Below, piece by piece: positions 1 to 64,000 of a stretch of 64,000 bases of DNA (positions within the stretch are counted from its first letter, which is position 1; each line of letters begins with the position of its first letter). The stretch is from assembly GCF_009914755.1 (NCBI RefSeq), contig NC_060930.1; one strand, written 5' to 3'. Origin of the DNA: the human T2T-CHM13v2.0 reference genome, Homo sapiens. The position numbers and the translations under genes are program-made. The notes under the pieces were generated by a model. It had not been told where the DNA came from and did not search any database. It saw only the letters and a program-made list of their open reading frames with translations.

Positions 1-334
1 GCAAAGATCATGGGATTTGGAAGCAGAAAACCTGAGTTTCTATTTGGACTCTGCCACTTACCAAGTGTAGAACTTTTGGAAAAACCTTGGAAAGTCTTCC
101 TATCTCCATTATGGATCAAGAGTGTGACCTTGGTTCACCCTCTCACCATTCTTTCCTTAATTTTTTTTTCTTATAAATAATAGCTTCCACCTTCCACCCT
201 GCAGAGCAATTGTAAACTTCATAACACATGCGAAGCGCTTGACTCAAAAAACAGGAAGCACTAAGGACTGTTAATTTAACTGGCATCTCATTACTTTTAT
301 AAGAAAGCCTAGCATAAAGAAAAGGTGTGTCCAC

Positions 335-780
335 TGTTATGGGTTGAATTGTGCCCTCCCAAGAAAGATACATTGAAGCTCTACTCCCCAAACCTCAGAA
401 TGTGCCCTTATTTGGAAATAGCAGCATTGCAGATGTCATTAGTTAAGACAAAGTTATACTAGAGTAGAGCAGGCCCTAATCCAATACGGCAGGTGTCTTT
501 ACGAAAAGATAGCATGTGAAGACACAAACATACAAAGAGAAGGCAACCATGTGGTGACAAGAGGAGAGACTGGAGTGATGCTCCTGCAAGCCAAGATTGC
601 TGGCAAACCACCAGAAGTTAGGAAGAGGCAAGGTAGGATTCCCTTACAGGTTTCAGAGGGAGGGTAGCCAGCTGACACTTTAGACTGCTAACCTCCAGAG
701 TTATGAGACAATAAGTTCCTGTTGTTTGAAGCCGCCCAGTTTGTGGTACATTGTTACAGCAGCCCTAGGAAACTGATACA
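335..780 (+). mobile_element. MaLR LTR (MLT1-type)
   Basis: Starts TGTTATGGGTTGAATTGTG and ends GCAGCCCTAGGAAACTGATACA, typical MLT1 termini. Confidence 0.8.
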
Positions 781-1170
781 TCTACACAATGCAATGTCCT
801 TCAGCCATAAAAAGGAATGAAACACTGGCATTGGCTATCATGTGGATGAAATGTGAAAACAGCATGTTCAGTGAAAGAAGCCAGGCACAGAAGACCACAT
901 ATTATATAATTCCATGTATGTAAAGTGTCCAGAATAGGTGAATCCATACAGACTAAACACAGATTAATGGTTGCCAGGGGCTGCAGGAGGGGAGAATAGG
1001 AACTGACGGCTATTGAGTATAAGCTTTCTCTTAAGGGTGATATAAGTGATCTGGAATTAGATAGCAATGATAGTTCCAAATCTTGTGAATATATTTAAAA
1101 TTAAATTGTGTAACTTAAAATGGTGAATTTTATGTGGAATAATAGCAATAAAATTCAATAGAATAAAACA
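781..1170 (+). mobile_element. Old L1 (L1M) 3' end fragment
   Basis: CAGCCATAAAAAGGAATGAA...GAAAGAAGCCAG...ATGGTTGCCAGGGGCTG motifs followed by an A-rich tail. Confidence 0.7.
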
Positions 1171-1899
1171 AAATGAACGACATGAAGCCCAACACCTCAC
1201 TGGAACATGCAAAACCCTTCCTTTATTCTCTGGTGGATCCCATTTCTCGCCATTGTTCAGTGCTCTCTATGCCCCACCATGCTGTCCTACTCTCTTCATC
1301 CTCTGCCTTCTCCCATGCTGTCTGCCTACCTATAGTCCCTCTTTCCCCACGCCCTGTTTTGTTCCTGTGCTGCCCCTTTCTCACCCTGTACTCTTTCACT
1401 TTGAAGTCACTGCCCCAGAACCTTCTCTTTCACTCCACGATTGGGTTGTGTTGACCCACTTGCACATCATATGTTTCTGAGGGCAGAAATGTTGGCCCAT
1501 AATTACAGTTGTCTGGTTATGTCTCTGTCTCCCTCACTAACATGCAAGCCCTACAGAAGCAGGAGCTGTGTCCAGCATGTTCACCAGGGTATCTTCCAAG
1601 TGTATCACATGATACTAGGTGCTCCGTAGACACCTGCTCAATGTCATATAGGTTCTTGGTCTTCTCTTCCAAATAAGGTAGAATAGTTATTTTTCATTTT
1701 ACAGGTGAGAACATTCAAGTTGAAAGAAATGAAGAGAATATTTGATGTCCCGCAATACAGGGGAAAGCCGTTACTGCATCCCAGGAATGTTTGACCATAA
1801 AGCCCTTCCTTGCCCACTAGGCCAGGTATGTCCCATCATAGAGCCCCTCACCCCACTTGCAGGTTACCCTTCCAAAGTGCTGTTCCAAAAGAGCTCACG

Positions 1900-3760
1900 G
1901 AGACAAGGTGATATTGGAGAAGTGATAGACACATAGATCTATGGAAGACATTGGGAAGCTTGGGAATAAACCCACACAATTATAGCTAATTATTGACAAA
2001 GGAACAGCAGCAATTCAACAGAGAAAGGAAGGTCTTTTCAACAGTGTTAAAACAATTGGACAGTCTTTTTTTGTTTTTTGGTTTTTGGTTTTGTTTTTGT
2101 TTTTAAGACGGAGTCTTGCTCTGTCATCCAGGCTGGAGTGCAGTGGCAATCTCGGTTCACTGCAACCTCCGCCTCCTGGGTTCAAGCAATTCTCTGCCTC
2201 AGCGTCCCAAGTAGCTGGGATTACAGGCGCCTGCCACCAGGCCCGGCTAATTTTTTGGATTTTTAGTAGAGATGGGGTTTCACCATCTTGGCCAGTCTGG
2301 TCTTGAACTCCTGACCTCGTGATCCACCAGCCTCGGCCTCCCAAAGTGCTGGGATTACAGGCGTGAGCCACGGCACCCAGTCAACAATTGGACAGTCTTA
2401 TCCAGAATAATGAATCTTGATCTAAACCTCCTAATTTACATGTAACAAATTGCATTAGTTACAATATTAACTCAAAATGGATCGTAGATCTAAGCATAAA
2501 ATATAAAAATATATAATGCTTAGACTAAAACATAGGAGAAAAAATTTTTCCAATCTAGTTAGGCAAAGAGTTCATAGATGTGACACTGAAAGCAAAGTAT
2601 AGCAAAAGGCAAAAATAAATTCAATAAGTTGTACTTCATCAAAATTATAACTTTTGTTCTGTAAAATACATTGTTAAGTGAATGAAAAGATGAGCTGTAG
2701 ATTTGGAGAAAATATTTTAAAAAAGCACACGTCTGACAAGGACTCATATTCAGAACACTTAAGAATGCTCAAGCCAACCCAATTAAAACAATCAATCCAA
2801 TTCAAAAACAAGAAAACAAAACCAGTTTCAGAAATGAGACAAAGACTCAGACACAAACTTCAGCAACGAGGGCACGCAGCAGGCAGAGCAGCCCAGACAA
2901 GGTACTCAATACTATGACTCACTAGGGGACTACAAATCAAAACCACAGTGAGATCCTGTTACACACCCATTAGAATGTCTAAAATAAAAACCACAGACAC
3001 TAGTAGTGCCGGCGAGGATGTGGAGCAACAGGACTAACACATCGCTGCCAGGAAAGCAAAATGGCACAGCTGCACTGGAAAGCAATTTGTTTCTTGTAAG
3101 GTTACACATATACTTACCACGGGAACCAGCAATCTCAGCCCTGGTATTTCTCCTAAAGACATAAAAGCTTATGTCCACACAGACACCCGTACACAAACTG
3201 TTATAAAAGCTCCAGTCATAATAGGCAAAACCCAGAAGCAAACTAAATGTCCTTTAACAGGTGAACGTGTAAACAAACTATGGTGCATCCATACAATGGA
3301 GTACTGTTCAGCAAAAAAAAAAAAATACTACACTGTATACACACACAGGTACACACACATATATCTCCTAATGTTAGCAGAATTTTTTTAATGTGTAATA
3401 CAGCATTGTTTACTATAGGTAGGATGTTATGCATCGAATCTCTAGAATTTAATCATCTTCCATACCCGAAATTTTACACAAGCTGAAAAGCAACTCCTCA
3501 TGTCCCTCTTCTCACCTCCCAGTAACCCCCATTCTACATTCTGCTTCTATGGGTTTAACTATTTTAGGTACTTTATCTCAGTGGAATTATACAGTATATG
3601 TCTTTTCGTGACTGGCTTGTCTCACTTAGCACAGCGTCTTCCAGGTTCATCCATGTTGCAAATGGCAGGATTTCCTTCTTTTGCATGGCTGGATAATATT
3701 CCATTGTGAGGATAGCCTCCATTTCCTTTCATCTCTCAATGGACATGAGGTTGTTTCCAC
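1900..3760. mobile_element. Old L1M fragments (mixed orientation) hosting an Alu
   Basis: A-rich L1 ORF2/3'UTR-like sequence (CAAATCAAAACCACAGTGAGA, GAGGATGTGGAGCAAC); T-rich antisense L1 part at about 3390-3760. Confidence 0.6.
2068..2382 (-). mobile_element. AluS element
   Basis: Reverse Alu consensus; 17-bp TSD AACAATTGGACAGTCTT at 2051-2067 and 2383-2399. Confidence 0.95.
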
Positions 3761-6321
3761 ATGGCTGTGTGGGAGCAAGGGGGTTTCTTAGCCACTGGAG
3801 CGTCCCATTGGGATGGGGCACTGGTGGTGACCCCTAAGCAGGGATGTGCCCTAATGGACTTGCATCTGATAGGGTCTCCAGGCCACTATGGCCCCATGCC
3901 TGGGTGAGGTTAAGAGTTAAAGAGTAGAAAACAGGAGGCCAGTGAGGGGGCATTTTTGGGCCCATGGGAAGGTTTCTGAGGAGATGGAAGGGCTGCAGGT
4001 ATAGGTTCCCAATATGTCCCCACCCCAGTTCAATTTCAATGACCAAGGGAGATAGCAGAGGTAAAGAAAACAGATAAGAGGGGGTCACCTGACACCTGGT
4101 GGACAGAAGCTGACATCCAAGAGGTGATTCCACCCACCTCCCTCCTGAGCTTCCTCCTTCCTCAGGTCCAGTTAAGCAGGGGACCTGGTCAGTGGTGCCT
4201 AGTCACCTGCCACTGTGTGACCTCAGACAGGAGATTTGTCCTGGGAGCCTCCTTCCCTCCATCTATAAAAGGGGAATGGACACAGCAGCCCAGAAGGCTT
4301 CGAGGAGGAGGAGGACGTGAGAAGGTGTGCTGAATCCTGCCCTGCTGAGCATGTAGGCCTAAAATTTTACACACAAACTGAGTCCCTATGAGGAAAGGGC
4401 AAGCCCTCTGCCCTCTGCCCTTCCTATGTCTGCATATCCAGAACTGCCTCAGGTGGAGAGGGCAGAGACTAGGGAGCACCCATAGATGCTCTGATGCTGG
4501 CCACAGCCCTTGGGGGTGACAGTGATGAGGACCTGGGTGCACATGTGGTGGAGCAGCCAAGACCAGCCAGAGAAGAGACACACTCATGCACACACGTGTT
4601 CACAACATACACATTCACACTCACACACAAACACATTGAATGCATGCGTGTTGACAGTTCAAGGAGTAGAGGACACTGGACCTGGGCCCTGCTGACCCAG
4701 GCAGGGCCCCACTCTGATGGGTGCTGTAACCCCAGACGTCACTGTTGCTGAACATCTGCCTGCCTCTGAGTTGTGGAGCAGCTGGAGACACACAGTGGTG
4801 TCTGTGAGTGTCTCTGTGTGCAGGACCCTTTTCTAAGTGAGAGGCACATCTCAGCACAGCTGACTGATCATTCTCGGGTAAGTGTGACCTGCTGTCTCCC
4901 CTTCCTGCTGACATGGGGGCAGATGCTACCAGATGGCATCACTGGCCTCCAGGGCGCTGTGGAGGGTAATGTCGCTGAGCTCCCACCAGGTGCTTTCTCT
5001 TCACTGACCATGTATTGCAGCCGTCTCATTCACCCTCACACTGACTTCGTGGAATGGGTGCTAATGTACCCATTTGAAGATGAGATGCCTGAGGTCAGAG
5101 GGGAGGCAACTGACCCAGGGACCCAGATGTGACTCTGGACTGTGATCTCAGCCCTGCCTTGTGCTGTCCTGCACTCAACTCCTGGCCTTTGCAGCCTTCC
5201 TGCCTTAGATACAAAATCTGCTGAGGATTCTGGACCCCAGTGGGGGTAGAACCTGGCTCTGGAAGAGCCACAGGAATGGGGGGCCCTGTGGGTGGGGTTA
5301 GAGGCATCCCTCAGTCCAAGTCTGTGCAAGAAAAAGTTCCCCAGAGGCAGGGATCTTATCCATTCAGACTTTAAGTGTGGGCTCTGATGGTTACTGTGGG
5401 ACCCACCAGGCACTGGAGTTTTCCAGTTTGGGAGCAGAGCTGGGAGCCCTCTGGCCTCGAATAGTTGTGGAAAATGAAGAAACCCTGGAGGTCTGGCCGA
5501 AAGGTGACAGTCATTCCTCCTGTTCTCTGAGGCCTGGGGACAGGGGTTTAACCTGCAAGGCCCTCTCTCTGACCTGTCCTCCAGACGTATCACCTTCCCT
5601 TTGTCTCAGGTATTCCCAGGAGAGATGGCCCCTCTGGGTGTTCTCCAGAACCTGTCCCCAAGAGTTCACTTGTTCTTTGGTGACCTGGGAAAACAAAGCC
5701 TCTTCCTGTATCAACTGCTCAGGACTGTGGAATCTGCCCTCCCTCCACCAAAGGGAGGCTGCTTTGGAGACAATAGATCAAGCCTTCTCCGAATCAAACA
5801 TCCTCCTTCTTGACTGGTGTTATTCTTCAAATGGATTCACTGGCCACAGTGAGTAAAGATTTGAGTGGAACAGAACACTCATGAGATTTCTTCTTTCCTA
5901 TAGAAAACTGGGCATCTTCATGGTGTCTGAACAATAGCAGGAGGCTGATCATATAGAGATTTCTGGTTCCTGGCCCTAGTCTGCCTCCAGGTGTCCATTA
6001 TAGTCATCATGGCCCTTCACCCTGAGCAGGTAGATGCCGTTCATCCTGCTGTGGAGTGTGTGCCCATTTCAGGACATTTAGGGACAACAAGTCTTGTTGT
6101 CTAGGTCTCCTTGTTTTAAAGTCCTCAGGAAAGGGCCCACCTCTGGTCAGGCCCAGGGACTCCAGAAATCCTGGCAGAGGTGGGGCCATTTGGCTTGGTC
6201 CCATTGTCCTGGGGGTGTTGGTGAAATGAAGTTCACCCGGCTGGCATCTGGGAGCAGATGTATGGGGTGTTCTCTAAAGCTCTCAGGTGCCATGTAATTT
6301 TGGGAGTATTTTGTCTTATAG

Positions 6322-6394
6322 GGTGGATATGGACAAAGACATGGATATCCTGCTCGCCCAGGAGTAAAGGGACATCATTGCCAAGTATAAGCAG
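6322..6394 (+). pseudogene. TBC pseudogene first coding exon remnant
   Basis: tag|G GTG GAT ATG... = (V)DMDKDMDILLAQE*RDIIAKYKQ versus TBC1D3 [24 protein letters not shown]; start codon is GTG, TAA at 6365-6367, donor lost (ACACAG). Confidence 0.85.
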
Positions 6395-6565
6395 ACACAG
6401 GTCAGGCTGCTCCCTCCAGGGAGGCGGGTCTCACCTCTCCCTCTGTTCCCTGGTCTGATGGTCCTGGACTCCTTCGGGATGCAGGGCAAGGATGAGCTGC
6501 CCACACGCCCATACCCAACAACTTTTATTTTGGCCTCCCTCACCCTCTCTCCCTCTGCCTTGCAG

Positions 6566-6647
6566 GTTGCTGATCCAGGGCACCAGTGGACACAGGAGAT
6601 GAAGATGTTTACATCTACAAGGTCATCAGTCAGCTTGAGATTCCACA
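6566..6647 (+). pseudogene. TBC pseudogene exon remnant
   Basis: Polypyrimidine tract-cag acceptor; APVDTGDEDVYIYKVISQLEIP resembles USP6NL EDADYLVYKVTDRFGFLH; GTGAGT donor at 6648. Confidence 0.75.
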
Positions 6648-6675
6648 GTGAGTCAGTCTTCTGTCCTCCCAACCA

Positions 6676-6987
6676 ATTGCCAAGACCAGCTCGGTCGTGG
6701 AGACCCTAACCCAGTGGCGCTAGAGGAATTAAAGACACAGACACAGAAATAGAGTGTAGAGTGGGAATCAGGGGCTGATAGCCTTCAGAGCTGAGAGCCA
6801 TGAATGGAGTTAGACCCACATATTAATTGACAGTAAGCCAGTGATAAGCATTGCTTCTATAGATTATATATTAGCTAAAAGCATTCCTTATGGGAAACAA
6901 AGCATTCTTAGCGAGGAGCAGAGAAACAGGCCCTGGCTGATATCTGCAGCAAAAGCATGTTGTTAAGGCAAAAAAGCATGTTGTTAA
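6676..6987 (-). mobile_element. Truncated ERV LTR (MER9-like)
   Basis: GGAGACCCTAACCCAGTGGCGCTAGAGGAATTAAAGACAC matches my recall of the reverse MER9 consensus. Confidence 0.7.
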
Positions 6988-7074
6988 GGAATCCCCCTGC
7001 AGATGTGGAGTCAGGCATGGTCACTCCTGCTGGACGTTAAGAAGGTGAAGGCTGAAAACCCAAGTAAGTACCAG
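6988..7074 (+). pseudogene. TBC pseudogene exon remnant (TBC motif A)
   Basis: GIPLQMWSQAWSLLLDVKKVKAENPSKYQ|gtatgg versus TBC1D3 [29 protein letters not shown]; 5' end missing. Confidence 0.9.
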
Positions 7075-7603
7075 GTATGGTCCTTCCACACTCAGCCACA
7101 GCGGAAGAAACAGGCCAGGCCATGTCAGGAGCCCAGGTCTCTAGCTAGAGGAAAAGTCAAGCCTGAGTGATGGTCAGTCCCATATCCTAGGCACAGACGA
7201 TGGCATGGGAACCACAAGTGAACTGGGCTCTGGTGACCCTCAGTGGCTTTGGAAATAAGATAGAGAAGGATATTTCTGCAAAAAAAAAAAAAAAAAATCG
7301 TCTTTCCTTCCAGAAGTGCTGAATGATTGCTGTTTGTGGTAGTGAGCCTTTTGTCTGTTATAAGGCTGGTTCCTTCCTGAGGAACCAGCCCTTTAGCCCT
7401 GCCCTAAAGAAAATAAAGGAGCAGGGCTCCTATACAGGGCTCTCACTGTAAAGCAACTGCGGGAGAGTGAGCCCCAGGGAAGGACCAGCCCCATCCTCAT
7501 CCACCACAGGTTATCAGTCCAGGTGGCCACTTAGGGAAGGGAAGAGGGTCTTTCTATGGGCTCACACTCAGGAGGGCCTAGGATTTGGGAGCAGAGGGAG
7601 CAG

Positions 7604-7713
7604 AAAATAAAGCAGCAGGGCAAGATGTCCTCAGCGAAAATAAACCAGATTGACCTGGACATGAAGTGCACCTTCAGACACCATGTCATGTTTTGGGAGC
7701 ACTACAGAGTCAG
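7604..7713 (+). pseudogene. TBC pseudogene exon remnant (Arg-finger exon)
   Basis: cag|KIKQQGKMSSAKINQIDLDMKCTFRHHVMFWEHYRV|gtaagg versus TBC1D3 [37 protein letters not shown]. Confidence 0.9.
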
Positions 7714-10109
7714 GTAAGGCCTATGGGGGATGGAGGGTCCCAGGGGAGACGGAGGAATTCAGAGGAATAGGGGCATCCCATGCAGGAGTCCAAGATAGGA
7801 CGTGACAGAGCCCCCCAAGGGCTCTCTTGGCCAGGGAGCAGCCAGCATCACAGAGCATCTACTGAGCTCCAAACCATGGGCCGAGCTGGGGCATGTGGGT
7901 CCAGAACCCAAGTGGCTACTGAGGAAACAAGCGGTAGCAAACACAATCATGCTGCATGGTGAAAAGTTCTCTCTATGACCCACAAGTACCTGAGGTAGAG
8001 ACCCACAAGAGGGGCTCAGACTTCACAGGCAACACTGACAACACCAAACACCATAGAGGATGTGGAGCCACAAGAACTCTGTGCATTGCTGCTGCAAAAT
8101 GCTGCTGCTGCTGAATGCAAAATGGTACAGCCGCCTTGGAAGACAGTTGGGAATTGCTCACAAAGCTAAATGTACTTGTACCACGTGACCACAAGTGTCA
8201 TAGACGTTGACCTAGCTGACTTGAAAATGTATGTACACCTAAAACCTACATGTCACATTCACTGCCTTATTCATTATCACTAAAACCTAGAAGCTACTGA
8301 GATGACCTTCAACACAGGTCCCAGGGGAGATGGAGGAATTCAGGGGAATGGGCGCATCCCATGAAATGAGGTTATACCTGTTTGGTATAATAAAATTACA
8401 GGTTAAATCTATAAATATAAATTATAATTATAGATTATTAGGTTACATTTATTTGGTATAATAAAATTATACAGTAGGTATTGTCAAATATGAAATTAAT
8501 ATCTAATGATTGTATTATACCAAATAAGGCAAATATGTGTCTTTTGGACTTAAGGGGACCTAATATCAAAAAAATTAATGAGTCAAAAGGACTGAATTTA
8601 GAATTTAATTTTGAAAAAATCAAATATCAAAACTTTAAAACACCTGCTATCACAAAATAGGATCATTGGTCATTGGTCATTGTAAAATAAGTCATTCATT
8701 TAACCAAAGTGATAACTCAAAGATTTCAAAAAAAAAAAAGTCAAAAGACAAAACCATTACTCTTTGAGAGAGGAGACTTAATTTTCCAAACAATAAGCCC
8801 TAATAAAGATAGCATGAGGCCAATGAAATCTGTTTCTCAAATCTTATAAACAAATCTATTAAATTTTAATGATCTTCACCATACTATATAATTTCCAAAA
8901 ACCTTTTTGTAACATTTTATAATTTTTTAAATGAAAAAGTGGGTTAATACTCCAAGAAAACCTTGTTAATCTGACACAGGAGCTCAGAGGTTAGTCTTGC
9001 ATCAGTGAGCCTTTGATACTAATCTTTACAGAGAAACTGTAACCAAGATAAAACCAATTTTATCTTTCAAAATAGGCTCTTACAATCGCATGTACCCACA
9101 TCTTCCACAATAGCCCCTGGACTTTGAGGGGTAAGATAGTTTCAATTTCTGGCCCTGTGTTTCATGAGTGCAGTTTCTTTTGATTATCATCTTCTCCTGG
9201 TTCTGAAGATACGGTTTTAGAAGCTTTCAGTGTTTAAGATTTAGCAGGACTTGGTGTCCTTTTTAGATACAGGAGTCAAAGCCCTGTAACTCAACAGAAC
9301 AAGGACTTTAAAAGCAATACAGAACATTGTATGGATGTTAATAACTTTAATTTTTTAAATCTCAGTTTTCCTAGGCAAATAAAAAACTTAATGACATAGG
9401 AATTGTTTCAATAAAATATAAAATCTGTTTGTTAGGCCAGTTACCAAAAGGCAAAAAATAAATAAAAGACCTGCAGCAATTGCTTTTCCCTAGACTTCAA
9501 GTCAAAACTAATGAAAATGGTACTTGAATTAGTTAGATATAGGAAGGGTGTGTCTTGCATCATAAGTGAAAATTTTCAGTTTCATAGAAAAACTTCAAAC
9601 CAAGAGCACAGAATGTTATATTGGAAGAAAATATTTCCTTTAGACCTTTAAGATAAAACACTTTTAGCATCATGTCACAGTAGCAGTTAGAACCTGAGGA
9701 AAAAAAATTATAGAAACTGACAAGAAAGTTGGAGAGAGCGATTATCTCAGGACTTATGAAGGGGAGAGAAAGGTGAAAACAGTGAGATTCAATAAAAGTT
9801 GAAATCTGGGGTAAAAAAATTAAAATATCTTGTAATTTGTTAAGAGTAAATTAATATCTTAAGAAAATTTTGTTCTTCTAGCCCATTCTTGAGTGGATTA
9901 GCATATTTTTAATATACACTAAGTGCAAAAGCACAGTCTCTAGAAAGACTAATTTCCTTTTAATTATAGCCAACTTGATCAAATAAATTCTTTTCTCATA
10001 AAGTCTCTTTTTACAAACCTTACTATGACTTACACAAGCCACTTATGACATGCCTAGACTTCCTGTTTTATCCTAAACAGCTTCTTTCCTAAATAACCAA
10101 TCATTTTAT

Positions 10110-10445
10110 CTTCTTTTTCTTTTTTTTAAGATTTCTTTGTTGTTGCTGCTGTTGTTGCTGCTGTTGTTTCCTTGAGACAAGGTCTCTCTCTCTGTGTCAC
10201 CCAGGCTGGGGTGTAGTGGCATGATCACAGCTCACTGCAGCCTTGACCCACCCAGGCTCAAGCAATCCTCCCATTTCAACCTCCCAGGTAGCTGGGACTA
10301 TAGATGTGCACCAGCATACTCAGTTAATTTTCTGTGTTTTTTGTATAGACAGGGTTTTACCATGTTGCCCAGGCTGGTCTGGAACTCCCAGGCTCAAGCA
10401 ATCTGCTCACCTCAGCCTTACAAAGTGCTAGGATTACATGCATGA
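10110..10445 (-). mobile_element. AluJ-type element
   Basis: Diverged reverse Alu consensus with a T-rich/(GTT,GCT) tail. Confidence 0.85.
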
Positions 10446-12502
10446 GCTATTTGCATCCAGCCATTTTATTTTAGAACAAACATTTACCATGCAAGATTTT
10501 TTTCTCATATAAAATTTTCCTTTTAACCTTTCTTACCAAAAATATCTCTTTATATTTTTAACTGTCTTTATATCGCTCTTATTTAGTGGTTCCTTTTATC
10601 TTGTTTCATAACCTTTAAATAACCTTTGAATTCAACAAAAATTATTTTCCTTTAAATAAGAACATATTCTTAGCAAAATGTTTTTCTGTAATTTTTTTAA
10701 TTGTGAATGACCCAGACATTTAATAAATGCCTGTTATGTAATATAACTTTAGATTCTAAATTATATTATGCTTATTTACAAGCATTCCTTCCATTACATT
10801 TACCTAACTTATTTTTAATAGTTTACCTAGATTACTTATGAAAACTGTGATAATCAACATTTAAAGGTATTTTCCTGTTAATCATTTATATAGCCTGTGA
10901 ATTTCAGGTGTTTACCTAAGTAAGAAGCTTAAGGTTAAACAAATGAGTTTTTCGCCAATAACTCAGGATAAATGACTTATTTATCAAAAAAAATTACACA
11001 AGGATAATTATCTTTTGAGTTACATTTATAATTTTATAACCGTCATGCCAAATTTTGACACCTTATGTATATTAGCATTTAATCAAGCTGACTTTTAACC
11101 ACTGAGCTTTAAAAATCCTTTAAAATCTCATTGCTGTAACCGAGTACACCCATTTTCCTGAGACATCAATTATTATTTTTTTTCTTTCCTTTTCTTGTTC
11201 CTTCAGTTCCCCACTCCCTACTTAGGCTTTTAGGAATGCAAATATAGCCTTTTACCTCCCCATTACCGGACTCTCCCTACAGTGCAAGTTCATCTAACTA
11301 CACGCTCAAACTGGAAAGTCAACTTGAGAATTAACAGTTGATTTATAAACCAATCATGCCCACTGTGGAACTCTCACTCTTTAGGAGGTTGTCTCAAGAG
11401 ATAACAGCCTGCCCATGAAGGTGCCAGCAGTCACAAGCTGATTGCCCCGTAGATAAGGCACAAGAGCTAGCATGGACCCCCCGCCACCACCCTTGCTCAC
11501 TTCCTCCCCTGCTTTTTAAAAGTGAAGCCATATGGAGGACACCTGCATTTCTTCCCCTAAGCTAGTTTTGGAAATAAATTACTTTCTTTATACCAGACTT
11601 CACTTTTGTTAATTGGACTCTGCAAGCAACAAGCGACTAACCTGCATTTTGGTTACATTACCATGTTTTAGGTGGGACAAACTTCTAATATTTCAAATGT
11701 AACACAAATATCAAACCAGTAAAGACTTTATTTAGGAACCAAACCCAGGCTGCCATGGTGGAAAAAGGGCAGAACCTTAGCTACTGAACTACAGCATGGG
11801 GCAACCACTATTGCTATTTCAGTTTGGCTTGGCTAGCAAAGGGTTGTTTTGTTATGTAAATAAAGCCCTTCAGGTAATTGAAATCTTTCTTGCTTCGATG
11901 GCTGATTTTTCTTTTTTTTCTCTTTGTTTTTCCAGCTTCAGGAATTTAGCCAGTTCAGAGGTCTTGTTCCCCATAATTTAGAACTTTCCTTCAGGTTTGA
12001 CCAAGTCAACTAGAGTGGTCAAACCCAATGGAAAAAAGACTAAAACAACAAAAACAGAACCAAACAAATAAACAACAACAAAAAAGTAAAGCAAAACAAA
12101 TGATTGCACAATTTATAAGATTACTGAGCACTCTAATGGTAAGGAGGAATCAAGACCAGCTGGTAGTTAATCTTAACTTTCAGAGAATTTCCAAGACAAA
12201 CCCCATTTCAGCTACTTATGTAGGAATAAGGCCCAGGTTGAAGATTGCTCTCTATCATCCTAGAAGCAGGAAAAAAACTCAAAACTCATCTTCCCTGTTG
12301 GAAGCAAGCTGAAACTCTGGAAAGGAGTTGCCTGCTTTCCATTATCATGGATTCAGAAAAACTCATCTTTTTGGATGCAAGTAAAACTCTAGAAAAGGAG
12401 TTGAACAGCAAAATAAACCTTAGATCTCAACAACATTTTGAGAAATCAGGGATTCTCTGGAGATGATACCTCCCAGGCCTCAGCAAATCGTCCTGTTGGT
12501 TT

Positions 12503-13216
12503 TGTTACTGGCAGCAAATCCATATGGGTCTGCAGCAATCTCAATTCTTGCCTTCTCAGAAGAAAGAATTCGACTGAGGGGCATACGGCAGAGTGAAAGA
12601 TTGAGGCAAGTTTTAGAGCCAAGAGTGAAAATTTATTAAAAAGCTTTAGAGCAGAAACTGAAGAAAGTAAAGTCCACTTGAAAGAGGGCCGAGTGGGTGA
12701 CTTGAGAGATCAAGTTCATGGTTTGATCTTTGACTTGGGGTTTCATACATTGGCATGCCTCTTGGGGCGGGGGAGTGGTTTGCATCTCTTCTCCCTTGAT
12801 TTTTCCCTTGGGGTGGGCTGTCCACGTGCACAGTGGCCTGCCAGCACTTGGAAGGGGCAACATACACAATGTGTTTACCAAAATTGTACACATGCTCACT
12901 TAAGGCATTCTTCCCTTACCAGCCGAGTGTTCCTGGAGAAAGGTTATATACTGGTTCAACTCTGCCATTTTGCCTGTTAGTGCACATGCTTAAGTCCACT
13001 AGCCCACCTCCTGAGATCTTATTGGGAAGCTGCTGATTACCAACTTGAGGTGTTTCTATTGGGAGGCTGCCTTTCCCTGGCACCGGCTGCAGCCAATTAT
13101 TATTTTCAAGAGGCAGTTTAACAACCTCCTGACCACCATCTGATGGTTGCCTGACATTCCTGGGCGAGGGTCCCTCTCCTGACCTATTCATGTCTGACTA
13201 ATTACCTATTGTAACA
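12503..13216 (-). mobile_element. Solo LTR, MER50-like
   Basis: TGTTAC...GTAACA termini; 4-bp TSD GTTT on both sides; recalled MER50 motifs CCAGGAATGTCAGGCAACCATCAG and GCAGCTTCCCAATAAGATCTCAGGAG on the minus strand. Confidence 0.8.
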
Positions 13217-13240
13217 GTTTGAACAATAAAGATAGCTCAA

Positions 13241-13550
13241 GGCCAGACATGGTGGTTCATGCCTGTAATCCCCGCTCTTTGGGAGGCCTTGCAAGGCCAG
13301 AGGATTTCTTGAGCCCAGGAGTTCAAGACCAGCCTGGGCAACAAGGCAAAACCCTGTCTCTATGAAAATTACAAAAATTAGCCCGGTGTGGTGGCACAAG
13401 CCTGTAGTCCCAGCTACTCAGGAGGCTGAGGTGGAAGGATCACCTGAGCCCGGGAGGTGGAGGCTACAGTGAGCAGGGATCGTGCCACTGCACTTCAACC
13501 TGGGTGACAGAGTGAAACACTGTCTCAAAATTAAAACAGATAAAATAAAA
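13241..13550 (+). mobile_element. AluJ-type element
   Basis: GGCCAGACATGGTGG...GCCTGTAATCCC...A-rich tail. Confidence 0.9.
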
Positions 13551-13639
13551 ATATAGCTCATACTGGTACCATGCACAAGTAGATTTGTCAAAGGTCAGGG
13601 CCACCTTCACTCAGAGTCTCTTCCGTTGGTTGCCAACTT

Positions 13640-14059
13640 GTAAACGAAAAAGTATGTCAGATAGGTCTCAATCAGTTTAGAATTTTCATTTTGCCAAGGT
13701 TAAGGACGCACCCAGGAAACAGGTATATGTACCTTTCTCAAAGATGATTGTGAGGGCTTCAATATTTAAAGGTGAGAAGTGTGCTAGATGGGAAAGAGGG
13801 TGTGGTTATCCACATGTTGCAAGAGAAAAGGAGTAGGCAGGAAAACAGTCAATTATGGATTCATCTCACACTCAGTAATAGGCCCTTTACATAAGGTGAA
13901 CATAAGACTAGCTACTTGAGGAGCTATTTAACCTTCTATCTGTAGCTATCTGCTGAGGAACAAAAGGAAAGACAGTTTTTTGCATGACTCAGCTTTCAGC
14001 TTAATTTTTTCCATTTGGCATAGTGAATTGGAGTCCTGAGTTTTATTTTCCTTTCCCAC
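13640..14059 (-). mobile_element. MER4-family LTR (5' LTR of the ERV1 element)
   Basis: TGTAAAC..AAAAGTAT..AGGTCTCAATCA..TTTGCCAAGGTTAAGGAC and terminal TTTATTTTCCTTTC. Confidence 0.7.
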
Positions 14060-14699
14060 CTCAAACCCCACAAGCTTTGCGTTGTTGCAGATTGTCCCTC
14101 TCAGAATATTTTACAAGATGGTGAAGTGCCTAATGAACATTTCTTTTGTCATAAAGTGAGTTTGGATCCTGAAGAAGCCATCATCTTAATCAGGCTTTGG
14201 GATCAAAGTTCCCCTTCACCCGAACCCTGAACAGCACAGCAGACAGGGAAGGACTTACTGAGATGGCTGCTCCCACTCTCCAGCCCCCACTTTCCTGACC
14301 ATTCCTGGCAGGAAGAGCTGCTGAGCAGACTCCATGGGCTGCCCACACAGGGTCTGGACCTAGCTGTCTTCCTGTGCCCAGCAGCCTGTGAGCCATCCCA
14401 GTCCCCTATGTGCAGTGGTCAGCACCCACAAGCCAGCCTTCATAGGGATTCAGTTCATGGGTGTTGCCCTGAGCCTGGCACAGTGGCCTCCCCAGCTTAG
14501 CATCTGCAGTTCGGGTCAGGGTGTTCTTAACGGCCCTCACCTATGCCTTTTCTGGCCACACATGAGTTTGGATGAAGCAGGAGTCTCTTCCATAGCTCCT
14601 TTTCATCTGAGATGTCCATGACTGGCTCAAGTGAACCACAGTGTCAGGAGAGGGGCACGGAAGCTGCACCCTAAATTCCCCGGGACCTGTGGCAGGCCT

Positions 14700-15380
14700 T
14701 CCTGGTGACCTCTGCCTTCTCAGGTGACTTCTGCCCTCCTGGGTGACATTAGTTCTCCCCTCTCAAGTGATCTGTGCCCTCCTAGGTTACCTCAGCTCTC
14801 CCAGGTGACCTCTGCCTTTCCAGATGACTTCAGTCTTTTCAGGTGACCTCAGCCCTCCTAAGTGACATTAGTCCTCCCTGGTTATCTCTGCCCTCCCTGG
14901 TGAACTCAGGTCTTCCAGGGGACCTCTGCTTTCCCAGATGATCTCTGCCTTCTCAGGTGACATTAGTTCTCCTAGGGGATATTAACTCTCCCAAGTGACC
15001 TCTTCCCTTCCAAGTGACCTGTTTCCTCAGGTGACCTCAGCTCTGCCAGGGGACTTCTGCCTTTCCAGGTAACCTCTGCCCTCTTGGTGACATAGTGTGC
15101 TCAGGTGACATTAGCCCTCTCAGGTGACCTCAACCCTCCAAGGTGACGTCAGCCTTGGTGAAGTCTTTCCATGATGACTTTGGCTTTTGCCAGAGGTAGG
15201 CTACTGCGGGGGCATAAGCCATATCATGCCATGAGCCACTATCCTGCTCATGTTCCAGAATGAGGAGACATCTGGGTGCTGGCCCAGCTGCTGGCCAATG
15301 AGAGGCTTGCCAAGCATGGTACTCTCCAAGGTGACCTCTGCCCTCTCAGGTGACACAGTCCTCCCATGTGACATTAGCTC
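14700..15380 (+). repeat. Degenerate ~20-bp minisatellite (GGTGACCTCTGCCCTCCCA-like) on both sides of a TBC exon
   Basis: Recurrent GTGAC(C/T/A)T units through 14700-15180 and 15330-15380. Confidence 0.85.
15193..15318 (+). pseudogene. TBC pseudogene exon remnant (Gln-finger exon)
   Basis: EVGYCGGISHI..ATILLMFQNEE..WVLAQLLANERLAKH versus TBC1D3 [40 protein letters not shown]; contains indels. Confidence 0.9.
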
Positions 15381-16021
15381 ACAGTGGACAGCTACCCACG
15401 AGGCATCACACAGCCAGGACAGGGGACGGCCACACTGGCTGGGTAATTGTGACTTACAGACAAGGCACCTTCTGTCCCCTGCTCATTTTGAGCCTCCAGG
15501 GTATCCCCTGCTGAGAGTCCCACAGGAGCCTGTGACTGGCCAGGGACCCGACACCCCAAGTCAGATGCCTCTTGTCCCCATCAGCAAATGGGATCACAGC
15601 TGCCCTGTGACCACCTTCTGCATCCTGGTGTCACAACCTTCTGGCCCTGACCTTATGCAGGGGACTCTTACAACCCTGCTGGTCCTTCCACCTCCCAGCT
15701 GGCCACCCTCCCAACCACCCTCCCTGCCCATGGCTAGACCAAGCCCAGATGACAGCTTCTCTCTGTCCTGTGTCCCCTGCCCTGACCCCACATCCAGGAG
15801 AAGGCCACACACCCTCCAGCACCCCTGGTCACCCCACCAGCTCCCACCTGTCCTCACTGCTTCAAAGGCAGGCCTGCCCTTCTGGAGCCATGGCCCTGGA
15901 AGCCACTAAGCAGTGCCTCCAGCCAGGCCCCAGGGGCATTCCCACCCCTCCTCTCCTGGCCGAGACCACATGATGGGGTCACTGGATGGGACAGTGAAAG
16001 GCCTTGGGGTCTGGAAGCAAC

Positions 16022-16090
16022 CACCACTGCCCAACTGCCACTGCCCAACCGCTGCTGCCCAACTGCCACTGCCCAACTGCCACTGCCCAG
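16022..16090 (+). repeat. Short tandem repeat (CCACTGCCCAACTG)n, about 4-5 copies
   Basis: Directly visible 14-mer repeats. Confidence 0.85.
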
Positions 16091-16151
16091 CCTGATGGCT
16101 CCACATCTCAGGAGTAGGCTCTGATTCCTTGGGGCCCCAGGAGCCTCTCAG

Positions 16152-16246
16152 GAGTCTACATCCCAAGATGTTCTAACTTCCAGAGTCTCCAAGCCCATCA
16201 AGAGCAAGTTTTGCTAAAAGTGTTCTGAGAGCTTATGAAGCACATG
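16152..16246 (+). pseudogene. TBC pseudogene exon remnant
   Basis: cag|(G)VYIPRCSNFQSLQAHQEQVLLKVF*ELMKHM|gtgagt versus USP6NL [32 protein letters not shown]. Confidence 0.85.
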
Positions 16247-16610
16247 GTGAGTGGTCAGTCCCTCAGCTCTTCCCCAGAGGCCCTGGGTCCCATGGGGTTA
16301 GCAGGGACAGGGGAAGCCTGGGGCTGGTGAGAGGCCAACTTCCAGCCAGGGCTTGATCTGGTTTTCAATGGATTCAAAGTTTGGCCTCCTTTTCCTTACC
16401 TGGAGGGGACAGAGGCACTGGGACCAGGCCAAGCTCTGGCTGAGCCAGGGCTAGGGGAAGTACATCCACTGGGGGCCCATGCCATGGGGAGGTGTTGGGG
16501 CACAGCCACCACTGTTCTACCTCTTGGGGAAGGGTCTGCAGTGGGGTCTGGAATACAGAGGTTTTCACGGAAGCCCAGGGGACCCTGAACACTTCTATTC
16601 CTTCTATCAG

Positions 16611-16676
16611 GACAAGGAAGGGTTGTGCATCCGGCTTTCCACCTTAAACTGGTTTCTATGGTGCTTCATCGATGAG
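16611..16676 (+). pseudogene. TBC pseudogene exon remnant
   Basis: cag|DKEGLCIRLSTLNWFLWCFIDE; donor mutated to ATAAGG; TBC1D3 has [22 protein letters not shown]. Confidence 0.85.
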
Positions 16677-17158
16677 ATAAGGATGCATAGGAGACCCCAG
16701 GCCAGGTACCTCCTTTCCCCACAGTGCTCAGCTCCCCCAGCCCAGGGGTCTGGCTTCCCCAGGAGGACCCAGCTCACCCCCACCCCACAGGAGGCACAGG
16801 CAGGTCTCTGCAGGGCACACAAGCCAGGACCTGTATGATGGGAGCTTTACACACCAGACACCAGGGAATTCTGGGCAGACTGGGCCAAGACCCATCTTGG
16901 AAGAGCCAAAGGAGCCAGGGAAGCCACAAGCCCTCAGGAAGCCCCTTATTCTGGGAACCACATTTCTGCTGAGATGAGTCCATCCCCATGAAGAGCTGCC
17001 GGACCTTGTCTGACCCAGCCTTATGGAAGATTGGGTGGGTCTCTTCCCAAGCAGAGGGAGCCTCAGGAAGTCCAGACTGAGGCTACAGTGGGCCCTGCTC
17101 AAGCCACCAGCCCCGAGGTTGGAAAGGCCAGGTCCTCCCACACCTGCTGTTCCCACAG

Positions 17159-17258
17159 ACTTCCTTCATGCTCATCCTGTGGCTCTGGGATGTCTACCTA
17201 CTGGGAGGTGAGTGTGTGGTGACAACTATGGTATACATGGCCTTCACAGCCACAGAAT
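17159..17258 (+). pseudogene. TBC pseudogene exon remnant
   Basis: cag|TSFMLILWLWDVYLLGGECVVTTMVYMAF versus TBC1D3 [29 protein letters not shown]. Confidence 0.9.
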
Positions 17259-17678
17259 TAAGTCCCTGGGTGGCCAATGGTGCCCAGAAGGAGCATGCAG
17301 GACAGACCCTGGGACCTATAGCCAGGACAGATTCCTGGCTTCTGGTGTGTGATGACCTGAGAGCAGCATCCACACTGTCCAGATGGCTCTCTGCTCCAGC
17401 CTGGAGGTAGGGCCAGACCAGGCCTGGTGGGCTGGGCAGGGAGTGGACCCAGGTACCAAACCCACTCCTGACACAACCCAGATGAAAGGCAAGAGTGTGT
17501 TGAGCACTTCCCTGCCCAGGCCTTCCTCCAGCTGTGGTTTTCTGTGAACATCTGGACCCCTGGGGCAGCCACAGTAGGATCCAGCACCGCCCAGTGGTGG
17601 GTGCCTGGGGCAGGAACAAGGTGCAGACACTGACTCTCCCACAGACCCCTCCCAGCCTCATAGTCACCCTGTCCCTAG

Positions 17679-17830
17679 AACACCCCCTGAAGCTGTTCCT
17701 GTTTGGCTTGCAGGAGTTCCTTCAGGACACACTGTCCTAGGCCTGGGCCCTGGAGGAGGACATGGTGATGAGGCACCCTGAGGCCTCCATGGGGGAACTG
17801 AGAAGCATGCACTGTGACCTGCACACCCAG
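17679..17830 (+). pseudogene. TBC pseudogene exon remnant
   Basis: tag|..QEFLQDTLS*AWALEEDMVMRHPEASMGELRSMHCDL|gtgggc versus TBC1D3 [28 protein letters not shown]. Confidence 0.85.
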
Positions 17831-18741
17831 GTGGGCTTCAGCACCAAGTCTCCTCCTGTGTCACCCTGCGGGGCAGTAAATAGTGGGAAGTGCCCAGACC
17901 TCACCAGCCCTGCTCCCTGGGCCTTCCTCCAGCCCCTCCTCTCCCTCCTCCTCTAAGAAGCTTCTGAAACCAGGCTGCCTGAGCCTAGGGCAAAAGCTGA
18001 CCTTGGGTTTACTGGACATGCCTCAGAGACAATGAGACGTGAGCAAGACTCTTCCAAGCCCCTCCCCTGTACCCTCCTGCTCTCACTCCTGAAAGCCCCA
18101 GAAGGACACTGGAGGGGTCAGATCCATCTGTGCAAGCCCACAACCACACCTGTGAGTACCAGCAGCCCTGGAGAGCAGCAGGGGGCCTTCACTCCTGAGC
18201 ACCCCTCCAAGGGCCTAAAATCAGTGTCAGAGACCCTAAGAGAATCTAGGGAGAGGGCATAGGTGAAACCCTGGCCCAGAGCCAGAATTGATTGCTCAGC
18301 TGAGTGTGGGAACAGTCCAGCCCTGGCATGGAGATCCCCCAGAGGAGTGGAGGGTGTCTCATCCACTGTGGAGATAAGCCCCCATATTGCGTGGCAAAGG
18401 GGCTAGGTAACAGTTAAGGCCTCATCCATCTGAGCTCTGAATCAAGGCTAAAGCCCAGGCTAAGCAGCCCTGGGGCAAGAGTGTGAGGCAGGAAGACTGA
18501 GTCAGCCTGAACCCTGGGGGCTGTCCCTGGAGTGACTTGAGCTTCCCTGACAGCTTCCCCACTCTAGGCTGCACACACACCTCGCTCTGGGAGTAGCAGC
18601 CTGCAGGAGTGTCCTCAGCATTAGACCAGGGGGACCACACGGGGACCCTGAGGACTGCAGGGACCCAGGTCTGTGGGGTCCAGCCTGGCAAAAGCAAGAT
18701 GTTCTCAATGGAAAAGCTGACCAAATCTGCTTTCCTTTCAG

Positions 18742-20217
18742 CCAAACCTGAGCAAGCACCCCCACCACCCAGGCCTCTGCAGATATCCCCCAGCATTGAG
18801 ACCCTCCCCAAGGGGATGGGCTGCTTCTCCCTGGCCCACAGCCCAGCTCCAGCAGCCCATGGGTATAGCCCTCCTGAAACAGGAGCCTCATCCTCCCTCA
18901 CCCTCACCTGGCTATGCTGTACCCAAGGCCAAAGCCCAGAGGCATAAGGGAGCTTCTGCAGAGCCCAGGACAGCAGGCTGCTCTCTGGGGGCCCTGGGGA
19001 CTCAGAGTGTGGCCAGCCCATCCCCAGCTCAGGATAGACCACAGAGTGCTTGGTGATTCCTGCATTGGAACTCCCTCTCTAAGCTCCCCATGGACCTGGA
19101 CCTCAGAGGCCTGTGGTTTTCACAGTAGAGCTTGGAGCAGAGATGCTAGGCCCCTATCACTTCCATATGTGTCCTGGACACCTCTAAGATCATAGGACTG
19201 GCCTAGCCCCCAATACCAGACACTGCCCAGCCCCCTGATAGCCCAGAGGTAGGGCCAGAGACAACTCTCCTGCATGTGATGCCTACAGCTGATCACTCTT
19301 GGCAGACAGTGAACATCACGGCCCAGAAGGAGCCAGGGCAGCACTTGGCAAGCTGCCCCAAAGCCCCAGAGAGCTCCTTAGACATGGAAAGTCAATACTG
19401 ATGGGGAAGCTGGACACTTGGAGGCCACTGGAGGGAGGGGTGAGCATGGTGTCCCCACAGCCCAGGCCACCCAGCAGCATGCCCTGCATCCATGGTCCCA
19501 ACCTGTAGGGCAGAACCCCCCTCTCAACGCACAATTCCTAGACCCAGAGGGCCCTAGCCCAGACTCAACCTGAGCCCTGAAAGGGAAGGGGCACCAGGGG
19601 TGCCTTGGGGCCTCCAGCAGCAGCCAAGATACACAGGAGATGGAGCCCCCTGTGGCCCTGGCCAGAACTAGTATTTGGCTTAAGGCGGAGCAAGCCCCCT
19701 TGGAGCACTGCGTACATACCCGGGGCCTATGTGTGCCTGGCAAGGCCAAGCTGATGATGTTACCAAGCTCAAACTACCACTGGCCACCTTGGTGAGGGTG
19801 GGGCAGAAACACGTGGACCAGCCACCAACCTCATCCATTCAAGGAAGCAGAAATGGTCAGGCTCCTGCAGGATAAGTGGCCACCACCAGACCACCAATGG
19901 GGCAGAGTTCTGAGGCCCAAGCAGATGGCACTGGGGCCCTGCTTCCAGGGTCCACAATCTGCTCCAGGACACAAGACTGAAGAAAACTAAGCAAATGAGA
20001 GTCCAGGAGGCTGGATCCCTCATCTGCCATTCTTGGCAGTTGCATTTTGTGGTCAGAAAAAGTCAGGAAACTTGGCTCTACTCACTGCAGGAGGCTCCAA
20101 GGTGGGACCAGAGCTTCCAGCATAGATTCAACAATGCCTAAGAATGCCTCTTCTTGGGGAAAAGGACCCCTTCCTTGGCCTCAGAGCCCCCACTTATTTT
20201 GATTAAAGCACAATAAA
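18742..20217 (+). pseudogene. TBC pseudogene terminal exon remnant plus 3' UTR
   Basis: cag|(A)KPEQAPPPPRP...; LGTQSVASPSPAQDRPQSAW*FLHWNSLSKLPMDLDLRGLWF versus TBC1D3 [48 protein letters not shown] at 20212. Confidence 0.85.
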
Positions 20218-21300
20218 GTCTTTGTTGTTATGTCCTGCCTGTTTTTGAGTTGCCCAGAGCTCTCTGCAGGAAGCCCTGGACATACTGGGGTGGATGGGAA
20301 ATGAAGATGGCACAGCCCAGACCCTGACCAGCCTCTCACAGCCTCCCCATCCCAAAGGCCGCAGCAGGGCCAAGCACCAGAAAGGCCAAGGTTCCCACCC
20401 AACTGTGAGCCACACTGCACTGCAGCCTCCCACTCTCAGGCAGATGCCAGGGTTAAGACCCTCCAGTAATTTCCTGTAATTCAAACTGCACCTGATAGGG
20501 ACCCCCAGAGGGCTGGGAAGGGAGCAAAAGTTGGAGTTCCAGTGACATTGCTCATTCATGACAGTCTGTACAAAGCATCCCTGAGAGGGTCTGCTGTCAC
20601 CTGTGTCTACTGTCCCTGGGTGGCTGGTCTCCGGCAGCCCTCCCTTCCTTTCTTCCCTCCTTCCCTCCCCACATCCCTCCCTCCCTCTCTTCCTTCTTCT
20701 CTTGCTTCCCTCATCCTTTCCATCTCATCTCCTCTCAGCATCTGGCAATCCCAGGTCCTGAGCCTGTGCCAAGGCGGGACACAAAGGACACCACTGACAA
20801 CAAGCCAGGTGACTAGCGGGGTCGGGGAGCCTTGTGGAATCAGAGTGGATGGGGAGGGGCTCATCTGTGCAGCCCAGGACTGCTGCCCCGGGAACAGTCT
20901 AGAACAGTGCAGAAGTGTGTGTCCCTGTGTGTGCACATGTGCACGTGTATGTGTATGTGTGTGCGTGCCTGTGCACACCTGTTTACTCAGTTCTGCTCTA
21001 AGTCCATGTCCACGACCCCAGAAGATCCCAGGTATGTCCTCACTGACGTCTGCTGAAATCAAGCATGGCCCCTGCTGGTAGTTATTGCACTGTGTAATGC
21101 CATCGTCGGGACCTCAGAGCAATAGAAACCAGTGGACCCCTTTAGGCTTTTCTTTCCAATGGGACATAAAGAAGTTATATGGACAGAAGTTATATCCTGT
21201 TTTCTTTCCATTGATTCTTTTACCACCTTTCTCCTCTTACTGATTTTGAATGAAGGGGGTTTTTCATGAGGGTAAGGTAACTGGCAAGAAATGAAATAAC

Positions 21301-21618
21301 AGCCAGATGCAGTGGCTCACGCCTGTAATCCCAAGATTTTCGGAGGCCAAGGAGGGTGGGTTGCCTGAGTCCAGAAGTTCAAGACCAGCCTAGACAACAT
21401 GGTGAAAGCCCATTTCTACCAAAACAAAAAAATTAGCCAGGTGTGGTGGCACGCGCCTGTAGTTCCAGCTACTGGTGGGGCTGAGGTGGGAGAATGGCTT
21501 AAGCCTGGAAGTCAGAGAGTGGAGATTGCAGTGAGCTGAGATCACGCCATTGCACTGCAGCCTGGGCAGCAGAGCAAGAACCTGTCTCAAAAAAAGAAAA
21601 AAAGAAAAGGAAAGAAAT
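21301..21618 (+). mobile_element. AluJ-type element
   Basis: Alu consensus with an A-rich tail. Confidence 0.9.
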
Positions 21619-22149
21619 GAGATACCGAGAAACTAGCAAAGCTTCACCTGGCTGTCTGGAGACAGCCCTTGTGTGGTCCCCAGCCCACCTCACAGGTTCT
21701 AGGCTGGCCACCCTGTGGCCTCTGTACTGTGTATCTGGACCCAGGCTCTGTGGGAAGGGTACCTGGTCTGACAAACATTCCTCCATTTTTCTGGCTGCAG
21801 CTTGGAATAGGCCCAGACAGCATGTCCAGGAGATGCCAGACAACCTCACTATATCCTGTGAGACAGGCCCAGTGGGCCTTGAAGGAAGGGGTGAGCATGA
21901 AGCTGGGCACCCAGAGCCTGAGACCAACTGTCCCTCCCTGTGCCCTGGAGGAGGGGCCTGGCCTGTCAGTGTAGATGTGGGGAGAGAAGGGTCTGTGGAC
22001 CCAGGAAGGGACATTGGTAGGGGACTTTGAGCACCACTGCTCAGGGGACATGAATGACAGGGTGGGAGGCATCTCCCATTTCTGCCCTGAGCACAGCACC
22101 CCTTTGACTCCTGAGGGCCACGAGGAGTCCACTCCCCAGAGCTTTTTGT

Positions 22150-23720
22150 AGAACCTGCATATGAGTCCATCAGAGGTGAGATTTGCAAATACTTCCTCCA
22201 GCCTGGGACTTGTCTTTTCATTCTCCTCACAGGGTCTTTCAGAGTGCACACATCATTTTGATGAAGTCCAATTGATCATTTTTTTTTCCTTTTATGCATC
22301 ATGCTTTTGGTGCTTATCTAACAAATATTTCTCTAATCCAAAGTCACACTAATATCTACCTTTTTCCTTATGCAAATTTTAAAGTTTTAGGCCTTACATT
22401 TTGGTTTATGATACATTTTGAATAATGGTGCCATGTATGGACTGAAGTTTTTAATATGCATATCTAATTGTTCTAATAGTATTTGTTGCTAAGATTGTCT
22501 TTTCTCCACTGAATTTGCTGTACAACTTTTGAAAAACAATTGAACACATATGTGATGGTCTATTCTGGACTCTGTATTCTGTTCTATTGATCCATTTGTC
22601 TAGCCTCTTACCAATACCATACCGTCTGAATTTCTGAACCTTTACGATAGGTCTTGAAGTTAGGTATTGTTAGCCATCTTACTTAATTCTTCTTTTTTAG
22701 AGGGTTTTTTATTTCTAATCTAGGTCCACTGCATTGCCACACACAGAAACCCGTGCCCTTGAGCATACATACATATGCAACACAAGTATAAATATATGCA
22801 CAGAACGACAAAGTGAAATTTATCCCAAGAATGCAAGGCTGCTTCAACGTTAAAAATGGGCCAGTATAACTCACCATATTAACAGATGAAAAGACAACAG
22901 CACATCATTATTTCAGTATATTTGGAAAAAGCATTAGACAAAATCCATCAACCTTATAAAAACTTCCAGTCTATTTCTATTCCTAAAAACTAGGAATAGA
23001 AGTGAATTTTCTTAAACTGATAAAAGGCACCTACAAAAACCCTGTAGTTGATGTTTACTGGACGTTATTCTTAATGATGAAAGACTGGATGGTTTCACCC
23101 CAGAGGAAGAACTAGGTGAGGATGTCAGCTCTCACTACTTGTATTCAGCATCCTATGGAGAGTCTAGCAGTGCAAAGGGCTCCTTCCTTTAGTAGACTCA
23201 GATTTCCATCTGGAGTCATTATTCTCCTGCTAGATGGATGTCCTTTACCATTTCTCAATCTGTACATCTCCTGGTGATGATTTCTTTCATCTTTTGTCAA
23301 TCTGAAAACCTCTTTATTCTGCCTTTTTATTGGAAAACAAAATTTTGACTGTGTAAAGAATTCTAGGTTGGCATTTTTTTCTTTAAAAAAAATACTTCCA
23401 TACAACTTGCAATTTTCCAACAAGAAATCTGCTTTGTATCTTTGATTCTCTGTACATATATGTCTTTTTCTTCTCTATCTAGCTGCTTGTAGGAGGACTC
23501 AGCTTCTCGCAGATAGACATGTATGATAAAGATGCAGTAACTACATCAAGTGTGGTATTGTCCATGGATGGATAAATAGACTGATGGAATAGAGCAGAGG
23601 GCCCACAGACAGACCCACAAGAGTCCAACTGTGATTGATCACCAAGGAGGAGCGTGATGGTGAAGGACTGTGCTTGTTATAATGTGCTGGGGCCTTTGGA
23701 TAACCACTGACTAAGTGGGC
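22150..23720. mobile_element. Old L1M fragments in both orientations
   Basis: TTTTGATGAAGTCCAATT..., TTTATCCCAAGAATGCAAGG and GAAAAAGCATTAGACAAAATCC L1 ORF2 motifs. Confidence 0.6.
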
Positions 23721-23960
23721 CAAGTGGCCTTTTGGCTTAGGCTGAAGCAGGATAATAATAACGTTATCTATTCATAGAATTGTTAAAATTACCTGGTTTT
23801 ATATTTGCAAAGTAATTAGAGCAGTATTGAGACAAAGGGAATCTTCAGTGAACATTTCCTCTAGTCATAGTTTTTTCCACCACTTGACTTCCTGCCCTAT
23901 TCAGAGTCTTATGTTTGCCAGGACTCAAGCACCTCCTTATGGGGCAGACTCCACAGGGCA

Positions 23961-24349
23961 TGATATGGTTTGGATCTATGTTCCCCACCCAAATCTCATG
24001 TCCATTTGTAATTTCCAGTATTGGAGGTTGGGCCTGGTGGGAGGTGATTGAATCATGGAGGCAGATTTTCCCCTCTGTGCTGCTCTCATTATAGTGAGTG
24101 AGTGCTCACCAGATCTGATTGTTTCAAAGTGTATAGCACCTCTCCCATTGCTCTATTCCTGCTGTTCCTGCCATGTGAAGACGTACCTGCTTCCCCTTCA
24201 CCTTCTGCCATGATTGTAAGTTTCCTGAGGCCTCCCCAGCCATGCTTCCTGTACAGCCTGTCAAACTGTCAGCCAATTAATCCTCTTTTCTTTATAAATT
24301 ACCCAGTCTCAGATATTTCTTTATAGCAGTGTGAGAATGGACCAATACA
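23961..24349 (+). mobile_element. MaLR solo LTR (MST-type)
   Basis: TGATATGGTTTGG...GAATGGACCAATACA; 5-bp TSD GGGCA. Confidence 0.9.
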
Positions 24350-24360
24350 GGGCATCATGG

Positions 24361-25358
24361 TCAGTCCTGGGGAACAGCTTCCTGGAGTGGGAGGAGCTCA
24401 GTCCTGGTAACCTGCTGTTCCCTTGCCTGAAACCCCTTGTTTCCTCCACCTTCCATCTCATTCAACAAAGCTCTTGGGAGAACAACTTTAAGGACTCCCT
24501 ATGCCTCTTCCTTCAAAGGTAGCCAGCCAAGAAGTAGATGGCTGGTTGAGCCATACTGACTACCATGGACAGCAGCAACAGAAGGTCAAAGGCAAAGGTC
24601 AGGTATTCTTTTCCTGGCAGGTACACAAGGACAACTAAGGGCAGGCCCCAAACGAGGAAGCTGATGGCCACAAAGCGGACAATGTGGTAGATCCGGATGG
24701 GTGAACAGTTCTTCAGGCAGTACAGGCTCCTGATGATCAAAGTCAGGCTGGAAATGCCCACCACAAGACAAATAAGCATGTGAAATATTATAAAGCCTGC
24801 CTGAAATTGGTCACATGCCAGGCCCTTCTCCCATTACTCACAAACCTGGCTAACCACATGCAAAGAAAGGGCCAGGGCCCAGCTCAGGATGCTCATCACA
24901 GCAGAGGTGTGCTTTGGGCGGTGGCAGCACCAGGTGGGACAGAGGACACACAGAAAGCTCTCAATATTCATGGCCACCAGGAGACAGAGACTCACTGTGT
25001 CAGAGAAATAGGACACAGGCTCCAGAAACATGGCCACCTGCAATGTCACCTGGTGATACAGCATGAGGATTTTCTCCAACAGGATCACAGTTACACAGGA
25101 GAGGTTGACCATATCAGCAGCGGCCAGGTTAAGGACATAGGTCATGTAGGGGCTGCTCCTGACCTGGAAGCAGAAAAGCCAGCACACCACACCATTGCCC
25201 ACCAGCCCACAGAAGGCCACCAGCACTGTCAGGATGAAAACCACCTGTTTGCCCACCAACCACTCGCCTCCCGTATGACTCATGTTCACTTGTCCTGGGG
25301 TCTCTGTCCTGTTGTCCCAATCCAGCTTCCCAGAGAACACTGAGAGAAACTGGGCCAT
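24361..25358 (-). pseudogene. GPR53P: MAS/MRG-like GPCR pseudogene
   Basis: GLVGNGVVCWL, YVLNLAAAD, CLCVLCP-like..CHRPKHTSAV and PAIYFLAG motifs split over several frames (24834-25400, 24513-24779); frameshifts and stops; symbol from recalled locus order. Confidence 0.8.
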
Positions 25359-26746
25359 GGTGGGCTGCCTTGGCTGCCTGGGCACACCCTGCAAAGACAA
25401 AGGTTGGTAACTTACCAGGCCTAGGAAGGAGAGTCAGGGTTGCCTTCTGACCTGCTGGGCTTCCCAAGAGGGTCCTGCTGGGCCTCCCAAGATTGGTGGG
25501 AATCTCACAGAGCAAAGTCAAGGAGAGGAATGAGTCTCCTGCAAGTGATCCATCCATCCCATATCCTCCACTGCAGGGTACCCTCTCCTGCTTGCCCCCA
25601 TCCCTCTCTCCACCTCGTTCAGGTATTCTTGATGCTGTGCCCAACACCAGGTGTGTATCCATGCACCTAGGTGCCCATAAAGGAAAGAGGTGCATTTCTT
25701 TACCTTTGTTCTCCAACTCTCTCATTGACACAGACAGTTTTCATGGCATGGTTTTGGTGGAGGCACCAGGCAATTCCTCTGCCCTAAGGTTCTGAGATAT
25801 TCTGAGTCCCACATGGGGCAGTTGCTTTTCAGTGCTCTAGGGAAGGTCTACCCAACCTCTCTCCTGCTCACCTCCCCTCAACTCCTCACTTTCAGCACGA
25901 GGGCCTCCTGGTAGGACCTTTATGTTGTTCTGCTGCCTGGAAGGGCCTCTGCACATCTGTAAGCTTTGTATCCTCTTTCCAATCTTTGCCCCAGTATCAA
26001 CTTCCAGAGAAGCTTCTGCTTCCTATTAACATTGCATTCATCACATGCTGAGTGTCTATGCAACTTACTTACTTCTGCAGAAATCCCTCTGTGGGAATGG
26101 AAGATTTATCAGGTTTTTTATTCTCTTCACAATGTTGTTCAATAACTTCTCCAGCTCCTGGAACAGGGTTTGACATAGAGGACTCACTTGGGTACGGCAC
26201 CTATGGAGAGCTTTATGCAGCTCAGTTACACTTGGGGAAGTGCTGGTGACCTCTTCATAAAAGCAAACTTTGCTTCTGAATCACAGAAGCTTCTGGAACA
26301 AAGCTTGTTCCGCAAACTGATTTAAAAAAAAAGGCTTCTTGGACTCCTGAGGGAGACTCACACCTGAACCCTGGGCTACGTCCACAACAGGAGCAGGCAC
26401 TCTCCTCCACATTGCCAATCACAGGTCTTTCTTTGTAGAATCATGAGGGGAGGGTGACCAACTTATCCTGCTTTGCCTAGGACTTTCCCAGTTTAAGCTC
26501 TGAACATCTCTTGTCCTGAAAATCCTCATAGCCCTAGGAAAACCAAGGTGGTTTGTTGCCCAACTTGAAAGTTAAACAGGAGAAGGTCAGTACCCCTTCT
26601 GGAATCCCACAGCTTGGTTAAACCCAGTGATCTGAGGAGTTCATGCTGAGACTGTGAGAGCTGACCTCTTGGGGGCAAATCCCAGCTCTTTTTCATAGTA
26701 GCTGACTCTTTCTTTGCCTCAGCATCCCCATCTAAGTAAGGGCTGC

Positions 26747-27125
26747 TGCTATGGGATGAATTGTATTCTTCTAAATTCATATGTTGAACTATCCCAGTAC
26801 CTCAGAATGTGACTGAATTTGGAGACAGGGACATTAAAGGGGTAATTATGTTTAGATGGGTCATTAGGGTAGGCCCTAATCCAATAGGGGTAGTGTCTTC
26901 ATAAGTAAAGGAGATTAGGACACAGACACCCACAGGGGGATGACCATGAGAAGACACAGGGAGAAGGCAGCCATCTACAAGCTAAGGAGAGAGGCTTTGG
27001 AAAGAAATGATCCCGGCAATCTTTGGATCTCAGACTTTCAGCCTCCTAAAACTGAGAGAATGAACTTCTGCTGTTTAAGCCACTCAGTCTGTGATCTCTG
27101 TCATGGGAGCCTGAACTGATGATCA
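26747..27125 (+). mobile_element. MaLR LTR (MLT1-type)
   Basis: TGCTATGG..GAATTGT..., GGCCCTAATCCAAT and CTGCTGTTTAAGCCACTCAGTCTGTG motifs. Confidence 0.8.
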
Positions 27126-29574
27126 CATTTATGATGAAAAGTTTACAGACGGAATTATGGAAAGTCTCAGAACAGTGAGATCTACCTGGTTCTACAACCC
27201 TGAGCTGCTGAAGCTTTGCTTCTGAATCACAGAAGCTTCTAGAACAGAGCTTGTTCCACAAACTAACTGATAAATGCCTGCGATATGCCTGGAAATATTC
27301 CACAGGTGACCTTGTGGCCTGCAGTCACATATTGGTGCATCAGCAGGGTTTAGGAGAATGCTAGGGACCAGCTCCAAGTGAGCCCAGTGTTTGAATCTTC
27401 CCTCCTTGCTGGGATGATGGAGTCCCCTTCAGTTGGCAGCTCTCTTGAAATGGAAGGGTCCAGCCCCAGCCCCTCCCCTCCCTGCACTTGTTACCTAGAC
27501 ACTCTTACCTGAGGCCAGGGAGGACCGCAGATCTGGCTCAGATCTAATCTGGTCATAGGATGAGTCTTGGGGCTTGGTAACATTGGTGCCCATGGAAACA
27601 TCAGGGTGACCTGCAGTTCTGTGCCTGGGCCAGGGTGTCAGAACTCGTGATGATGACAGAAGAGAAGCTGCAAACAGACCTCCGTGGCCCACCCCAGGCC
27701 ACCAAGGCACCAAGCAGGAGCAGTTGGGCTCTGGTCCCCAACAAAGAAAGGAGATTTATAGATAAAAGAGTTTCAAGGGGAGAGGTGACTTACCCTTCAA
27801 CAAAGAGAAAATGCCCATTTTGGAGGCAGCATGTGGCTTCAGGGACAGAGCCAGGCTTCCCATCCCTGGGCTCACTGAGACCTAGCTCATGCCCAGAGAC
27901 CACTACTGAGGCCAGTGACTAAGCAGCACATTCTTCCTCATCACACAAGAGGAGGACACAGCCCTCCTGGGGTGGGAAGGCTTCAGTGCCTGGTGCAGCC
28001 CCAGCACTGGGCACAGAGAGATCCTAGCACCTGGAAATGTCATTTCCAAGTCGGGTCATGAGCCAAGCTCCCCAAGGAGCATAAACAACAAACAGGTTGG
28101 ATCCTGGGATTCAGGGAGCCAGCTCTGATGGAAGTGCTCAGGTTGATGCAGCCAAAATAGCCAAGTAACCTTTGCATTGGGATTGAAGTACTTGCTCTGG
28201 TTCTGAGTTGAGAGCCCACCCTCCCCACTTAATCTTTATTTGAGGTGAAATTTACATAACACAAATTAACTAATTTAAAGGGCACAGTTCTGCCTCACTT
28301 AGCACCTTCACAATGTTGTGCAACCACCACCTCTATCTGGTTCCAAAATATTTACATACCCCCATAAGAAAGCCTTTTACCTGTTAGCAGTTACTCCCCT
28401 TGTCTTCCTCCTCCCAGCTCTTGGCAACCCCATCTACCTTCCATTTCTGCACATTCACCTATTCTGGACATGTCCTATTAATGGAATCAGACCCTCTGTG
28501 ATTTTTTGTCTGTTTCTTTCACTCAGCCTCTTGTTTTCATGGCTTCTTCACAGGGTAGCATGCATAAGAACTTCATTCCTTGCGTTAGATACAAACTAAA
28601 TATGAATATAGAAGCTGTGAAATCAGAAGACCCAAAAGGATTTTCCTAGAAGTCATAGACTACACCTCAGTAATACAGTGGCTCAAATCCTACCTTTAAC
28701 AGAATAACACACCCTCTGCCCATCTACACAGCTGGGGCATTTGTGAACCAGGGGCCAGGGCACAGTTGTGGCTCACCTGCTGGGACTACCCTGGAACCCC
28801 GAATCCTGCTTTCTCCAGGAACCTGGTTTCTGTCCTGTCCCCATTTTCCTGAGAAATGCACCTTCCCCAGTAAAAAATCATGAGGTTTCAAATTCCAGGA
28901 AAATATGTCTCTGAGTTAAAATGGTTTGAAAATGAAAGAAGGAAGAGAGATCTTTTCTCATACCTGGGAAGTCTTGGATAGAATTGGTACCACAGAGGCC
29001 AATGTCCTGAGAGATGAAAGTTCTGCCCACAGGTCAGGAAGCAATCTAACGATGTCTGATTTGAACTGGGTCCTGACAAGAGGTTGTCAATTTCTCTGTG
29101 TCTGTTGGGTCTTCCTGTACTGGGGCAAATTGCATATCAGGGCCCAGGCCTTTATCTGAAACATTGTATCTCAGCATCTCCTGATATCCCCCATCCCACT
29201 GACACTTTTGATTACTCCATCCTGAACAATAACTTCCCTCAAAAAAGAAGGATCTTTAAGACAAGTTGTCACCTGCCTCCCTGTGTGAATCTCCTAGAAT
29301 GACATCCAGCCCAGCCCAGCCCATCTGAGACAGGCAGGAGAGGGAACTCTGGTGGGCATTTTGTCAATAAACTTGAGCATGCCAGGAACTCAAATGTGCT
29401 CCTTTCATTTTGCTGTCAATTGAATTGCATTTTTTTTTTTTTGCAAAAGATGTGGAAGTTCTTGTAAATCTGTGTCAGAAACTTACATTGGATTCACCAA
29501 GCCTAGGGAGATTTGGCTGTGCTTTGTTGGAGCCAATATTTTTCACCCTGGTTTACCCCACCACTGACTTGCTT

Positions 29575-29918
<344 letters not shown>

Positions 29919-30469
29919 CTAATTTCGATCAATCAATAAGTCAATTAGTTCATTTTCATTACATCTCTCTGAATCAATTGAGAGATAAATTGAGAAGTCA
30001 AAACAATGCCCAACAACATAGCATCTTTATTCCTCCCTCCCCTAATGACCTGGGAAGCAGTTTGTGACCCCAAAGCACTTGCTTATATGTTATTCTCTCC
30101 AGGAATTGAATTTACTCCTCAAAGTAATAGGCACAGGCACCCATGGTCAACACCTGTCTCCTGAAGCTTATCACTTAATGGAGGGAACCCAGGAGTATGA
30201 TTCCTCCATGCAGACAGTCAGATTCCAAGGAGAAAGGAGGAAAAGTCCTTCAAATGCCACATTCAGCCCCTTCTTCTGGATGCCCCACTCAGCAAAGTCA
30301 CTTGTGGCTGATGCTGGTCAGAGAAGCCCTTCCAAATGGGAACATGGGTGTAGGAAATATGTGCTTCTCACACTCCCAAAGGATCACAAATGGGGCCCTG
30401 TGTCTCTTAACTTCCTTATGTACAAAAGTACATACTCACTAGAATATGATTTTACAACATTTCCATCAT

Positions 30470-33800
<3,331 letters not shown>

Positions 33801-33803
33801 AGG

Positions 33804-34220
33804 GGAGAAGGCTGGCAAGATGGTGGAATAGGAATAGCTCTGGTCTGCACCTCCCAGCAAGATTGACCCAGAAGGTGGATGATTTCTGCATTTCCAACTG
33901 AGGTACCCAGTTCATCTTATTGGGACTGGTTGGACAGCGGGTGCAGCCCATGGAGGGTGTGCCAAAGCAGGGTGGGGCATCGCCTCACCCGGGGAGCACA
34001 AGAGGTCAAGGAACTCCCTCTCCTAGCCAAGGGAAGCCGAAGCCTTGAGGGACTGTGTGGGGAGGAACGGTGCACTCTGGCACAGATACTGCGCTTTCCT
34101 CACGTCTTCGAAACCTATAGACCAGGAGATTCCCTCTGGTGCCTATGCCACCAGGGCCCTGGGTTTCAAGCACAAAACTAGGAGGCTGTTTAGGCAGACA
34201 CCAAGCTAGCTGCAGGAGGT
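33804..34220 (+). mobile_element. L1PA 5' UTR fragment
   Basis: GGCTGGCAAGATGG..GAATAGGAATAGCTC..GATTTCTGCATTTCCAACTGAGGTAC. Confidence 0.8.
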
Positions 34221-34242
34221 TTATTTTTTCTGATTAAGTCAA

Positions 34243-34460
34243 GCAGCAGTTCTCACCGTGGCTAATTAGGCCTCCCACTGGGACATTTGGCAATGTCTGG
34301 AGCTGGTTTTGATTGTCACAATTAGAGAGGATGCACTACTATCACCTAGTGGGTAGAGCCCCGAGATGGTGCTAAACATCCTACAATGCACAGGACAGCA
34401 CCCCCAACAAAGGATGATCCAGTCAAAATCGTCAGTAGTACTGAGGTGGAGGGCACTGAT
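34243..34460. mobile_element. MER20 DNA transposon
   Basis: GGACATTTGGCAATGTCTGGAG and GCTAAACATCCTACAATGCACAGGACAGC. Confidence 0.8.
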
Positions 34461-34464
34461 CTTT

Positions 34465-36660
34465 AGATCTTGTGACTAGGCTTTTTCTTTCTGAGTAACA
34501 TGGAAACTGCTGAAAGATTTTGAGATAAGAAGTGGTATGATCTGAGTTGTTATAAATGGGTTACTCTGGCTTCCATGTTGAGAATATACTAAAGGTTAAG
34601 GGAAGAACCAGAGGATTATTTCAATCATCCAAGCAAGAGATGTTGACAAGGACAGACCAGAGTGGTGGTCCTAACAGTGATAACGATTTGTCAGTTTCAC
34701 AACATATTTTTGCAGGTAGAGCCAATAGAATTTGTGGGTAGATTATATGTGAGTGAGATGAAGAAGAGTCAGTATCACAAGATTTTTGTCTGAGAAACTA
34801 GAAGAATGGATTTTCATTACGGGAGATGAGAAAGGCTACAGAAGAAGCACATTGTGGGGGAGAGGGTGGGTAGTAAGGAGCTCAGTTTATGGCATGTTAA
34901 ATCTGAGATGTGTATTAGATACCAAAAGCTGCTGGTGGGTAGACAATTGGACATAGGAATCTGGAGGTTAGGAGAAAAATCCAGCCTGGAAATATAAATT
35001 TAGGAGTCATCAGCATATAGATGGTGTACAATGTCATAAGACTGGATGACGGAAGTGCATGTAAAAAAGGAAAGAGGACTGAACCCTAGGCACAGCAGGG
35101 AGGAGGAGAAACCAATAAAGGAGATTCAGAAGGAGCAGCTGGGAGACTTTGGTGATTTGAAGCTGTCAGTCAGCTCAGACTGCCATAACAAAATACCATA
35201 AACTGGGTGGCTTCAACAACAGAAGTTGATTTCTCACAGTTCTGGAGGCTGGGAAGTTCAAGATCAAGATGCTGGCTGATTTTGTTCCTGGTGATGGCTC
35301 TCCTCCTGGCTTGCAGACAACTCCCTACTTGCTGCCTCCTCACGTGGCCTTTCCTCTTTTATAAGGAAACTAATCCTATTTGGCCCTCACCTTTGTGACC
35401 TCATTTAACTATAATTACCTCCTAAAATGCCCATTTCAAATACCATCACATTGAGGATTAGATTTTCAACATATGAATTTTGGGGGGGGACACAATTCAG
35501 TCCATAGCAGAAGTGAAAGGCATGTTCCAAAAAGGAAAGCTAAGTCCACTCTATTGAAAAGCTTCTAACAGGTCAAGTAACATGAGGACTGAAAACTACT
35601 ATATCAATGTGGAGGTCAGTTTGTGACCTTCGATGAAAGGTTTCCAGTGCAGAAACCTTGTTGGAGCCAACCCGAAAGAGAATTCAAGGACTTGGATGGT
35701 AGCTAGGGGGAAGTGAAGTCAAGAGAAGATTATTTTCTGATGAGTGAAATCAAAGTATGTTTATGTATTGATGGGGATGGTCCACTGGAAGGACAAATTA
35801 TATTACAGGAAAGAGGGGAAAGATTAGAGTAATGTCCCTGAATAAGTGGAAAGGGATGGAATATAGTGGGCAAGTGGGGGTACTGGCATCAGACAGATGC
35901 AAAATAGTATATTCCTAGCAGTATCAGAAGAAAAGGTGGAGTCCCATATGTGAGCACAGATGCAAGTAGGTGAACAGATGGGTTAGTAAGAACTTCTCTT
36001 TTTATTGCTTTACATTTTTTCAGTAAAAAATGAAGTAAAATTTTTATCTGAGAAAGATGATATTATTTGAGAGAGAGGAGTACTGGGGATTTGAGGGGAG
36101 ACCAGAAAGTATGCATGAGTTACGTAGGAGAGGGGAAAGTGAGTGGACTAGGAAAATATGATTATCAATGACATTAGCCCCTTCCTCTTAAAGTAGTGGT
36201 CATGAATGTAAAGTGAAACCTCTCAGTGTGGCTATTGGCTTTCCTTCGGCCACAGTCAGCTGAACAAATATAGGGAGAGAGTAGGACTATAGTTGGATTT
36301 AAATAGGAAAGCAATTTAGCTGAAAGAGTGTAACAAGTGAAAAGGGCAGGAACATTGATGTATGCAAAGGAGTAATAGTGATTGACGAGACAGTCTAAGC
36401 TTGATAGAGAACTGAAGATACAAGGGGCGTGAGGGGCCACGATGAATTTGCGGACCTCTCACTGAGGAAGAAACTGAGAGGAAAGTATAGAAAGATAATC
36501 TATGAGGATACTGAATTCACCAAGAATCATCACAGTACTGGAGAGAGTGAGAGGGGATCAGGGACAAAAATCTTCAAGGACGAAGGAGGAGCAAAGGGAA
36601 AGAGAATGATGAGAGCCACAAGTGGGGAGGTGGACTTTGGAGCAAAGCTGATGACATAAC
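34465..36660. mobile_element. L2 fragments interrupted by an MLT1-type LTR (about 35163-35508, -)
   Basis: TTTAGGAGTCATCAGCATATAGATGG L2 motif; TTCTCACAGTTCTGGAGGCTGGGAAGT MaLR motif. Confidence 0.55.
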
Positions 36661-37513
36661 AGTCAAAGCTACATTCAAAACTAATAATGACTTCAACAAA
36701 TCTACAAAATTCCTGACAGAAAGGGTTATTTTCCTTGTTTTACAGATGATGACATTGAGAGTCACTGAAGTTAAACAATTAGCTTAAGGTCACTCCATCA
36801 GAGAATGAAATTCTAAACCAGTTCCAATTGAATAGTAGAAATATTAATGAGAGGGAATTACGCTGCCTTTGGCCTTCATACACTGCCAGAGGCACACTAC
36901 CCTAAAGGGACTTTCCCTCCAGAATTTCCTCTTCCCCACTCTTGGGGACTCCTCTCCGGACACCTTCATGCAAAGTACTAATGATAGGAGTGGGACATCT
37001 ATTCCCCAGAGCTCCATCCTCTCTTCTAAATAACAGGGAACGTTGAGTCCCCTGTTTTTTCTCTAGTGAGAGCACTCATCAGCATGCTTCCTCCTCTCTA
37101 ACTGTGTCCTTTAGATCCAGGAGGGATATTTGCTACCACCACCAGCTAATGCTGATTTGCTACCAGCACAAGGCCCAGGTCCTTGTCTGGTCTGTACCCC
37201 ATTACAAGGTTCTCCAGGAACAGACATCACCACCTCTGCCTAGATCCTGAAATTTCACAAATGTAGGTTCTTTCTTACCCGTTCTTTTTATTCCTCTATT
37301 TACAAGCACAATGACACCCACCCCTCGTCTTCTTCCTGAAATACCTGGCTCTGATCCCAGGCATCCATTCCAGAAATCAACACAGCTATGCAATTGCATC
37401 TTTTATTAAATACTCCCAACTCCATTTCAAATCCAGAGAATCCAGAGCAGGAGCAAGAGACCAACCTATCATCTGGAAACTCAAGGTGTAAACATTAGTG
37501 CCAAAGATTAGTC

Positions 37514-40500
37514 ATGAAGGTAAGTTGGGTATTACAGTGCCCTACAACACAATGGTCTTGTGCCGAGAGCCACATTCTGAAATACCAAGTGAAGTTTGAT
37601 GACACATTATATTATATATTTCACAACAGATTTGTCTTCTAGATGTGTGAGGGAGATGATGGGTTTATGTGTACAGGTGCACACATGCCTATGTTTTGGG
37701 GAATTTGTGCATACATGTAACAAGAATGTTATCTGTGCAGTTTTATTATTGTGTGCCTGTTTTCATGGTGTGGCATATTTGAAGAGGAATGGTTTAGAGC
37801 TTGCCAGGCTGAACAGTTATGTGTCCGTGTAATCACCGCATTAAAGAATTTGACCTTTTGTAACTCAACATCTCTAGCCACCATTGGTCTGTAAGCCTGA
37901 ATGTCACCTCTCCTACTTTATTCATCTCTGATATGACCCCAAATTATAAAATGATCTATAAATATAGGTAAGACTTTGCATGTCCTTTCATACTCCACAG
38001 TCTCTAGCACAGTGGATCCTGGTTGATCAAACAGGAAGGACCTCGAAGTTAGTCAAATATAAGTGGAAAACCTATTAAGCATTTACAAATAATGTGGCCT
38101 TGGGCAAGTAATTTAACTTCAGTTACTCTCCTAACATACTCTATAAAATAAGGCTATTGCCTAATATTCAAGTGAGTTAAGATTAGAGTTAATAAATGAA
38201 AAGAGATGTAAATGTTCATAGCAGTTGTATCACTGCCTAGCATAAGAACCCCTTAAAAACCTGTTTCTTAATTTGGGAAACAGATATGACGATAGTTAGC
38301 ATTTATTAAAGGATGACAGTTAACAACTGCTATGTGCCAGGCCTTGTTCTAACAGCTTTTCATATTTAGCCCACTTAACATATTTCTATTTTCATATGAG
38401 GAAACTGAGGCAGAGAGAGGCTAAGTAACATACCCAAGGTTTTCCAGCTAGAAAATGGCAGAGCCAGGACTCAAACCCAGGCAGTCTGGCTGCTGAGCCC
38501 TGGTTCTTAATTATGACATTAATGCTTATTCTGCCCAGTGAGGATAAAATGAGTGAAACATAAAATCAAACAGGATGTTTTGGTAGGGAGCAGTGTTTTT
38601 TCCCTCTGAAAAATGAAAAATTAGGTTATTGTGATTTTGTAATTTACAGCAGTGAATATGATGTGAAAAATAAGTTATCCATATAATAATTTATGTCAGG
38701 AGTCATGCAGCAGAAAGATTTCTGTCCATCACATAAACTTTCATCCATTACATAACCCATATGTTTCTGTACCATTAAGACACTTGGTTCAACAAGACCC
38801 TTGGAGAATGAGGTTCCTTTTGTTCCCTGGGGTTCTCTTTTTATTTTATTTTTGGATTAATATTTGATAGTAAAGCCAAGGATTTGGGACAGGAAACTTA
38901 GATGACATCTAGTTCAAACTCCTTGATTTACATATGAAAAAATTGAGACAGAGGGAAATGAAGATTTCCCCATATCATATAACTGGCTAAAGGGAGCTAT
39001 GTAGGTAAAACCAAGATGTCCTGATATTCTAGTCTACCAGAAAGTGTTCTTTTTTTCTACCCAACTTATTCCTGATTTAAAGGCTAGTATACGTGTGCTG
39101 ATCTCCCCTCAGTGGGAGGGGCATGGACGTTGGGAGTAGTCTCTATTCACAACAAATTAAAAATCAGTAATCAGCCGTATAATGGGTTGTGTTAGAAAGT
39201 AAACTAAGGCCCAATAAAATATTTAAGAGTTTATTTGAGCAGTGATCCATGAATTGGGCAGCTCCAAGCCAGAAGTGGCTAGGGAGCTCCCCAGAGAGAA
39301 CATGAGGAGGAGGCTTTTTAGGACAAATAGATAAAAGCAAAGATAATATTTCATTGGTTACAGTTATACAGTTACACAGTTATACAGTTGCCTTATTTGG
39401 TCTATCCCATGAGGAAGTCCTAGTTACTAATTACGTTTTTGTTGGCTGCTTCTGATTGGTTGAGCTTAAGTTCTGTGTTTCTTTAACATAGGCATTTACA
39501 AGAAATACCACAAATAAAGTTTCAGACATGCTTGCAAATCAAGCAAGGTTAAGGTCACTTAGGAGGCCCAACTGGCTCTGTCTGCTCAAGGATTCTTCTG
39601 GCCTCGTCTCCATTTTACATGAACTGTTGCATAAATAAACACAGAGTACCTGAAACAACGGAGGTGATCATTCTGCCTACCGAGTGTTGGCCACGCCAAG
39701 CTTGGAGTGTTGCTCTTATTCTTAGGGAGTTTATTTTTAAGTAATCTCATCTGTAAATGGGATTACAATCCACAAACTGACCTTGTATATGATTCCATTC
39801 CTTCTCCCAGCCCAGCCCCACACTCCAAGGTTTTCCCTTTGCTTATAAGGGGTAGTCACCCTTTTTTATTTCGACCTTCCAAACATTCTGGGAGTTTTCC
39901 TCCTTTAGGCCAACTACAGCGCAGAGGAGCGCTTTCTCCTGCTGGGTTTCTCCGACTGGCCTTCCCTGCAGCCGGTCCTCTTCGCCCTTGTCCTCCTGTG
40001 CTACCTCCTGACCTTGACGGGCAACTCGGCGCTGGTGCTGCTGGCGGTGCGCGACCCGCGCCTGCACACGCCCATGTACTACTTCCTCTGCCACCTGGCC
40101 TTGGTAGACGCGGGCTTCACTACTAGCGTGGTGCCGCCGCTGCTGGCCAACCTGCGCGGACCAGCGCTCTGGCTGCCGCGCAGCCACTGCACGGCCCAGC
40201 TGTGCGCATCGCTGGCTCTGGGTTCGGCCGAATGCGTCCTCCTGGCGGTGATGGCTCTGGACCGCGCGGCCGCAGTGTGCCGCCCGCTGCGCTATGCGGG
40301 GCTCGTCTCCCCGCGCCTATGTCGCACGCTGGCCAGCGCCTCCTGGCTAAGCGGCCTCACCAACTCGGTTGCGCAAACCGCGCTCCTGGCTGAGCGGCCG
40401 CTGTGCGCGCCCCGCCTGCTGGACCACTTCATCTGTGAGCTGCCGGCGTTGCTCAAGCTGGCCTGCGGAGGCGACGGAGACACTACCGAGAACCAGATGT

Positions 40501-40850
40501 TCGCCGCCCGCGTGGTCATCCTGCTGCTGCCGTTTGCCGTCATCCTGGCCTCCTACGGTGCCGTGGCCCGAGCTGTCTGTTGCATGCGGTTCAGCGGAGG
40601 CCGGAGGAGGGCGGTGGGCACGTGTGGGTCCCACCTGACAGCCGTCTGCCTGTTCTACGGCTCGGCCATCTACACCTACCTGCAGCCCGCGCAGCGCTAC
40701 AACCAGGCACGGGGCAAGTTCGTATCGCTCTTCTACACCGTGGTCACACCTGCTCTCAACCCGCTCATCTACACCCTCAGGAATAAGAAAGTGAAGGGGG
40801 CAGCGAGGAGGCTGCTGCGGAGTCTGGGGAGAGGCCAGGCTGGGCAGTGA
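37514..40850 (+). CDS. OR2I1P: Olfactory receptor family 2I, CDS join(37514..37519,39909..40850), 315 aa
   Basis: ATGAAG|GTAAGT donor plus tttag|GCC acceptor give MKANYSAEERFLLLGF; intact motifs LHTPMYYFL, MALDR..VCRPLRY, TCGSHL, LNPLIYTLRN. Confidence 0.88.
39915..40820. promoter_or_regulatory. CpG island over the OR2I1P coding exon
   Basis: Very high GC and CpG density compared with the AT-rich flanks. Confidence 0.85.
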
Positions 40851-42326
40851 GTAGTTGGGGAGGGGAGAAAGTATTAAGCCAGAACCCAAGGATGGAAATA
40901 CCCCTTAGTGAGTCAGTTTAGACTTCAGGCTGTTCATTTTTGTATGATAATCTGCAAGATTTGTCCTAAGGAGTCCAATGGGGGATATGTTTTCCTCCCG
41001 TGAGGAAATGTTTAGTTCTTGAGGGAAAATCCCTAAATCCTCTATATACTCAGGTTTAGGGAAGGAAAACCTACCCCTCACAACTCCACGCGCAGGGAAA
41101 ATGATGGACGTGACGCTCGCCTTTAGCTTCCTCCCTATCTGATGGAAGACCATGGAAGACCTCTTGGTCTCTGCAATCAGAAGTCTCAAGTTGACAAGAA
41201 AATCATAGTCCCTACCCTGCAGGAGAGGGTACATCCAGAAAAAGCGACCATGGACTCTATTCTCAGAAATCAGTCCAACTTAGTGCAGACCTGGCCAGAT
41301 GACCAGTGCCCTCCCCGGGGCATTTCACCCATAAATGTGATGAGGAAAGCCCATAAATGGTGGTGAATTTTGCTGAGTGGGGTTAAGACTGGAAACCCCC
41401 CTGCAGGAGTTGGTTCTTGAGCAAGTTTTAAAGAAACAAGGAACTAGGATGAGTGTGGAAGAAGGCGGGCACGTCTCAGCCCGTGAAAAAAACTCACAGG
41501 TGATCAGTAGTGAGTCATGAGAGAGAGAGCAAGAGAGAGAGTCAGAGAGAGGAGTAAATGGAGGGAGGAAGATGGAGGAAGGGACTCAAGTTCTCAAGAC
41601 AGGAACAGGGATCTCCTCATGAAAAAAAGAAGAGAGGAAAATGCTCAATCAGCAGAACCTGAGCAGAATATTGAGGTCAACCCAGAAGCCAGCTCCTCAC
41701 CCACCCTCACCCAGACTGGCGCCCTCATCCTGGAGAAGACCTGCTAGACCCTAAGGCAGGTAGGAGAGAGGGTGGTCCACAGTCCCCCAGCTTTAGAAAG
41801 TTTGTTCGCTCCCAATGTCCATCTACCCCTAGGAATCCCCACTAGTTAAACAGAATTGCTAGATCCCTGTGGAAAATACCTTTCCTTGCCCACCATCATC
41901 CCCAGAAATAATAACTATTTTAGTTGGGTGTGAGACATAGAGAATAAAAGGGGGCATGGTGCCAGACTTCATTTCATACAAATAGCTTTAAAGGAGAAGA
42001 GGGGGGAAGGAGTTTAATTTAGTTTCTAAAATGTTTAGTAATTTGATTGTGATCATGTCAGAGCAACTAATTCATTTTATAAAATATCATTTCACTATGC
42101 TCTATAAGTAGAAATTCAATTTGGTTCAACCATTATTGAGTGATATAAATAAAGCACTGGACTTAACAAAGACAGAAATACAGAAATCAGTAGAACATGG
42201 ATCCCAACCTAAAACTTACTCTCTTGTCATAAAGGAAAGGAGATAGGAGTTTTTGCATAAATAACAAGGTATCAAGACAGAATTAAATTCCAAGCTGGCT
42301 TTGAATGCTCTATTTTGCCTTAAAAA

Positions 42327-42332
42327 TTTATT
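42327..42332 (-). terminator. Candidate UBD polyadenylation signal AATAAA
   Basis: TTTATT on the + strand about 230 nt past the UBD stop. Confidence 0.55.
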
Positions 42333-42563
42333 TACTAGTCTCAGTAATACATTAGTAAAAATCATGTCACTTAATTAATTGTGTTAGAATCAAAGAAACA
42401 TAGAGTTGGGCAATATACTTCATCCTACCCATCCCACCCAAATCTTACTCTACTCATCTCATTCTCATTAATTTTGGGAAATCATCAGAAGATGTGTTCG
42501 TTGAGTAAGAGATTAAAAGAAATAAGCTTTTTGACCCCTGCCAACACCCCATCCCCAGGGTGG

Positions 42564-46385
<3,822 letters not shown>

Positions 46386-46435
46386 CTCTGCAGACAAGGG
46401 GCCAGAAACCAGAGACAGAAAAAGGACTTTGCATG

Positions 46436-46800
46436 CAGCTTATATACCAGAGTTGAGTTGGAAATCCCCTGCCTGGATTGCTGTGTTTGTCCAGCTTTGC
46501 TGTGCTCTTTGTTCTTGCATGCTCCCATGAATTTTCTTTCACTTTTGCTGGGCAGGAGTTAATAGACAAAGAATGCTTTCTGATCACATACTTCTCTCCT
46601 CAAGCAATCTATTTGCAAACCTCATTCCAAACATGGGATGGTCTTTCTGTGTTGAAAACTTTTCCCTTTTCTCAGGAAAGATCTTTGTCTGTTGAAGCCA
46701 CCTGGATCTATACCCACAGCCCAAACCTAAGCTGCAGATCTCTATGTCTAGCTGTGTCTGTGTCTATGGGAATTCTCGTTCCTTGAATTCCCGGCATATC
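46436..46800 (-). promoter_or_regulatory. UBD proximal promoter: TATA (46440-46446), NF-kB (46461-46470), IRF-E (46532-46546), further kB/GAS-like sites
   Basis: Minus strand TATATAA, GGGGATTTCC and AAAAGTGAAAGAAAA; GGGAATTCTC at 46768. Confidence 0.75.
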
Positions 46801-47309
46801 CTTGAACACCCCAATCTCTCTGCCATCTCCACGCCACTGAGCATGCCTTTTCCTCCAACTCTATCCCCACCACCATGAATTTATAAGAACACACGGTGTA
46901 AACAGTATCTTCGTCAAAAAGCCTTCCCTAACTCTTTTCCTCCCCATCCTGGGTTATGTGTCCATCTTCTATCCTCTACACTTCCTTCAAATGCCTCTCA
47001 GAGCATGTTTCTTCAACAATAGCATCGTCTGCTTGTCTGTAATCTTTAGAAAAGAGTAGGAATCTTGGGGGTCGTGATTGTGTCTTAATTAACTTGTATC
47101 TTTAGCACTGTTCCAGCATGCTGTCAGGCACAGGAAATAATTTATAAATGTTTACTAAATGCACAAATGAATTAATAAATGAATGAAAAGTAAGTAAATA
47201 ACAAAAAAAGGAAAAGTAATATTTAGTGAGTACTTAAATTTCAAGAACTGCACAACATATTATTAAATGTTACCTTATTTACTGTTTCAGCATTTTAATG
47301 AAGTAAGTA

Positions 47310-47668
47310 CAGGTGCTCCTTCACTTATGATGGGGTTACATCCCTGTAAACCCATTGTACACTGAAAATATCCAAAATCAGAAATGCATTTAATACACCT
47401 AACCCACCAAACATCATAGCTTAACCTAACCTGCCTTAAACATGCTCAGAACACTTACATTAGCATACAGTTGGACAAAATTATCTAACAAAAAGTGTAT
47501 TTACTACTGAAGTGTGAAATATCTCATTTAAGTTATTAAATACTGTACTGAAAGTGAAAAGCAGATGATTTTATGGGAACTTGAAGTAGGTTTCTACTGA
47601 GTATGTATTGCTTTGGTATCACTATTAAATAAAAAATCATAAATGGAATCATTGTAAGGAACCACCTC
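47310..47668. mobile_element. Tigger-type DNA transposon (Tigger3a-like)
   Basis: TA|CAGGTGCTCCTTCACTTATGATGGGGTTACATCC terminus. Confidence 0.7.
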
Positions 47669-48214
47669 TATTAGTATCCCCGTTAATAAGTAAGAAGCTA
47701 CCTCATCCACAATCATATTAGTAGTAGCTGGTAAGCAAGGGTTCAAACACTAATCTGTATTTCTATAGTCCTTGTATTCTTCCTATATTATTATGTTATT
47801 TCAGTGGGAAAAGGCAGGGAGAAAAGTGCTACTGGAGTTGGGTATTTCCAGCATGGGGTTACTGTGAGGGCAAATCTAATATACTCTCAGAAAAAACTAA
47901 TTCAGGGGATTCCCTACCCAGAGATGACCTGGATTCTGGGAAATAGTGCCCTTTCAAGAAAACATATGAACAACAAACCTGGACTCTGACCTCTCTCTCT
48001 CTCTTTACTCTTCCCTTCCTATGGGAAATTCCCTCCCTGCCCATAGCCAGGGCCAGGACTGTCCCAGACACCTTGGTGCCCCTTTGCTGACCACAGGCAG
48101 GACTTCATCTTGGGACCTGACCTCCTTGCTTCTTACCCAGTGTCAATCTGACTTTTTTCTGTCTCTCTCTATGTCACAATAAGTTCTTTCAGAGACAGAT
48201 CTCTTTTCATTTGC

Positions 48215-48631
48215 TGTTTTAGTCTCTTTTGCATACTATAAAGGAATACTTGAGGCTGGGTAATTTATAAGGAAAAAAAGTTTAATTGATTCATAGTTCC
48301 TCCAACTATACAAGAAGTATGGCACCAGCATCTGCTTCTGGTGAGGCCTCAAGAAGCTTTTACTCATGGTGGAAGGTGAAGGAGAGCAGGCGTGTCACAT
48401 GGCAAGAGAGGGAGGTAAGAGACAGTGGGAAAAATGCCAGGCTCTTTTAAACAACCAGCTCTCTTGTGAGCTAATGGAGTGAGAACTCATTTATTACAAT
48501 GATGACAGCCCCAGGCCATTCATGAGGGATCTGCCACCACAACCCAAACATCTCCCAGTGGGCCCATTTCCAACACTGGGGGTCACATTTCAACATGAGA
48601 TCTGGAGAGTACAAACATCCAAACTACATCA
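48215..48631 (-). mobile_element. MaLR LTR (MST-type)
   Basis: ATAAAGGAATACTTGAGGCTGGGTAATTTATAA...CACATTTCAACATGAGAT. Confidence 0.8.
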
Positions 48632-48667
48632 TTTACCCCTCTGACAAATTCAGAAAACCAGCTAAAG

Positions 48668-49297
48668 TGTCAGAGGTGTTTGAACCAGAGCAACTCCATC
48701 TTGAATAGGGGCTGGATAAAATAAGGCTGACATCTACTAGGCTGCATTCCCAGGAAGTTAGGCATTCTAAGTCACAGGATGAGAGAGGAGATCAGCACAA
48801 AGTACAGGTTATAAAGACCTTGCAAATAAAAGGAAGCAGTAAAGAAGCCAGCCAAAACCCACCAAAACCAAGATGGCAACGAAAGTGACTTCTGGTCATT
48901 CTCACTGCTCATTATATGCTAAATAAAACATTAACATGCTAAAAAATATTCCCACCAGGGCCATGGCAGTTTACAGATGCCATGGCAATGTCCAGAAGTT
49001 ACTCTATATGGTCTAAAAAGAGGAGGAACCCTCAGTTCCAGGAATTTCCCACTTCTTTCCTGGAAAACTTGTGAATAAGCCACCCCTTGTTTAGTATATA
49101 ATCAAGAAATAACCATAAAAATAGTCAACCAGCAGCCCTCAGGGCTGCTCTGCCTATAAAGTAGCCATTCTTTTTTTCCTTTACTTTCTTAATACGCTTG
49201 CTTTCAGTTTACTCTATGGATTCACCCTGAATTCTTTCTTGTGCAAGATCCAATAACGCTCTCTTGGGGGCTGGATCAGGATCCCTTTCCAGTAACA
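48668..49297 (+). mobile_element. Solo MER41 LTR (MER41B-like)
   Basis: TGTCAGAGG.GTTTGAACCAGAGCAACTCCATCTTGAATAGGGGCTGG start, GTAACA end, TSD AAAG. Confidence 0.9.
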
Positions 49298-49791
49298 AAA
49301 GTAAAAAGATGATGGTATGAAGATCTTGCCAAGTTATAAAACAATTGTGGCGGTTATCTACGAGTGTCCCAATGTGGCCCTGGCTGACGGGATGCTCTTG
49401 GGCCTGTCACTGCCCCCATTGAAGCCTACTTGAAGCCTACTTGGAACAGATGTCTCTTTCTAGTCTCTTTAATAACGTCCATGAAAGAGTTTCTAAACTG
49501 CTTTGAGATCTAGAATATTGCTTCAAAAATGCCAGCCAAACTCAGTCAGAAAGCTAGTGTGAATTCTCATTTATTGGTGATTGGGAAAAAAGTCTACACT
49601 CAAAGAAGAACAGTTTGAAAATACCTACCAAAATTTAACATGGACATACCAAACCAAGACAACCAAATGCCTATCAGTATTAGGGAAATAGGTAACCAAA
49701 TTGTAGAATATCATAAGCAGCATAAATAGAAGGATCATACCTGCAAACAACGATACAGATGAATGTGCTAGAACTTATTGAGTGAAAAAAG

Positions 49792-50358
49792 TGTTAGAAA
49801 CAAATGCTTATTCCACGGTGCCGCAAAGAAATAGCACTCAGACATAAATTCAATTTTCTCAGCAAGGAATTTTTACTTCTATAGAAGGGTGTGACTCGCG
49901 GATGGAGTAATGGCAAGAGCATACCTGGACAAGGGAGGGGAAGGAGTTCTTATTCCTGAGGCAGGTAGCCCCTACTGCTGTGTCGTTCCCCTATTGGCTA
50001 GGTTTGGACCACACAATCTAAGCTAATTCCGATTGGCTATTTTAAAGAGAGCAGGGGTATGAGCCAGAGCGGCAGGGTGGGTAGTTTGGTGGGAAGGGTG
50101 GTTACAGAACAGGTGACTCAGGATGATTCAAATCAAAGCAGGTGGCCGAGGGTGACTCCGGATGGAGCAGGTGACCAGGGGAACAGATATGAACCACTGA
50201 TTAGAACTGACAGGAAAGTTGTTTACTGAAACTAGAGGCAAGAGGGTGAAGAGAACCCGGAAGCTCAACTTTCAAATGGAGAATCAAAGAATAAGAGAGA
50301 TGAATATGCTGACATACTGATTCTTTGAAGAGAATCTTGGAGTTCACTATATCTAACA
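49792..50358 (-). mobile_element. Solo LTR10-family LTR
   Basis: TGTTAG...CTAACA termini, TSD AAAG; minus strand TTCTCTTCAAAGAATCAGTATGTCAGC; internal CAGGTGAC repeats. Confidence 0.75.
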
Positions 50359-50981
50359 AAAGCAAGATGAGTAAGACTACATAAAGTATGATACTCTCCA
50401 TAAATCTCAAAAGCAAGCAAAACTACATAGTGAGACAGAGAAAAAGAGGAACTACTTGAAATTCAGGATATGTCTGCTTTTTAACAAAAATGAAGCCCAA
50501 TCTAAATTTTGATATAAGCTACTTGAAGGAGATTTTCAACAGGAAGTAAGAGGGCATTAGAAGCCCTGATATTATTTCATCTTGCCATATTCAGAATCTG
50601 AAGTTTAACCAAGAGAACTTAATGTTTGTTAAAGCAATTTATTACTTGAGAGACATACCGTATATTCACTTTATTAAAGGTAAAGTAATAATATCTAAAA
50701 CAAATGTTCCAAAGAAAACTAAACATAAGCAAAACTGAATATAGTATCTAGAACTACATATGTAAGCAATAAGGCTCTTATAAAAATGTAAAAACCATGA
50801 GTGTTCATTATGCTACTATTATGTTTTATAGTGTTACATTATATTATTCTATATGGGTTACATTTATTTATCTGTAGTATCAAAGATTATAATAAAAATA
50901 TAATTTAAAATTTTTCATGTTCATATCCTCTAGCTCAGCAATTCTGCTTCTAGGAACTTATCCTATTAGTACTCTTTTGGT

Positions 50982-51292
<311 letters not shown>

Positions 51293-52796
51293 CTATTAGT
51301 ACACTTATATATGTGTGAAATAAGCCATGTACAAGAATATTCATGTGAAATAATTATTTGCAACTGAAATAAATGGGAACAACACTTATCAATAGACAAC
51401 TAAATAAGTGCTGGTGTATACAGTTGAATTAAATTTAAAAGCCAAGTTGCAAAATATATGTATAATATTTTGTTATTTAGAAAGGAAGAAAATATACACA
51501 TATGCTAAAATGTGCATACAACATCTCTGTGAGGAGACACTGACTCTGCAAGTTGCCTGAGGAGCAGGAATGAGAGGTGGACTATTCATTATATGTCTTA
51601 TCTTATTATTGTTGCTATTTTTTAGTTTTGCAACTGTGCATGTTTTACACATTCAGATAGGCAGATAGTATGGGAAGGGATAGTATATTTTTTATGTAGT
51701 CATCAGCTCAGAATGGAGCTGGCTATAAGCTATGCACCAATGGGAACCAGTTTCAGTGCTCATCACTAGTTGACAGGCAAAGGGCCATGAAAAGTTGGTG
51801 GCTATAGTAGGTTAACTATTGTGATTCTGTGCCTTCCCTACTCCCCAAAATTTATTTTCCACTAATCTTTTACATACTGCAAAATTTAGAAACATTGATA
51901 ATATAGCCCATAATATATCTGAAAGCAAAGAAATTTATAATTAGCTAAAATCAGAGACCAAACCTAATGAAAAAAAAAAAGTAATTCTGAGACAATTGCT
52001 GAGCCTGGTACATGGGACTGATGTCAATGTGCAAAAATTGTCCAACCTGACAAAGCAACTGGAATAACTAATGCAGTCATAAGTGCAGGATGATGTGTTG
52101 ACCAATGGCGCATTTCCACTTTGTAGCAGTCAGGCCATCTTGGAGTGAATCCAGGCTCTGCCTCCTACTTCTCATGCAAGTTATTTGGTACTTTCTTCTG
52201 TCAGCTGGGGATTTCGGATTTCACTTAGGATTAGGCTCTGCTACCATTAACAGACATCTGAAAATAATGTGCCTTTAACTAAAACCCCAAAAGGACCAGA
52301 TCTTAGAAGTCAAAATGACAACCAAGGCTTAAGGAGTTCACCCTAGAACCAAGAAAAAACTGCAATGATCCATTCCAGCAAAATGTAAAGCCAGTTTTTC
52401 AGAAGTTCAAAGTGATAAGTGGGTAATATATCTGCTTATTAAACAAGATTCAATACGCTTCAGAGAAAGATAATAGAATACAAAATAAAGGTAATAGAAT
52501 ACGGAATCTCTGTAACATATTACTCACATCATCAAGTGTAAAACAGGAAATCACCAATCATGTGAAGAAACAGAAATATTAGACAAACAGTTTTAAATCC
52601 TCAATAAAAACAAACCCAAACGCCACCGAAATGTTAGAATTATCAGATGGAGACTTTAAAATCACTATAGTATTTTAAAGAATCCACAGGGAAAGATTTA
52701 TACAATGGGTAAAGAAATGATGAATTTTAGGAGACAGATGTAGAAACTGCCATTTTAAAAAGCCAAACGGAAATGCTGGAACTGAAAAATACAATA

Positions 52797-54113
<1,317 letters not shown>

Positions 54114-55040
54114 ATACAACTTTCTGGTAAAAAGAACCAGGAGTCCTTGGAGAGATGGTTGATCCCAGACAGAGGAAAGAGAACATACAAGATAACCCTG
54201 GAATACTGTATGATGCCAGAAACTAAAGAAGTCATTAAAAAAAAAAATGAGGACACATCAAAAAACTCACAGTAATCACGTTAAAGGATTTCCCCATAGC
54301 CAAGTCTGGGAAAATGTAAACAGCAAAGTAAATAATGAGAATAATGAAGAAAGAATAAAATAAACATCCAGGAGTCATTACTGGATATGAATAAAGAAAA
54401 TAAACAGTAAACGAATAGGAGGAGAGGGACAGCTCTTACAAAATTCAAAATAACAAACATAGGAGAAATGATGAAAGTTATCATTAGGCAAACAGCCCAA
54501 TAGTAATTGTTACAGTCAAAACTCATTTGTGGATGCTAAAATTAGTAGGCAAAACTATAATGAGAAAAAGATACTTGCATAATCTCAAAGTATTACCATA
54601 AACACTTATTATGTTACTTATATTATTATAAGATATGACTACAGTTTTAATAAGACAACACAGTTAAAAAAATGAAAAATAATTTGAATAAAAGACACGT
54701 AAGGACCAATAAAGCACATGATAAGATGTTTAACACCATTAACCATCACAGAGCAAATTGAAACGACTTGAGGGAGCACTTCACAGCCGATAGAATGCCT
54801 AAAACCAAGAGACTGACAATTCCAAGTATTACCAAGGATGTGGAACATCTGGAACTCTCATCGCTGTAGGGAGTGTAAATGGCACAATCACTCTGGAAAG
54901 CAGTTTAGCAGTTTCTTATAAAGATAAACAGACAGCAAATGACTCAGAAATTCCAATTCTAGGTATTTACCCAAAATAAAGAACACATGTGTTCACACAA
55001 AGAACGAAGAACCATATACAACACAACTAACTGTTCTCTC

Positions 55041-55151
55041 CTTCTTCTTCTTCTTCTTCCTCTTCCTCTTCCTCTTCCTCTTCCTCTTCCTCTTCTTCTT
55101 CTTCTTCTTCTTCTTCTTCTTCTTCTTCTTCTTCTTCTTCTTCTTCTTCTT
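55041..55151. repeat. Compound (CTT)n-(CCTCTT)n-(CTT)n microsatellite at the tail of a reverse Alu (about 55152-55420)
   Basis: About 110-nt pure pyrimidine tract, directly visible. Confidence 0.95.
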
Positions 55152-55615
55152 TTTTTCGGACCCAGGCTGTTGTGCAGTGGCATGATCATGGCTCACTGCA
55201 GCCTCAACTTCCTGGGCTCAAGTGATCCTCCCACCTCAGCCCCCCAAGTAGCTGAGACCACAGGATGCACCACGATGCCCAGCCAATATTTTGTATTATT
55301 TTGTAGAGACAGGGTTATATCATGTTTCCCAGGCTGGTCTCAAACTCCTGGGCTCAAGTATCCTCTCACCTTGGCCTCCCAAAGTTCTGGGATTACAGGT
55401 GTGAGCCACCATACCCAACAATTGTGGCTTCTTTCATAGCAGCCCAAAACTAGAAACAACCCAAATGCCCATCAATGCATGAATGGATAAACTGTGGTAT
55501 ATTTATACAGTGAAATACTATTAGCAATAAAAAGGAGCAAATTACTAATATATGAAACACTATGAATGAATTTCCATAACAAGCCGGATAACAGAAGCCA
55601 GAAATAAGGCATGAA

Positions 55616-56643
<1,028 letters not shown>

Positions 56644-59600
56644 CTGAAGTTGATTTTAAAAGCAGAAATGAGCTACTGATACTTGAAACAACATGAATAA
56701 ATTGCAAAATAATTACTCCTAGTGAAATAATTCTTACTCAAAGGAGTATATATTATTCCATTTGTATGAAGTCCTAGAAGAGGCAAAACTAAGTATCAAG
56801 GAAAGAGGCAAGTGGAAGGTTTGTAGGATGATGGAAATCTTCTGTTTCTTCATTGAAGTCATCAAAATTCATCAAAGCGTATATTTCAAATCTGTGCATT
56901 TTATTGCATGTAAATTATATCCAAATGTCTACCAGTAGAGAAGAAACAAGAAATAACGAAGTCTTACATGGGTTCAAATGAGACTTGAGAGAAAAGAATG
57001 GGACACACTCAGGAGAGGTGGCAATGAGAAAACATGACCTTGTGCTCCTCAATGACACAGAGGAGCAGAAGTGACCTTTTTACTTACCACAGGGAGCACC
57101 AATGCTGGCACGTTTCCTCTGAATCATCTCCTTCTTTCTTAATCATCATTAGCACCAGTGGCTAATTAATTGTCTGTGAACTGTGACGCTCTGGAGTCTT
57201 GGGAGAATTAACAAGCCATTTCTCTCCATGGGATGGGAGTCCCGGGATCCCTCCCTCCATCACTTCACCACGTTTTCTTCTCTATCTCCACTACCATTAA
57301 AAGAGAGGTTAACTTACTAGGTTGAAGAGGAGAGGTTGTGGGCAAAGAGCAACCTTCAGCCTTACAGGTCCAGAAGAAGGATGGTGGTGGGGTATAGTTT
57401 GTGCCTGACTCTAGAGCCAACCCACCTGGGTTCAAGTCTCAGCTCTGGCTATATAATTCTGAGCTAATTATTTAACCTATGTTTTAGTTTCTTCATCTGA
57501 AAATAAATATAGAATATAGAAATATTATCCAGGTCATACAGAGGTTGTGAAGTGCTTTGAAAGGTGTGGCAGCAGCATTAGAAGTCAACATTACTACCTG
57601 AGCCCTAATCCACCACCCTTTCAAAGGTGCCCAACACTCCTGACTTTGCTTGTAGATTTCATTGTGAGGATTAACTAGAGGCTCACTCAGTCTAGAAGCT
57701 CGTTGTCAGGGAGAAGCTCCGGCAGCAGGCAATGGGGAGATTGTGACATGATTGAGGAAAAGTTATAAGTTTATTCTTCTCCTACTGTCCATTAATGTCC
57801 ACATATCGTCAATGGTAGAGCTACCCCAGGAGCACCAGATTTGGAATCAAACAGGACTCAGACTCCAGGCCTGGTCTTCATCGGCTATGTAACCTTGGGC
57901 AAGCTACTTAACCTCTCTGCGACCATTTCTTCTTCTGTAAAAGGAAGATGATATTAACTACCTCAAAGAGTTATGAGAACCAGGTATTCAGGAAATGTTT
58001 AGCATGGTGCCTGGTGTATAGGAAGCACACAACAGATGGTAGCTGCCAAAGTATTAACGTGGTTTTCACTAATGAATTGGAGAAAAGAATTGATATTTCA
58101 TTCCCTTGTAGCACCTAGTACACAACTAGGTCTTTGGTGATTAATAAAGAAATAAATACATCCGTGAATATGAAATTAATAGGAAGAGAGTAAAGTTGTA
58201 CTGGACTTTTGTGGGTGTCCAAGAAAAATTAAAAAGACCAGAAGAAAGAGAGTGAGAACAAATACACGTTGTGAAACACAGAACAAGAGAGAACAGAAAG
58301 AGAGTCAAAGAACTATGTAAATTGAAGAGACTGAAAAATGACATAGAGTGAAGCAATGAATTACCAAGAGTATAAGAGTGTAAGAGAGGGATGCAGAAAG
58401 TGTATTAGAATGATGGTTGACAGATAAATAAGGAGGAGTTGGCTATTTTTTACCAACACAAAGGGTGTAATGTTATAAGACAATATAGGAATGATTTTGT
58501 AAAAGTAATAATTGAAATAGTCATTGCGTCTTCAGGAGTAGGTAGTAGGTATGATTAGGGAAGGGCACGCAGAAGGCTTTTAAGATTTAAACAATCTTTT
58601 GTTAAAATATTCAACAATATTTTAAAGGAAAAATTTTTCTCAGAGTAAAAAGAATATAGGAGGAAGAAAACGAAAAAAGAGACAAATATAAACAGGTTGA
58701 ACAAATAAAAAGATGAGATGGGGCTTTTAAACACACAAAAAAGAGACACTGCAATGGGTAGATGCTGCCAACCTATAGCCTCTCCAGCCACCTCCCCATC
58801 AACTTGCCCAGTTCCTGCCTCTCAACTGCCAGAGTGGCTGCCACCGTCCACCCATATCTGAGTTGGCCCTGTGTGCTGAAACTCTCTTCACCTTCTCAAA
58901 AACACAGTCCCCTCCTCCAGGAAGCATTCCCTGATTCACTCAACCACCCTACTCATTTTCTTTACAGATCTATCTCTCACCTCTAGCCCCCTATCCCAAT
59001 ATTTTTGCCTTATTTGCCTGCAATGTTTCAAGTTTTCTGCTGATGTTGAATGTACTACCCAGGGTTTTTCAAAGCCATGAGACTACTCTTTCTTCCAGCC
59101 CATAAACTCCTCCGCCTTGAATGACCACATTGTTCAATAATTTGAAGTAGACTCCTTACTTCAGTGACTTAGGATAGGCTACTAAAGAGGATAAAGTCAG
59201 ACCTGACATCTAAGTACAATATGTGACTCTCAACTGGATCCTACGTGGAAAAAAAAAAATCCTACAAAGAACATTATTGGGACATAGAGAAAATAAGAAT
59301 ATGGACTGTGTGTTACATAACAATACTGTATCAATTTTAAGTTTATTGAATTTAATTGCTGTACAGTGTTAATTAAGATCATCTTGTTGTAGAATATGAA
59401 TACTAAGACAATAAGGAGAAAGAGGCATGATGTCCACAAGTTATTCCCAAGTGACTCAGAGTAAAAATGAAAATACATAAACATATTGAGTATAATGATA
59501 GTGAAAATGAGTAAAAATACTAAAAATTGATGAATTTGATAAAGGTTATATAGAAGTTCTTGGAACTACACTTGCAACTTTTCTGTAAGTTTCAACTTAT

Positions 59601-60587
59601 TTCAAAATCAAAGGTTTTTAATTGCATGTGAATAAAATTAACCGAGCATTTTCAAAAGCAAAATTCTACTTACATGTCCCAAACTCAACATGGTATGTTT
59701 TTACTACTATATTTTATCTTACATGAAAAGGAGAGGATATTGAAATCTATTTCAGCTTTCTATCACCAAACATCAATTCTTCAGGATTTTTTTGCAGTTA
59801 CAGAACCAGAAAATAATCTTTCTGACTGACATTATATTTTTTCTTATTTTTACATATTACACATAATGGAAAATTTAGGCAGGACATTTCATTTGCAGGA
59901 GAAATGTTTGTTCTTAGTTTAATAAGTCATAATTTTTTTTGAAAGACCTAAATCACCTGACTGATCTTTCTAGCAGTTGAGTCATTTCACATACAGAAGA
60001 AATCTCCACAGTCCACATTTCTATCACTGGTCAAATCTCTTGCAAAAGTGTAAAGTAGATAGAATGTGAATGATTTGAGAAAATTTATGCCCACCACTAG
60101 AAAACATGATGAATTCTCTAGTAATGTTTACAATTAGGAAACTCACTGAACACACATTTCTTTGTATTTCCTTCCACACATAACAAAGGGAAAATTCAGT
60201 AGTAGCATAGCGATCAGAACATAATAGGTACTTAATAAATTTTTGCAAAATTAATAAAAACTAACTAGTTAGCTGATCTATGCTTCACATCAGACGTTTT
60301 GCATTCAACCAGGAAGTCAGAGGCACCAGTGTGAGGCTCAATCCGTTGTTGAGCACATTAATGGTTTCCTCACTCCCACTAGACAATGTTTGATCAGAAG
60401 GAACAGGGGATGAGAAGGAGCTGCTTGATGGTGATGAGACTGGGAAAGGAACGCTGGGCGAGCAGAGACAAAAGAGAAACACTCACCTACTGGGACCTCA
60501 CAAACACCCAGGCTGAGTTTTAATAAGACAGGTTGAATCACACTGGGGTGACAGCCTCATCCTTCCAGATACAGAGAGGAACAGGCC

Positions 60588-61515
60588 ATGGTTAACCAAA
60601 GCTCCGCACCAGGCTTTCTCCTTCTGGGCTTCTCTGAACACCCAGCACTGGAAAGGACTCTCTTTGTAGTTGTCTTCACTTCCTACCTCCTAACCCCGGT
60701 GGACTCATCATCCTGCTGTCTGTGCTGGACCCCAGGCTCCACTCTCCAATGTACTTTTTCCTCTCCAACCTCTCCTTCTTGGACCTCTGTTTCACCATAA
60801 GTTGTGTCCCCGGGATGCTGGTCAACCTCTGGGAGCCAAAGAAGACCATCATCTTACTGGGCTGCTCTGTCCAGTTCTTCATCTTCCTGTCCCTGGGGAC
60901 CACTGAGTGCATCCTCCTGACGGTGATGGCCTTTGACCGCTACATGGCTATCTTCAAGCCCCTGCGCCATGCCACCATCGTCCACCTCTGCCTGTGCTGG
61001 CAGCTGGCATCTGTGGCCTGGGTCATTGGGCTGGTAGAGTCAGTGGTCCAGACACCATCCACCCTGCGCCTGCCTTTCTGCCCCCATCAGCAGGTGGATG
61101 ATTTTGTCTGTGAGGTCCCAGCTCTAATTCGACTCTCCTGTGAAGACACCTCCTACAATGAGATCCAGATGGCTGTTGCCAGTGTCTTCATCTTGGCTGT
61201 GCCTCAGCCTCATCCTTGTCTCTTATGGAGCCATTGCCTGGGCAGTGCTAAGGACTAACTGCAAAAGGGCAGAGGAAAGCTTTTGGGACCTGCTCCTCCC
61301 ATCTCACTGTGGTCACCCTCTTCTACAGCTCAGTCATTGCTGTCTACCTCCAGCCCAAAAATCCCTATGCCCAAGAGAGGGGCAAGTTCTTTGGTCTCTT
61401 CTATGCAGTGGGCACTCCTTCACTTAACCCTCTCATATACACCCTGAGGAACAAGGAGGTAACCAGGGCATTCAGGAGATTGCTGGCGAAGGAAATGGGG
61501 CTCATACAAAGTTGA
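60588..61515 (+). pseudogene. OR2H5P: Olfactory receptor 2H pseudogene
   Basis: MVNQSSAPGFLLLGFSEHP, LHSPMYFFL, MAFDRY and LNPLIYTLRN motifs in different frames; frameshifts near 60697, 61203 and 61260. Confidence 0.88.
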
Positions 61516-61912
61516 GGGAGAGCTGTTTAATGTGCTTTCTAAATTAAGAAGAAATTATTTATCCTTTTGTGAACAAGTTTGAGCTCCCAAGTATACTACC
61601 TTTCATACACCCATCACAGTGTTTACAATGGGTCACAGTATATGAGTGTGTGTGAGAGAGAGAAAGAGACAGAGAAAGACTAAGAGTCAGGTAAGAGGAG
61701 GTAGGTAACTTTAATTAACATCTAAAGCTCAAAAAGATTATCATACCTGCCCATTTTTAATATTTAATTTCTATATTTTTATTTTCTTTTCAATTTGGTT
61801 TTTAACTCTCTTCTCCCCTACAGGTTCTCCAAATGCACCATGCCTATTTCTGGTTATGTAACCCCTCTCCGATTGTTACATTATCATCATCATTTTACCA
61901 TCACTTGTGATT

Positions 61913-62281
<369 letters not shown>

Positions 62282-63844
62282 TGAGGTGGACTGACAGGAA
62301 GCTGACACTCAGAGAATTTAGTAATTTCACCCAAGAACACACAGCAATTTGTTAGACCTAAATTGAGATGCATATCTGTTAACTTACCAAGTGCATGCTG
62401 TTGGTTTTACACCATTATAAATATACCAACATCATTAGGATTTATACCCAAATGGGTTATCAGGCAGAAAACTCTATTTTTCCAGTCCTAGTAAGTTTTC
62501 TGATCATCCAGCTTTCCAGGGATCACAACACTAATCTCCTGCCAAATCCGGAAAATGTGCTCCCATTCCTGGAGATGATTTTCCTTTACCTCTTCTCAAC
62601 CTCTGCATGACAGTGACCATGAGGAGTTGTGAGTCTGCTCTTCAGTGGCTACACAGTGCTAACAGCTGTCCTGCATCCATTTTCTAGTGCAGTTCTGAAA
62701 TTCTGACCAACCTCTACTAGCCAGGCACAAACATGAAATCCAATTGTAAGTAATAAAGTGCTGCAATGGAGCCTGGATGGAGCAAGGGCCTCAGAAAAAA
62801 GGGAGCAGCAGTGTAAGCCCCAACTTCTATGAAATCTTATTTCCTTTTTCAAGTTGATCTACATTCATTACATTCTCAAAGCCTCACATGAATGGAATGG
62901 AGAGTGTGATGGAAAAATCTGTTTAGAACTGAACCATTCTCTCCTCTTTCCTGTCAGGAAAGAGGTTATGCTGTGATAACAATACCAATCCTCAGTGACT
63001 TGAAACAGCATAGGTTTATTTCTTGCTGCTGCTGCATGCCCATTGTCATCCAACCAGAGGTTCTGCCTTGTCATCTTCACCCAAAGATGTGGACTGACAG
63101 AACACCCACCATCTCAAACACTCCTAGGTGCTGGGAAAGGAGGAAATAATAAGCATGACAAATGGCAAACTAGCACTTAGTTTCCAATCGGAAGTGGCAT
63201 AACACTTTGACTCATTGGTCATTTGCCAAAGCAAATCTCATGGCTACATATAACTTCAAGGTGAGGGGAAATAAACCAATCATGTGGCAGGAAAGGGAAC
63301 CAGAAATATTTGGTGGATGATATGAATGACTACTAACTGGCTCTTTGCCTCCAGTCTTGACCGATTGAAATTGATTATCCATGTTGAACCAGAGTAATCA
63401 TTCCAAAATACAAATTTGAATATGTTACTCCCTTAGCCAAAAATAATATATAGACTCCCCCTGCAATAAAATGTGGAGCCCAAACTCCTAGATCGGGTTC
63501 CTGTTTTCCAGACTTTACCATCCCCACCTCCTAAGGCTCAACCACCTAGAATCCTGCAAGTTCACACAACTACCTGCAAGTGCAAGTGTATGAACCACAC
63601 CAGGCTCTCTGCCACCTTTAGCCTTTGAACGTGCTCCTCCCTCTCTTTGGAAGACTCTCCCCTCCAGCTCCTCTCTACCACCAACAAAAAGCACTTCCCA
63701 TGAAGTAACAGGATCTTTTTAATTGTCTACCTCTCAAAGTACACAGTAAGGAAAGTGAGGGTCAGGGTTTTGGCTCACTTATCCTTATACTCTTAGTGCC
63801 TGGCATAGTATCTGGCACAGTAGGTATGTAATGAATATTTATTA

Positions 63845-64000
63845 CAGTCACCCCTCAGTATCCCCAGGGAATTAGTTCCAGGACACCCCTCAGATACCAA
63901 AATCTGCAGATGCTGAAGTCCCAAAGTTGACCTTGCAGAACTCACAAATACAAAAAGTCGGTTCTCACATCCATGAGTTTAGCATCCTGAGAATATTGTA
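63845..64000. mobile_element. MER8/MER2-like Tigger-family DNA transposon (runs off the window)
   Basis: TA|CAGTCACCCCTCAGTATCC..GTTCCAGGAC..GATACCAAAATC. Confidence 0.7.

What the first reader, a model, noticed from the sequence alone, without database searches (positions are those of the whole stretch)
6322..20217. Hidden, nearly complete TBC1D3/USP6NL-family gene fossil in the extended MHC
Seen: ten exon remnants (6322-6394, 6566-6647, 6988-7074, 7604-7713, 15193-15318, 16152-16246, 16611-16676, 17159-17258, 17679-17830, 18742 onward) lie in correct order on +, mostly with AG/GT boundaries. They translate to TBC1D3-like peptides from the N-terminus to the Pro-rich C-terminus. Known: the TBC1D3/USP6/TBC1D26/28/29 paralogs are concentrated on chr17 and derive from USP6NL. 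Inference: this is an old, intron-containing duplicate outside chr17 that the ORF track misses entirely. I know no current gene symbol for it, but it may have been noted in older clone annotations as Tre-like.
Basis: partly seen in the sequence, partly recalled or inferred. Interest (0 to 1): 0.8.

Follow-up and report, generated by a model that had tools for sequence, protein, structure and literature searches.

The report
Fossil TBC1D3-like gene behind LINC01015
A long-dead, intron-containing copy of a TBC1D3-like RabGAP gene lies in the extended MHC, its back half survives as the non-coding RNA LINC01015, and it looks far older than the supposedly primate-only TBC1D3 family.

Summary
Window ~5511-20230 (+) aligns in order, introns included, with every TBC1D3-like locus I fetched from the same genome (10 of 10, 65-73% identity). 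It shares only Alu repeats with USP6NL.

Ten of the 13 TBC1D3 coding exons are recognisable, with the same order, near-identical sizes and the same intron phases. Exons D and G and nearly all of C are missing. The copy is dead: lost start codon, in-frame stops, frameshifts, and 5 of 18 splice dinucleotides mutated.

LINC01015 is its transcribed 3' half. Four of its six splice sites are ancestral coding splice sites. The skipped or shifted sites are exactly those that have mutated.

K2P distance to all paralogs is 0.36-0.42. A tree rooted on USP6NL places chr6 plus a chr7 relic as sister to all other copies. This root is favoured but not decisive. This argues that the TBC1D3-like lineage predates primates, contrary to the current "simian-exclusive" account (PMC11610581).

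It is not unique: at least 22 other relic loci lie outside chr17. I found no paper linking LINC01015 to TBC1D3. GENCODE could not be checked.

The parts
5511..6322 (+). Upstream homology with TBC1D3-like loci (5' flank / 5'UTR region of the ancestral gene)
   Evidence: window 5511-6486, 5566-6472 and 5576-6669 align in order with the chr19, chr17p, chr1 and TBC1D3 loci at 65-70% identity.
6323..6394 (+). Exon A remnant (first coding exon). Start codon is GTG, there is an in-frame TAA, and the donor GT has become AC.
6566..6647 (+). Exon B remnant, 82 nt vs 86 in TBC1D3. AG and GT are kept. There is a TGA in the homologous frame.
6677..6970 (.). Younger interspersed repeat (LTR-like). It sits where about 2.3 kb, including exons C, D and the first 21 nt of E, is missing.
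   Evidence: 40 of 40 non-self matches fall on this stretch at 81-92% identity. Six same-strand pairs lie 6.0-7.6 kb apart, as provirus LTRs do. Searches show the gap in homology.
6988..7074 (+). Exon E remnant (3' 87 of 108 nt). Open frame, donor GT kept.
7408..7427 (+). Duplicated first ~18-20 nt of exon F, attached to the authentic intron E-F.
   Evidence: window 7018-7427 aligns to TBC1D3 6260-6663. One search printed both copies (the other is at 7603-7622).
7441..7602 (-). Inverted fragment holding the 3' end of intron B-C plus the acceptor and about the first 5 nt of exon C. It is inserted 18 nt into exon F.
   Evidence: 98/138, 104/140 and 98/138 identical to three paralogs, minus strand. 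(E 0.015 for the exon C start).
7604..7713 (+). Exon F remnant, 110 nt, open frame. It carries the Arg-finger motif, with Cys in place of Arg.
8506..14029 (.). Intron F-H swollen by L1-like and Alu insertions. Exon G is not found.
   Evidence: 76 of 76 matches are repeats inside window 8449-14029..
14696..15154 (+). 19-bp minisatellite in the intron upstream of exon H, shared with paralog introns.
   Evidence: (matches to TBC1D3 8502-8569 and to other loci).
15193..15318 (+). Exon H remnant, 126 vs 121 nt. The acceptor AG has become CA. There are frameshifts and a TGA. The Gln-finger position is Gly. Donor kept.
16024..16089 (+). 14-bp tandem repeat (4.7 copies) spanning the annotated LINC01015 start (16068), inside ancestral intron H-I.
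   Evidence: hub annotation.
16152..16246 (+). Exon I remnant, 95 nt. Both splice sites are kept and there is one in-frame TGA. Its donor is the donor of LINC01015 exon 1.
16611..16676 (+). Exon J remnant, 66 nt, open frame. The acceptor is kept and is the acceptor of LINC01015 exon 2. The donor GT has become AT, and LINC01015 uses a new donor at 16705.
17159..17257 (+). Exon K remnant, 99 vs 100 nt, open frame. The donor GT has become TT. LINC01015 skips this exon.
17679..17830 (+). Exon L remnant, 152 vs 153 nt, with an in-frame TAG. LINC01015 uses an internal acceptor (17714) and the ancestral donor (17830).
18742..20230 (+). Last exon M remnant, the Pro-rich TBC1D3-type tail. The acceptor is kept. 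Every frame has at least 7 stops over 18742-19626. Homology to paralogs runs to 19626-20070. AATAAA lies at 20212. This stretch is the last exon of LINC01015.
   Evidence: hub annotation.

Best explanation
Window ~5511-20230 (+) is an unprocessed, intron-bearing pseudogene of the TBC1D3-like branch of the USP6NL-related TBC/RabGAP genes.

Shown:
- Ten of 13 coding exons survive in the ancestral order, with the ancestral intron positions and phases.
- The gene is disabled many times over: ATG changed to GTG; in-frame stops in exons A, B, H, I, L and M; frameshifts in B, H, K and L; 5 of 18 splice dinucleotides mutated.
- A complex rearrangement removed exon D and nearly all of exon C. It truncated exon E beside an LTR-like repeat and placed an inverted intron fragment inside exon F.
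- Exon G is lost in an intron swollen by L1 and Alu insertions.
- No protein can be made.
- The 3' half is still a transcription unit, LINC01015. It uses the ancestral donor of exon I, acceptor of exon J, donor of exon L and acceptor of exon M. It uses substitute sites, or skips an exon, exactly where the ancestral sites have mutated (J donor AT, K donor TT).

Inferred:
- The RNA starts at a new site inside ancestral intron H-I.
- It probably ends at the ancestral polyadenylation site.
- The copy separated from all other human TBC1D3-like copies very early, roughly at the placental radiation. With a chr7 relic it forms the earliest branch of the family.

From the literature, not tested here:
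- In adult testis LINC01015 exons give rise to sense-strand piRNAs. The present-day role, if there is one, is as a germline non-coding or piRNA-precursor transcript.
For: Homology including introns:
- 10 of 10 TBC1D3-like loci align in order with the relic. The USP6NL locus shares only Alu.
- A genome-wide DNA search gave 70 non-self pieces at 65-90% identity.

Exon model:
- Searches give the exon sizes and boundaries.
- The USP6NL exons found in L021-L024 have the same intron positions and phases. Exon sizes H 121, J 66, K 100 and L 153 are identical to TBC1D3.

Protein level:
- Exons E, F and K hit USP6NL 9ltp_A in order.
- Pfam RabGAP-TBC matches exon F weakly (E 0.032).
- The last exon has a TBC1D3-type tail.

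LINC01015:
- Its splice dinucleotides were verified at 16246, 16611, 16705, 17714, 17830 and 18742, and AATAAA at 20212.
- They were compared with the ancestral boundaries.

Age:
- K2P is 0.36-0.42 to every paralog over 1262-2435 aligned sites.
- Transversion-only distance is 0.115-0.152. For comparison it is 0.041 and 0.055 between TBC1D3 and its chr17q11 and chr1 relatives.
- Unique-sequence identity (65-67%) is lower than the identity between independent Alu copies in the same loci (68-81%).
- CpG observed/expected is 0.06 at 59% G+C.

Position in the family:
- The DNA tree separates {chr6, chr7} from the rest with 99.9/100 support.
- The exon tree rooted on USP6NL gives the rest 94.5/91 support.
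- Exon H of the relic ends like USP6NL (...GCATG), while 8 of 8 other copies share ...GCAGG/GCCGG.

piRNAs:
- PMC4094622, section 9 and the Fig. 3B legend.
Against: Root position:
- It is not settled. The AU test does not reject roots on the chr17p pair (p 0.135), the chr19 pair (p 0.076), or chr6 or chr7 alone (p 0.189). Only a root on the crown TBC1D3 group is rejected (p 0.03).
- USP6NL contributes only exons H, J, K and L. Its exon I was not found in the 40 kb fetched.

Age:
- It rests on distances plus substitution rates that I recall. No other species could be examined.
- PMC11610581 (passages read) reports no BLASTN-detectable TBC1D3 in a long-read mouse-lemur assembly. The authors read this as a simian origin.

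Other limits:
- Pfam does not reach its cut-off on any single exon: 14.3 vs 25.2 bits, and 5 of 6 pieces gave nothing.
- The transcription start, polyadenylation site and piRNA output come from the annotation and one paper, not from data I could inspect.
Confidence: 0.85

Rival explanations
1. A recent, primate-specific segmental duplication from the chr17 TBC1D3 clusters landed in the MHC and then decayed quickly.
For: The literature treats TBC1D3 as simian- or primate-specific and as spread by segmental duplication (PMC11610581, PMC6920530, bioRxiv 2026.01.14.699559; passages read).
Against: - K2P is 0.36-0.42 to every copy, against 0.07-0.17 within the crown group.
- Transversion-only distance is 3-4 times that between TBC1D3 and its chr17q11 or chr1 relatives.
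- The relic lies outside the crown group in both trees. A root inside the crown group is rejected.
- The paralogs differ more than independent Alu copies do.
Confidence: 0.03
2. It is an independent duplicate of USP6NL itself, unrelated to the TBC1D3 lineage.
For: In several exons the relic peptide is as close to USP6NL as to TBC1D3, or closer: exon E 46% vs 38%, exon K 50% vs 46%. Exon H ends like USP6NL.
Against: - Introns and flanks align with all 10 TBC1D3-like loci and not with USP6NL.
- The last exon is of the TBC1D3 type.
- The Gln-finger codon is already changed, as in every TBC1D3-like copy.
- The USP6NL-like residues are better read as retained ancestral states in an early branch.
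Confidence: 0.03
3. The locus still encodes a protein, for example a short TBC1D3-tail peptide from the LINC01015 transcript.
For: The spliced NR_037181.1 model holds ATG-started open frames of 127, 93 and 53 codons. The 53-codon frame runs through exon J in the ancestral frame.
Against: - In-frame stops, frameshifts or a lost splice dinucleotide are seen in 9 of the 10 surviving exons. Exon F is open with both dinucleotides but is interrupted by the inverted insertion.
- The 127-codon frame is mostly out of the ancestral frame in exon M.
- CpG decay and substitution levels look neutral.
- RefSeq calls it non-coding.
Confidence: 0.02
4. The similarity is chance or repeat-driven, and no gene was ever here.
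For: The first whole-region DNA searches returned only interspersed repeats.
Against: Repeat-free sub-searches gave E = 0 in-order matches, exon-by-exon boundary agreement, and in-order PDB hits to USP6NL.
Confidence: 0.005

Closest known systems
TBC1D3 (chr17q12 clusters; here the copy at G000:C17:38989001-39003000, loci L001+L002)
   Same: - Same exon order, with exon sizes A 72, F 110, I 95 and J 66 identical.
- Same intron positions and phases.
- Same type of Pro-rich last exon.
- Introns can be aligned.

   Different: - Only 65-69% DNA identity (K2P 0.42).
- TBC1D3 is intact (549-aa frame), whereas the relic is broken throughout and lacks exons C, D and G.
- The relic keeps several USP6NL-like residues that TBC1D3 has replaced.
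Old TBC1D3-like copies elsewhere in the genome: chr17p (C17:16.87 and 20.94 Mb), chr19 (16.15 and 19.88 Mb), chr7 (57.65 Mb), chr1 (15.43 and 245.9 Mb). I did not verify their gene symbols.
   Same: They are the same family with the same exon-intron layout. Most are also riddled with stops. The chr7 copy groups with the chr6 relic.
   Different: - Each is a separate old lineage, at K2P 0.36-0.41 from the relic.
- 7 of 9 keep exon C and 7 of 9 keep exon D; exon G was matched in 4 of 9.
- None lies in the MHC.
USP6NL (RN-tre), chr10; solved TBC domain 9ltp
   Same: It is the parent-type gene. It has the same intron positions and phases for exons D-L, and exon sizes H, J, K and L are identical. 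It is the best PDB match of relic exons E, F and K.
   Different: - No intron homology.
- USP6NL keeps both catalytic fingers (IDLDVNR, GYCQG), whereas the relic has IDLDMKC and GYCGG.
- I recall that the C-terminal region differs, but it was not fetched.
Transcribed unprocessed pseudogenes and pseudogene-derived lncRNAs, including piRNA-precursor lncRNAs
   Same: A dead gene's splice sites, and probably its polyadenylation site, are reused by a non-coding transcript. Testis piRNAs map to its exons (PMC4094622).
   Different: - The transcript starts inside an ancestral intron rather than at the old promoter.
- At 65% identity and in sense orientation, its piRNAs are unlikely to target living TBC1D3 mRNAs (inference).

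Membership tests
TBC1D3-like gene family | In-order DNA homology with TBC1D3 loci that includes introns | tested here: met
   10 of 10 loci, blocks of up to 4.5 kb at 65-67% identity..
TBC1D3-like gene family | Same coding exon order, sizes, intron positions and phases as TBC1D3 | tested here: met
   10 of 13 coding exons present, sizes within 0-5 nt (E truncated). Exon D, exon G and most of C are absent.
TBC1D3-like gene family | TBC1D3-type last exon (Pro-rich tail) rather than the USP6NL tail | tested here: met
   exon M aligns at 60% over 435 columns with TBC1D3 and in order with the chr1, chr7 and chr19 copies. The USP6NL last exon was not fetched, so the contrast is partly recalled.
TBC1D3-like gene family | Closer to TBC1D3-like copies than to USP6NL | tested here: met
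   Intron homology exists only with TBC1D3-like loci. The USP6NL branch is 0.63 in the exon tree. With a single outgroup the tree itself cannot test monophyly.
Functional (protein-coding) TBC1D3 family member | Intact open reading frame and splice sites | tested here: not met
   start codon is GTG; stops in A, B, H, I, L and M; 5 of 18 splice dinucleotides lost; three exons missing.
Catalytic TBC RabGAP (Pfam PF00566, dual-finger mechanism; the motif definitions are recalled) | Pfam RabGAP-TBC match above the gathering score | tested here: inconclusive
   only the exon F frame matched (14.3 bits, cut-off 25.2, E 0.032), and 5 of 6 pieces gave nothing. The exons could not be submitted joined.
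Catalytic TBC RabGAP (Pfam PF00566, dual-finger mechanism; the motif definitions are recalled) | Arginine finger in IxxDxxR | tested here: not met
   the relic has IDLDMKC (TGC where USP6NL has CGC). USP6NL has IDLDVNR. Some paralogs keep R, others have H, Q or G.
Catalytic TBC RabGAP (Pfam PF00566, dual-finger mechanism; the motif definitions are recalled) | Glutamine finger in YxQ | tested here: not met
   the relic has GYCGG and USP6NL has GYCQG. All 7 other TBC1D3-like copies that cover this codon have AGG (Arg) there, and the chr17 20.94 Mb copy lacks that part of the exon. The loss therefore looks family-wide.
Processed (retrotransposed) pseudogene | No introns; poly(A) tail; target-site duplications | tested here: not met
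   The introns are present and homologous to paralog introns.
Pseudogene-derived lncRNA | Annotated transcript exons coincide with ancestral exons and splice sites | tested here: met
   The hub annotation of NR_037181.1 was compared: 4 of 6 splice sites are ancestral, and the last exon is exon M.
piRNA-precursor lncRNA | Sense-strand, exon-enriched, 1U-biased small RNAs in testis | not testable with these tools
   Literature only: PMC4094622 section 9 and Fig. 3B legend. Its Table S5 was not opened.

The most novel reading that the evidence does not exclude
TBC1D3 is not a primate invention that raced away from USP6NL. It is the one surviving, re-amplified twig of an old mammalian family. That family had already lost its glutamine finger and had spread to several chromosomes around the time of the placental radiation. 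The MHC-linked relic behind LINC01015, together with a chr7 relic, is its earliest-branching remnant in the human genome. It preserves USP6NL-like ancestral states and marks a locus where non-primate mammals might still carry an orthologue.
Probability: 0.55. Interest if true: 0.65.

Novelty: new member of a known kind. Interest (0 to 1): 0.5.

Why it matters
TBC1D3 is a much-studied family, linked to cortical expansion, 17q12 rearrangements and extreme copy-number variation. Its origin is openly unresolved.
- PMC11610581 reports no ancestral paralog and calls the family simian-exclusive (passages).
- A 2026 preprint attributes the 34% identity to USP6NL to rapid change within primates (passages).

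Deeply diverged, intron-bearing relics on chr6, 7, 17p and 19 offer a simpler account: a long history. They also give concrete syntenic loci to examine in other mammals.

The finding also explains where an MHC lncRNA comes from. LINC01015 appears in association and biomarker lists and is a testis piRNA-precursor candidate. Its exon structure makes sense as an inheritance from a dead coding gene.

If GENCODE or older clone annotation already records the pseudogene, the locus-level novelty disappears. The evolutionary argument would remain.

Tried and rejected
- Large protein database search with the exon F frame, longer proteins allowed: 1 candidate, none scored. The database seems to lack mammalian proteins, so I spent no further searches there.
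- Pfam on single exon translations: 5 of 6 gave nothing and 1 was weak. Searches failed on a stop codon and on a 19-residue piece, and were corrected.
- Whole-region and 5'-region DNA searches of the genome were swamped by L1, Alu and LTR-like repeats. They were replaced by a repeat-poor sub-query and by local BLAST against fetched loci.
- PF00566 scan of the genome did not flag the relic at E <= 0.001. It did locate USP6NL and the paralogs.
- Exons C, D and G were sought with TBC1D3 queries and with queries from closer paralogs. No forward-strand, in-order match was found; only the inverted fragment turned up.
- USP6NL exon I was not found in the 40 kb fetched.
- Rfam: 0 families over window 5400-20400.
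- Frittoli 2008 (PMC2291429) and Paulding 2003 (PMC151371) are not held, and Hodzic 2006 was not seen. Any of them may mention old paralogs.
- The 2R/MHC-paralogon idea for the chr1, chr9 and chr19 copies is rejected. Intron-level identity of 65-70% is far too high for a duplication of that age.
- piRNA targeting of living TBC1D3 by the relic is rejected as unlikely, given sense orientation and 65% identity.

Full report
**1. What is there**

I read the ten claimed exon remnants directly. The exon F frame (window 7535-7717) has USP6NL (PDB 9ltp_A, residues 130-166) as its only PDB match, E 4.9e-4. The exon E frame matches residues 102-130 (E 0.11). The exon K frame matches residues 275-304 (E 0.14). 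So three independent queries, searched against 177,635 sequences, hit the same chain with the matched residues in order. Pfam gives only a sub-threshold RabGAP-TBC match for exon F (14.3 bits against a 25.2 cut-off), and 5 of 6 pieces gave nothing.

**2. Family and structure**

The window's own genome could be searched. A PF00566 scan located USP6NL on C10 and many TBC1D3-type exons on C17. A DNA search with window 16100-20250 returned 70 non-self pieces at 65-90% identity. Of these, 28 lie on chr17 and 42 lie on chr1, 2, 7, 9, 11, 13, 18, 19, 21 and 22. Only 40 of 161 candidates were scored, so these are lower bounds.

I fetched ten TBC1D3-like loci and 40 kb of USP6NL. Local blastn shows that the relic aligns in order with all ten TBC1D3-like loci from window ~5511 to 19626-20070, introns included, at 65-73% identity. 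With USP6NL it shares only Alu.

I rebuilt the intact TBC1D3 frame from L001+L002. It has 13 coding exons A-M of 72, 86, 40, 81, 108, 110, 49, 121, 95, 66, 100, 153 and 569 nt, giving 549 aa. The relic holds A, B, E (3' 87 nt), F, H, I, J, K, L and M, with matching boundaries and phases. The USP6NL exons found (D-H, J-L) have the same intron positions and phases. Its H, J, K and L exons are exactly the TBC1D3 sizes.

**3. How it died**

- The first codon is GTG.
- There are in-frame stops in A, B, H, I, L and M.
- There are length changes in B (-4), H (+5), K (-1) and L (-1).
- Five of 18 splice dinucleotides are lost: A donor AC, E acceptor (truncated exon), H acceptor CA, J donor AT, K donor TT.
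- Exons C, D and G are found in 7, 7 and 4 of 9 other paralogs. The window has no forward-strand, in-order counterpart.
- An LTR-like repeat at 6677-6970 sits exactly in the gap between intron B-C and exon E. All 40 non-self hits fall on it at 81-92% identity, and six same-strand pairs lie 6.0-7.6 kb apart.
- Window 7602 to 7441, read on the minus strand, is an inverted piece of intron B-C with the first ~5 nt of exon C. It is inserted 18 nt into exon F and is flanked by a 20-nt duplication of the exon F start.
- Intron F-H is swollen to 7.5 kb by L1-like and Alu sequence.
- The two catalytic-finger positions read IDLDMKC and GYCGG, against IDLDVNR and GYCQG in USP6NL. The motif definitions are recalled. 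Every other TBC1D3-like copy that covers the Gln-finger codon has Arg there (7 copies). The family therefore probably lost that finger before it dispersed (inference).

**4. LINC01015**

The hub's RefSeq table gives NR_037181.1 exons 16068-16246, 16611-16705, 17714-17830 and 18742-20230. I verified AG/GT at each junction and AATAAA at 20212.

- Four of the six splice sites are the ancestral exon I donor, exon J acceptor, exon L donor and exon M acceptor.
- The new donor at 16705 replaces the mutated J donor.
- Exon K, whose donor is dead, is skipped.
- An internal acceptor at 17714 is used in exon L.
- The start lies in ancestral intron H-I, inside a 14-bp tandem repeat.

So LINC01015 is the transcribed 3' half of this pseudogene. 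PMC4094622 shows LINC01015 as one of two example lncRNAs whose exons yield sense-strand piRNAs in adult human testis (section 9 read whole, Fig. 3B legend). No Rfam family matches.

**5. Age and position**

I aligned the span from exon H to exon L, introns included, with MAFFT (2942 columns).

| Comparison | K2P | Transversion-only |
|---|---|---|
| Relic vs every other copy | 0.36-0.42 (identity 0.69-0.72, n = 1262-2435) | 0.115-0.152 |
| TBC1D3 vs nearest chr17 copy | 0.07 | 0.025 |
| TBC1D3 vs chr17q11 copy | 0.12 | 0.041 |
| TBC1D3 vs chr1 copies | 0.16-0.17 | 0.055-0.057 |
| TBC1D3 vs chr17p pair | 0.33-0.35 | 0.132-0.133 |
| TBC1D3 vs chr19 copies | 0.38 | 0.142-0.146 |
| TBC1D3 vs chr7 copy | 0.45 | 0.172 |

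The paralogs differ more than independent Alu copies in the same loci do (68-81% identity). The relic's CpG observed/expected is 0.06 at 59% G+C, against 0.10-0.27 in the paralogs.

I recall a human-lineage neutral divergence of about 0.16-0.17 since the human-mouse ancestor. A per-lineage distance of about 0.18-0.21 then points to roughly the placental radiation. This is an inference, not a measurement.

- The DNA tree separates {chr6, chr7} from the rest with 99.9/100 support.
- The exon tree rooted on USP6NL puts (chr6, chr7), support 79.5/83, as sister to all others, support 94.5/91.
- The AU test favours that root (p 0.93; RELL 0.87 for a root on chr6 and/or chr7).
- It rejects a root on the crown TBC1D3 group (p 0.03).
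- It does not reject roots on the chr17p pair (p 0.135) or the chr19 pair (p 0.076).

**6. Literature**

- LINC01015 occurs in 17 papers (listing seen). None also holds 'TBC1D3' (0 papers).
- Co-occurrences of MAS1L with TBC1D3 or USP6NL occur only in 3 broad expression or proteomics papers, judged from titles; their texts were not opened.
- A search for an older 'tre' label in the extended class I region found nothing.
- PMC11610581 (passages): no TBC1D3 found by BLASTN in mouse lemur, 'exclusive to the simian infraorder', no consistent ancestral paralog, only chr17 copies considered.
- bioRxiv 10.64898/2026.01.14.699559 (passages): origin from USP6NL, 13 of 14 exons conserved, 34% identity attributed to rapid change in primates.
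- PMC6920530 (passages): the same origin.
- Frittoli 2008 and Paulding 2003 are not held, and Hodzic 2006 was not seen.
- GENCODE and HGNC could not be consulted.

**7. Verdict**

It needs four corrections: 10 of 13 exons; not unique outside chr17; the 3' half is already annotated as a lncRNA; and the copy belongs to the TBC1D3-like branch rather than to USP6NL proper.

In kind it is ordinary, a transcribed unprocessed pseudogene. Its depth in the family tree bears directly on the open question of where TBC1D3 came from.

Noticed in passing
window 6677-6970: A younger interspersed repeat. All 40 non-self genome hits fall on it at 81-92% identity. Six same-strand pairs lie 6.0-7.6 kb apart, as LTRs of endogenous retroviruses do. 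It fills the gap left by the loss of exons C and D. The family was not named because no repeat library was available.
   Followed up: partly
window 7408-7622: A templated-insertion-like scar. A 20-nt duplication of the exon F start brackets about 175 bp, which includes an inverted piece of intron B-C and the exon C acceptor.
   Followed up: yes
window 14400-20400: Extreme CpG depletion: observed/expected 0.02-0.11 at 53-61% G+C. This is lower than in any of the 10 paralogs (0.10-0.27). It may reflect long-term germline methylation of a testis-transcribed unit.
   Followed up: partly
window 16024-16089: A 14-bp tandem repeat (CCACTGCCCAACTG, 4.7 copies) spans the annotated LINC01015 transcription start at 16068.
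   Followed up: no
window 14696-15154: A 19-bp minisatellite (about 20 copies) lies just upstream of exon H. Matching repeats lie at the same intron position in TBC1D3 and other paralogs, so it predates the duplications.
   Followed up: partly
G000: C1:15431933-15435526, C1:245932404-245935950, C7:57655658-57658916, C7:56724012-56727253, C7:56771755-56772876, C7:65135162-65136233, C19:16156198-16159449, C19:16170552-16171782, C19:19884929-19888263, C11:576148-576969, C17:42181176-42184425: Other old TBC1D3-like relics lie outside the known chr17 clusters, at 64-73% identity to the chr6 relic. Whether they are annotated was not checked.
   Followed up: partly
G000: seven loci on C9 (38.59, 40.31, 42.99, 44.47, 77.85, 79.71, 105.06 Mb), C2:95294044, C21:12251258, C13:18003215, C18:14415251, C22:7615516: Twelve mostly pericentromeric loci match only window 19216-19950 (the 3' part of the last exon) at 69-71% identity. 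They look like a fragment of a relic's last exon spread by pericentromeric duplications.
   Followed up: no
G000: C14:13533944, C18:15153733, C22:16475830, C9:47830922, C21:5642524, C14:2850077, C13:9378968, C15:4738416, C22:5749927, C13:12745096, C14:6656658, C21:9758589: Single TBC-domain exon hits (PF00566 positions ~82-124, open frames of 82-98 codons) lie on acrocentric short arms and pericentromeres. Their relation to the TBC1D3-like family was not examined.
   Followed up: no
paralog exon F: At the Arg-finger codon, USP6NL has CGC. The relic has TGC (Cys). The chr7, chr19 (19.88 Mb) and chr17p (16.87 Mb) copies have His. Three of the nine copies compared differ: R is kept in the chr17 18.34 Mb and chr1 245.9 Mb copies, and the chr17q11 copy has Q. 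The Cys and His changes look like independent CpG decay of an ancestral Arg codon.
   Followed up: partly

What the first reader, a model, noticed from the sequence alone, without database searches (positions are those of the whole stretch)
49030..49070. MER41 LTR upstream of UBD carries a GAS-NF-kB-GAS composite: candidate ERV-derived IFN-gamma/TNF synergy enhancer
Seen: TTCCAGGAA (49036-49044) and TTCCTGGAA (49057-49065) are tandem GAS sites. GGAATTTCCC (49041-49050; GGGAAATTCC on minus) is a perfect kB site overlapping the first. They lie about 2.6 kb upstream of the UBD start. Known: MER41 LTRs with tandem GAS motifs act as STAT1-bound IFN-gamma enhancers (e.g. at AIM2), and UBD is synergistically induced by IFN-gamma and TNF. 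Inference: the consensus as I recall it reads GGAATTGCCC, so a copy-specific change may have perfected the kB site, making this a co-opted primate-specific enhancer.
Basis: partly seen in the sequence, partly recalled or inferred. Interest (0 to 1): 0.75.

Follow-up and report, generated by a model that had tools for sequence, protein, structure and literature searches.

The report
Retroviral LTR with STAT/NF-kB sites near UBD
An old retroviral leftover 2.6 kb upstream of the immune gene UBD keeps its family's two interferon-response sites and has gained, by one private base change, a perfect NF-kB site, which makes it a plausible but untested and probably dispensable extra enhancer.

Summary

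They lie in a complete 630-bp solo LTR (48668-49297, TG..CA ends, AAAG duplicated on both sides). The LTR belongs to a family with thousands of copies. That family includes the tandem-GAS fragment upstream of AIM2.

Both GAS sites are inherited. The kB site comes from a G>T at 49047: among 30 aligned copies only this one has T and 28 have G. Genome-wide counts are G 188, T 10, A 10, C 13.

The family-level idea is already in print. PMC12212084 places a RELA motif at MER41B positions 378-387, which is this decamer. No paper searched links MER41 to UBD.

Function was not tested here. Three results argue against a necessary role:
- A -2500/+209 reporter that ends before the composite responds 9.55-fold.
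- Mouse Ubd, without MER41, is synergistically induced.
- No RELA-bound transposon summit was listed at my recalled coordinates.

Verdict: a new member of a known kind, and a reasonable CRISPR target of modest interest.

The parts
48668..49297 (+). Complete solo LTR of the MER41 family (MER41B-like), 630 bp, TG..CA ends. Its sense strand is the + strand, so it points away from UBD, which is on the minus strand.
   Evidence: 4128 candidates in the same genome; 40 were scored, at 82-85% identity, 31 of them reaching query base 630 and the other 9 ending at 603-629; this is the only copy in the window; the family includes the tandem-GAS fragment upstream of AIM2. The name MER41 and the subfamily are inferred, because no repeat library was available.
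48664..48667 (.). Left target-site duplication, AAAG.
   Evidence: read directly. The same four bases follow the LTR at 49298-49301.
49298..49301 (.). Right target-site duplication, AAAG.
   Evidence: read directly.
49036..49044 (.). GAS1, TTCCAGGAA (palindromic). Inherited from the family; the central CpG has decayed to CA.
   Evidence: columns 49039/49040 are C19/T9/A2 and G15/A13/T2 among 30 copies. GAS1 is kept as TTCNNNGAA in 23 of 30 copies.
49041..49050 (-). kB decamer, GGGAAATTCC on the minus strand (GGAATTTCCC on +). It overlaps GAS1 by 4 bp and ends 6 bp before GAS2.
   Evidence: It occupies LTR positions 374-383; the same decamer starts mostly at 377-378 in other copies. That matches the 'RELA motif at positions 378 to 387 of the MER41B consensus' of PMC12212084.
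49047..49047 (+). The G>T substitution that creates the kB decamer; not shared with related copies.
   Evidence: T in 1, G in 28 and A in 1 of 30 copies. G 188, T 10, A 10, C 13 among tandem-GAS copies; the T state needs 10 changes for 10 rows, so the hits are independent.
49057..49065 (.). GAS2, TTCCTGGAA (palindromic). Inherited; the CpG has decayed to TG. Its centre is 21 bp from the centre of GAS1.
   Evidence: columns 49061/49062. GAS2 is kept in 19 of 30 copies, and both sites are perfect TTCCNGGAA in 5 of 30.
49155..49160 (+). TATAAA of the LTR, about 100 bp downstream of the composite. It places the composite in U3 and fixes the LTR's orientation.
   Evidence: read directly. The U3 assignment is inference.
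46359..46416 (-). UBD exon 1; transcription start at 46416.
   Evidence: Hub annotation (NM_006398.4).
46460..46469 (-). Promoter-proximal kB site GGGGATTTCC, 44-53 bp upstream of the start. Not part of the LTR.
47905..48033 (.). Cluster outside the LTR: kB GGGGATTCCC (47905-47914), GAS TTCTGGGAA (47934-47942) and kB GGGAAATTCC/GGGAATTTCC (48023-48033), at -1.49 to -1.62 kb. It lies inside the published 2.5-kb reporter.
   Evidence: the stretch is nearly unique, with one 77% paralogue; both kB sites are imperfect in that paralogue.

Best explanation
Shown: a complete solo LTR of the MER41 family (MER41B-like) sits 2.25-2.88 kb upstream of UBD and points away from it. Its U3 region keeps the family's ancestral pair of GAS sites, 21 bp apart. 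One G>T change at 49047, not shared with related copies, turned the family's non-kB word GGAATTGCCC into the canonical kB decamer GGAATTTCCC.

Inferred mechanism: after IFN-gamma, STAT1 dimers (possibly a tetramer across the two sites), or STAT3 after IL-6-type signals, occupy the GAS pair. After TNF, p50/p65 can occupy the kB decamer. Because the decamer overlaps GAS1 by 4 bp, the workable joint state is NF-kB on the decamer plus STAT on GAS2, 6 bp away.

Most likely role: an auxiliary, largely redundant distal landing site that adds at most modestly to UBD induction in primates. The core IFN-gamma/TNF synergy is older than the insertion and is carried by DNA outside the LTR: the kB site at -44, an IRF-like motif near -120, and the kB-GAS-kB cluster at -1.5 kb.
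For: - LTR identity, ends and target-site duplication.
- Kinship with the AIM2-upstream tandem-GAS fragment.
- Ancestral GAS pair and the unshared G>T.
- The decamer is the published RELA-motif position of MER41B, where derived 'RELA motif-words' are contrasted with the consensus word in RELA-bound copies: PMC12212084, passages and the legend of Supplemental Fig. S7D, with the position match.
- MER41B is described as a STAT1-site-bearing subfamily that gives IFN-gamma-inducible enhancers: PMC6292174, passages.
- STAT1 and p65 co-binding sites of signal-integrating genes lie within about 200 bp of each other: PMC6558219, passages.
- Redundancy: the -2500/+209 reporter lacks the composite and still gives 9.55-fold induction; mouse Ubd shows synergy; three other kB positions lie nearer the gene.
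Against: - No binding, chromatin or deletion data for this copy were available here.
- The copy is absent from the human sheet of Table S7 of PMC12212084, which lists RELA-bound transposon summits in TNF-treated aortic endothelial cells and holds 128 MER41B and 11 MER41A rows. No human entry starts with 29527-29532 or 29559-29564. Those hg19/hg38 coordinates for UBD are recalled, and the cells received no IFN-gamma.
- The 41-bp motif stretch of this copy is no better preserved than the rest of the LTR: 0.80 against 0.83 mean identity to the other copies.
- Only 12 of 30 copies keep both GAS sites, so keeping them is not rare enough to argue for constraint.
- The adjacent RefSeq enhancer feature (49554-50753) does not include the LTR.
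- The GAS1/kB overlap could make the new site compete with STAT binding rather than cooperate.
Confidence: 0.45

Rival explanations
1. Inert relic. The LTR is neutral DNA. The GAS pair is there by descent and the kB site by a chance substitution. The element is closed or unbound in cytokine-treated cells, and UBD induction is driven entirely by the promoter and the -1.5 kb cluster.
For: - Substitutions at this site are common: 33 of 221 tandem-GAS copies differ from G.
- The motif region is not specially conserved in this copy.
- No RELA-bound summit is listed at the recalled coordinates.
- The 2.5-kb reporter works without it.
- No paper links MER41 with UBD or FAT10.
Against: - Both GAS sites are perfect TTCCNGGAA palindromes, which holds for only 5 of 30 copies.
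- The element lies 2.6 kb from one of the most strongly IFN-gamma-induced genes.
- MER41B copies with these motifs are reported to bind STAT1, and RELA-bound copies are enriched for RELA words at this position.
Confidence: 0.35
2. This copy is a co-opted, primate-specific coincidence detector. STAT1 on the GAS sites and NF-kB on the new decamer cooperate here, and this element accounts for much of the IFN-gamma/TNF synergy of human UBD.
For: - The composite is compact, with three sites in 30 bp.
- The kB site was created by a change not shared with related copies.
- At this one family position the two kB-creating transversions outnumber the transition: T+C 23 against A 10, where the family's non-CpG spectrum predicts a 0.66 share for A (P about 3e-5; 16 against 7 and P about 6e-4 with tree-minimum events). 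This hints at retention of kB-creating variants.
Against: - Synergy exists in mouse, which lacks MER41.
- The reporter lacking the composite is induced 9.55-fold.
- GAS1 and the kB decamer overlap by 4 bp.
- Other kB and GAS sites lie nearer the gene.
- No binding data exist for this copy.
Confidence: 0.12
3. The element serves a different input or target. For example, it could mediate STAT3/NF-kB (IL-6 plus TNF) induction of UBD, or act as an inducible LTR promoter or enhancer for transcripts running away from UBD towards the RefSeq enhancer at 49554-50753 or other neighbours.
For: - TTCCAGGAA and TTCCTGGAA fit STAT3 and STAT5 sites as well as STAT1 (established motif knowledge).
- The LTR keeps a TATAAA at 49155-49160 and points away from UBD.
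Against: - No transcript is annotated as starting in the LTR (hub table).
- Nothing here separates STAT3 from STAT1.
- UBD is by far the nearest cytokine-induced gene.
Confidence: 0.08

Closest known systems
MER41B LTRs acting as IFN-gamma-inducible, STAT1-bound enhancers (MER41.AIM2 and others; Chuong et al. 2016). That paper was not held, so it is recalled and known here only through PMC6292174 and PMC12212084.
   Same: Same repeat family. The AIM2-upstream fragment carries the same tandem-GAS frame (C1:158214336-158214368), and 16 of 30 copies match it at E<1e-3. Both lie within a few kb upstream of an IFN-gamma-induced gene.
   Different: The AIM2 fragment carries the ancestral G, so it has no kB decamer. 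It is a roughly 90-bp remnant, whereas the UBD copy is a complete LTR. The UBD copy has no binding or deletion data.
RELA-motif-bearing MER41B copies bound by RELA in TNF-treated human aortic endothelial cells (PMC12212084, Genome Res 2025).
   Same: Same position in the LTR. The paper places the RELA motif at consensus positions 378-387; the decamer starts at 377-378 in most copies and at 374 here. Same principle: derived words, not the consensus word, make the RELA motif (legend of Fig. S7D).
   Different: That work is at family level. UBD does not occur in its text or its nine held supplementary files, and no human summit was listed at the recalled coordinates. The actual motif-words are in a figure I could not see.
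GAS/kB co-binding modules of genes that integrate IFN and NF-kB signals (Irf1, Cxcl10 and others; PMC6558219).
   Same: GAS and kB sites lie well within the roughly 200 bp reported for STAT1-p65 co-bound sites. The target gene, Ubd, is among the top signal-integrating genes in that study.
   Different: Those modules are in non-transposon promoter DNA of the mouse. Here the sites are 2.6 kb away in a primate LTR, and GAS1 physically overlaps the kB decamer.
The classical FAT10/UBD promoter (-2500/+209) with seven predicted NF-kB sites (PMC4542280).
   Same: Same gene, same stimuli (TNF plus IFN-gamma) and same dependence on NF-kB p65.
   Different: The construct ends about 120-150 bp short of the composite (near window base 48916, against 49036-49065). 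It contains only the first 250 bp or so of the LTR, so the composite has never been part of the tested promoter. The exact start site used in that paper was not checked.

Membership tests
MER41 LTR (ERV1-type solo LTR), MER41B-like | Dispersed, multi-copy element of about 630 bp with TG..CA ends | tested here: met
   4128 candidates; 40 were scored, at 82-85% identity, 31 of them reaching query base 630 and 9 ending at 603-629. TG at 48668 and CA at 49297.
MER41 LTR (ERV1-type solo LTR), MER41B-like | Short target-site duplication flanking a solo LTR | tested here: met
   AAAG at 48664-48667 and at 49298-49301.
MER41 LTR (ERV1-type solo LTR), MER41B-like | Homology to the element upstream of AIM2 that the literature calls MER41.AIM2 | tested here: met
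   located the minus-strand HIN exons. Searches found a roughly 90-bp tandem-GAS fragment about 11 kb upstream of them; 16 of 30 copies match it, though the UBD copy itself gave no match there at E<=1e-5. That this locus is AIM2, and the name of the element, are recalled.
MER41 LTR (ERV1-type solo LTR), MER41B-like | Tandem STAT1 (GAS) motifs about 20 bp apart in U3 | tested here: met
   In all, 221 genomic copies share the frame.
MER41 LTR (ERV1-type solo LTR), MER41B-like | Best match to the Dfam/Repbase MER41B consensus rather than to subfamilies A, C-E or G | not testable with these tools
   No repeat library is held, and I built no consensus. The agreement of the decamer position with the published 378-387 is indirect support.
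IFN-gamma-inducible ERV-derived enhancer (Chuong type) | Inducible STAT1 (and IRF1) occupancy with gain of H3K27ac | not testable with these tools
   No ChIP or ATAC data were accessible. PMC6292174 text and its two held supplements do not mention UBD.
IFN-gamma-inducible ERV-derived enhancer (Chuong type) | Deleting the element lowers induction of the neighbouring gene | not testable with these tools
   This is an experiment. Indirectly, a reporter without the composite is still induced 9.55-fold.
STAT/NF-kB composite synergy element | Canonical GAS and canonical kB sites within about 200 bp of each other | tested here: met
   The kB decamer overlaps GAS1 by 4 bp and lies 6 bp from GAS2. The distance criterion comes from PMC6558219.
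STAT/NF-kB composite synergy element | Simultaneous or sequential co-occupancy by STAT1 and p65, and more-than-additive output | not testable with these tools
   No RELA-bound summit is listed at the recalled coordinates in TNF-only endothelial cells. There are no data with IFN-gamma.

The most novel reading that the evidence does not exclude
The kB-creating transversions at this one MER41B position (G>T and G>C) have been preferentially retained across the family, turning a subset of STAT1-responsive LTRs into STAT/NF-kB coincidence detectors. The UBD copy would be one such primate-specific amplifier that raises IFN-gamma/TNF synergy above the ancestral mammalian level.
Probability: 0.12. Interest if true: 0.65.

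Novelty: new member of a known kind. Interest (0 to 1): 0.35.

Why it matters
UBD/FAT10 is a textbook IFN-gamma/TNF synergy gene in the extended MHC. It has roles in antigen processing, inflammation and inflammation-linked cancer. If this LTR contributes, it would be a clean single-locus case in which an inherited retroviral STAT module gained an NF-kB input by one substitution, and a primate-specific layer on an older mammalian response.

It also points to a practical gap. The standard 2.5-kb FAT10 promoter construct stops just short of the composite, so the composite has probably never been assayed.

If the LTR does not contribute, the case is a useful caution: perfect composite motifs in transposons near fitting genes arise readily by descent plus chance.

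Tried and rejected
- **Naming by library.** No Dfam or Repbase library is available, and Chuong et al. 2016 is not held. I tied the family to the AIM2-upstream fragment instead. A first BLAST of the UBD copy against the 20 kb upstream of the AIM2 HIN exons found nothing. At E<=10 it gave only matches of 11-18 bp. A motif scan and BLAST with the other copies (16 of 30 hit) then found the roughly 90-bp fragment.
- **Literature link.** MER41+UBD and MER41+FAT10 as whole words gave 0 papers. MER41+UBD by word start gave 0. UBD+LTR+STAT1+enhancer gave 3 irrelevant papers. UBD+STAT1+enhancer+TNF+IFN-gamma+ChIP-seq gave 1 paper, a mouse study. MER41+FAT10 was not repeated by word start.
- **Choi et al. 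2014** (NF-kB/STAT3 at FAT10) is not held, so the positions of its sites are unknown to me.
- **Constraint on the motif stretch.** None was seen: 0.80 against 0.83 mean identity.
- **T-state copies as a sub-lineage.** Rejected: 10 changes for 10 rows. C-state and A-state copies are partly clustered (6 changes for 13 rows; 7 for 10), and one C pair is identical. I therefore also ran the spectrum test on tree-minimum events.
- **Other copies of the family in the window.** There are none.
- **Not possible here.** Orthologous primate sequence, human polymorphism at 49047, and any ChIP, ATAC or STARR data.

Full report
**Observation**

TTCCAGGAA is at 49036-49044, GGAATTTCCC at 49041-49050 (GGGAAATTCC on the minus strand) and TTCCTGGAA at 49057-49065. 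With the annotated UBD start at 46416, they lie 2620-2649 bp upstream.

As single words the motifs are not enriched in the 64-kb window:
- TTCNNNGAA: 32 against 23.0 +/- 4.9 expected.
- GGGRNWYYCC: 14 against 13.75 expected.
- TTCCNGGAA: 3 against 1.83 expected.

So the case rests on the arrangement and its origin, not on motif counts.

**What the element is**

The stretch 48668-49297 begins with TG, ends with CA, and is flanked on both sides by AAAG (48664-48667 and 49298-49301). These are the marks of a solo LTR with its target-site duplication.

A search of the same genome gave 4128 candidates. Of these, 40 were scored, at 82-85% identity; 31 run to the last query base and the other 9 end at 603-629. 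No other copy lies in the window. A TATAAA at 49155-49160, about 100 bp downstream of the composite, places the motifs in U3. It also shows that the LTR's sense strand is the + strand, so the LTR points away from UBD.

No repeat library was available, and the founding paper (Chuong et al. 2016) is not held. I therefore tied the family to its best-known member by locus. The only minus-strand HIN-domain exons of the chromosome 1 cluster should be AIM2; that gene order is recalled. About 11 kb upstream of them lies a roughly 90-bp fragment with the same tandem-GAS frame. Sixteen of my 30 copies match it at E<1e-3. The UBD copy itself is too diverged to hit it.

PMC6292174 (passages read) describes MER41 as an anthropoid-primate family of 7190 copies. 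It names MER41B as the subfamily that carries STAT1 sites and gives IFN-gamma-inducible enhancers. The subfamily call for the UBD copy remains an inference.

**Ancestral and new parts**

I aligned 30 copies and tallied only the 41 columns around the motifs, without building a consensus. Both GAS sites are inherited. Their centres vary as CG, TG or CA, which is the pattern of CpG decay. In the UBD copy both decays happened to preserve perfect TTCCNGGAA palindromes.

Retention among the 30 copies:
- GAS1 survives as TTCNNNGAA in 23.
- GAS2 survives in 19.
- Both survive in 12.
- Both are perfect palindromes in 5.

Genome-wide counts for the frame TTCNNNGAATT[x]CCC-N6-TTCNNNGAAAAC:

| Base at x | Copies |
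|---|---|
| G | 188 (includes the AIM2 fragment) |
| T | 10 (includes this copy) |
| A | 10 |
| C | 13 |

The reversed-pattern controls gave 0 in every case. With stricter flanks the counts were 180 G against 7 T. The C state also produces a canonical decamer (GGGGAATTCC). One T-state copy and two C-state copies carry AGAA instead of GGAA there and so fail the decamer. That leaves 9 T-state and 11 C-state copies, about 20 in all, with a GAS-kB-GAS composite. The UBD copy is not unique.

**Independence and a family-level oddity**

A tree of 62 copies is star-like. The T state needs 10 changes for 10 rows, as scattered as random labels (500 of 500 shuffles as low), so the T copies are independent hits. 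The C state (6 changes for 13 rows) and the A state (7 for 10) are partly clustered, and one C pair is identical.

From all pairwise non-CpG mismatches in the family, mismatches involving G split as A 0.66, T 0.17 and C 0.18. At the kB site the counts are A 10 against T+C 23 (binomial P about 3e-5). With tree-minimum events they are 7 against 16 (P about 6e-4).

So the two kB-creating transversions are over-represented at this position. This may reflect retention of kB-creating variants. It could equally be a local mutational quirk, leftover subfamily structure, or a limit of my crude spectrum. I report it as a hint only.

In the UBD copy itself the motif stretch is no better preserved than the rest of the LTR: 0.80 against 0.83 mean identity to the other copies.

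**What is already in print**

PMC12212084 (Genome Res 2025; passages and the legend of Supplemental Fig. S7D read) reports a RELA motif at positions 378-387 of the MER41B consensus. It stratifies copies by a consensus word and three derived 'RELA motif-words' in RELA-bound and all instances. In my copies the decamer starts mostly at 377-378, and at 374 in the UBD copy, so this is the same site.

The family-level idea that point changes here create NF-kB sites next to the STAT1 sites is therefore published. The words themselves are in a figure I could not see.

UBD does not occur in that paper or in its nine held supplementary files. Its Table S7 holds 128 MER41B and 11 MER41A RELA-bound summits. 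It lists no human entry beginning 29527-29532 or 29559-29564. Those hg19/hg38 coordinates are recalled, and the cells saw TNF only.

No paper in the searched library holds both MER41 and UBD, or both MER41 and FAT10 as whole words. The search UBD+LTR+STAT1+enhancer gave three irrelevant papers.

**Does UBD need it?**

Three results say no.

1. PMC4542280 (passages read) uses a -2500/+209 FAT10 reporter with seven predicted NF-kB sites. It is induced 9.55-fold by TNF plus IFN-gamma. Position -2500 corresponds to about window base 48916, so the construct holds only the first 250 bp or so of the LTR and stops 120-150 bp short of the composite. The start site used there was not checked.
2. Mouse Ubd is induced 95.6-fold by IFN-gamma, 5.8-fold by LPS and 655-fold by both (PMC6558219, Table 1B). 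MER41 is restricted to anthropoid primates.
3. Other perfect kB decamers lie nearer the gene: at 46460-46469 (-44 to -53), at 47905-47914 and at 48023-48033. A GAS site sits at 47934-47942 between the last two.

The -1.5 kb cluster lies in nearly unique DNA with one 77% paralogue on another chromosome. Both kB sites are imperfect in that paralogue. By eye, the minus strand of 46532-46546 reads as an IRF-like motif about 120 bp upstream of the start; the motif is recalled and was not scored.

**Mechanism**

Shown:
- The anatomy of the LTR and its motifs.
- The descent of the GAS pair from the family.
- The single G>T that makes the kB decamer.

Inferred from established knowledge of STAT and Rel proteins, and from the papers above:
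- After IFN-gamma, STAT1 dimers bind the two palindromic GAS sites. These are two helical turns apart, a spacing that suits tetramer formation.
- After TNF, p50/p65 can bind the new decamer.
- The decamer shares GGAA with GAS1, so those two sites are probably mutually exclusive.
- The productive joint state would then be NF-kB on the decamer plus STAT on GAS2, 6 bp away. That is well within the roughly 200 bp reported for STAT1-p65 co-bound sites.
- The same GAS sequences also fit STAT3, which a paper seen only as a citation links with NF-kB at FAT10.

My estimates:
- About 0.45 that the LTR is an inducible but largely redundant distal site.
- About 0.35 that it is inert.
- About 0.08 that it serves another input or target.

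**Verdict**

This is a new candidate member of a known kind, namely MER41B-type cytokine-responsive LTRs, including the published RELA-motif position.

It is a cheap and reasonable target for deletion and reporter tests, not least because the standard promoter construct ends just before it. Interest is modest.

Still open: primate orthologues, human polymorphism at 49047 (only one haplotype was seen), and all binding and chromatin data.

Noticed in passing
Family level; genome places listed; loci L040-L071: At the MER41 position matching window base 49047, the two kB-creating transversions (T 10, C 13) outnumber the transition (A 10). The family's non-CpG spectrum predicts a share of about 0.66 for A (P about 3e-5 on raw counts, about 6e-4 on tree-minimum events). 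T-state copies are independent hits; C-state and A-state copies are partly clustered.
   Followed up: partly
window 47905-48033: A kB (GGGGATTCCC), GAS (TTCTGGGAA), kB (GGGAAATTCC) cluster outside the LTR lies at -1.49 to -1.62 kb from UBD, inside the published 2.5-kb reporter. The DNA is nearly unique, with one 77% paralogue (G000:C4:73478087-73478367) in which both kB sites are imperfect.
   Followed up: partly
window 46532-46546 (minus strand) and 46460-46469: The proximal UBD promoter has an IRF/ISRE-like run (AAAAGTGAAAGAAAA, read by eye; the motif is recalled) about 120 bp upstream of the start, and a kB decamer at -44 to -53. This is a classic IRF plus NF-kB layout that could by itself explain IFN-gamma/TNF synergy.
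   Followed up: no
window 49554-50753: The RefSeq 'enhancer' feature starts 257 bp beyond the end of the LTR and does not include it. It holds no GGGRNWYYCC match and one loose GAS, TTCTTTGAA at 50321. Its experimental source is unknown to me.
   Followed up: no
G000:C6:29340426-29340458 (about 48 kb before the window start): Another tandem-GAS copy of the same LTR family, in the ancestral G state, lies in the neighbouring part of the extended MHC class I region.
   Followed up: no
window 48747-48756: Within the same LTR, TTCCCAGGAA is a four-base-spacer STAT6-type site followed by an ETS-like GGAAGT. It was read by eye and not compared across copies.
   Followed up: no
window 48200-48660: The DNA directly upstream of the LTR looks like the 3' end of an old LINE-1, judged from recall of the repeat. 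If so, the LTR inserted into or beside another repeat. This was not tested.
   Followed up: no
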